DNA of 13,955 nucleotides from Escherichia coli (GTDB lineage: Bacteria > Pseudomonadota > Gammaproteobacteria > Enterobacterales > Enterobacteriaceae). The notes under the pieces were generated by a model. The model ran no database searches. It worked only from the letters and a program-made list of their open reading frames with translations, and was not told the origin of the DNA. This document shows positions 1 through 13,955 of this stretch, one piece after another (positions within the stretch are counted from its first letter, which is position 1; each line of letters begins with the position of its first letter). The stretch is taken from NCBI RefSeq assembly GCF_003334765.1, contig NZ_QOWT01000055.1; one strand, written 5' to 3'. Position numbers and translations under genes: made by a program.

Positions 1-453
1 CACCGGGGACATCAGCAGGTGCTGTTTGTGGTGACGCAGGCCGACAAAACGGAGCCCTGCCATGAATGGGATATGGCAGGTATTCAGCCTTCTCCCGCAC
101 AGGAACAGAACATTCGTGAGAAAACAGATGCGGTATTCCGGCTGTTCCGGCCCGTACATCCGGTTGTGGCCGTATCGGCCCGCACCGGCTGGGAACTGGA
201 TACGCTGGTCAGTGCGCTCATGACAGCACTTCCCGACCATGCCGCCAGTCCCCTGATGACCCGCCTGCAGGACGAGCTGCGCACGGAGTCTGTCCGGTCT
301 CAGGCCCGTGAACAGTTTACCGGTGCGGTGGACCGGATATTTGACACGGCGGAGAGCGTCTGCATTGCCTCTGTTGCACGCACGGTTCTGCGCGCCGTCC
401 GTGACTCGGTGGTCTCTGTTGCCCGCGCGGTATGGAACTGGATTTTCTTCTGA
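1..453 (+). CDS. GTPase of the YeeP/YfjP/YkfA family (3' portion; 5' end upstream of window)
   Basis: Frame is open from base 1 (HRGHQQVLFVVTQADK...) to TGA at 451-453. Tail resembles from memory the C-terminal region of CP4-prophage GTP-binding proteins, and it sits directly upstream of a DUF932-type gene as yfjP does before yfjQ. Confidence 0.6.
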   Translation, partial: HRGHQQVLFVVTQADKTEPCHEWDMAGIQPSPAQEQNIREKTDAVFRLFRPVHPVVAVSARTGWELDTLVSALMTALPDHAASPLMTRLQDELRTESVRSQAREQFTGAVDRIFDTAESVCIASVARTVLRAVRDSVVSVARAVWNWIFF

Positions 454-540
454 ACCCGGTGGTGATGTACCAGGCTGTTGTTACAGATTTTTAACTCCAT
501 GAAAACACTATGCAAACGCAGCCATACCCGGGTTGTCCCC

Positions 541-569
541 TTGCGTTGTGTTTCTCAAGTTAATAGAAT
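541..569 (+). promoter_or_regulatory. Putative sigma70 promoter (-35 TTGCGT 541-546, 17-bp spacer, -10 TAGAAT 564-569)
   Basis: Hexamers and spacing read directly from the sequence; predicted transcript start around 576-578, about 95 nt upstream of the ATG at 671. Confidence 0.4.
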
Positions 570-572
570 ACA

Positions 573-613
573 TCGATCGTTACTATCATATCGATCGTTA
601 TAAACGATCGTTT
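573..613 (+). promoter_or_regulatory. Three GATC (Dam) sites inside a thrice-repeated CGATCGTT motif, at and just downstream of the predicted transcript start
   Basis: GATC at 575-578, 593-596 and 606-609, each within CGATCG; motif copies TCGATCGTTA (573-582), TCGATCGTTA (591-600), ACGATCGTTT (604-613). Confidence 0.55.
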
Positions 614-670
614 GTAGTAAATGACCTCCTCCGTGGTTGTCATGAAAATGCGTCTTAGGAAGGTTAAATA

Positions 671-3067
671 ATGCACGAAAAGAACATCGCCCTGCTTTGT
701 GATGAAGCCGACCGACTTTTGCAACTGAACATTAATCTGCTCCGGCAAATGGTTGAGGAGCCAGATGTGTTATCTGACAGTAAGAACGAAAACAGACTGC
801 TTTTTGATAAACAGAAAGCACTGAAAAGAATTGAGGAGCTGGAGGGCGAACAAATCAAAACCGCCCGCAGGGAGATGGTGCTGGCTGTTGTCGGCACGAT
901 GAAAGCAGGCAAATCAACCACCATCAATGCCATTGTGGGGCAGGAAATTCTGCCTAACCGTAACCGCCCCATGACCTCTGTACCGACGCTCATCCGCCAC
1001 GTTCCCGGAAAAACTGAGCCGGTTCTCCATCTGGAACATATTCAGCCTGTCCGCAATTTATTAATCACACTGCAGGAAAAACTCGCCACCCCGGCAGGAC
1101 AGCAGGTCGCACAGACCCTGCAGCAAACCGGGGATACCCGCGAACTGCTGGATATTCTGACGGATGATGGCTGGCTCAAAAATGAATACCACGGGGAGGA
1201 GGAAATCTTTACCGGACTGGCATCGTTAAACGATCTGGTTCGTCTTGCTGCGGCAATGGGGACTGAATTTCCTTTTGATGAATACGCAGAAGTGCAGAAA
1301 CTGCCGGTGATCGACGTGGAATTCAGCCATCTGGTGGGGATGGATGCATGCCAGGGAACACTCACACTGCTGGATACCCCCGGCCCTAATGAGGCCGGAC
1401 AACCGCAGATGGAAGTGATGATGCGGGATCAACTGCAGAAAGCCTCTGCGGTTCTGGCTGTGATGGATTACACCCAGATGAACTCAAAAGCGGATGAAGA
1501 CGTCCGTAAAGAGCTTAATGCCATTGCTGACGTATCAGCCGGCCGCCTGTTTGTACTGGTCAATAAATTTGATGAGAAAGACCGCAATGGCGATGGGGCA
1601 GATGCCGTACGCCAGAAAGTTCCGGCAATGCTGAACAGCGATGTGCTGCCCGCCTCCCGCGTTTATCCCGGATCCTCACGCCAGGCATACCTGGCTAACC
1701 GTGCGCTTCATGAGTTACGGAAAAACGGAACCCTTCCTGTTGATGAAGCCTGGGTCGATGATTTTATCAGAGGTGCCTTCGGTTGCATGAAAAAAGAATA
1801 CGTCTGTAAAGACAGTGAACTGGCAACTGAAGGGGCGACAGACCTGTGGGAAGGCTCACTTATCGATCAACTGATAACGGAAGTCATACAGAGCTCACAT
1901 TCCAGAGCTGCGGCACTGGCGGTTGACTCTGCCGCCGCAAAACTGATGCAGAATGCAGAAAATATCAGTGAATACCTGTTGTTACGCCATCAGGGGCTAC
2001 AGCAAAGCATTCAGTCACTGCAGTCGCATATCACCAGCCTGCTTGCGGATATCCGGGAAATCGCGGACTGTCAGGAGCAGATGACCACTGATGTCAGAAT
2101 GGCCATGGAGGAGATCGATACTAAAACCCGGGAATTACTGACGGGGGTCTGCACCTCACTGGAAGAGGAGCTGAATGACTATTTCAGAAGCGGTAAACGC
2201 AAAGAACAGCAAATGCTGGAGGAAGAAGACGCAGAACAACGAAGGTCTCAGTCCGGATTATGGGGGAAAATTTCTCAATGGTCCGGTATCAACAACCAGG
2301 GCCGGGAGGATTACAGGAAACGAGATTTTGCCCCGGACAGCCCCGAAATAAAATTCAGTGATCGCAGGGAAGCCCTTGAACTGATGACGCAAATCGAATC
2401 GACCGTGACCAGCCTGCACCGTGAGGCTGAAGCACAGTTCCGGCCTGAGCTGGAGAAAATCGTCAGCGGGATTGAAACAGGTTTTCGTGGCACGGCCCTG
2501 TACGCCACAGAAAACATTGCCGGTCGCATCAATGCCCGCCTGGAGGATGAGGGCTTTACCGTAAAAATCAGTTTTCCGGCAGTCAGCCAGTTACAGACCC
2601 GGCTCGCGGTAAAAATAAATCTGAGTGCGCTTATGGAGGAAAGAACGGAGACCGTCACCCGTCGCCGTCGGCAGAGTGGCGTATGGGGAACCGTTTGTCG
2701 ATGGTTTGGCACCAGTGACCTGGGCTGGGAAAACTATGACGAGGATGTGAGTCGCAGCGTGATCAATATCAACAAGGTCAGAGAGGAAGTTATGTCACTG
2801 ACCCGGGCATATTTCGGGGAGCTGCAGGCATCCATTGAGCAGGATATTAACCAGCCCGTCCGCCAGGAAATCGATGCCTTTTTCTGCGCATTCAGGGAGA
2901 AAGTTGAACAACTGCGTAACACGCTGATTCAGAGCTCTGAGGATCATAAACGCGATCAGCAGGCGCAGGAACGACTTACCGGGCGACTTCAGGCATTAAA
3001 TGAAAGGGTTCCTGAGCTCATTACTGACAGTAAGGCGCTGAGGGAAGAGCTGGAGACAATGCTGTGA
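671..3067 (+). CDS. Dynamin-like large GTPase, CrfC/YjdA-like paralog (798 aa)
   Basis: RBS AGGAAGG about 8 nt before ATG 671. P-loop GTMKAGKST encoded at 893-919, DTPG at 1373-1384, NKFD at 1562-1573, followed by a ~500-aa largely helical region. Collinear from memory with CrfC (…GTMKAGKSTTINAIVG…LPNRNRPMT…LTLLDTPGPNEAGQP…VLVNKFD…). Confidence 0.85.
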   Translation: MHEKNIALLCDEADRLLQLNINLLRQMVEEPDVLSDSKNENRLLFDKQKALKRIEELEGEQIKTARREMVLAVVGTMKAGKSTTINAIVGQEILPNRNRPMTSVPTLIRHVPGKTEPVLHLEHIQPVRNLLITLQEKLATPAGQQVAQTLQQTGDTRELLDILTDDGWLKNEYHGEEEIFTGLASLNDLVRLAAAMGTEFPFDEYAEVQKLPVIDVEFSHLVGMDACQGTLTLLDTPGPNEAGQPQMEVMMRDQLQKASAVLAVMDYTQMNSKADEDVRKELNAIADVSAGRLFVLVNKFDEKDRNGDGADAVRQKVPAMLNSDVLPASRVYPGSSRQAYLANRALHELRKNGTLPVDEAWVDDFIRGAFGCMKKEYVCKDSELATEGATDLWEGSLIDQLITEVIQSSHSRAAALAVDSAAAKLMQNAENISEYLLLRHQGLQQSIQSLQSHITSLLADIREIADCQEQMTTDVRMAMEEIDTKTRELLTGVCTSLEEELNDYFRSGKRKEQQMLEEEDAEQRRSQSGLWGKISQWSGINNQGREDYRKRDFAPDSPEIKFSDRREALELMTQIESTVTSLHREAEAQFRPELEKIVSGIETGFRGTALYATENIAGRINARLEDEGFTVKISFPAVSQLQTRLAVKINLSALMEERTETVTRRRRQSGVWGTVCRWFGTSDLGWENYDEDVSRSVININKVREEVMSLTRAYFGELQASIEQDINQPVRQEIDAFFCAFREKVEQLRNTLIQSSEDHKRDQQAQERLTGRLQALNERVPELITDSKALREELETML

Positions 3068-4467
3068 CTTCACCATTTATTCAACAAATTGCTGATAACC
3101 GGGTATGTCAGGTACTCACCTGTCTTCCTGAAAAATTTGTGGTTGATTTCGCAAACGGAATCGATGTTGCACAGGAGCATATCCGCACGGCCGGAGAGCG
3201 CACGTTCTTCCGGCGTTTAAAAGAGGGGCTGACCGGCGAAGGCGCTGCACGGCAGAATGCCATCAATGCGTCGCTTGCACAGGGCGTTGAGGCGTCCCTG
3301 CGCTGGCTGACGGAGATGACAACGTCACTTGCCACCACAAACTACGCGATTACCCAGGTAAACGACAGGGTCAGTTCACTGGTCAGTGATACAGCCAGGC
3401 TGGCGCATTATTCCGCAGATACGCGGGAGCAGTTACTCACCCTGGCCGATCAGGTTCACCATAAACTGAATCATCTTGAAGAAAAACTCCACCGTGTTGA
3501 CCAGGTTCAGCGGGCGCAGTTACATCTTGAGCAGATATTCTCATGGTGGAGCGCCGGGCGATATGCGTCATTTTCCCCTGCCGGACGTTGTTATGTGGCA
3601 CTTGAAGAGCTTCGCTGGGGCGCGTTTGGTGATGTGATACGTCAGGGCGAAACAGGCCAGGTTAACCAGCTACTGGATATTCTCAGACATAAAGCATTAA
3701 CGCAGATGGCACAGGAGAGTGGCGGTAGTGCAACCGTGCGTCTGAACACTCTGGACTGGCTTGGTGGTCAGGGCCGGGAGCAGGCAGATAACGAGTGGCA
3801 TGACGCGATTAACTGGCTGGGAGACTGGTGCAGTGAAGAGCAGCATCCGGTGACCCGTGTGCGCGACCCGGGCCGCCGGGGATACACAAAACACATGCTG
3901 CGTCTGCGGCGGGCCGGAGAGATAAACGGAGAACATGTCCCTGAAATTATTCTGCTCAACTCTCATGACGGTACCTCCAGCTACCAGATGCTGCCGGGTT
4001 ACTTCAGGTTCGTCTGCCAGAACGGGTGCGTCTGTGGCCAGTCTCTGGGGGAAGTGCGTGTTCCACACCGGGGAAATGTAGTGGAGAAAGTTATCGAAGG
4101 GGCTTACGAGGTGGTGGGCGTGTTTGACCGGATAGAGGAGAAGCGTGATGCCATGCAGTCGCTGGTCCTGCCGCCACCGGCACGCCAGGCGCTGGCACAG
4201 GCGGCACTGACTTACCGTTATGGTGACGAACATCAGCCCGTCACCACCGCCGACATTCTGACGCCGCGACGCCGGGAGGATTACGGTAAGGACCTGTGGA
4301 GCGCATATCAGACCATCCAGGAGAATATGCTGAAAGGCGGGATTTCCGGTCGCAGTGCAAAAGGAAAACGTATCCATACCCGGGCCATTCACAGCATTGA
4401 TACCGACATTAAGCTCAATCGCGCATTGTGGGTGATGGCAGAAACGATGCTGGAGAGCCTGCGCTGA
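3064..4467 (+). CDS. Partner protein, apparently chimeric: N-terminal ~260 aa of unplaced helical domain fused to a DUF932/UPF0380 (YfjQ/YafZ-like) C-terminal ~200 aa
   Basis: GTG start at 3064 overlaps the upstream TGA (GTGA, 3064-3067). C-terminal segment (…TRVRDPGRRGYTKHMLRLRRAGEI…EIILLNSHDGTSSYQMLPGYFRFVCQNG…KLNRALWVMAETMLESLR) matches my memory of YfjQ-family proteins minus their first ~70 residues. Confidence 0.7.
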   Translation: MTSPFIQQIADNRVCQVLTCLPEKFVVDFANGIDVAQEHIRTAGERTFFRRLKEGLTGEGAARQNAINASLAQGVEASLRWLTEMTTSLATTNYAITQVNDRVSSLVSDTARLAHYSADTREQLLTLADQVHHKLNHLEEKLHRVDQVQRAQLHLEQIFSWWSAGRYASFSPAGRCYVALEELRWGAFGDVIRQGETGQVNQLLDILRHKALTQMAQESGGSATVRLNTLDWLGGQGREQADNEWHDAINWLGDWCSEEQHPVTRVRDPGRRGYTKHMLRLRRAGEINGEHVPEIILLNSHDGTSSYQMLPGYFRFVCQNGCVCGQSLGEVRVPHRGNVVEKVIEGAYEVVGVFDRIEEKRDAMQSLVLPPPARQALAQAALTYRYGDEHQPVTTADILTPRRREDYGKDLWSAYQTIQENMLKGGISGRSAKGKRIHTRAIHSIDTDIKLNRALWVMAETMLESLR

Positions 4468-4548
4468 TGCCGTTTCCCTGAGTGAGGGAATCATTCAGCT
4501 TTCGTTCCTGAAAAACACACATTTATTTGTTATTTAAGGAGTTATCTC

Positions 4549-5028
4549 ATGAAAACCGTTTCTCAGAATACCCCCACAATTTATTCAGCTACAACACCAG
4601 AGAATAATCCGCCTCAGTTGGTTGCCAGCCTCGTCCCTGATGAACAGCGCATCAGCTTCTGGCCGCAGCATTTTGGCCTCATTCCACAGTGGGTGACCCT
4701 GGAGCCCCGTGTCTTCGGCTGGATGGACCGTCTGTGCGAAGACTACTGCGGTGGTATCTGGAATCTGTACACCCTGAACAACGGCGGGGCATTTATGGCA
4801 CCCGAACCGGATGACGATGATGGCGAAAACTGGGTACTGTTCAATGCCATGAACGGTAACCGCGCTGAAATGAGCCCGGAAGCCGCCGGCATTGCCGCCT
4901 GTCTGATGACGTACAGTCATCATGCCTGTCGTACGGAGTGTTATGCCATGACGGTCCATTATTACCGGCTGCGGGATTACGCCCTGCAGCATCCGGAATG
5001 CAGCGCCATTATGCGCATCATCGACTGA
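4549..5028 (+). CDS. Antirestriction protein, ArdB/KlcA family (YfjX/YafX-like), 159 aa
   Basis: RBS AAGGAG 7 nt before ATG. Acidic DDDDGE stretch and cysteine/histidine-rich C-terminus as I recall for this family; position before the RadC-like gene is as in CP4 islands. Confidence 0.75.
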   Translation: MKTVSQNTPTIYSATTPENNPPQLVASLVPDEQRISFWPQHFGLIPQWVTLEPRVFGWMDRLCEDYCGGIWNLYTLNNGGAFMAPEPDDDDGENWVLFNAMNGNRAEMSPEAAGIAACLMTYSHHACRTECYAMTVHYYRLRDYALQHPECSAIMRIID

Positions 5029-5043
5029 ATGGAGGCAGGGACA

Positions 5044-5520
5044 ATGCAACAACTTTCCTTTCTGCCCGGAGAGATGACGCCCGGCGAGCGCAGCCTCATT
5101 CAACGGGCCCTGAAAACCCTGGACCGCCATCTTCATGAACCCGGCGTGGCCTTCACCTCCACCCGTGCAGCACGGGAATGGCTGATTCTGAACATGGCGG
5201 GACTGGAGCGTGAAGAATTCCGGGTGCTGTATCTGAATAACCAGAATCAACTGATTGCCGGTGAAACCCTCTTTACCGGCACCATCAACCGCACGGAAGT
5301 CCATCCCCGGGAAGTGATTAAACGCGCCCTGTACCACAATGCCGCTGCCGTGGTACTGGCACACAATCACCCGTCCGGTGAAGTCACACCCAGTAAGGCA
5401 GACCGGCTTATCACCGAACGTCTGGTACAGGCACTGGGCCTGGTGGATATCCGGGTGCCGGACCATCTGATAGTCGGTGGCAACCAGGTTTTCTCCTTTG
5501 CCGAACATGGTCTGCTTTAA
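5044..5520 (+). CDS. yeeS: RadC-like JAB/MPN-domain protein (UPF0758; YeeS/YkfG/YfjY family)
   Basis: JAMM-type motif HNHPSG present. ATG at 5044 is preferred over the in-frame ATG at 5029 because GGAGG precedes it and it gives a 158-aa product typical of the family. Confidence 0.8.
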   Translation: MQQLSFLPGEMTPGERSLIQRALKTLDRHLHEPGVAFTSTRAAREWLILNMAGLEREEFRVLYLNNQNQLIAGETLFTGTINRTEVHPREVIKRALYHNAAAVVLAHNHPSGEVTPSKADRLITERLVQALGLVDIRVPDHLIVGGNQVFSFAEHGLL

Positions 5521-5582
5521 CCCGTCACAACCACATCACACCTGTTTTCACTTTTATCTTCTGTCTTCAGAGGTATCCCATT

Positions 5583-5804
5583 ATGAAAATTATCACCCGT
5601 GGTGAAGCCATGCGTATTCACCAACAACATCCGACATCCCGTCTTTTTCCGTTCTGTACCGGTAAATACCGCTGGCACGGCAGTGCTGAAGCGTATACCG
5701 GTCGTGAAGTGCAGGATATTCCCGGTGTGCTGGCCGTGTTTGCTGAACGCCGTAAGGACAGTTTTGGTCCGTATGTCCGGCTGATGAGCGTCACCCTGAA
5801 CTGA
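5583..5804 (+). CDS. yeeT: YeeT/YkfF-family small protein (DUF905), 73 aa
   Basis: Size, sequence (MKIITRGEAMRIHQQHPTSRLFPFCTGKYRWHG…) and position between the RadC-like and antitoxin genes. Confidence 0.75.
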   Translation: MKIITRGEAMRIHQQHPTSRLFPFCTGKYRWHGSAEAYTGREVQDIPGVLAVFAERRKDSFGPYVRLMSVTLN

Positions 5805-5877
5805 GTGGGAATTCTGATGAGCAGAATTATCGCCACTACCGGACCATTCTTAGCCGATTTTCTGTAAGGATTTTATC

Positions 5878-6246
5878 GTGTCAGACACACTCCCCGGGAC
5901 AACACTTCCCGACGACAATCACGACCGCCCCTGGTGGGGGCTGCCCTGCACCGTGACGCCCTGTTTCGGGGCACGTCTGGTGCAGGAGGGTAACCGGTTG
6001 CATTACCTTGCCGACCGCGCCGGTATCAGAGGCCTGTTCAGCGATGCAGATGCGTACCACCTGGACCAGGCCTTTCCGCTGCTGATGAAACAACTGGAAC
6101 TCGTGCTCACCAGCGGTGAACTGAATCCCCGCCATCAGCATACCGTCACGCTGTATGCAAAAGGGCTGACCTGCAAAGCCGATACCCTCAGCAGTTGTGG
6201 TTACGTTTATCTGGCTGTTTATCCGACGCCCGAAATGAAAAATTAA
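5878..6246 (+). CDS. cbeA: Type IV antitoxin CbeA (YeeU), 122 aa, GTG start
   Basis: Translation (MSDTLPGTTLPDDNHDRPWWGLPCTVTPCFGARLVQEGNRLHYLADRAGIRGLF…) is near-identical to YeeU as I recall it; AAGGA 7 nt before GTG 5878. Confidence 0.85.
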   Translation: MSDTLPGTTLPDDNHDRPWWGLPCTVTPCFGARLVQEGNRLHYLADRAGIRGLFSDADAYHLDQAFPLLMKQLELVLTSGELNPRHQHTVTLYAKGLTCKADTLSSCGYVYLAVYPTPEMKN

Positions 6247-6334
6247 CTCTCCAGAATAGCCTTCTGCTACGGCCTGGTGTTTTCACCACGCCACTTTTCC
6301 ATTTTTATATCTGCATATCAGGAAAATCTTCAGT

Positions 6335-6709
6335 ATGAAAACATTACCTGTATTACCCGGGCAGGCGACCAGTTCTCGCCCGTCTCCTGTTGAAATCTGG
6401 CAGATACTGCTGTCCCGACTGCTGGACCAGCACTATGGCCTCACACTGAATGACACACCTTTTGCCGATGAACGTGTGATTGAGCAGCATATTGAGGCAG
6501 GCATTTCACTGTGTGATGCGGTGAACTTTCTCGTGGAAAAATACGCGCTGGTGCGTACCGACCAGCCGGGATTCAGCGCCTGTACCCGCTCTCAGTTAAT
6601 AAACAGCATCGATATCCTCCGGGCTCGCAGGGCGACCGGCCTGATGACCCGCGACAATTACAGAACGGTAAATAACATTACCCTGGGTAAGTATCCGGAG
6701 GCGAAATGA
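6335..6709 (+). CDS. cbtA: Type IV toxin CbtA (YeeV), 124 aa
   Basis: Translation (MKTLPVLPGQATSSRPSPVEIWQILLSRLLDQHYGLTLNDTPFADERV…) matches the CbtA/YkfI/YpjF family; it lies directly downstream of the antitoxin. Confidence 0.85.
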   Translation: MKTLPVLPGQATSSRPSPVEIWQILLSRLLDQHYGLTLNDTPFADERVIEQHIEAGISLCDAVNFLVEKYALVRTDQPGFSACTRSQLINSIDILRARRATGLMTRDNYRTVNNITLGKYPEAK

Positions 6710-6900
6710 TGACACTGGAAGCCGACAGCGTTAACGTACAGGCGCTGGATATGGGGCACATTGTCGTTGACATTGATGGTGTTAATATCACTGAACTGAT
6801 TAATAAGGCCGCTGAAAAAGGTTATTCACTCCGCGTGGTGGATGACCGTGACTCTACCGAAACACCGGCAACTTATGCCAGCCCTCACCAGTTGCTGTAA
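6706..6900 (+). CDS. yeeW: YeeW-like small protein, 64 aa
   Basis: ATGA start/stop overlap with cbtA at 6706-6709; conserved position after the toxin in CP4-44-type islands. Confidence 0.65.
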   Translation: MMTLEADSVNVQALDMGHIVVDIDGVNITELINKAAEKGYSLRVVDDRDSTETPATYASPHQLL

Positions 6901-6912
6901 GACAATGCAGTG

Positions 6913-7026
6913 ATGCAGGGTATAGTGCCATTAACCACAGAAACAGCACTGTTGTCCTGTATTAAGCAGGCAAGAGAAGATGTCCTTACCCTGCGCCATC
7001 TGCAGCTTCTGCACCAGAACCGGTGA
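6913..7026 (+). CDS. Possible small ORF (37 aa; MQGIVPLTTETALLSCIKQAREDVLTLRHLQLLHQNR)
   Basis: Open frame between yeeW and the terminator at 7056. No convincing Shine-Dalgarno. Low confidence. Confidence 0.2.
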   Translation: MQGIVPLTTETALLSCIKQAREDVLTLRHLQLLHQNR

Positions 7027-7055
7027 ATCTCACTCAACAGGCTTCATTTCCCCTG

Positions 7056-7090
7056 ACGCCAGCCTGAATACAGCTGGCGTTTTCATTTAT
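7056..7090 (+). terminator. Rho-independent terminator ending the island operon
   Basis: Perfect 8-bp stem ACGCCAGC (7056-7063) / GCTGGCGT (7073-7080) with a 9-nt loop, followed by TTTCATTTAT. Confidence 0.6.
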
Positions 7091-7184
7091 AAACAGAAAG
7101 GAAAACCGATAATAATGGAATGGACGCCCCGACCATGAAGCAACGGTAGGATATTACTGATAAACCTTCCAGTGGAGGTGCGTT

Positions 7185-7265
7185 ATGGCCGTTTTAACGA
7201 TTAGCATTGACCTGACAAAAAATGAATTCCAAATCCACGGTCTGGGTAGGAACAGAAAAATCTAA
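7185..7265 (+). pseudogene. Remnant resembling the N-terminus of an IS110-family transposase (26 codons then stop)
   Basis: MAVLTISIDLTKNEFQIHGLGRNRKI* resembles the IDL(A/T)K..F.(V/I)HG N-terminal signature of IS110-family transposases; preceded by GGAGG. Confidence 0.35.
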
Positions 7266-7340
7266 GCTCAGAAAACGGATTAAAGTAAGCGTCAACGGAG
7301 CACCGTATTGACGCTTATTTATTGGTGAGAACTACGTTCC

Positions 7341-13955: not shown

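Follow-up and report, generated by a model that had tools for sequence, protein, structure and literature searches.

A putative Dam/OxyR phase-variation switch, paralogous to that of agn43, in front of a dynamin-family operon of Escherichia coli

The window analysed in this study, a stretch of 13,955 nucleotides of Escherichia coli DNA (contig NZ_QOWT01000055.1), represents a CP4-44-like island adjoining yeeX(tmaR)-yeeA-sbmC-dacD-sbcB. Its genes are ordered as follows: a yeeP-like GTPase gene, a 217-bp intergenic region, a dynamin-family gene, an open reading frame of 467 amino acids, an antirestriction gene, yeeS, yeeT, cbeA, cbtA and yeeW. The corresponding chromosomal slot of K-12, beside yeeX/yeeA/sbmC/dacD, is occupied by yeeP-[isrC]-flu, and the 3' end of the yeeP-like gene in the window is about 97% identical to K-12 yeeP. 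The original prediction had placed agn43 (flu) at this position in K-12, which is borne out by the gene order yeeP-isrC-flu. The genes and the leader on either side of the region of interest are:

19-453, plus strand: 3' part of a yeeP-like GTPase-family gene, from the list of open reading frames; annotated as 'GTPase family protein' in relatives.
613-670, plus strand: dynamin-specific 5' leader, delimited by alignments.
671-3067, plus strand: dynamin-family GTPase, a CrfC/YjdA(RdcA) paralogue and the first gene of the operon; 'dynamin family protein' in RefSeq.
3064-4467, plus strand: in-frame fusion open reading frame, made of an RdcB-like N-terminal part and the C-terminal part of a DUF932 protein, as recognised by BLASTN against an annotated relative (L002).

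The dynamin-family protein scores 556 bits against NCBIfam NF007368, which is under the 1146-bit cutoff of that family. In full-length relatives the 217-bp region is followed by genes for a dynamin-family protein, an RdcB-family protein and a patatin-like phospholipase, and usually by two hypothetical genes. The fusion open reading frame in the window results from a deletion of 2,854 bp with its junction at 3852/3853, by which the patatin-like phospholipase gene and the two hypothetical genes are gone, so that the operon is truncated here. None of the ten best-matching complete genomes carries this deletion, and each of them matches the window in at least two pieces. A known defence system was considered for the operon and rejected, as PADLOC, queried with the dynamin, the GTPase fragment, the fusion protein and, from a complete relative, the RdcB-like and patatin proteins and the two hypothetical ones, returned marginal matches only (a phospholipase effector at 1e-4 and LeoBC at 8.6e-5, the latter without a stretch that passed).

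Within the dynamin-specific leader, CCTCCTCC (625-632) pairs in the predicted fold with the Shine-Dalgarno sequence AGGAAGG (657-663), to which it is complementary. This modelled pairing could mask the ribosome-binding site; the fold as a whole is not significantly more stable than those of shuffled sequences (z = -1.7). A scan of the window at the Rfam gathering thresholds yielded nothing, including IS102/IsrC (RF00124), for which the K-12 leader scores 252.6 bits.

The intergenic region between the GTPase and dynamin genes contains the elements on which this study centres:

541-546, plus strand: -35 hexamer TTGCGT, read in the sequence and invariant in 46 dynamin-type copies.
564-569, plus strand: -10 hexamer TAGAAT, inside the invariant TAATAGAAT.
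572-608: predicted OxyR tetramer site with half-sites at 572-586 (ATCGATCGTTACTAT) and 594-608 (ATCGTTATAAACGAT), found by its match to the consensus.
575, plus strand: predicted transcription start, the G of GATC-I, placed by homology with K-12.
592-610, plus strand: perfect 8-bp inverted repeat CGATCGTT-ATA-AACGATCG comprising GATC-II and GATC-III, found by a scan for terminator-like sites and by RNA folding.

The order in the window is TTGCGT-17-TAGAAT-ACATC-GATC, with a spacer of 17 bp between the hexamers (547-563) and the -10 hexamer located 5 nt upstream of GATC-I. Both hexamers and their spacing, as originally claimed, are thus confirmed at 541-569. The same holds for the claim of three GATC sites 18 and 13 bp apart in a repeated motif: the sites start at 575 (GATC-I), 593 (GATC-II) and 606 (GATC-III), and each lies inside one copy of the octamer CGATCGTT, which occurs exactly three times in the window (574, 592 and 605). 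The next GATC after the cluster is 626 bp away, and none is present in the window upstream of the -35 hexamer.

GATC is a rare word in this window, with 23 sites observed versus 56.7 expected from shuffled sequences, or about 40% of the expectation; such scarcity is typical of mobile elements. Between positions 3452 and 7415, a distance of nearly 4 kb, the word is absent altogether, which is striking beside the GATC triplet. The probability that three of 23 randomly placed GATC sites fall within 31 bp is approximately 0.026, and this value would rise to 0.32 if the window had 57 sites, so that the clustering by itself is modest evidence. It is the threefold identical octamer, together with the homology to agn43, that makes the cluster non-random.

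A simple promoter scan of the window did not list the TTGCGT/TAGAAT pair, because it matches the consensus at 8 of 12 positions. However, the K-12 agn43 promoter, TTGTCC-17-TAGAAT, which is used experimentally, is no better by this count. With regard to the transcription start, both the annotated 5' end of IsrC in K-12 (L001, 1818) and the Rfam match to IS102 (1816) coincide with the G of GATC-I, to which I take the agn43 start to map. This G is located 11 nt after the start of TAGAAT, and the geometry in the window is identical; by homology, transcription of the dynamin operon would start at G575. The inverted repeat at 592-610 would then form a hairpin at approximately +18 to +36 of the transcript, probably as a side effect of the dyad symmetry within the OxyR half-site.

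Comparison of the window with the yeeP-flu spacer of K-12 shows a near-identical 3' end of yeeP, after which the similarity collapses and then returns in a single block, CTCAAGTTAATAGAATACATCGATCGTTA-CTATCATATCGATCGTTATAAACGATCG in the window and CTCAA--TAATAGAATAAAACGATCAATATCTATTTTATCGATCGTTTATATCGATCG in K-12. The same block precedes another agn43 allele, the cah genes of EDL933 and TR01 and a Citrobacter gene for a protein of 154 amino acids, and in every case a yeeP-like GTPase gene is located 5' of it. The core of the block (560-612) is 74-83% identical to the corresponding sequences of K-12 flu/agn43, the other agn43 allele, EHEC cah and two Citrobacter loci, whereas the flanks are only 25-45% identical to the same loci. 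In a seven-way alignment 38 columns are invariant, nearly all of them within TAATAGAAT..A.CGATC..TA..TATCGATCGTT..A.CGATCG.T. The -10 hexamer, its distance to GATC-I and all three GATC sites are conserved across the aligned locus types, and TAGAAT is invariant in all seven of these as well as in all 46 dynamin-type copies described below.

Alignment with the agn43 (flu) regulatory region, which the original prediction had named as a check, hence finds a homologous core in which the -10 hexamer and the GATC sites are conserved, and the sequence leaves little doubt that this stretch is homologous to the agn43 switch. The further suggestion, that it is the agn43-type region itself, is not borne out as it stands: 41 of 54 core positions (about 76%) are identical to K-12 agn43, the distance from GATC-I to GATC-II is 1 bp shorter, and the leader is unrelated. 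The alignments support the view that 541-612 represents a diverged paralogue of the agn43 region, with intact elements and a new cargo.

In order to locate OxyR sites, every position of the window was compared on both strands with the consensus ATAGnTnnnAnCTAT-N7-ATAGnTnnnAnCTAT, which amounts to 27,838 positions. The stretch 572-608 matches at 16 of 20 positions and is the unique best, the runner-up reaching 14. GATC-I (575-578) and GATC-II (593-596) lie entirely within it, and of GATC-III (606-609) it takes in all but the last base; this overlap of an OxyR-consensus site with all three GATC sites agrees with the resemblance to an OxyR-controlled region that had been noticed at the outset. 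A second candidate at 563-599 (13/20) overlaps the first, and the window holds one full site only.

The corresponding matches in other copies are 14/20 for K-12 agn43, 13 for cah and the agn43 alleles, and 14 for Citrobacter. The higher score of the dynamin-type copy is due to one base fewer between GATC-I and GATC-II, which are 18 bp apart here versus 19 bp in all other copies compared. This shorter spacing sets ATCG (572-575) exactly 11 bp before CTAT (583-586), as in the consensus. As the missing base restores the consensus spacing, the distance of 18 bp is no argument against OxyR binding; the better-matching predicted site might even bias the switch strongly toward OFF.

At agn43, OxyR represses transcription when bound to the unmethylated GATC region, Dam methylation blocks OxyR, and the competition between the two after replication leads to heritable states (PMC13337833, PMC4872104, PMC2909390, PMC3764049). 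I consider it quite probable that 541-612 is a functional paralogue of this epigenetic phase-variation switch, placed before the dynamin-like operon, and, as far as the sequence tells, that operon would probably be phase-varied by it. From the homology I infer the following course of events. Sigma-70 RNA polymerase would use TTGCGT/TAGAAT and start at or near G575, and, with the three GATC sites unmethylated, an OxyR tetramer would occupy 572-608, spanning the start site. Bound OxyR would repress transcription and shield the GATC sites from Dam, giving a heritable OFF state. If Dam were to methylate these sites first after replication, OxyR would be excluded and the operon transcribed, giving a heritable ON state.

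Of 5,426 complete E. coli genomes, 1,986 contain the 217-bp intergenic region (454-670), among them ST131, O157, O145 and O103 strains; it carries no annotation among the records listed and is flanked throughout by a yeeP-like GTPase gene on one side and a dynamin/RdcB-like/patatin operon on the other. All arrangements of the switch that were seen have a yeeP-like GTPase gene immediately 5' of it. A literature search found neither a paper that connects the dynamin operon with Dam, OxyR or phase variation nor an experiment or methylome data on its locus, and papers on dam in ST131, O111 and UPEC contain nothing on the dynamin-operon locus. The putative switch is widespread, unannotated and apparently unreported. 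A scan of species-representative genomes detected the exact pattern in three contigs only. One of these, a contig of 1.5 kb labelled as MAG Collinsella sp. (L007), contains a GTPase-switch region of the E. coli cah/agn43 type and is almost certainly a binning contaminant.

To assess constraint, metagenome copies were collected with a leader probe, CCTCCTCCGTGGTTGTCATG (625-644), that does not select on the switch. The probe gave 42 loci, 41 of which have the full 260-bp stretch, and these, the window and four complete-genome sequences together make a set of 46 sequences representing 25 haplotypes. Variable positions are found at 2 of 36 predicted functional positions versus 40 of 161 other intergenic positions in the 46 copies, and as the test counts columns in related sequences, its significance is modest (Fisher p = 0.012). 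Every one of the 46 copies retains GATC-I and GATC-II, and 44 retain GATC-III. No indels were seen in the 46 dynamin-linked copies, and the 18/13 spacing is accordingly fixed among them. Within the predicted OxyR site of the dynamin-type copies eight columns vary, six of which are at N positions of the consensus.

GATC-III has been lost twice independently, through G606A in strain 8178 (L055) and through G606T in a metagenome copy (L037), the latter turning CGAT into CTAT of the OxyR consensus. The patatin gene of strain 8178 carries, in addition, a frameshift according to its annotation. Strain NCTC9699 (L005, 3493-3540) carries a natural deletion of 18 bp between direct repeats ATCGATCGTTA, equivalent to 572-589 of the window. 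This deletion removes GATC-I and the first OxyR half-site, and the best OxyR score falls to 12/20; judged by its sequence, it is a candidate for a locked-ON allele of the dynamin operon.

A hint on expression comes from a transcriptome study of strain MP1 published in 2026, which states that the regulation of such dynamins is undescribed (PMC12922286). There, a cluster of five genes, SID94_19700-19720, was the most strongly up-regulated cluster in a lysogen of phage Kapi1 compared with the cured strain, in all media, and the change did not track the lytic-lysogenic decision; two colonies per strain were used (PMC12922286). I find that this locus comprises the dynamin, RdcB and patatin genes and two further open reading frames, behind the switch described here with all its elements intact. 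MP1 in fact carries two near-identical switch-operons, one in island 8 (L053, 8356-8572; about 4,067,355-4,067,571 of NZ_CP139039) and one in PAI-aspV (L058, 6782-6998), both with intact switches, and the authors marked the apparent up-regulation of the second copy as influenced by multi-mapping (PMC12922286).

A strong change at one of two near-identical promoters is what is expected from a cis-acting epigenetic state. The difference between the MP1 lineages would, on this circumstantial ground, fit a clonal ON/OFF state, and the 'up-regulation by prophage Kapi1' may reflect such a phase-variation state and not regulation by the phage. Alternatively, a phage-encoded regulator, a mutation or some other factor could be behind the difference. 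A similar difficulty, 'did I pick the right colony', is on record for agn43 (PMC3764049).

The features in which the dynamin-type copy departs from the proven switches, namely an OxyR match of 16/20 versus 14/20 and a GATC spacing of 18 versus 19 bp, would also suit a homologue that still binds OxyR but does not switch, i.e. a promoter that is always repressed or responds to OxyR in a graded manner, with no heritable bistability. I regard this as unlikely, as a plain repressor site needs no GATC sites, and yet they are kept almost throughout the 46 copies. Moreover, the G606T variant is nearer to the OxyR consensus but rare (1/46), and in MP1 strong expression of the operon was confined to one of the two lineages.

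Less probable still is that the CGATCGTT repeats serve as the operator of an island-encoded regulator, or that the 592-610 hairpin acts as an RNA attenuator in the leader. The switch is always accompanied by a yeeP-like GTPase gene, the perfect 8-bp inverted repeat with the TTTGT that follows it was flagged as terminator-like, and the predicted leader fold includes the hairpin. However, the same repeats in K-12 agn43 are, according to the literature, an experimentally established Dam/OxyR site; in addition, the tail of the hairpin is poor in T, the z of the fold is only -1.7, and conservation reaches GATC-I and the -10 hexamer, both of which are outside the hairpin. That the stretch is a decaying, functionless relic of an agn43 promoter left by gene replacement is very improbable, for although the island is mosaic and decaying (the 2.85-kb deletion inside the operon of this window, relatives with frameshifted GTPase or patatin genes, the loss of GATC-I through the 18-bp deletion in NCTC9699), the -35 and -10 hexamers and the GATC sites are conserved while neighbouring intergenic positions vary, the element is conserved across loci with unalignable flanks, including those of Citrobacter, and no other promoter is recognisable immediately in front of the operon.

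To my knowledge, only a few phase-variable loci under Dam and OxyR are known, i.e. agn43, gtr and opvAB. If the stretch at 541-612 works as a Dam/OxyR switch, a widespread accessory operon without an assigned function would be expressed in a subpopulation only, which would account for its being the top 'regulated' cluster between isogenic strains, and bulk transcriptomics of the locus would depend on the colony that was picked. It would also mean that the operon could be locked ON by deletion of oxyR or by mutations in the GATC and OxyR sites, which would offer a handle on its function. The dynamin/patatin operon is suspected to be a membrane-remodelling or anti-phage module; the anti-phage role is a conjecture.

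A more far-reaching reading, which I put forward tentatively and with more doubt than confidence, is that the yeeP-like GTPase gene and the Dam/OxyR switch together make up a portable cassette for phase variation, carried by integrative islands of the CP4 type. If so, recombination would place the cassette before interchangeable cargo: Ag43, Cah followed by the dynamin operon, the dynamin/RdcB-like/patatin operon on its own, or the small secreted protein of Citrobacter. The dynamin/patatin operon, found in about 37% of E. coli, would then be an epigenetic bet-hedging trait, and some published 'regulation', such as that by Kapi1 in MP1, would be a colony-picking artefact of phase variation.

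Outside E. coli, Citrobacter braakii (L009, 5108-5155) and C. amalonaticus (L008, 931-978) have, after a yeeP-like GTPase gene, the same -10 hexamer and a core of three GATC sites spaced 19 and 13 bp apart. The cargo there is a protein of 154 amino acids with a signal peptide, so that the switch travels with different cargo in another genus. An IrmA homologue was considered for this cargo and rejected, as neither a match among PDB sequences nor one in NCBIfam was found. A scan of IMG/VR revealed one agn43-type copy (L059, 769-816) with the proximal leader, followed by open reading frames without an NCBIfam match that stand in place of the IS102 terminator and agn43; it may represent yet another combination of switch and cargo, or else have arisen by deletion.

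Among the known systems, the Dam/Lrp switches of the pap type have two GATC boxes 102 bp apart and a PapI-like co-regulator (PMC2909390), whereas the GATC sites of the window are 18 and 13 bp apart. In the mom gene of phage Mu, repression by OxyR is relieved by methylation of clustered GATC sites (PMC2909390), as is proposed here, although no sequence homology with mom would be expected; whether mom expression phase-varies is not established. The gtr and opvAB loci of Salmonella share, at the level of sequence, the placement of GATC sites in OxyR half-sites, at which Dam and OxyR compete for heritable ON and OFF states (PMC2909390, PMC4856963). However, upstream of their promoters they have three or four half-sites with two pairs of GATC sites, and OxyR, which can take up alternative positions there, is both activator and repressor (PMC2909390). 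This architecture is absent from the window, in which one full predicted site extends across the start and OxyR would only repress, as at agn43.

The cah gene of EHEC O157:H7 (EDL933) is preceded by the same TTGCGT, TAGAAT and three GATC sites, and a TTGCGT 17 bp from TAGAAT is also present in the agn43 and cah alleles compared. In contrast to cah, the window has no autotransporter gene, and its switch abuts the dynamin gene. EDL933 (L004, 3501-6760) shows the order GTPase, switch, cah and dynamin-family gene, and the 110-bp spacer between the latter two has no terminator-like or promoter-like site, so that both may be co-transcribed from the switch; the dynamin operon of EDL933 may already be under this kind of control. 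An origin of the arrangement in the window by simple deletion of cah/agn43 from a switch-cah-dynamin ancestor was rejected, as the cah-dynamin spacer and the leader in the window are homologous only near the ribosome-binding site.

Compared with K-12 agn43, the cargo in the window is a dynamin/RdcB-like/patatin operon and not an autotransporter of the Ag43 family, the spacing of GATC-I and GATC-II is 18 and not 19 bp, and the OxyR match is 16 versus 14 of 20. The agn43 and cah leaders contain a strong IS102/IsrC terminator hairpin, which is lacking in the window leader; the latter, of about 96 nt, is unrelated to that of agn43 beyond approximately 20 bp past GATC-III. In UPEC, the agn43 switch also drives a longer operon, agn43-yeeR-irmA (PMC4807369). 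Nevertheless, the slot after yeeP, the TAGAAT hexamer 5 nt from GATC-I, the three GATC sites, the 13-bp spacing of GATC-II and GATC-III and, as predicted from the sequence, a single OxyR site overlapping the transcription start are features that the window and K-12 agn43 have in common.

Follow-up and report, generated by a model that had tools for sequence, protein, structure and literature searches.

The question raised by this locus is whether a gene for a dynamin-like GTPase and the 467-codon reading frame that follows it form a working two-gene operon. A sequence-only reading of the window (the whole stretch of 13,955 nucleotides that was analysed, from an Escherichia coli draft contig) had described them as a translationally coupled pair, carried as cargo by a CP4-type island and possibly involved in anti-phage defence by analogy with LeoA/LeoBC. 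The features on which the answer rests are collected in Table 1.

Table 1. Features of the window, numbered from its first nucleotide
Feature	Position	Strand	Basis
Island GTPase gene (yeeP-like), 3' part, cut by window start	1-453	+	L001 alignment, K-12 yeeP
Promoter candidate: TTGCGT 541-546, 17-nt spacer, TAGAAT 564-569	541-569	+	putative, from homology to agn43/cah promoter region
Agn43-type switch (candidate): GATC at 575, 593 and 606 in OxyR-consensus-like site 572-608	572-609	.	motif scan, comparison
Shine-Dalgarno-like AGGAAGG, 7 nt 5' of dynamin ATG	657-663	+	direct sequence reading
Bacterial dynamin-like GTPase gene, intact, 798 aa	671-3067	+	ORF call, profiles, motifs, structure model
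RdcB/YjcZ-like gene, 5' part, codons 1-263 of 301	3064-3852	+	BLASTP, Pfam
Deletion junction V263/T264, 2-nt GA microhomology	3852-3853	.	alignment to relatives
DUF932 gene, 3' part, codons 69-272, in frame with RdcB-like part	3853-4467	+	BLASTP, Pfam
Terminator-like hairpin 3' of DUF932 stop	4478-4498	+	consensus scan only
Antirestriction gene, CP4-type backbone	4549-5028	+	annotation of homologous stretches in L001, L002 and K-12
RadC-like gene	5029-5520	+	same homologous annotation; confirmed by NCBIfam
YeeT	5583-5804	+	annotation of L001, L002 and K-12 stretches
CbeA	5878-6246	+	annotation of L001, L002 and K-12 stretches
CbtA	6335-6709	+	annotation of L001, L002 and K-12 stretches
YeeW	6706-6900	+	annotation of L001, L002 and K-12 stretches

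The island and the GTPase gene

Both flanks of the operon match the CP4-44 island of K-12. Window positions 1-3853 align to positions 8502-12354 of a related locus (L001), where a gene annotated as 'GTPase family protein' ends at 8954, and positions 7-456 are 96.4% identical to K-12 yeeP. On the right, where genes for RadC, YeeT, CbeA, CbtA and YeeW are followed by tmaR, yeeA, sbmC and dacD, positions 5068-11570 are 98.8% identical to K-12 yeeS through dacD. Since K-12 carries isrC-flu-yeeR between these two matching stretches, the operon occupies the flu (Ag43) position, as the sequence-only reading had it, and the alignments to K-12 and to relatives agree with the flanking genes that it had named (an island GTPase, an antirestriction protein, a RadC-like protein and a CbtA/CbeA pair). 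CP4-type islands also carry many non-defence genes. A survey of presence and absence shows the dynamin operon to be variable cargo at this position and not a fixed component of CP4-type islands: K-12 CP4-44 is without it, and roughly 45% of the complete E. coli genomes have it.

The GTPase gene itself is real and intact, and the exact 798-residue sequence is found on at least 1000 contigs. The protein has the motifs GTMKAGKST (75-83), DTPG (235-238) and NKFD (298-301), with an invariant T102 as G2, and its residues 71-299 match Pfam Dynamin_N (E 1.6e-17), in agreement with the complete dynamin-type GTPase domain described earlier. In an AlphaFold (AF2) model (pLDDT 84.6, pTM 0.75) the G domain is followed by long helical neck and trunk segments, and the top PDB matches found by Foldseek are BDLP, SynDLP, IniA, mitofusins and Campylobacter DLP1/2 (BDLP 2j69 at E 7e-15; 7zw6 and 6j72 are also among the best). 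Together these support the long helical stalk that had been proposed. The fold, a G domain with helical neck and trunk, is shared with BDLP-type proteins such as Nostoc BDLP, SynDLP, IniA and DynA, but the GTPase is only 12-16% identical to them, lacks a transmembrane or clear paddle segment, and has an obligate YjcZ partner and a beta-rich insert at residues 656-699. No hydrophobic stretch was found in the 798 residues, the maximum Kyte-Doolittle mean over 19 residues being 1.16. Two loops rich in Trp, at 528-539 (SGLWGKISQWSG, with a pLDDT that stays below 50 from residue 532) and at 669-680 (SGVWGTVCRWFG), are paddle candidates only.

A deletion fusion in place of the second gene

The second open reading frame (3064-4467, + strand, 467 aa) starts at a GTG, which overlaps the first gene's TGA (ATGCTGTGAC), the two frames sharing 4 nt. 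A GGAG lies about 10 nt 5' of this start, and PGAP gives the second gene the same GTG start in relatives. The overlap together with the GGAG makes the translational coupling of the earlier claim plausible, but the 467-aa protein is not a natural partner. In BLASTP its residues 1-263 are residues 1-263 of a 301-aa island RdcB-like protein, and its residues 264-467 are residues 69-272 of a DUF932 protein (95% identical). Pfam YjcZ (PF13990) is matched by residues 26-267 at model positions 1-243 of 272, and DUF932 (PF06067) by residues 263-456 at model positions 35-227 of 227. Neither domain is full length: the conserved C-terminal MPRxCSAxRL...E motif of YjcZ is deleted along with the tail (264-301 in relatives) that held the nearly invariant P279, R286 and E294, and the first 68 residues of the 272-aa DUF932 protein are missing. 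A single deletion fused RdcB-like codon 263 in frame to DUF932 codon 69. It is about 2.9 kb long (2,854 bp measured against the closest relative) and took the RdcB C-terminus, the entire patatin-like phospholipase gene and two small genes, the ancestral gene order being read from BE2-5 and strain 720632. The 467-aa frame was therefore rejected as a genuine family member of that length, being two truncated domains from separate genes.

The junction is absent from all 5,426 complete E. coli genomes, and among about 15 billion proteins the exact chimera is found on one contig only. The deletion is known from this one draft contig of 18.7 kb, and CP4-type islands repeat within genomes (the median number of matching places in a genome is 3), both of which would suit an artefact of draft assembly in a strain whose operon is really intact. 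Such an artefact is highly improbable, as assemblers do not join sequences across a homology as short as the 2 nt at this junction, the sequences on its two sides are collinear with a single locus (99.8% and 100% identity to BE2-5), and in the three closest complete genomes the operon has independently undergone deletions and IS insertions.

Hardly any credence is left for the idea that the dynamin and a genuine partner of 467 aa form a functional two-gene system comparable to LeoA/LeoBC (Eleos). Both frames are open and overlap by 4 nt, and the fusion is in frame, but the alignments that resolve the 467-aa protein into two truncated domains, known from a single contig, refute the idea, and no GTPase domain is present in that protein. 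The Leo models speak against it as well: the PADLOC model of LeoBC reaches 19.8 bits on GTPase residues 29-89 only (the P-loop), and that of LeoA gave no match in the search with the window GTPase. LeoA (4aur) is found as a structural match to the GTPase model at rank 48 (E 1.4e-6). Eleos, or 'Dynamins' (LeoA + LeoBC), described by Millman et al. in 2022, depends on two dynamin-like proteins (10.1101/2022.05.11.491447). It resembles the island operon in having a bacterial dynamin-like GTPase on islands, adjoining defence genes, but its two or three adjacent dynamin-like genes come without YjcZ or patatin, whereas the island operon has a single dynamin. The Leo analogy was accordingly dropped and an Eleos identity rejected. 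Because the partner is a fusion left by a deletion that took the phospholipase gene, the copy of the operon in the window is most likely non-functional.

The intact operon and its relation to RdcA and RdcB

Gene content and order in relatives indicate that the real unit is a three-gene operon of dynamin, YjcZ/RdcB-like protein and patatin-like phospholipase, not a pair, of which the window holds a deletion derivative. The patatin gene, absent here and present in relatives, has there the motifs GGGAVG, GASIG with Ser42 and DGG with Asp223. At least 80% of the dynamin-RdcB-patatin sequence is found in 2,443 of 5,426 complete E. coli genomes (45%), among them Nissle 1917, O157:H7 and EPEC E2348/69. 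Six diverged metagenomic homologues (30-41% identity) have their genes in this order too, overlapping or abutting, and the trio also occurs in 27 beta- and gammaproteobacterial genomes and in one Pontiellaceae MAG. All three proteins are predicted to be free of transmembrane segments and show no obvious export signal. The operon, along with a defence hypothesis for it, was already published in 2026 (PMC12922286).

In K-12, RdcA (YjdA, CrfC) and RdcB (YjcZ) are partners in a GTPase system through which the diguanylate cyclase DgcE is activated: RdcA binds RdcB, and its nucleotide-free form activates DgcE, making it a soluble signalling switch and not a membrane remodeller (PMC6510439). The 798-aa GTPase is 33% identical to RdcA over about 740 aa, and the island RdcB-like protein, a member of Pfam YjcZ, is collinear with K-12 RdcB at 27% identity. 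The two-gene core, its order and the gene overlap are the same. Both the lysine of G1 and the threonine of G2 are kept, K81 and T102 being invariant and corresponding to RdcA K82 and T103. On the other hand, the GTPase scores 556.2 bits against a cut-off of 1146 for NF007368, the NCBIfam equivalog of RdcA/CrfC, and the locus is CP4-44 (yeeP ... yeeA sbmC dacD), not yjdM-rdcAB-proP. By sequence comparison the GTPase is an island-borne paralogue of RdcA/CrfC, not an orthologue, in line with the earlier description of a collinear but diverged paralogue. Locus and identity rule out the case that would have undone that description, an allele of chromosomal crfC-yjcZ in its usual place, and the profile searches that it had called for matched the YjcZ domain, missed the RdcA equivalog cut-off and found Leo weakly. 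Further differences are that the island copy lies on a mobile element and the core pair at yjdM-proP, that the island family adds a cis-encoded patatin phospholipase gene which core rdcAB lacks, and that the candidate island promoter is of the agn43 type and that of the core pair belongs to the flagellar regulon. Every one of the 48 loci that have the pair alone is a core rdcAB locus of Enterobacteriaceae. With K-12 RdcA (49 sequences) they form one clade, sister to a trio clade of Budvicia and Serratia oryzae, in a neighbour-joining tree with midpoint root and without support values.

From this kinship it might be supposed that the island proteins are extra c-di-GMP regulators of the RdcA/RdcB type, acting on DgcE or another MASE1 protein, in which case the dynamin surviving in the window might still so act, alone or with core RdcB. 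The NCBI name of the partner ('diguanylate cyclase regulator RdcB family') points that way but is a homology label only. Collinearity with both proteins and the nesting of the core pair among trio sequences also fit, but the equivalog score falls well below its cut-off, and at all 27 non-core loci that could be assessed the third gene encodes a phospholipase and not a cyclase. We consider this improbable.

Phase variation, neighbourhood and function

The Dam-OxyR phase-variation switch of agn43, reportedly described by Haagmans and van der Woude in 2000, appears to have a counterpart upstream of the operon. The sequence TAATAGAATA lies 14 nt 5' of the first GATC in the window and is also found upstream of K-12 flu and O157 cah. 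Three GATC sites follow just 3' of the candidate -10, spaced 18 and 13 nt apart against 19 and 13 nt upstream of flu and cah, within an OxyR-like site that fits 16 of 20 consensus positions, the best in the window on either strand (next best 14). All three are kept in L001, L002, Nissle, strain 720632 and E. albertii. The candidate -35 is weak, and a generic promoter scan did not list this promoter. Agn43 (flu) and cah are under a Dam-OxyR phase-variation switch (PMC3764049), and the likeness extends to the position of TAATAGAATA, the GATC sites and the OxyR-like site. Unlike in agn43/cah, the candidate switch in the window precedes a cytoplasmic GTPase operon, not an autotransporter, and the 5' UTR is about 60 nt, compared with about 190-220 nt. 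In nearly all E. coli copies the operon comes either after an agn43-type switch or immediately after cah. With three GATC sites in an OxyR-like site, the operon in Escherichia is probably phase-variable under Dam and OxyR.

Outside Escherichia neither adhesins nor CP4 backbone genes accompany the trio. It is followed immediately by JukA and JukB in Erwinia (195.7 and 372.8 bits) and by JukA in Pseudomonas, four loci have a WYL regulator 5' of it, and PDC-S17, PDC-S24, PDC-M27A, BrxF, a DrmD-like SNF2 helicase and type I R-M genes occur nearby. PADLOC matches were obtained for 11 of the 30 nearest neighbours of trio loci and for 1 of 10 (weak) at pair-only loci, a contrast that is statistically not strong in a small sample of 16 loci. 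The trio proteins themselves have no significant full-length match in PADLOC-DB v2.0.0 (2023), the weak partial ones being to LeoBC, ZorA, NsnC and a phospholipase effector at about 20 bits or less. The third gene shares the GGGxxG, GxSxG and DGG motifs with patatin effectors such as CapV of CBASS, a type of defence effector that kills via membrane damage, but it matches the PADLOC models weakly (20 bits, N-terminal 65 residues). It also differs from CBASS-type systems in that the operon has no cyclase or nucleotide-signalling gene, the proposed activator being the GTPase complex; in the window the patatin gene itself is gone. Because defence genes neighbour the trio in other genera, the defence hypothesis gains support, and the intact trio is a credible anti-phage candidate.

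Overall, we lean somewhat towards reading positions 671-4467 of the window as a recently broken copy of a phase-variable dynamin/YjcZ/phospholipase operon that encodes a GTP-switched effector, likely of abortive infection. As in RdcA/RdcB, the dynamin/YjcZ complex would act as a switch under GTP control, binding an effector enzyme and activating it. In place of DgcE this enzyme would be the cis-encoded phospholipase; operon structure and the paralogue are what suggest this interaction. Activation would hydrolyse membrane phospholipid, most likely for the purpose of abortive-infection defence against phage, and in Escherichia expression would come from the agn43-type Dam/OxyR promoter. In the window only the GTPase could still be made, and with the effector lost and the adaptor truncated the system would be inactive.

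A less likely, though still serious, alternative is that the trio has no immune role but is a phase-variable module of the membrane or cell surface (for vesiculation, envelope remodelling or colonisation), co-regulated with or placed beside the Ag43/Cah adhesins, in which the dynamin remodels membrane, the phospholipase supplies or removes lipid, and the window copy has decayed. This would fit the agn43-type switch or cah directly 5' of essentially all E. coli copies, a fold shared with the membrane-remodelling proteins BDLP, mitofusin and IniA, Trp-rich loops that could be membrane paddles, and the occurrence on pathogenicity islands such as PAI-CFT073-aspV (PMC12922286). Against it stand the missing transmembrane segments and export signals, the setting outside Escherichia, where defence genes and WYL regulators adjoin the trio in place of adhesins and CP4 backbone genes, and the soluble paralogue RdcA, which is no membrane remodeller (PMC6510439). 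It is worth noting that cah directly precedes the trio in 635 genomes, an arrangement that fits a surface or membrane role equally well. Beyond the abortive-infection reading that we prefer, it is conceivable, but doubtful, that the trio is a new type of abortive infection in which a GTP-sensing dynamin/YjcZ switch licenses the phospholipase, that Dam/OxyR phase variation in Escherichia lets only part of the population bear the cost, and that RdcA/RdcB are a domesticated derivative which lost the phospholipase and was rewired to DgcE.

For the window the result is a corrective one: its '467-aa partner' is a one-off deletion fusion, and this copy has little value beyond illustrating the decay of such islands. 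The trio is a module of nearly half of the complete E. coli genomes, conserved as a unit across Proteobacteria and recurrently found beside defence genes, and its apparent Ag43-type phase-variation switch seems not to have been remarked on before. The operon is reported to be strongly up-regulated in Kapi1 lysogens (PMC12922286), and clonal ON/OFF phase differences have been described as a pitfall for agn43 (PMC3764049); if the switch works, that up-regulation would more simply be such a clonal difference. The trio family would also give an evolutionary origin for RdcA/RdcB.

The dynamin-like GTPase and a partner gene fused by deletion

The product of the 798-codon ORF carries the motifs of a dynamin GTPase (GTMKAGKST at residues 75-83, DTPG at 235-238 and NKFD at 298-301) and is matched by Dynamin_N of Pfam with an E-value of 1.6e-17. 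Its AlphaFold model, which had 60 homologues as input, is confident (pLDDT 84.6), and the nearest structures in the PDB are BDLP (E 7e-15), SynDLP, IniA and the mitofusins; LeoA comes no higher than rank 48. The sequence-only reading had taken this protein for a dynamin GTPase, and motifs, domain and fold all bear this out. That it is a diverged paralogue of CrfC (also YjdA or RdcA) rather than an allele of the core rdcAB genes also holds: identity to K-12 RdcA is 33% across about 740 residues, and the top NCBIfam match, the CrfC model, reaches 556 bits, far below its cut-off of 1146 bits. Residues K81 and T102, the equivalents of RdcA K82 and T103, are both invariant in the 60 homologues. A Trp-rich motif occurs twice, as SGLWGKISQWSG at residues 528-539 and as SGVWGTVCRWFG at 669-680, each time with an Arg-rich stretch just before it. 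The first is mostly within a low-confidence loop of the model; the second, partly kept in K-12 RdcA, is in a beta-rich insertion at 656-699 that separates the long helices of the stalk. Both are candidates for tips that bind membrane or a partner.

The 467-codon ORF that follows begins in an overlap with the TGA stop of the dynamin gene (ATGCTGTGAC), with GGAG about 10 nt 5' of its start. It had been read as a genuine partner protein, and this does not stand, as Pfam, BLASTP and DNA alignment show two truncated domains from separate genes, fused by a deletion. Pfam finds a truncated YjcZ domain at residues 26-267 (model positions 1-243 of 272) and a truncated DUF932 domain at residues 263-456 (model positions 35-227 of 227). 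In BLASTP against annotated relatives, residues 1-263 correspond to residues 1-263 of a 301-aa 'diguanylate cyclase regulator RdcB family protein', and residues 264-467 to residues 69-272 of a DUF932 protein, with 95% identity. When the DNA is aligned to relatives, positions 1-3853 and 3852 onward map to two places 1.7-2.9 kb apart, and the only microhomology at the junction is a GA dinucleotide. On either side of the junction the nearest relative is BE2-5 (99.8% and 100% identity), a strain in which the order is RdcB, patatin, a 227-aa hypothetical protein, a 136-aa hypothetical protein and DUF932; measured against this order, 2,854 bp are missing. Lost with them are the third operon gene and the C-terminal 38 residues of the RdcB-like protein, which contained the nearly invariant P279, R286 and E294. 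As the putative phospholipase effector and the adaptor C-terminus are lost, the system in the window is most likely inactive. The junction occurs in 0 of 5,426 complete E. coli genomes, and the identical chimeric protein is recorded on one contig only (18.7 kb), whereas the identical dynamin sequence is found on at least 1000 contigs; the deletion is thus recent and private. ORFs on the minus strand within the region, such as one of 265 aa, are not matched by any annotated gene in relatives and are unsupported as genes.

Coordinates of features in the window and in other loci (L018, O157:H7; L021, Erwinia sp. S63; L024, a Pseudomonas genome; the remaining L numbers are further loci carrying relatives of the dynamin gene)
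Sequence	Coordinates	Strand	Feature	Details
Window	541-609		agn43/cah-type regulatory region	directly 5' of dynamin gene; -10 TAGAAT; three GATC in OxyR-consensus match
Window	572-608		OxyR consensus match	
Window	575, 593, 606		GATC sites I, II, III	
Window	592-610		inverted repeat	
Window	671-3067	+	dynamin-like GTPase ORF	798 codons
Window	3064-4467	+	467-codon ORF	GTG start
Window	3852/3853		deletion junction	
Window	3697-4494	-	antisense ORF	265 aa
Window	7341-7697		ORF	yoeF
Window	11571-13955		low-GC stretch	
Window	12550-13629		ORF	359 aa
L006	389-3982		double-dynamin relative, 1197 aa	P0166
L007	977-1888	same as trio	WYL regulator	
L012/L013	3629-4791		inserted genes for a 96-aa protein and a 291-aa FRG-domain protein	
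L018	3041-10354		O157-type island	cah and trio
L021	10409-12168		JukA/JukB	
L024	10479-11213		JukA	
L025	5041-5970	same as trio	WYL regulator	
L040	4234-5268	same as trio	WYL regulator	
L057	5317-5733	same as trio	WYL regulator	

The intact operon in E. coli and its promoter region

In relatives the operon is a trio of dynamin (794-798 aa), RdcB-like protein (301 aa) and patatin-like phospholipase (356 aa), whose genes overlap by 4 nt. The phospholipase has the motifs GGGAVG, GASIG (Ser42) and DGG (Asp223). Of 5,426 complete E. coli genomes, 2,443 contain at least 80% of the 4.4-kb trio unit, among them Nissle 1917, O157:H7 and E2348/69, with up to five copies per genome. K-12 is without it, and its CP4-44 slot between yeeP and yeeS holds isrC-flu-yeeR; the operon does occupy the flu slot, as had been proposed. 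Absence from the K-12 slot and presence in 2,443 genomes make the trio variable cargo. The possibilities that it is a fixed component of CP4-type islands, or an allele of core crfC-yjcZ, were both checked, and neither is the case. The operon was described earlier, with about 30% identity to RdcAB, and proposed as a putative defence system (PMC12922286), and its genes are listed on an O118 island (PMC13182975). The copy in the window is a decayed one of a common, annotated and already noticed operon. The operon has been inactivated repeatedly in this lineage, as each of the three complete genomes closest to the window at the locus has its own, independent lesion. In BE2-5 the dynamin gene and the N-terminal part of RdcB are missing, in strain 720632 the operon contains an inversion together with three copies of IS600, and in CEA601S most of the patatin gene is gone. 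Such lesions would be expected if a cryptic island decays neutrally, or if a costly module is selected against.

The gap between yeeP and the dynamin ATG is 217 nt long and contains three GATC sites, all in TTAATAGAATACATCGATCGTTACTATCATATCGATCGTTATAAACGATCG. The sequence TAATAGAATA stands 14 nt 5' of the first GATC in the window, in K-12 flu and in O157 cah alike; the GATC spacing is 18/13 nt in the window, compared with 19/13 nt in flu and cah. The OxyR consensus match scores 16/20, the top score in the window and higher than the 14/20 of the K-12 agn43 region. Substitutions surround the three GATC sites in E. albertii and other E. coli copies, yet the sites themselves are kept; the copies in other genera lack them. 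Phase variation of agn43 through Dam methylation of GATC sites overlapping an OxyR site is established (PMC3764049). By analogy, the trio would be phase-variable in Escherichia. This is not mentioned in PMC12922286, and no literature linking OxyR, GATC and dynamin was found. The switch is immediately next to the dynamin gene in 1,982 of the 5,426 complete E. coli genomes; in 635 the trio instead comes after cah, a gene with a switch of its own. The trio of O157-type islands begins 110 nt 3' of this Ag43-family adhesin gene, with no GATC cluster in the 110-nt gap, and may be co-transcribed with, or co-vary with, the phase-variable adhesin. The switch-dynamin layout is unlikely to have arisen by simple deletion of cah from the O157 type, as the sequences between switch and ATG and between cah and ATG are unrelated. 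It is worth noting that a generic promoter scan missed the homology-inferred promoter, since its -35 matches at only 3 of 6 positions. The same GATC sites II and III make a perfect inverted repeat with an 8-bp stem, CGATCGTTATAAACGATCG, which was flagged as terminator-like by scan; it probably belongs to the OxyR/Dam site rather than being a terminator. A scan of the whole window with Rfam at the gathering threshold gave no match, including no IsrC-like RNA 5' of the operon.

Elsewhere in the window, the ORF that corresponds to yoeF, the gene at the right end of CP4-44, has a C-terminus with a weak match to the EutP/PduV family (42 bits) and is probably a gene remnant. The low-GC stretch (29-33% over most of its length) takes the place of the K-12 dacD-sbcB intergenic region and matches 73 of 5,426 genomes at a coverage of at least 80%. 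Its counterpart in BE2-5 is the end of a prophage remnant, with a tail fibre assembly gene and an integrase beside sbcB. The 359-aa ORF within it has no match in Pfam or NCBIfam.

Gene order and neighbours beyond Escherichia

Among the matches listed for a homologue search with the window dynamin, all had at least 93% identity and were of no use for context. A search of 1.84 billion representative proteins (E ≤1e-30) found 447 relatives. All six diverged ones (30-41% identity) with readable contigs have the order Dynamin_N, YjcZ, Patatin, one of them with two extra genes inserted; in the variant operon of L012/L013, genes for a 96-aa protein and a 291-aa FRG-domain protein stand between YjcZ and patatin. 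One 1197-aa relative has two Dynamin_N domains in a single polypeptide followed by a YjcZ gene, on a contig that ends before the third-gene position. In a scan of one genome per species (80 loci, flanks searched with profiles), the trio was present in 27 loci and a pair without patatin in 48, with five left unassessed. The trio loci are in E. albertii, Pantoea, Erwinia, Pseudomonas, Gallionella, Aquaspirillum, Paraburkholderia, Thiodictyon, Budvicia, Thiorhodospira, Allochromatium, HdN1, Paenacidovorax, Serratia oryzae, Pontibacterium, Marinospirillum, Macromonas and several MAGs, one of which is from Pontiellaceae. All 48 pair-only loci are in Enterobacteriaceae and are core rdcAB. The CP4 backbone is not linked to the trio outside Escherichia, except that some of its genes lie close to the copy in Serratia oryzae; the trio is thus a self-contained module, and being a component of CP4 islands is ruled out as its defining context.

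In 16 genera, the nearest neighbours of the trio are mostly unannotated, and many match defence models. JukA and JukB, known as jumbo-phage killer defence genes, lie immediately 3' of the trio in Erwinia sp. S63 (195.7 and 372.8 bits), as does JukA in a Pseudomonas genome; NCBIfam labels JukA weakly as 'MsyB'. WYL-domain regulators are found 5' of the trio in Gallionella, Paenacidovorax and Marinospirillum, and in a metagenomic locus beside a MazE/PIN pair, which suggests that the trio outside Escherichia is under BrxR/CapW-type control typical of defence systems. In these four unrelated loci the regulator is on the same strand as the trio and adjoins it directly in three, with one small ORF between in L040. 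Other genes near trio loci are the candidates PDC-S17, PDC-S24 (Fic) and PDC-M27A, BrxF and a DrmD-like SNF2 helicase, as well as type I restriction-modification genes in one metagenomic locus and in E. coli C6. A PADLOC match at E ≤1e-5 was obtained for 11 of the 30 trio neighbours tested, against one weak match among 10 pair-only neighbours. This is suggestive, as guilt by association and not as proof.

Possible function and origin

For RdcA it has been reported that the protein dimerises and binds RdcB and the MASE1 domain of DgcE, and that T103D abolishes its activation of DgcE and K82A does not, meaning that nucleotide-free RdcA activates and GTP inhibits (PMC6510439). By analogy, the intact trio would be explained most economically by a GTP-controlled switch as in RdcA/RdcB that acts on the phospholipase encoded in cis, with membrane damage as its output. 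The likeliest use of such a module may be abortive-infection defence, a tentative assignment to which we would give somewhat less than an even chance. The neighbourhoods point in this direction. The window proteins themselves belong to no defence family in PADLOC or NCBIfam, and an experimental study of dynamin and patatin with phage or defence was not found in the literature. The main rival is a phase-variable membrane or surface function. An identity with Eleos, suggested by the Leo-type pair analogy of the sequence-only reading, was rejected: Eleos ('Dynamins') consists of two dynamin-like proteins with homology to LeoABC (10.1101/2022.05.11.491447), whereas the PADLOC Leo models match the window dynamin no further than the P-loop. 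Of that reading, then, the dynamin was confirmed and the partner was not, and the interpretation is partly supported.

In a neighbour-joining tree (crude, midpoint-rooted and without support values), the 49 pair-only proteins group as a single clade, sister to the trio proteins of Budvicia and Serratia oryzae and, under this rooting, nested among trio lineages. This suggests that core rdcAB may have arisen from a trio through loss of the phospholipase gene. Judged from sequence, the island family would be a variant of the RdcA/RdcB type, in which a GTPase switch is combined with a phospholipase effector.

Follow-up and report, generated by a model that had tools for sequence, protein, structure and literature searches.

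The stretch of Escherichia coli DNA analysed here (13,955 nucleotides, called the window below) carries a CP4-44-type island that adjoins yeeA-sbmC-dacD. Within it lies an open reading frame (ORF) that joins parts of two otherwise separate genes, with a dynamin gene as its upstream operon partner. The features concerned are the following, where L003 stands for TC_EC10, the parent with which the window is compared throughout:

671..3067, plus strand: intact island gene for a dynamin-family GTPase (798 aa) that is paralogous to K-12 RdcA/CrfC/YjdA
3064..4467, plus strand: chimeric ORF of 467 aa, RdcB-like residues 1-263 followed in frame by DUF932 residues 70-273
3064..3852, plus strand: island rdcB(yjcZ)-like gene up to codon 263, the native start and the translational coupling to the dynamin gene being kept
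3852..3853, no strand: deletion junction, with a 2-nt microhomology (GA) at both ends of the missing segment (L003 3852-3853 and 6708-6709)
3853..4467, plus strand: 3′ 204 codons and stop of the island DUF932 (yfjQ/yafZ-like) gene, codons 1-69 being gone
4549..6900, plus strand: antirestriction, RadC/JAB (yeeS), DUF987 (yeeT), cbeA, cbtA and yeeW, the usual downstream genes of the island (from the ORFs and the L003 annotation)

The dynamin gene does not differ from that of the parent at a single nucleotide. Its product is 33% identical to K-12 RdcA over 744 aa (E 9e-121) and matches the NCBIfam model NF007368 (CrfC) with an E value of 1.2e-166, but with 556 bits, well below the cut-off of 1146. 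The chimeric ORF begins with a GTG that shares a 4-nt GTGA overlap with the stop of the dynamin gene, and a GGAG lies 9 nt 5′ of this start. Two Pfam families follow one another in its single frame: YjcZ (PF13990) at residues 26-267, with an E value of 1.6e-56 and positions 1-243 of the 272 in the model, and DUF932 (PF06067) at residues 263-456, with an E value of 6.7e-41 and positions 35-227 of 227. Judged from these profile scores, both matches far exceed chance. In BLASTP the C-terminal part (residues 264-466) aligns with residues 70-272 of both K-12 YfjQ (73% identity, E 7e-115) and K-12 YafZ (74%, E 2e-109), and in PHROGs it covers phrog_12094 at profile positions 69-277 of 281 only. K-12 RdcB/YjcZ aligns from its residue 11 to 290 with ORF residues 16-299 (27% identity, E 7e-26), where the part beyond ORF residue 263 is a chance match to sequence derived from DUF932. 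The two parents meet in the product at the peptide ...EEQHPVTRVRDPGR..., and GenBank CAM3814923.1 is identical to the whole 467-aa protein. Apart from YjcZ and DUF932, searches of the fusion against PADLOC, NCBIfam and PHROGs yielded no functional assignment.

Much of this had been anticipated by a first-pass annotation made from the sequence. It took the ORF for a chimera, which agrees both with the two families in one frame and with the separate parents in collinear genomes; and its assignment of some 200 C-terminal residues to the YfjQ/YafZ (DUF932) family, with about 70 N-terminal family residues missing and replaced by about 260 residues of helical sequence, comes very close to the 204, 69 and 263 found here. 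The homology to DUF932, which it had wished to see verified by alignment, is real, and the alignments to YfjQ, YafZ and YjcZ place the breakpoint it had predicted near nt ~3850 at 3852/3853. One of its two guesses on the N-terminal part, that of a YjcZ-like dynamin partner, is borne out by the YjcZ profile and by the similarity to K-12 RdcB.

The origin of the chimera is apparent from the closest complete genomes, which are collinear with the window at 99.8% identity and have 2,856 additional bases exactly at window 3852/3853. TC_EC10 matches the whole window in two blocks of 99.7-99.8% identity, where L003 1-3853 corresponds to window 1-3853 and L003 6708-16810 to window 3852-13955. In this parent both genes are intact and apart, and the window equals the parent minus one interval. 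The fused ORF has no nucleotide differences from the two parental genes (L003 3064-3852 and 6709-7323), nor does its product have any mismatch to RdcB-like residues 1-263 and DUF932 residues 70-273 when the proteins are aligned. The missing segment holds, in the order of listing and by the L003 annotation:

the last 38 codons of the 301-codon rdcB-like parent gene
the whole gene of a patatin-like phospholipase
two small hypothetical genes
two terminator-like hairpins (L003 5056-5072 and 6423-6452)
DUF932 codons 1-69

No longer repeat or hairpin spans the two ends of the deletion beyond the 2-nt GA. Nor does blastn find a copy of the missing segment (including the rdcB 3′ end and the patatin gene) elsewhere in the window, whilst tblastn with DUF932 residues 1-69 returns chance-level matches only. 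The genes at 4549..6900 now lie directly 3′ of the dynamin operon, without the terminator-like hairpins of the parent.

The junction is rare. A probe of 240 nt centred on the junction, with a threshold of at least 80% coverage, is found in none of 5,426 complete E. coli genomes, whilst its two halves are each present separately in thousands of them. Of these genomes, 1,816 (about one third) cover at least 80% of the deleted segment at a single place, and among the matches listed there are genomes where the segment lies upstream of a full-length DUF932 gene. In JGI metagenomes, a 30-mer over the junction occurs in no contig as against 26 contigs for the 30-mer of the intact parental control; a scan of IMG/VR likewise gave no match to the junction, but there the intact control gave none either. 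Among about 15 billion proteins, the exact fusion protein appears on one contig, in the draft assembly GCA_965137835.1. The junction is nevertheless present in two records that are not identical, namely the window and a second record (L004), which ends earlier and differs from the window at 31 positions clustered in paralogue-rich stretches. For window 4800-5550, the matches in complete genomes do not exceed 98.7%.

Both partners lost conserved parts. In an alignment of 16 members of the RdcB family, the missing C-terminus holds 12 of the 41 invariant columns; in the numbering of the island RdcB-like protein these are W265, S266, T268, M278, P279, R280, S283, A284, R286, M291, E294 and F296. 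The RdcB part stops at residue 263, and the conserved C-terminal block of a complete RdcB is therefore absent. For the intact RdcB-like protein, AlphaFold2 gave a poor model (pLDDT 64.7), and for this reason the structural role of its lost C-terminus is judged by conservation alone. The AlphaFold2 model for the intact DUF932 protein is good (pLDDT 93.3, pTM 0.89), and places a helix (50-59) and a strand (62-69), both adjoining central sheet strands of the predicted fold, in the deleted part. The invariant P30 and the nearly invariant Y45, T50, G61, F62 and Q69 were deleted too. A complete DUF932 domain runs from about residue 1-20 to about 270, and the one in the chimera is without residues 1-69. 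Fold searches with the good model of DUF932 gave no convincing solved structural relative, and a sequence search of the PDB gave nothing significant for either DUF932 or RdcB.

Taken together, these observations show that the ORF at 3064-4467 arose by a single 2,856-bp deletion in a CP4-44-type island; most likely it is a pseudogene-like scar, and to this reading we would assign a probability of close to nine in ten (about 0.88). The deletion with its endpoints and its rarity, as well as the loss of conserved elements, follow directly from the comparisons above, whilst expression and loss of function are inferred. The ancestral order was GTPase, dynamin, rdcB-like, patatin-like phospholipase, two hypothetical genes, DUF932, antirestriction, radC and further genes. 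Illegitimate recombination between two sites sharing only the GA then excised the 2,856 bp, taking with them rdcB-like codons 264-301, the patatin gene, both hypothetical genes, the terminator-like hairpins and DUF932 codons 1-69. The remnants read as one 467-aa ORF because the two genes are co-phased and the length of the deletion is divisible by three. The fused ORF is probably still translated, since the ribosome-binding site of the rdcB-like gene and the GTGA overlap were kept; its product, however, is probably non-functional or unstable, since the losses include the most conserved RdcB block as well as a helix and a strand of DUF932. What we see is an ordinary mutation within a single E. 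coli lineage rather than a new protein family. It resembles other deletion-generated in-frame fusions and pseudogenes of decaying prophage-like islands in having an intact collinear parent, a rare lineage-restricted junction, minimal microhomology and partners that both lost conserved parts, and has no trait to distinguish it from them beyond the retention of the frame, a one-in-three chance.

The first-pass annotation had thought of a local fusion, and was right in so far as the event is local: no full-length homolog with the same architecture and junction was found among the cluster representatives of the protein collection, nor was the junction found in the complete E. coli genomes. The insertion it had named first as a possible origin is replaced by a deletion. 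In that scenario the dynamin gene and the N-terminal domain entered the yfjQ-like gene of the island as a cassette, for which a 5′-truncated DUF932 directly 3′ of foreign sequence would indeed speak. Yet collinear genomes of 99.8% identity keep the full order, and the window is that order minus 2,856 bp; the missing segment, in which a full-length rdcB-like gene has its 3′ end, is present (at least 80% covered) in the 1,816 genomes mentioned above; and the displaced 5′ part of DUF932, to be expected beyond the inserted DNA, lies neither upstream of the dynamin gene nor anywhere else in the window. An insertion is thus refuted. The same can be said, to the depth searched, of the other guess of the first-pass annotation, a YjcZ-like partner naturally fused to DUF932 in a bona fide two-domain family. 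The presence of both Pfam domains in one ORF agrees with it, and so does the fact that two other proteins (P0002 and P0013) carry YjcZ and DUF932 as well. Their breakpoints, however, differ from that of the ORF discussed here; they form clusters of one or two members, each read on a single contig, and they map to other microhomology-flanked deletions in the same kind of parental island. Besides the absence of the junction from all 5,426 genomes, the cluster representatives of a collection of 5.8 billion protein clusters yielded, to the depth searched, no full-length protein sharing both the architecture and the junction. A natural family is consequently rejected to that depth.

An artefact of assembly or sequencing, in which the contig mis-joins the rdcB-like and DUF932 genes and the true genome has the segment intact, seems unlikely, although the junction is known only from draft-type records, and the 31 clustered differences and the unmatched stretch at 4800-5550 suggest that paralogous islands blur the assemblies, or recombine, in this region. 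Against it stand the same junction in two non-identical records, flanks that are both collinear with one locus, and the lack of any copy of the deleted 2.9 kb elsewhere in the window. Moreover, a collapsed repeat or a mis-join in the assembly graph is not to be expected, since the ends share only 2 nt and no repeat spans them. It is rather less probable still that the deletion brought some benefit, be it that a stable chimera uses the RdcB-like helical region to tether three quarters of DUF932 to the island dynamin, or that the deletion is adaptive through loss of the patatin-like gene and placement of the antirestriction, radC and toxin-antitoxin (cbeA-cbtA) genes under the dynamin operon; the two variants together are very doubtful. 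In its favour, the frame was preserved together with the native start, the Shine-Dalgarno sequence and the coupling to the dynamin gene, the terminator-like hairpins between the two units are gone, and the binding of K-12 RdcB to RdcA is tight in a two-hybrid assay (PMC6510439). With its start intact, the in-frame product could in principle be stable and keep partial activity such as binding to the dynamin. On the other hand, the frame is kept by chance in one third of deletions between co-phased genes, about 15 billion proteins yielded the fusion on one contig only, it is without the most conserved RdcB block and part of the DUF932 fold, and neither the complete E. coli genomes nor the metagenome contigs suggest that the junction has spread or arisen again. 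If true, a functional chimera would amount to a domain swap carried out by nature, informative on two proteins of unknown mechanism.

The systems most similar to the parental genes are known from K-12. Its RdcB/YjcZ belongs to the same Pfam family as fusion residues 1-263, and its rdcA-rdcB pair has the same two-gene layout as the island dynamin and rdcB-like genes, with an overlap of 4 nt in both pairs (in K-12 by annotated coordinates). Besides binding its GTPase partner, RdcB is required for activation of the diguanylate cyclase DgcE, as established for the full-length K-12 proteins only (PMC6510439). The island protein, in contrast, is a paralogue borne by the island and only 27% identical to it, belongs to an operon that normally continues into a patatin-like phospholipase, and lacks in the fusion the last 38 residues; the link to DgcE is documented for K-12 only. 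The DUF932 part (PF06067; UPF0380) has its closest known counterparts in YfjQ and YafZ of the cryptic prophages CP4-57 and CP4-6, which are 73-74% identical to fusion residues 264-466 and share its position in the island, upstream of antirestriction, radC, DUF987 and toxin-antitoxin genes.

Eleos (formerly ‘Dynamins’, LeoA/LeoBC) is the best-known dynamin-based anti-phage defence module and, like the intact parental module, has accessory genes paired, on a mobile island, with a bacterial dynamin-like GTPase. The PADLOC model of LeoBC, however, matches the island dynamin only marginally (E 8.6e-05, 19.8 bits, no passing stretch), neither the RdcB-like protein nor the fusion is matched by the PADLOC models, and the patatin protein has only marginal matches to phospholipase effectors. 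No convincing PADLOC match was obtained for the parental module; judged by these models, it is not a member of Eleos/Dynamins. In the literature searched, no paper on this module came up, either under dynamin, patatin and YjcZ or under DUF932.

The fusion itself matters little. CP4-type E. coli islands decay via small microhomology-flanked deletions, one third of which yield plausible-looking ORFs of several domains, labelled ‘hypothetical protein’ by annotation pipelines. The ORF at 3064-4467 should accordingly be flagged as a fusion remnant, and not serve as seed for a new domain architecture. The more interesting object is the parental module that was destroyed, i.e., the island dynamin, its RdcB-like partner, the patatin-like phospholipase and the two small genes.

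Some minor observations concern other candidates. A match in Nissle 1917 apparently covering 100% of the ORF at 3064-4467 is not collinear with it: there a 5.9-kb tandem duplication puts DUF932 ahead of rdcB across its joint, and this was rejected as the same fusion. The top-scoring protein of the search (P0001, 471 aa) was also rejected as a YjcZ fusion, being a scrambled concatenate of DUF932 paralogues. The best 120 representatives listed are predominantly YjcZ-only proteins of ~300 aa and DUF932-only proteins of ~272 aa, the remainder being mostly singleton chimeras, and the best 150 DUF932 representatives are mostly of 260-300 aa and aligned from about residues 1-20. Many singleton DUF932 chimeras appear in the protein search, with Ag43-type, RadC, GTPase, antirestriction or DUF987 domains as partners.

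The chimeric reading frame is the scar of a lineage-restricted, in-frame deletion of 2,856 bp; an insertion and a natural fusion are both rejected as its cause. By Pfam, its product consists of two cleanly separated parts:

3064-4467, + strand, chimeric ORF of 467 codons, as called in the window
residues 26-267 of its protein, YjcZ (PF13990), E 1.6e-56, model positions 1-243 of 272
residues 263-456, DUF932 (PF06067), E 6.7e-41, model positions 35-227 of 227

In pairwise alignments, residues 264-466 match residues 70-272 of K-12 YfjQ (73% identity, E 7e-115) and of K-12 YafZ (74%, E 2e-109), both without gaps, and residues 16-299 match residues 11-290 of K-12 RdcB/YjcZ (27%, E 7e-26), where everything beyond residue 263 is DUF932-derived sequence matching by chance. 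The first-pass annotation had read here about 200 C-terminal DUF932 residues, the absence of the first ~70 residues of that family, ~260 helical residues ahead of the DUF932 part and a breakpoint expected near nt ~3850, all of which is borne out; the half it could not place, save as possibly YjcZ-like, is indeed of the YjcZ/RdcB family. The N-terminal half is a truncated RdcB/YjcZ-family paralogue and the C-terminal half a truncated YfjQ/YafZ-type DUF932.

A search with the whole window, of which at least 80% is covered in one place in 1,114 of 5,426 complete E. coli genomes, identifies a CP4-44-type island beside tmaR-yeeA-sbmC-dacD. The best matches are 99.8% identical and span 16,810 bp, against 13,955 in the window. 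One of them, the locus of genome TC_EC10 (L003, numbered from the window start), is annotated with the parental gene order:

L003, first in order, GTPase
L003 671-3067, dynamin family protein
L003 3064-3969, 'diguanylate cyclase regulator RdcB family protein', 301 aa
L003 3966-5036, patatin-like phospholipase
L003 5172-5855 and 5871-6281, two hypothetical proteins
L003 6502-7323, DUF932, 273 aa
L003, after DUF932 and in this order, antirestriction, RadC/YeeS, YeeT, CbeA, CbtA, YeeW

BLASTN aligns the two loci in two collinear blocks (window 1-3853 with L003 1-3853, window 3852-13955 with L003 6708-16810), so that the window is short of 2,856 bp, namely:

codons 264-301 of the rdcB-like gene
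the whole patatin-like gene and both hypothetical genes
L003 5056-5072 and L003 6423-6452 (13-bp stem, then a T-run), terminator-like hairpins
codons 1-69 of DUF932

Only the dinucleotide GA is common to both deletion ends, and a search for a longer direct or inverted repeat linking them found none. Since the rdcB-like and DUF932 genes are co-phased in L003 and 2,856 is divisible by three (3 x 952), what is left of them forms a single frame, RdcB-like residues 1-263 (...EEQHPV) running into DUF932 residues 70-273 (TRVRDPG...), with each half identical to its parental gene at every position. In the parental island the two hairpins stand between the dynamin/rdcB-like/patatin unit and the DUF932 unit; with their loss, the dynamin operon may now read into the downstream island genes.

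Of the earlier idea of a local fusion, the chimera itself and its YjcZ-like half thus stand, and both proposed origins fall. Had the dynamin gene and the N-terminal domain been inserted as a cassette into a yfjQ-like gene, displaced pieces of the deleted genes might be sought elsewhere in the window; none was found there, and the insertion is ruled out. A natural YjcZ-DUF932 family, for its part, is rejected because a search of a collection of 5.8 billion protein clusters yielded no representative that covers both halves at full length. The best 120 representatives listed are mostly YjcZ-only (~300 aa) or DUF932-only (~272 aa), and the best 150 for DUF932 are mostly 260-300 aa long, aligning from about residue 1-20. 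Two other proteins from this search do carry both Pfam domains, each read on one contig only, and their sequences and loci reveal deletions differing from the window's in the same kind of island:

P0002, 328 aa, two-member cluster, break from L003 3352 to 6613
P0013, 484 aa, single sequence also containing the dynamin N-terminus, breaks from L003 1376 to 3090 and from 3354 to 6828, the latter with 4-nt microhomology

There are in addition many singleton E. coli DUF932 chimeras with Ag43-type, RadC, GTPase/dynamin, antirestriction and DUF987 domains (P0028-P0113), which suggests that, in public assemblies at large, CP4-type islands have often undergone sporadic deletion or been mis-assembled. 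From the make-up of these hits, it follows that such islands shed DNA sporadically, the in-frame third appearing as 'fusion proteins'.

Independent rdcB-like::DUF932 fusions in two other assemblies (L006 5824-5827 and L007 6960-6963, both corresponding to L003 3352-3354) break within the rdcB-like gene no more than 2 nt apart (...GCGATTA/CC, codon 96/97) and rejoin at unlike DUF932 positions, L003 6613 and 6828; the near-shared breakpoint could mark a hotspot for deletions or have arisen by chance. In this assembly of E. coli Nissle 1917 (NZ_CP007799.1, locus L001 1204-12510), the block from rdcB-like to DUF932 forms a 5.9-kb tandem duplication whose joint holds part of the dynamin gene's 3' end, and this is what produces a misleading '100% coverage' match to the chimeric ORF.

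The junction is rare. With a 240-nt probe that has the junction at its centre, 0 of the 5,426 complete genomes reach 80% coverage, each half separately matching thousands of them, and 1,816 of the genomes cover 80% or more of the deleted segment at a single place. Among JGI metagenome contigs the 30-mer across the junction has no match, and its intact parental counterpart occurs in 26; in IMG/VR both are absent, which says nothing on rarity. An identical 467-aa protein has a single record (CAM3814923.1, 'hypothetical protein ESCO106035_23100'), encoded on one contig of 18.7 kb in the draft assembly GCA_965137835.1 (L004). At all positions compared among window, L003 and L004, the last equals L003 save for the deletion; the window shares its junction, runs past its contig end and differs from L003 and L004 alike at 31 clustered positions. 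The junction is thus common to at least two non-identical records, which, together with the 2-nt microhomology, argues at the sequence level against a mis-join in assembly.

As for the fused product, its reading frame starts with a GTG, nine bases after a GGAG and with a 4-base overlap (ATGCTGTGA) onto the stop of the 798-aa dynamin-family gene upstream; as these translation signals are unchanged, the ORF and the dynamin gene are probably translated together. The product, damaged in both halves, is most likely a remnant that is non-functional or unstable. The 38 lost RdcB residues hold 12 of the 41 columns invariant in a 16-sequence RdcB-family alignment including K-12 RdcB (W265, S266, T268, M278, P279, R280, S283, A284, R286, M291, E294, F296). 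An AlphaFold2 model of DUF932, built with 49 diverse homologues, is confident (pLDDT 93.3, pTM 0.89) and places in the lost part a strand (13-15) and two helices (22-33), all short, and further a helix (50-59) and a strand (62-69), directly after which the fusion point lies. This last strand immediately precedes the run 83-89, 97-105, 113-121 and 126-129, taken to form the central sheet, to which strand 62-69 would also belong. The deletion also takes out invariant P30 and nearly invariant Y45, T50, G61, F62 and Q69. The RdcB of K-12 binds RdcA, a dynamin-like GTPase, and the two are activators of the diguanylate cyclase DgcE (PMC6510439); the chimera could conceivably keep some residual docking onto the island dynamin. 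The AlphaFold2 model of the RdcB-like protein, all-helical at pLDDT 64.7, is too weak to be informative. In this decaying island the chimeric ORF is an ordinary scar of mutation; that it is a stable neo-protein, or that the operons were fused adaptively, is very improbable.

The intact parental module (L003 671-6281) comprises the dynamin, the RdcB-like protein, the patatin-like phospholipase and two small genes, of 227 aa (no match) and 136 aa (phrog_8968); window 671-3852 is its remainder. The dynamin is a paralogue of RdcA/CrfC at 33% identity, and its match to NCBIfam CrfC falls well under that model's cut-off. By PADLOC models the module is not a member of Eleos/LeoABC, nor has it any other convincing PADLOC match; dynamin, RdcB-like and patatin carry no PHROG or NCBIfam functional label as a module, and literature searches turned up no paper on it. 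From its gene content, it looks like an uncharacterised accessory system with the patatin, deleted here, as its likely effector.

Beyond dacD, in a stretch of 30-33% GC (12000-13955), the window has one further reading frame:

12550-13629, + strand, 359-aa ORF, no Pfam match at E <= 10 and no PADLOC match

The matching part of L003 is annotated with a hypothetical protein of shorter length and, after it, a gene for phage tail-fibre assembly. The 31 positions differing from L003 and L004 cluster at window 17-168, 4823-5524 and 6555, in the GTPase and antirestriction/radC genes, and no complete genome matches window 4800-5550 at more than 98.7%; paralogous CP4-type islands may have donated sequence by gene conversion, or paralogues may have been mixed during assembly. 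With the extra G at 6555, cbtA is full-length at 124 aa; in L003 it is frameshifted, and in L004 it has 87 aa.

What the first reader, a model, noticed from the sequence alone, without database searches (positions are those of the whole stretch)
2239..2710. Internal duplication of a tryptophan-rich motif in the dynamin stalk region
Two copies of an R-rich/QSG-x-WG-x4-W-x-G element occur about 140 residues apart (…QRRSQSGLWGKISQWSGINNQGREDY… at ~2239-2300 and …RRRRQSGVWGTVCRWFGTSDLGWENY… at ~2662-2730), whereas I recall a single comparable W-rich segment in CrfC. Basic plus aromatic elements like this could be membrane-inserting paddles or nucleic-acid contact elements, and a duplication would distinguish this paralog.
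Basis: seen in the sequence. Interest (0 to 1): 0.4.

Follow-up and report, generated by a model that had tools for sequence, protein, structure and literature searches.

The report
Two tryptophan-rich stalk-tip loops, dynamin-like GTPase
An E. coli island gene for a dynamin-like GTPase carries two related tryptophan-rich loops, probably at the tip of its stalk: one is a conserved family signature, the other is a swappable cassette found in about half of E. coli carriers, and both look like membrane-contact elements.

Summary
The 798-aa dynamin-family ORF (671-3067, +) has two related 26-aa segments, aa 523-548 (nt 2237-2314) and aa 664-689 (nt 2660-2737). They share 12/26 residues and lie 141 residues apart, well beyond chance.

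K-12 CrfC/RdcA (36% identical) has only a degenerate copy 2 and no loop 1. But the two copies are not a feature of the paralog as a whole:
- **Copy 2** is the conserved signature (RRxSGxWGxxCxWFxTxDWGWExY) of a small proteobacterial family. Its gene always sits in a dynamin / RdcB-like / patatin-phospholipase operon.
- **Copy 1** lies in a loop that varies greatly in length and sequence. No homologue outside E. coli has the W-motif there, and about half of E. coli carriers have an unrelated Phe-rich cassette instead.

Both loops are sharp divergence hot spots in otherwise 95-100% identical E. coli alleles, and the cassette types recombine freely.

The AlphaFold model is BDLP-like. Strand pairing suggests both loops sit at the stalk tip. 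They are the two best membrane-interface segments of the protein.

The best reading is that they are paddle-like membrane-contact loops. A rival is that they are variable recognition loops. Membrane binding, loop geometry and the origin of copy 1 remain untested. This is a new variant of a known kind and of moderate interest.

The parts
671..3067 (+). Gene for a 798-aa dynamin-family (BDLP-like) GTPase, an island paralogue of CrfC/RdcA
   Evidence: ORF list and translation. Pfam Dynamin_N, E 1.6e-17. NCBIfam CrfC model matches 1-797, 556 bits, below the 1146 cut-off. AF2 model has pLDDT 81, and Foldseek's best hits are BDLP 2j69 (E 6.5e-14), SynDLP, IniA and mitofusins. Annotated 'dynamin family protein' in 2,493 of 5,426 complete E. 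coli genomes.
881..1567 (+). GTPase domain (aa 71-299), including the P-loop GTMKAGKST
   Evidence: Pfam Dynamin_N covers aa 71-299. The P-loop and surrounding residues are invariant or nearly so in the 78-sequence family alignment.
2237..2314 (+). Copy 1 (aa 523-548), QRRSQSGLWGKISQWSGINNQGREDY: the 'type B' cassette of stalk loop 1
   Evidence: Scored 18.1 bits by the copy-2 HMM built from distant homologues. Low-confidence loop in the model, aa 528-549 at pLDDT below 50. Second-best interfacial 12-mer of the protein, -3.0 kcal/mol. Replaced by the unrelated cassette QPRERNAFAFFHDIFGTGNQHD in other E. coli alleles.
2660..2737 (+). Copy 2 (aa 664-689), RRRRQSGVWGTVCRWFGTSDLGWENY: the conserved family signature in stalk loop 2
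   Evidence: Conserved in ~30%-identical homologues. Column counts among 73 distant homologues: W672 52, G673 55, F679 54, D683 53, W at 684 62, G685 70, E687 54. Modelled as strand 656-667, helix 671-679 (nt 2681-2707) and strand 686-699. Best interfacial 12-mer of the protein, -3.8 kcal/mol.
2231..2410 (+). Allelic divergence hot spot 1, covering loop 1 and the following strand and helix start
   Evidence: DNA identity to other E. coli alleles falls to 35-70% here, against 95-100% in most of the gene. Protein entropy peaks at aa 521-560. The cassette boundaries are sharp. dS is 0.4-1.2 here against 0.04-0.25 elsewhere.
2651..2770 (+). Allelic divergence hot spot 2, covering loop 2
   Evidence: DNA identity is 73-85% to alleles L003 and L006. 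Entropy peaks at aa 658-700, with four cassette types a-d. dN/dS reaches 1.7 for type d against type b.
2345..2356 (+). Short beta-strand EIKF (aa 559-562), just after the conserved DFxPxxPxIxF element that follows loop 1
   Evidence: DSSP on the model and family consensus DFDPxxxxIxF. The only other non-GTPase strands are the hairpin 656-699, so by inference it pairs with that hairpin, which would bring the two loops together.
2636..2767 (+). Beta-hairpin with an inserted short Trp helix (aa 656-699) that carries copy 2
   Evidence: DSSP E656-667, H671-679, E686-699, with pLDDT about 67-78.
3064..3852 (+). 5' 263 codons of the RdcB/YjcZ-family partner gene, overlapping the dynamin stop codon and truncated by a deletion
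   Evidence: Window 1-3853 matches L001 11331-15183 at 99.6%. It is annotated 'diguanylate cyclase regulator RdcB family protein' and has Pfam PF13990 YjcZ in L007.
3853..4467 (+). 3' part of a DUF932 gene, fused in frame to the truncated RdcB-like gene
   Evidence: Window 3852-12212 matches L001 18038-26397. The 2,854 bp between the two matches are missing from the window; in L001 they hold the patatin-like phospholipase gene and two hypothetical genes. The junction was not found in any complete E. coli genome.

Best explanation
The two segments are related loops of the helical stalk of a BDLP-type dynamin-like GTPase, probably both at its tip.

**Loop 2 (copy 2)** is a conserved strand / short Trp helix / strand element preceded by four arginines. 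It occupies the place where BDLP has its membrane paddle, namely the last tip element before the C-terminal return helix.

**Loop 1 (copy 1)** is a flexible, highly variable loop between the first two long stalk helices. In this allele it carries a sequence cassette derived from, or co-ancestral with, the loop 2 motif.

The most likely function of both is to sit in the membrane interface. The arginines would contact anionic lipid head groups and the Trp/Phe side chains would insert. This would dock the GTPase, with its RdcB-like partner and (in intact operons) a patatin-like phospholipase, onto the inner membrane.

The two-copy look is not a family trait. It is one of several interchangeable loop 1 cassettes that E. 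coli alleles exchange by recombination.

**Shown:** the repeat, its distribution, the hot spots, the fold class and the operon.
**Inferred:** the tip location of both loops, membrane insertion, and the origin of the cassette.
For: - **Repeat is real:**
- **Fold is BDLP-like:** Foldseek hits 2j69 at E 6.5e-14, plus SynDLP, IniA and mitofusins.
- **Model topology:** long helices 447-507/511-527, 565-626 and 700-759. Loop 1 lies between the first two. Loop 2 lies in a hairpin (656-699) before the third. A strand at 559-562 has no possible partner other than that hairpin.
- **Interfacial ranking in this protein:** on the Wimley-White interfacial scale the two segments rank 1 and 2 of all 12-mers, at -3.8 and -3.0 kcal/mol. 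The next best is -1.1.
- **Interfacial ranking in the family:** loop 2 ranks first in 52/73 distant homologues and in the top three in 65/73. Loop 1 ranks second in all four E. coli island alleles tested (one Phe-rich type A, three type B variants).
- **Contrast with CrfC/RdcA:** it is reported as soluble (PMC6510439) and as lacking the typical membrane-binding motif (PMC6374313). It has no loop 1, and its loop 2 ranks only sixth.
- **Operon:** the gene is followed by RdcB-like and patatin-like phospholipase genes in E. coli islands, in an IncFII plasmid, and in all 9 proteobacterial loci that extend downstream.
- **Unit-level repeat:** profile-profile alignment of loop 1 + strand + helix against loop 2 + strand + helix gives probability 84% (E 7.6e-6). 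With distant homologues only it gives 50% (E 1.7e-4) in the same register. Controls give 5-6%.
- **Cassette behaviour:**
Against: - No experiment or coordinate-level analysis was possible.
- Copy 1 is modelled at pLDDT below 50, so its structural equivalence to copy 2 is unproven.
- Copy 2 conserves many polar and small residues (G, D, E, Y and a frequently conserved Cys). This is more typical of a folded mini-domain or a specific binding site than of a simple amphipathic anchor.
- Neither segment has a high helical hydrophobic moment.
- Loop 1 is not among the ten best interfacial segments in 27/73 homologues.
- The window allele has Leu at position 684, where 62/73 homologues have Trp.
- In this window the phospholipase gene is deleted, so the system may be non-functional here.
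Confidence: 0.55

Rival explanations
1. The two loops are variable recognition surfaces rather than, or as well as, membrane anchors. They would bind a changing partner such as a phage protein or an inhibitor, and their cassette diversity would reflect an arms race. This would resemble loop L4 at the stalk tip of the antiviral dynamin MxA.
For: - Both loops are the sharpest divergence hot spots in otherwise 95-100% identical E. coli alleles.
- At least three loop 1 types and four loop 2 types occur in nearly all combinations.
- dS in the loops is 3- to 10-fold above the rest of the gene, and dN/dS is raised, reaching 1.7 for loop 2 type d against type b.
- The operon sits in mobile islands and on plasmids.
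- WYL-domain regulators lie next to the operon in 3 non-E. coli loci.
- A transcriptome paper reports the operon strongly up-regulated in a lysogen and calls it a putative defence system (PMC12922286).
- The MxA L4 comparison comes from general knowledge and was not tested here.
Against: - No PADLOC model matches the operon convincingly.
- No defence phenotype is on record in the literature searched.
- Loop 2 is strongly conserved across distant homologues, which is not what a pure specificity determinant would show.
- dN/dS is mostly below 1, and the high dS points to imported old haplotypes rather than rapid point-mutation selection.
- Only six DNA alleles were compared.
Confidence: 0.25
2. 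The loops are docking sites for the operon partners. The Trp-rich element would bind the RdcB-like protein or the patatin phospholipase, coupling GTPase state to effector activity, in the way RdcA binds RdcB and DgcE.
For: - Copy 2 conserves many polar and small residues (G, D, E, Y) and a frequently conserved Cys, as a folded interaction module would.
- The strict dynamin / RdcB-like / patatin synteny suggests that the three proteins interact physically.
- RdcA is known to bind RdcB (PMC6510439).
Against: - Loop 1 is far too variable in length (4-83 aa) and sequence to be a conserved partner site.
- E. coli loop cassettes recombine freely, with no sign of a matching change elsewhere.
- CrfC/RdcA keeps its RdcB partner although its loop 2 is degenerate and loop 1 is absent.
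Confidence: 0.12
3. The resemblance of copy 1 to copy 2 is a functionless by-product, arising from chance, composition, or neutral drift in an unconstrained loop.
For: Loop 1 is unconstrained in the family in both length and sequence. DNA identity between the copies is only 59%.
Against: - The copy-2 HMM scores 18-25 bits on copy 1, against at most 3.8 bits in 5000 shuffles.
- The self-alignment lies 7.9 SD above shuffles.
- Several diverged type B variants (B, B', B'') all keep the RRxxSGLWG...G.E.Y skeleton.
- All E. coli loop 1 cassettes keep a high interfacial score despite being unrelated in sequence.
Confidence: 0.05
4. The basic-aromatic loops contact nucleic acid, as the first reader suggested as an alternative.
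For: Each motif is preceded by an Arg run. CrfC acts at replication forks (PMC6374313).
Against: - CrfC acts through a clamp-binding motif (41-QLALP) that is not conserved here. It aligns to ENRLL.
- CrfC itself lacks loop 1 and has a degenerate loop 2.
- The operon effector is a phospholipase.
- No nucleic-acid-binding domain was detected.
Confidence: 0.03

Closest known systems
BDLP (Nostoc punctiforme bacterial dynamin-like protein, PDB 2j68/2j69) and its paddle
   Same: It is the best structural match to the model (Foldseek E 6.5e-14). Both have an N-terminal helix pair, a GTPase domain and a long helical neck/trunk. Both have a hydrophobic element at the trunk tip just before the C-terminal return helix, which is the position of copy 2.
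   Different: Sequence similarity is confined to the P-loop region. BDLP's paddle is a helical hairpin (general knowledge). Here the element is a beta-hairpin with an inserted Trp helix, plus a second variable loop. The trunk seems to have three long helices plus an extended linker (aa 627-655) rather than four helices (inference).
CrfC / RdcA (YjdA) of E. coli K-12, with its partner RdcB (YjcZ)
   Same: It is the closest named family, with an end-to-end match to the NCBIfam CrfC model and 36% identity. Both have a downstream overlapping RdcB/YjcZ-family gene.
   Different: - The score of 556 bits is far below the 1146 equivalog cut-off.
- CrfC is 56 aa shorter, lacks loop 1, and has only a degenerate copy 2.
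- The clamp-binding motif 41-QLALP is not conserved here.
- K-12 rdcAB has no patatin gene downstream.
- RdcA is described as soluble (PMC6510439).
MxA loop L4 (stalk-tip loop of an antiviral dynamin)
   Same: Both are disordered loops at the tip of a dynamin-family stalk that are the most variable part of the protein. The comparison comes from general knowledge.
   Different: There is no sequence relationship. Variation here is by cassette exchange between alleles of one species, not by point substitutions between species. No antiviral function has been shown for this operon.
Other bacterial DLPs linked to defence or membrane surveillance: LeoA/LeoBC (Eleos) and B. subtilis DynA
   Same: All are dynamin-like GTPases on mobile islands. 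For DynA, membrane binding is reported as essential for phage defence (PMC12998192 title and abstract).
   Different: The PADLOC LeoBC model gives only E 8.6e-5 over 60 residues of the P-loop region, and LeoA gives no hit. The partner genes differ (RdcB-like and patatin), and there is a single GTPase head.

Membership tests
Dynamin superfamily, bacterial dynamin-like protein (BDLP-type) | Large GTPase domain of the dynamin type with a P-loop GxxxxGKS/T | tested here: met
   Pfam Dynamin_N covers aa 71-299, E 1.6e-17. The sequence GTMKAGKST is at aa 75-83 and is nearly invariant in the family.
Dynamin superfamily, bacterial dynamin-like protein (BDLP-type) | Helical neck/trunk (stalk) built from sequence on both sides of the GTPase domain; overall BDLP/mitofusin-like fold | tested here: met
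   AF2 model has pLDDT 81 and pTM 0.69. It has N-terminal helices 2-29 and 47-66 and long C-terminal helices. Foldseek's best hits are BDLP, SynDLP, IniA, mitofusin and Cj-DLP, all at probability 1.00.
Dynamin superfamily, bacterial dynamin-like protein (BDLP-type) | Membrane-binding element (paddle) at the stalk tip, and lipid binding | not testable with these tools
   Only indirect support is available. The two loops are the best interfacial segments, and their tip position is inferred from topology.
Dynamin superfamily, bacterial dynamin-like protein (BDLP-type) | GTP hydrolysis and nucleotide-dependent self-assembly | not testable with these tools
   This needs a biochemical assay.
CrfC / RdcA (NCBIfam NF007368, equivalog) | Score at or above the curated cut-off of the equivalog model | tested here: not met
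   556.2 bits against a cut-off of 1146, although the match runs end to end.
CrfC / RdcA (NCBIfam NF007368, equivalog) | N-terminal beta-clamp-binding motif 41-QLALP with the essential Q41 (PMC6374313) | tested here: not met
   In alignment A1, CrfC QLALP aligns with ENRLL of the window protein.
CrfC / RdcA (NCBIfam NF007368, equivalog) | Operon partner of the RdcB/YjcZ family immediately downstream | tested here: met
   An RdcB-family gene overlaps the dynamin stop codon in the window and in all related loci. In the window it is truncated.
CrfC / RdcA (NCBIfam NF007368, equivalog) | Activation of the diguanylate cyclase DgcE through its MASE1 domain | not testable with these tools
   This is a functional property described in PMC6510439.
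Dynamin / RdcB-like / patatin operon family (unnamed; defined here) | Conserved loop 2 signature RRxSGxWGxxCxWFxTxDWGWExY | tested here: met
   The window has RRRRQSGVWGTVCRWFGTSDLGWENY, which scores 54.6 bits against the HMM built from distant members. One deviation is L684, where 62/73 members have W.
Dynamin / RdcB-like / patatin operon family (unnamed; defined here) | Three-gene operon with a patatin-like phospholipase as the third gene | tested here: not met
   The patatin gene is present in L001, L003-L007, L018 and 9 proteobacterial loci. In this window it has been removed by a 2,854-bp deletion. The dynamin gene is a member by descent, but the operon here is incomplete.
Eleos (LeoA/LeoBC) anti-phage system | Significant match to the LeoA or LeoBC models | tested here: not met
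   LeoBC gives E 8.6e-5 and 19.8 bits over aa 29-89 only. LeoA gives no hit.

The most novel reading that the evidence does not exclude
The dynamin / RdcB-like / patatin operon is an anti-phage or stress-triggered membrane-attack system. In it, the two stalk-tip loops would be the variable sensing or targeting surface. E. coli would keep a library of loop 1 and loop 2 cassettes and shuffle them by recombination, a bacterial counterpart of the MxA L4 specificity loop. Copy 1 would be a loop 2 motif transplanted into loop 1 to change that specificity.
Probability: 0.2. Interest if true: 0.75.

Novelty: new variant of a known kind. Interest (0 to 1): 0.45.

Why it matters
About 46% of complete E. 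coli genomes (2,493 of 5,426) carry this dynamin-family gene. Its operon, with an RdcB-like protein and a patatin phospholipase, recurs across Proteobacteria and on IncF plasmids, yet nothing is known about its function.

This analysis picks out the parts of the protein most likely to decide where and on what it acts. These are a conserved Trp-rich element and a second, cassette-like loop. They are the only strongly polymorphic parts of the gene within E. coli.

That gives concrete handles for experiments, such as Trp mutants and cassette swaps. It also gives a structural reason why the chromosomal paralogue CrfC/RdcA is soluble and has a different job: it lacks loop 1 and has a decayed loop 2.

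If the loops turn out to be specificity determinants of a defence system, this would parallel the Mx proteins of vertebrate innate immunity.

Tried and rejected
- **DNA-level repeat or recent duplication: rejected.** The copies are 46/78 nt identical and no DNA repeat is reported.
- **Frameshift origin of the type A cassette from type B: no evidence.** The DNA alignment shows a sharp-edged replacement of about 90 bp with a 12-nt length difference. My own reading of the alternative frames of the type B sequence showed no resemblance to type A. This was not a tool result.
- **Diversity-generating retroelement: not tested and judged unlikely.** The replacement includes an indel, and no template repeat or reverse transcriptase lies next to the gene. 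The one RT seen, in L006, is annotated reverse transcriptase/maturase and lies several kb away.
- **Origin of copy 1 from E. coli's own copy 2: unresolved.** Copy 1 scores about equally against E. coli copy 2 and against copy 2 of distant homologues. One allele (L007) has a 17/18-nt identical run between the copies, which hints at micro-conversion but may be chance.
- **Simple hydrophobic-residue count in loop 1 against helical background: not discriminating** (4.7 against 4.8). It was replaced by the Wimley-White interfacial ranking.
- **Known defence system: none.** PADLOC gave only marginal hits.
- **First protein search:** it returned only near-identical E. coli sequences, so the representative search was needed for diversity.
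- **Genome scan:** its pattern was narrow and gave only 10 loci, so taxonomic breadth is under-sampled.
- **Literature searches:** searches for a described dynamin-patatin system found only a transcriptome note.
Full report
**1. The observation**

Window 671-3067 (+) is a 798-codon ORF. It contains QRRSQSGLWGKISQWSGINNQGREDY at aa 523-548 (nt 2237-2314) and RRRRQSGVWGTVCRWFGTSDLGWENY at aa 664-689 (nt 2660-2737). The two share 12 of 26 residues and start 141 residues apart. Five of the protein's eight tryptophans fall in these two stretches.

The similarity is not chance:
- The best local alignment between the two halves of the protein scores 82, against 37.6 +/- 5.6 (maximum 63) for 300 shuffles. 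It extends for about 90 residues beyond the motif.
- An HMM made only from copy 2 of distant homologues, with no E. coli sequence, scores copy 1 at 18.1 bits. In 5000 shuffles of the protein with copy 2 removed, the maximum was 3.8 bits.

At DNA level the copies are only 46/78 identical, and no DNA repeat is detected for them. The relationship is therefore old or protein-level only.

**2. What the gene is**

- Pfam finds Dynamin_N at aa 71-299.
- The NCBIfam CrfC equivalog model matches from end to end, but at 556 bits against a cut-off of 1146.
- Identity to K-12 CrfC/RdcA/YjdA is 36%.
- An AlphaFold2 model built on a 78-sequence family alignment has mean pLDDT 81.
- Its best matches among solved structures are BDLP (E 6.5e-14), SynDLP, IniA, mitofusins and the Campylobacter DLP pair.

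The gene occurs in 2,493 of 5,426 complete E. coli genomes, annotated 'dynamin family protein'. It sits in CP4-44-type islands. A small GTPase gene lies upstream. An overlapping RdcB/YjcZ-family gene and a patatin-like phospholipase gene lie downstream.

**3. Copy 2 is a family signature**

A search of 1.84 billion cluster representatives with the stalk half (aa 400-798) found only 251 clusters at E <= 1e-3. Most full-length members are 780-830 aa.

In homologues of about 30% identity, copy 2 is the best-conserved part of the stalk. Its consensus is TRxRRQSGxWGTxCxWFxTxDWGWExY. Among 73 distant members the counts are W672 52, G673 55, F679 54, D683 53, W at position 684 62, G685 70 and E687 54. 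The window allele has Leu at position 684.

A genome scan seeded on this motif returned ten loci, in Paraburkholderia, Gallionella, Pseudomonas, Thiodictyon, Methyloprofundus, Paenacidovorax, Marinospirillum, gamma proteobacterium HdN1 and an unclassified gammaproteobacterial MAG. All nine that extend downstream carry the same dynamin / RdcB-like / patatin operon. So does a 54%-identical homologue on IncFII plasmids of Klebsiella and Enterobacter.

**4. Copy 1 is an allele-specific cassette in a hypervariable loop**

Copy 1 lies between two conserved anchors, YFxxGK and DFDPxxPxIxF. Between these anchors the family varies from 4 to 83 residues (median 43), with no conserved sequence.
- None of the 73 distant homologues has the W-motif there. 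Of these, 53 have no Trp in the loop at all.
- The copy-2 HMM gives under 2 bits on any loop 1 outside E. coli.
- The plasmid homologue has SLTIFGTFFKTLTG at this site.

Within E. coli the site is polymorphic:
- **Type B (this window)** and its variants B' (QRRSRSGLWGKISQWSGINNPGWEDY) and B'' carry the W-motif.
- **Type A** (794-aa alleles) has QPRERNAFAFFHDIFGTGNQHD.
- **Type C** has QRISQQGIIGKIREQFSVSAPG.

Over a 271-nt segment around loop 1, 1,220 records of complete genomes are at least 80% identical to the window (types B/B'). Another 1,245 are only 60-80% identical, which is mostly type A in the records sampled. Roughly half of the carriers therefore have the two-copy look.

K-12 CrfC has essentially no loop 1. 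Its only counterpart of copy 2 is the degenerate SRWLNQPDWGRG. But the duplication marks a subset of alleles, not the paralogue.

**5. Both loops are recombination and divergence hot spots**

Six E. coli alleles are 95-100% identical in DNA over most of the gene. Identity falls to 35-70% at nt 2231-2410 and to 73-85% at nt 2651-2770. Protein entropy over 117 E. coli sequences peaks at aa 521-560 and 658-700.

The boundaries of the loop 1 cassette are sharp, and types A and B differ by a 12-nt indel. Loop 2 also has four types:
- a: GLWGKICGAFGTSDWGWETY
- b: GVWGTVCRWFGTSDLGWENY (this window)
- c: RQDGVWGTLCRWANTSDWGWKEY
- d: KDSFIGKICGWIGTKEWGWETY

Loop 1 and loop 2 types occur in nearly all combinations.

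Synonymous divergence in the loops is 0.4-1.2, against 0.04-0.25 elsewhere. dN/dS is 0.3-0.6, and 1.7 for type d against type b, compared with 0.1-0.2 for the rest of the gene. The pattern is that of old, diverged haplotype patches moved about by recombination, with relaxed or diversifying selection. It is not the pattern of a recent burst of point mutations.

**6. Is there an ancient duplicated unit?**

I aligned the family profile of unit 1 (loop 1, strand, long helix; aa 495-640) against unit 2 (loop 2, strand, long helix; aa 641-760).
- With all rows: probability 84%, E 7.6e-6 over 92 columns.
- With distant homologues only: 50%, E 1.7e-4, in the same register.
- Against another helical stalk segment (control): 5-6%.

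This is modest support for an old internal repeat in which the two loops are equivalent positions.

Copy 1 of type B is no closer to E. coli's own copy 2 than to copy 2 of distant members. I therefore cannot decide between two origins. One is a transplant of the loop 2 motif into loop 1 in an enterobacterial lineage. The other is retention of an ancestral state that was lost elsewhere.

In one allele (L007) the two copies share a 17/18-nt run, GG.TTATGGGGAAAGATTT, using rare Leu and Gly codons. This may be a small gene-conversion tract.

**7. Structure**

In the model, the stalk has helices 413-444, 447-507, 511-527, 565-626 and 700-759, followed by 763-797.
- Copy 1 follows helix 511-527 and is largely unmodelled (aa 528-549 at pLDDT below 50).
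- Copy 2 forms strand 656-667 (carrying the Arg run), helix 671-679 (WGTVCRWFG) and strand 686-699, at pLDDT about 67-78.
- A four-residue strand at 559-562 (EIKF) has no possible partner outside the GTPase domain except this hairpin.

I infer that the two loops lie side by side at the stalk tip. Copy 2 would then sit where BDLP has its paddle, the last tip element before the return helix (BDLP topology from general knowledge). The structural equivalence of the two motifs cannot be judged while copy 1 is at low confidence.

**8. Likely function**

On the Wimley-White interfacial scale, SGVWGTVCRWFG (-3.8 kcal/mol) and GLWGKISQWSGI (-3.0) are the two best 12-mers of the whole protein. The third best is -1.1. 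Each is preceded by an Arg run.

Across the family:
- Loop 2 ranks first in 52/73 distant homologues and in the top three in 65/73.
- Loop 1 ranks in the top three in 27/73 and is outside the top ten in 27/73.
- In all four E. coli island alleles tested (one type A, three type B variants), loop 1 ranks second, although the type A and type B cassettes are unrelated in sequence.
- In CrfC, loop 1 is missing and loop 2 ranks sixth.

CrfC/RdcA is reported as lacking the typical membrane-binding motif (PMC6374313) and as soluble (PMC6510439).

With a phospholipase as the operon's third gene, the most economical reading is that the loops are paddle-like membrane-interface elements. Against a pure anchor role, copy 2 conserves many polar and small residues and a frequently conserved Cys, and neither segment has a high helical hydrophobic moment.

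**9. Rivals**

The hot-spot behaviour, the mobile context, and WYL-domain regulators next to the operon in three loci keep open a second reading. So does a report that the operon is strongly induced in a lysogen and is a putative defence system (PMC12922286). In this reading the loops are variable recognition surfaces, as loop L4 is in MxA. PADLOC has no model for the system, and no phenotype is published in the library searched.

A role as a partner-docking site is possible for copy 2 but unlikely for loop 1. Nucleic-acid binding has no support. The CrfC clamp motif 41-QLALP aligns to ENRLL here.

**10. Verdict**

- **Observation:** confirmed.
- **Interpretation:** partly supported.
- **Classification:** a new variant of a known kind. 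It is a BDLP-type dynamin-like GTPase whose tip carries a conserved Trp-rich element plus a second, cassette-like loop that in this allele mimics the first.

In this particular window the operon is crippled. A 2,854-bp deletion fuses the RdcB-like gene to a DUF932 gene and removes the phospholipase. That junction occurs in none of the 5,426 complete E. coli genomes.

Noticed in passing
window 3064-4467 (junction at 3852/3853): The ORF after the dynamin gene is a chimera. The first ~263 codons are RdcB/YjcZ-family and are fused in frame to the C-terminal part of a DUF932 (YfjQ-like) gene. Compared with intact islands (L001), 2,854 bp are missing, including the patatin-like phospholipase and two hypothetical genes. 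The junction is found in 0 of 5,426 complete E. coli genomes, so it is either a rare deletion or an assembly artefact.
   Followed up: partly
window 2231-2410 and 2651-2770; loci L003-L007: These two stretches are the only strongly polymorphic parts of the gene among E. coli alleles. They show cassette-like replacement with sharp edges and raised dS, and loop types occur in free combination.
   Followed up: yes
window 1751-1870 (aa 361-400), against L005 (EDL933): A third, smaller divergence patch (60-73% DNA identity) is seen only against the EDL933 allele. It lies in the region just after the GTPase domain. Entropy also shows minor peaks at aa 361-400 and 441-480.
   Followed up: no
L007 2800-5193 (allele P0002), copy 1 against copy 2: The two copies share a 17/18-nt identical run (GG.TTATGGGGAAAGATTT, encoding GLWGKI) that uses rare TTA and GGA codons. 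It may be a micro gene-conversion tract between the two loops.
   Followed up: partly
window 2720-2722 (aa 684): The window's loop 2 has Leu where 62 of 73 distant homologues have Trp (DWGWE becomes DLGWE). This type b cassette is common in E. coli, in 38 of 117 clusters.
   Followed up: no
window 2696-2698 (Cys676) against 2273-2275 (Ser535): Copy 2 has a Cys that is invariant in the 20-sequence alignment (39/73 in the wider set, Lys in 20). The equivalent residue in copy 1 is Ser. The role of this Cys is unknown.
   Followed up: no
L010 3370-4302, L016 2702-3640, L015 769-1644 (-): WYL-domain transcriptional regulators, of the kind often found next to defence systems, lie directly upstream of the dynamin / RdcB-like / patatin operon in three non-E. 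coli genomes. Paraburkholderia (L008) instead has two small GTPases upstream, as E. coli has one.
   Followed up: partly
L018 (Klebsiella pneumoniae IncFII plasmid NZ_CP147596) 3666-7884: A 54%-identical copy of the whole three-gene operon is carried on conjugative IncFII plasmids of Klebsiella, Enterobacter and E. coli, flanked by IS1 and IS30 elements. Its dynamin ORF is annotated from an internal start and lacks about 50 N-terminal residues.
   Followed up: partly
L019 (E. coli plasmid NZ_CP098222) about 3700-5000: This is a decayed copy of the dynamin gene with several frameshifts, i.e. a pseudogene. It is unannotated in the record.
   Followed up: no
window 2311-2712 (-): A 133-codon ORF on the opposite strand overlaps the region between the two motifs. 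It lies inside a conserved protein-coding gene and was treated as spurious without a separate test.
   Followed up: no
window 19-453 (+): This 144-codon ORF is the C-terminal half of the YeeP-like 'GTPase family protein' that precedes the dynamin gene in intact islands. The window starts inside that gene. In strain UPEC_U013 the same 144-aa ORF is annotated alone as hypothetical.
   Followed up: no

Follow-up and report, generated by a model that had tools for sequence, protein, structure and literature searches.

The window analyzed here, the whole stretch of 13,955 bp, is one complete contig of an E. coli draft assembly and carries a block of antirestriction, RadC-like, and toxin-antitoxin genes closely behind dynamin and YjcZ-like genes. 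This raises the question of whether the block is a new or mosaic assemblage, or the ordinary backbone of a known island. The locus is the CP4-44 site beside tmaR-yeeA-sbmC-dacD, and the alignment of window positions 5068-11570 with K-12 yeeS through dacD showed 98.8% DNA identity. An ORF check confirmed that all six ORFs of the block (six of six) are intact on the plus strand at the coordinates given below. The best explanation, to which we assign a probability of about 90%, is that positions 3853-6900 would be a complete distal backbone of the ordinary kind, belonging to the genomic island found at the CP4-44 locus of E. coli. The order of this backbone would be a 5'-truncated and fused DUF932 gene, ardB, the radC-like yeeS, yeeT, cbeA, cbtA, and a truncated yeeW, and all of these genes lie on one strand with intergenic gaps of 15-88 bp. 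Contents and arrangement of the block are already known, and nothing in it is new. The block belongs to the most often duplicated gene sets in E. coli, with members that are named in RefSeq: it was matched in 4,957 of the 5,426 complete E. coli genomes, at a median of 3 places per genome, the 781-base ard-radC stretch was covered to at least 80% in 4,430 of them (82%), and the linkage of ardB, JAB protease, DUF987, cbeA, and cbtA genes recurs in the K-12 islands and in thousands of copies. A six-gene linkage group with antirestriction and "DNA repair" genes has been described at 4-6 copies (Bernabeu et al., 2019).

The first complete gene of the block, ardB (4549-5028, plus strand), encodes a 159-aa antirestriction protein that we assign to the ArdB/KlcA family, as it matched the Pfam profile Antirestrict (PF03230, 3.6e-35), the PHROG "anti-restriction protein" (1.1e-63), and two PDB entries, namely 2WJ9, the ArdB of E. 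coli CFT073 (E 4.7e-100, about 90% identity over the full length, with differences clustering in the first 30 residues), and KlcA 2KMG (E 1.9e-21). CFT073 ArdB relieves type IA-ID restriction 54- to 1,174-fold in vivo and shows no relief in vitro, and with CFT073 ArdB, YafX, and YfjX, type I restriction is relieved in vivo while modification is kept (PMC2836571). By analogy, the ArdB of the window would relieve type I restriction in vivo upon entry of the element into a new host, leaving modification unblocked. As K-12 CP4-44 is devoid of an integrase (Wen et al., 2017), this role during entry may be historical. The following gene yeeS (5044-5520, plus strand, with the ATG at 5044 in an ORF that is open from 5029) encodes a 158-aa RadC-like JAB/JAMM domain protein (PF04002, 5.4e-43; NCBIfam TIGR00608, 149 bits at a cut-off of 133.85). 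The JAMM motif, HNHPSGEVTPSKAD, can be read in its translation and is preceded by a Glu within EVHPRE, so that profile and motif pattern (E...HxH-x7-S-xx-D) both place it in this family. The protein is 100% identical to YeeS of K-12 (over the 148 aa of the latter), of XH990, and of the Ag43-type island L007, although the DNA differs. LfgB, the CP4-57 paralogue with 78% identity to YeeS, is described as a protease within the lfgABCDE operon, with degradation of the antitoxin MqsA as its reported activity (PMC10846083), and on this model YeeS would likewise be a metalloprotease.

YeeT (73 aa, 5583-5804, plus strand) is 100% identical to K-12 YeeT and matched DUF987 (PF06174, 4.9e-37). The first-pass annotation had listed a DUF905 protein in the block, but DUF987 alone was returned for YeeT, and the Pfam scan gave no DUF905 match to it even at E <= 10; in fuller islands such as L007, DUF905 has a gene of its own, which precedes the DUF932 gene, and the window has no such gene. 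The other proposed identities (Antirestrict, RadC/JAB, CbeA, CbtA, and YeeW) were all recovered by Pfam. The type IV antitoxin CbeA (yeeU; 122 aa, 5878-6246, plus strand; CbeA_antitoxin, PF06154, 2.1e-50) is 98.4% identical to K-12 CbeA, with the two exchanges V76M and G108D, and the toxin CbtA (yeeV; 124 aa, 6335-6709, plus strand; CbtA_toxin, PF06755, 1e-55), which binds FtsZ and MreB, is 99.2% identical to K-12 CbtA, with T12A as the single exchange. The gene pair thus shows the type IV arrangement, with cbeA followed by cbtA at a distance of 88 nt and with both profiles (PF06154 and PF06755) matched. The toxicity of K-12 CbtA is neutralized by CbeA without a direct binding of the two proteins. 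R15, which is needed for MreB binding, and F65, which is needed for FtsZ binding (Heller et al., 2017; PMC5624674), are both present in the CbtA of the window. As in K-12, CbtA would thus be expected to block cell division and elongation via binding to FtsZ and MreB, CbeA would counteract it by stabilizing FtsZ/MreB polymers, and together they would act as a type IV toxin-antitoxin pair that favors retention of the island.

Most likely, the backbone block is a single transcription unit, with gene spacing and the CP4-57 operon as the two indications. A scan of positions 3800-7800 for promoter and terminator consensus sequences gave site counts that were not above those of shuffled sequence, and the window does not contain ACAT-N2-ACAT, the MqsA site in the lfg promoter of CP4-57, so that the lfg regulation of CP4-57 is not transferable to it. 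Rfam returned no RNA family, neither for the whole window at gathering thresholds nor for 4400-7800 at E <= 1. Among the module proteins, RadC alone matched an NCBIfam model, as no NCBIfam HMM matched Ard, YeeT, CbeA, CbtA, or YeeW, and we therefore assigned the families by Pfam, PHROGs, and PDB. PADLOC did not match any of the module proteins to its defense-system models. The only PADLOC match reported was a marginal one to LeoBC, obtained with the N-terminus of the dynamin. A 307-aa antisense ORF at 4585-5508 was rejected as a coding sequence, since the genes on the sense strand match their families strongly and show low dN/dS, and PGAP has no annotation for the antisense ORF.

Only two stretches of the window, 7-456 and 5068-11570, align to K-12, with 457-5067 missing from K-12, and tblastn with the Ard protein detected no ardB homologue in the K-12 CP4-44 locus (best E 0.27), in agreement with the published view that four of the five module genes are shared with CP4-44 (Wen et al., 2017). 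The statement in the first-pass annotation that K-12 CP4-44 does not include the antirestriction gene was therefore right, and a comparison of the yeeP-yeeW gene content with the window confirmed that the two are not the same. From this, a mosaic had been suggested in which a yeeS-yeeW backbone of the CP4-44 type was joined to an antirestriction gene taken from a backbone like that of CP4-57 or CP4-6. Such a junction would be in line with the presence of ardB in CP4-57 (lfgA/yfjX) and CP4-6 (yafX) but not in K-12 CP4-44, and with the abrupt beginning of the K-12 homology at window position 5068. However, this abrupt beginning is the edge of a deletion in K-12, as comparison with L007 shows: positions 9509-12300 and 12303-13039 of the K-12 locus align to L007 1161-3952 and 7289-8025, so that 3,336 bp are missing (L007 3953-7288), from inside yeeR (3' end) to 24 bp into the JAB gene, with ardB included. 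Ard shares only 68.6% of its residues with YfjX and 69.4% with YafX, which is within the range of its neighbors in comparison to CP4-57/CP4-6 (RadC 78/82%, YeeT 64/66%, CbeA 66/62%, CbtA 64/60%). At the DNA level, identity to CP4-57 and CP4-6 is evenly 69-75% from the DUF932 part to cbtA, and no segment shows a higher affinity. As, in addition, this locus is arranged in the same way in many genomes, a mosaic origin of this kind is highly improbable. K-12 CP4-44 is, judged from these alignments, a derived deletion state that lost ardB and not the reference state. The K-12 deletion junction is found in 385 of the 5,426 complete genomes (7%), and the difference between K-12 and strain 042 has already been published (Bernabeu et al., 2019).

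The upstream border of the block is formed by a chimeric ORF of 467 aa (3064-4467, plus strand) directly upstream of ardB, in which residues 1-263 of an RdcB/YjcZ-like protein are fused in frame to residues 70-273 of a DUF932 protein of the YafZ/YfjQ type (Pfam YjcZ at aa 26-267, DUF932 at aa 264-456). Both halves are 100% identical to the respective XH990 proteins. In XH990 and APEC O2-211, the matches to window positions 1-3853 and 3852-11570 are separated by 2,856 bp, and the junction at 3852/3853 shows only a 2-bp microhomology (GA). Owing to this chimera, the gene before ardB does not close the dynamin operon cleanly, and the conserved backbone begins at 3853 and not at 4549. None of the 5,426 complete E. 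coli genomes spans the junction. An exact-protein look-up found it in the independent NCBI assembly GCA_965137835.1, and we therefore rejected an assembly artefact. The 2,856-bp in-frame deletion is lineage-specific, and only through it did the block come to follow immediately on the dynamin/YjcZ genes. The first-pass statement that the block comes right after the dynamin operon was in this sense misleading, as the adjacency is secondary. The dynamin gene can also not be regarded as new cargo, as had been assumed, since it is present in 2,435 of the 5,426 complete genomes (45%) and is named by PGAP. The juxtaposition of this cargo with antirestriction and addiction genes is thus an accident of the lineage-specific deletion. 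The strain itself represents a natural deletion mutant for studies on the dynamin/YjcZ/patatin genes, as it lacks the patatin gene and contains the YjcZ::DUF932 fusion.

At the same site in XH990 and APEC O2-211, the genes ard-yeeS-yeeT-cbeA-cbtA-yeeW are present with 99.2-99.3% identity. XH990 differs from the window at 32 positions, of which 14 are in 1-3853 and 18 in 3852-13955, and the Ard proteins of both strains differ from that of the window in three residues. The distribution of these differences suggests that, on the fine scale, the block is of the CP4-44 type throughout and that, through homologous recombination or gene conversion, short tracts were exchanged with further module copies, an explanation that we tend to favor and that complements the ordinary-backbone explanation rather than competing with it. 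Relative to XH990 and to L006, which shares the deletion, all differences within 3852-12438 fall into 4823-5524, apart from a 1-bp indel at 6555, and a second cluster of differences is found at 17-168. Within the main cluster, 4866-5040 has the states of L007 and 5355-5415 those of K-12, and other assemblies of the same locus show different combinations of patches. In addition, dS in comparison to L007 climbs from 0.03 in RadC to 0.68 in CbtA. No complete genome exceeds 98.7% identity to the 781-bp haplotype, and no donor of the haplotype at 4780-5560 was identified among the complete genomes, with 98.7% as the best match. Exchange partners could be paralogous islands or orthologous alleles of other strains, and one exchange may have restored or retained the intact cbtA of the window, as the G at 6555 is missing from XH990, APEC O2-211, and L006, which results in a frameshift and a product of 87 aa. 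On the other hand, the window is a short draft contig from a multi-copy region, and consensus errors or collapsed repeats could explain part of the pattern, especially at 17-168 at the contig edge. This caveat is countered by the recurrence of the identical Ard protein on 21 public contigs from independent samples.

The downstream end of the island is decayed: YeeW is a stub there, and DUF957, transposase, and yoeF are present as fragments. The start of yeeW (6706-6900, plus strand, 64 aa; DUF5983_N, PF25638, 2e-26) overlaps the cbtA stop by 4 bp, and the product is 98.4% identical to K-12 YeeW. It is an N-terminal remnant, as the full-length DUF5983 homologue in L007 has 163 aa with N- and C-terminal parts, whereas in the window DUF5983_N alone matched and a deletion has removed the C-terminal part that L007 has, with the 98 bp of 6846-6943 standing in place of 471 bp. 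The C-terminal remnant of a DUF957 gene follows as debris at 6913-7026 (plus strand): window positions 6944-7113 align to L007 9640-9808, the translation ...ALLSCIKQAREDVLTLRH resembles the DUF957 C-terminus, and PGAP labels the equivalents in XH990 and APEC O2-211 "DUF957, incomplete". The right boundary of CP4-44, derived from the K-12 annotation and the alignment offset, maps to about window position 7514, next to yoeF (7515-7697, plus strand), a fragment of the EutP/PduV family that covers model positions 86-141 of 142 of TIGR02528.

As YeeW is truncated, fragments are all that is left of the adjoining DUF957, transposase, and EutP genes, the DUF932 gene upstream has been disrupted, and cbtA is frameshifted in six of the 11 copies at the CP4-44 locus that we examined, the whole block could be seen as a non-functional relic of a dead island that is kept by inertia only. 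The frameshifts in the nearest relatives do indicate that the block is not under uniform constraint. However, the five core ORFs are intact in the window, dN/dS is 0.07-0.20 for all five genes in comparison to CP4-57 and CP4-6, and RadC differs from its L007 counterpart by synonymous changes only, with the protein being 100% conserved. By these sequence measures, all five core genes are under purifying selection. Moreover, the K-12 orthologues, which are 98-100% identical, have demonstrated activities, and we therefore regard the relic explanation as unlikely. The strict linkage and the purifying selection motivated a further, speculative and rather doubtful idea, toward which the evidence is neutral: the five linked genes could be components of a single system, and not independent passengers, with the JAMM protease, perhaps aided by DUF987, acting as a gate on the type IV antitoxin or toxin. 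If so, the 2,856-bp deletion would put this system under read-through from the dynamin/YjcZ operon in this lineage.

Among the known systems, the anti-defense islands that Samuel et al. (2024) described in the leading regions of plasmids likewise bring together, on a mobile element, a KlcA/ArdB-type gene and toxin-antitoxin genes, but the block of the window lies on the chromosome, within an integrative island that has decayed, no ssb, psiB, methyltransferase gene, or oriT context was seen with it, and its RadC and DUF932 components are not mentioned in that study. ArdB of the CFT073 island PAI II (2WJ9) has the same family and fold as the ArdB of the window, as does KlcA (2KMG), which is only distantly related. 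K-12 CP4-44 occupies the same chromosomal locus upstream of yoeF-tmaR-yeeA-sbmC-dacD but lacks ardB and the DUF932 gene, has a YeeS that is 10 aa shorter, and carries isrC-flu-yeeR where the window has the dynamin/YjcZ genes. In XH990 (NZ_CP019359) and APEC O2-211 (NZ_CP006834), the order runs from GTPase, dynamin, and RdcB-like genes to DUF932, antirestriction, yeeS, yeeT, cbeA, cbtA, and yeeW; between the dynamin operon and the block, these relatives retain the patatin-like phospholipase gene, two hypothetical genes, and the full DUF932 gene, the region from which 2,856 bp are gone in the window. Finally, lfgABCDE of CP4-57 (yfjX-yfjY-ypjJ-yfjZ-ypjF) and yafX-ykfG-ykfH-yafW-ykfI of CP4-6 are paralogous modules in which the five genes follow the same order and belong to the same Pfam families, with 60-82% protein and 69-75% DNA identity to the window and with an antitoxin-toxin spacer of 20 nt in comparison to 88 nt in the window. 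The first-pass annotation was right in regarding the block as well-described island backbone.

The block at window 4549-6900 lies on draft contig QOWT01000055.1 (13,955 bp; assembly GCA_003334765.1), which is identical to the window over its whole length, and the site is the E. coli CP4-44 locus. Window 5068-11570 (yeeS, yeeT, cbeA, cbtA, yeeW, yoeF, tmaR, yeeA, sbmC, and dacD) is 98.8% identical at the DNA level to K-12 MG1655, and window 7-456 aligns with 96.4% identity to the K-12 yeeP pseudogene. Both contig ends fall in repeated genes, the island GTPase gene at one and a phage tail-fibre assembly gene at the other, which explains why the contig breaks where it does.

The ORF listing reproduced exactly the boundaries of six plus-strand ORFs in the first-pass annotation, and their families were assigned by a single Pfam scan over the concatenated products. 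They are the antirestriction gene (4549-5028, Antirestrict, 3.6e-35; product Ard), the RadC-like gene yeeS (5044-5520, RadC, 5.4e-43), yeeT (5583-5804, DUF987, 4.9e-37), cbeA (5878-6246, CbeA_antitoxin, 2.1e-50), cbtA (6335-6709, CbtA_toxin, 1e-55), and yeeW (6706-6900, DUF5983_N, 2e-26). As DUF905 had no match in the scan of the six products, the initial labelling of YeeT as a DUF905 protein was wrong; in the fuller Ag43-type island L007, DUF905 is a gene of its own upstream of DUF932. The genes are compactly arranged on one strand, with intergenic gaps of 81, 15, 62, 73, and 88 nt and a 4-nt overlap of cbtA and yeeW. The five core genes are all intact and, with dN/dS ranging from 0.07 to 0.20 across them, are under purifying selection; RadC differs from L007 by synonymous changes only, and the RadC-like protein contains the JAMM motif HNHPSGEVTPSKAD. 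YeeW, at 64 aa, is a stub; the full DUF5983 protein has 163 aa, and 471 bp of L007 (DUF5983 C-terminus and DUF957 N-terminus) are replaced by window 6846-6943. An antisense 307-aa ORF (4585-5508, minus strand) spans ardB and yeeS; it carries no annotation in the related RefSeq records examined and is probably a by-product of GC-rich coding on the sense strand. The block matched nothing in Rfam or among the PADLOC models.

The antirestriction gene had been thought to be missing from K-12 CP4-44, and this proved correct: the alignment skips window 457-5067, and tblastn of Ard against the K-12 locus (L001) found nothing (best E value 0.27). The gene is missing because of a 3,336-bp deletion in K-12 relative to L007. 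On either side of it, L001 9509-12300, which holds the 3' end of flu together with yeeR, aligns with L007 1161-3952, and L001 12303-13039 with L007 7289-8025. Between these segments L007 has irmA and the genes for DUF905, DUF932, and antirestriction, all lost from K-12; the deletion also cut off the long yeeR-type gene at its 3' end and removed the initial 24 bp of the JAB gene. Of 5,426 complete genomes, 385 carry the deletion junction. The ard-radC stretch is found with at least 80% coverage in 4,430/5,426, and the full 2,352-bp block has some match in 4,957/5,426, with a median of three places per genome.

The gene's presence here had instead been attributed to a mosaic of CP4-57/CP4-6-like and CP4-44-like backbones. 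An ardB of CP4-57 or CP4-6 origin should be nearer to yfjX or yafX than its neighbors are to their counterparts. The identities to CP4-57 and CP4-6 are 68.6% and 69.4% for Ard, 77.9% and 82.3% for RadC, 63.8% and 65.8% for YeeT, 66.3% and 62.0% for CbeA, and 64.4% and 60.0% for CbtA, so that Ard is not closer than its neighbors. From the DUF932 part through cbtA, DNA identity to CP4-57 and CP4-6 is 69-75%, and the closest complete relatives, XH990 (NZ_CP019359) and APEC O2-211 (NZ_CP006834), have the identical ard-to-yeeW order at the same site with 99.2-99.3% identity. A large-scale mosaic is therefore unsupported.

The block had also been described as lying right after the dynamin operon and thus beside new cargo. 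XH990 and APEC O2-211 have, in this order, genes for a GTPase, a dynamin-family protein, an RdcB(YjcZ)-family protein, and a patatin-like phospholipase, then two hypothetical genes, DUF932, and the block. Window 1-3853 and 3852-11570 align separately to these genomes, with 2,856 bp (952 codons) missing between them and a microhomology of only 2 bp (GA) at the junction 3852/3853. This in-frame deletion takes the RdcB/YjcZ-like 3' end, the patatin-like phospholipase gene, the two hypothetical genes, and the DUF932 5' end, and the ORF at 3064-4467 (467 aa) is a chimera that joins residues 1-263 of YjcZ to residues 70-273 of DUF932. The adjacency is thus secondary, being due to a deletion in this lineage. 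Not one of the 5,426 complete genomes has the junction, but a further public assembly, GCA_965137835.1 (contig L006), does; as the junction recurs there, it is a real lineage marker. Nor is the cargo new, as the dynamin gene (798 aa; operon at window 671-3067 and 19-453) has a PGAP name and reaches at least 80% coverage in 2,435 of the 5,426 complete E. coli genomes. Its product aligns over the whole CrfC (RdcA) model but scores below the cut-off (556 of 1,146 bits), so it is a paralogue of the yjdA-yjcZ pair on the chromosome; RdcB/YjcZ has been described as the partner of CrfC/RdcA (PMC6510439). Of the earlier interpretation, the K-12 point stood, whereas the mosaic origin and the meaning given to the adjacency did not.

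At a finer scale, the sequence is patchy. Compared with XH990 and with L006, an independent contig carrying the same deletion, differences are confined to 17-168 and 4823-5524 and a 1-bp indel at 6555; 484C>T in XH990 is an exception to the two clusters. Window 4866-5040 has the states of L007 and window 5355-5415 those of K-12, the 781-bp haplotype reaches 98.7% at its best match among the 5,426 complete genomes, and other assemblies have different patch combinations at the same locus. This pattern is what recombination among many module copies would give. The two clusters suggest gene conversion or, in part, draft-assembly consensus, which may contribute above all at the contig edge; however, the exact Ard protein is present on 21 contigs from independent samples. 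Both clusters lie in multi-copy genes, namely the yeeP-like GTPase gene and ardB/yeeS, and parts of them match different paralogues. Synonymous divergence between the two island types (window 4549-6709 and L007 6764-9020) climbs steadily over the block and is 0.03 for RadC, 0.12 for Ard, 0.16 for YeeT, 0.33 for CbeA, and 0.68 for CbtA: RadC is homogenised among module copies and the toxin-antitoxin pair is diverging.

The right end of the island (6846-7700) is debris, comprising the YeeW stub (plus strand, to 6900), what is left of the DUF957 C-terminus (6913-7026), a fragment of a transposase gene that relatives have annotated, and yoeF, an EutP/PduV fragment (7515-7697). The CP4-44 boundary as annotated in K-12 corresponds to about window 7514. 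Beyond the first 49 bp of sbcB there is no further homology to K-12 or APEC O2-211, and a lambdoid prophage end starts; window 11500-12096 matches the region around the attachment site in Stx phages of the 1717/2851 type and in mEp234, and a tail-fibre-assembly gene fragment lies at 13748-13912 (minus strand). Window 11571-13955 is a lambdoid prophage, or a remnant of one, integrated in sbcB, an arrangement common to 73 complete genomes. This prophage end encodes a low-GC 359-aa membrane ORF with only 69, distant, relatives and no match in Pfam, PHROG, or PADLOC.

With regard to function, Ard is about 90% identical to ArdB of E. coli CFT073 (PDB 2WJ9; E value 4.7e-100) and matches KlcA (2KMG) at 1.9e-21. 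In vivo, CFT073 ArdB relieved restriction of types IA-ID by a factor of 54 to 1,174; it gave no relief in vitro and little affected modification (PMC2836571). The window CbtA is 99.2% identical to K-12 CbtA, with the single change T12A, and retains R15 and F65, the residues that determine MreB and FtsZ binding; CbtA blocks division and elongation via separate FtsZ and MreB contacts (PMC5624674). With G at window 6555, the window has an intact cbtA, and so do K-12 and three other copies of the locus (L009, L010, and L015); in the closest relatives (XH990, APEC O2-211, L006, L008, L011, and L012) this G is missing or the toxin is otherwise truncated to 87 aa. The locus thus shows a toxin-decay polymorphism alongside an intact antitoxin. 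CbeA reportedly works by polymer bundling. The genes of the block are probably co-transcribed, and ArdB may serve the establishment of the island and the toxin-antitoxin pair its retention; a consensus promoter and terminator scan of window 3800-7800 gave counts no higher than in shuffled sequence.

CbeA is a known type IV antitoxin (Wen et al. 2017), and LfgB, the JAB protein's paralogue in CP4-57, is a reported protease that degrades MqsA and belongs to a five-gene operon (PMC10846083); the CP4-57 MqsA site is absent from the window. The K-12 difference in this block is already in published work, as CP4-44 was reported to share four of five genes (Wen et al. 2017) and K-12 flu-yeeR-yeeS-yeeT was drawn against flu-yeeR-irmA-aec70-aec71-yeeS-yeeT of strain 042 (Bernabeu et al. 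2019). The latter study also described an antirestriction/'DNA repair' linkage group that most strains carry in 4-6 copies; the block was known before and is ubiquitous.
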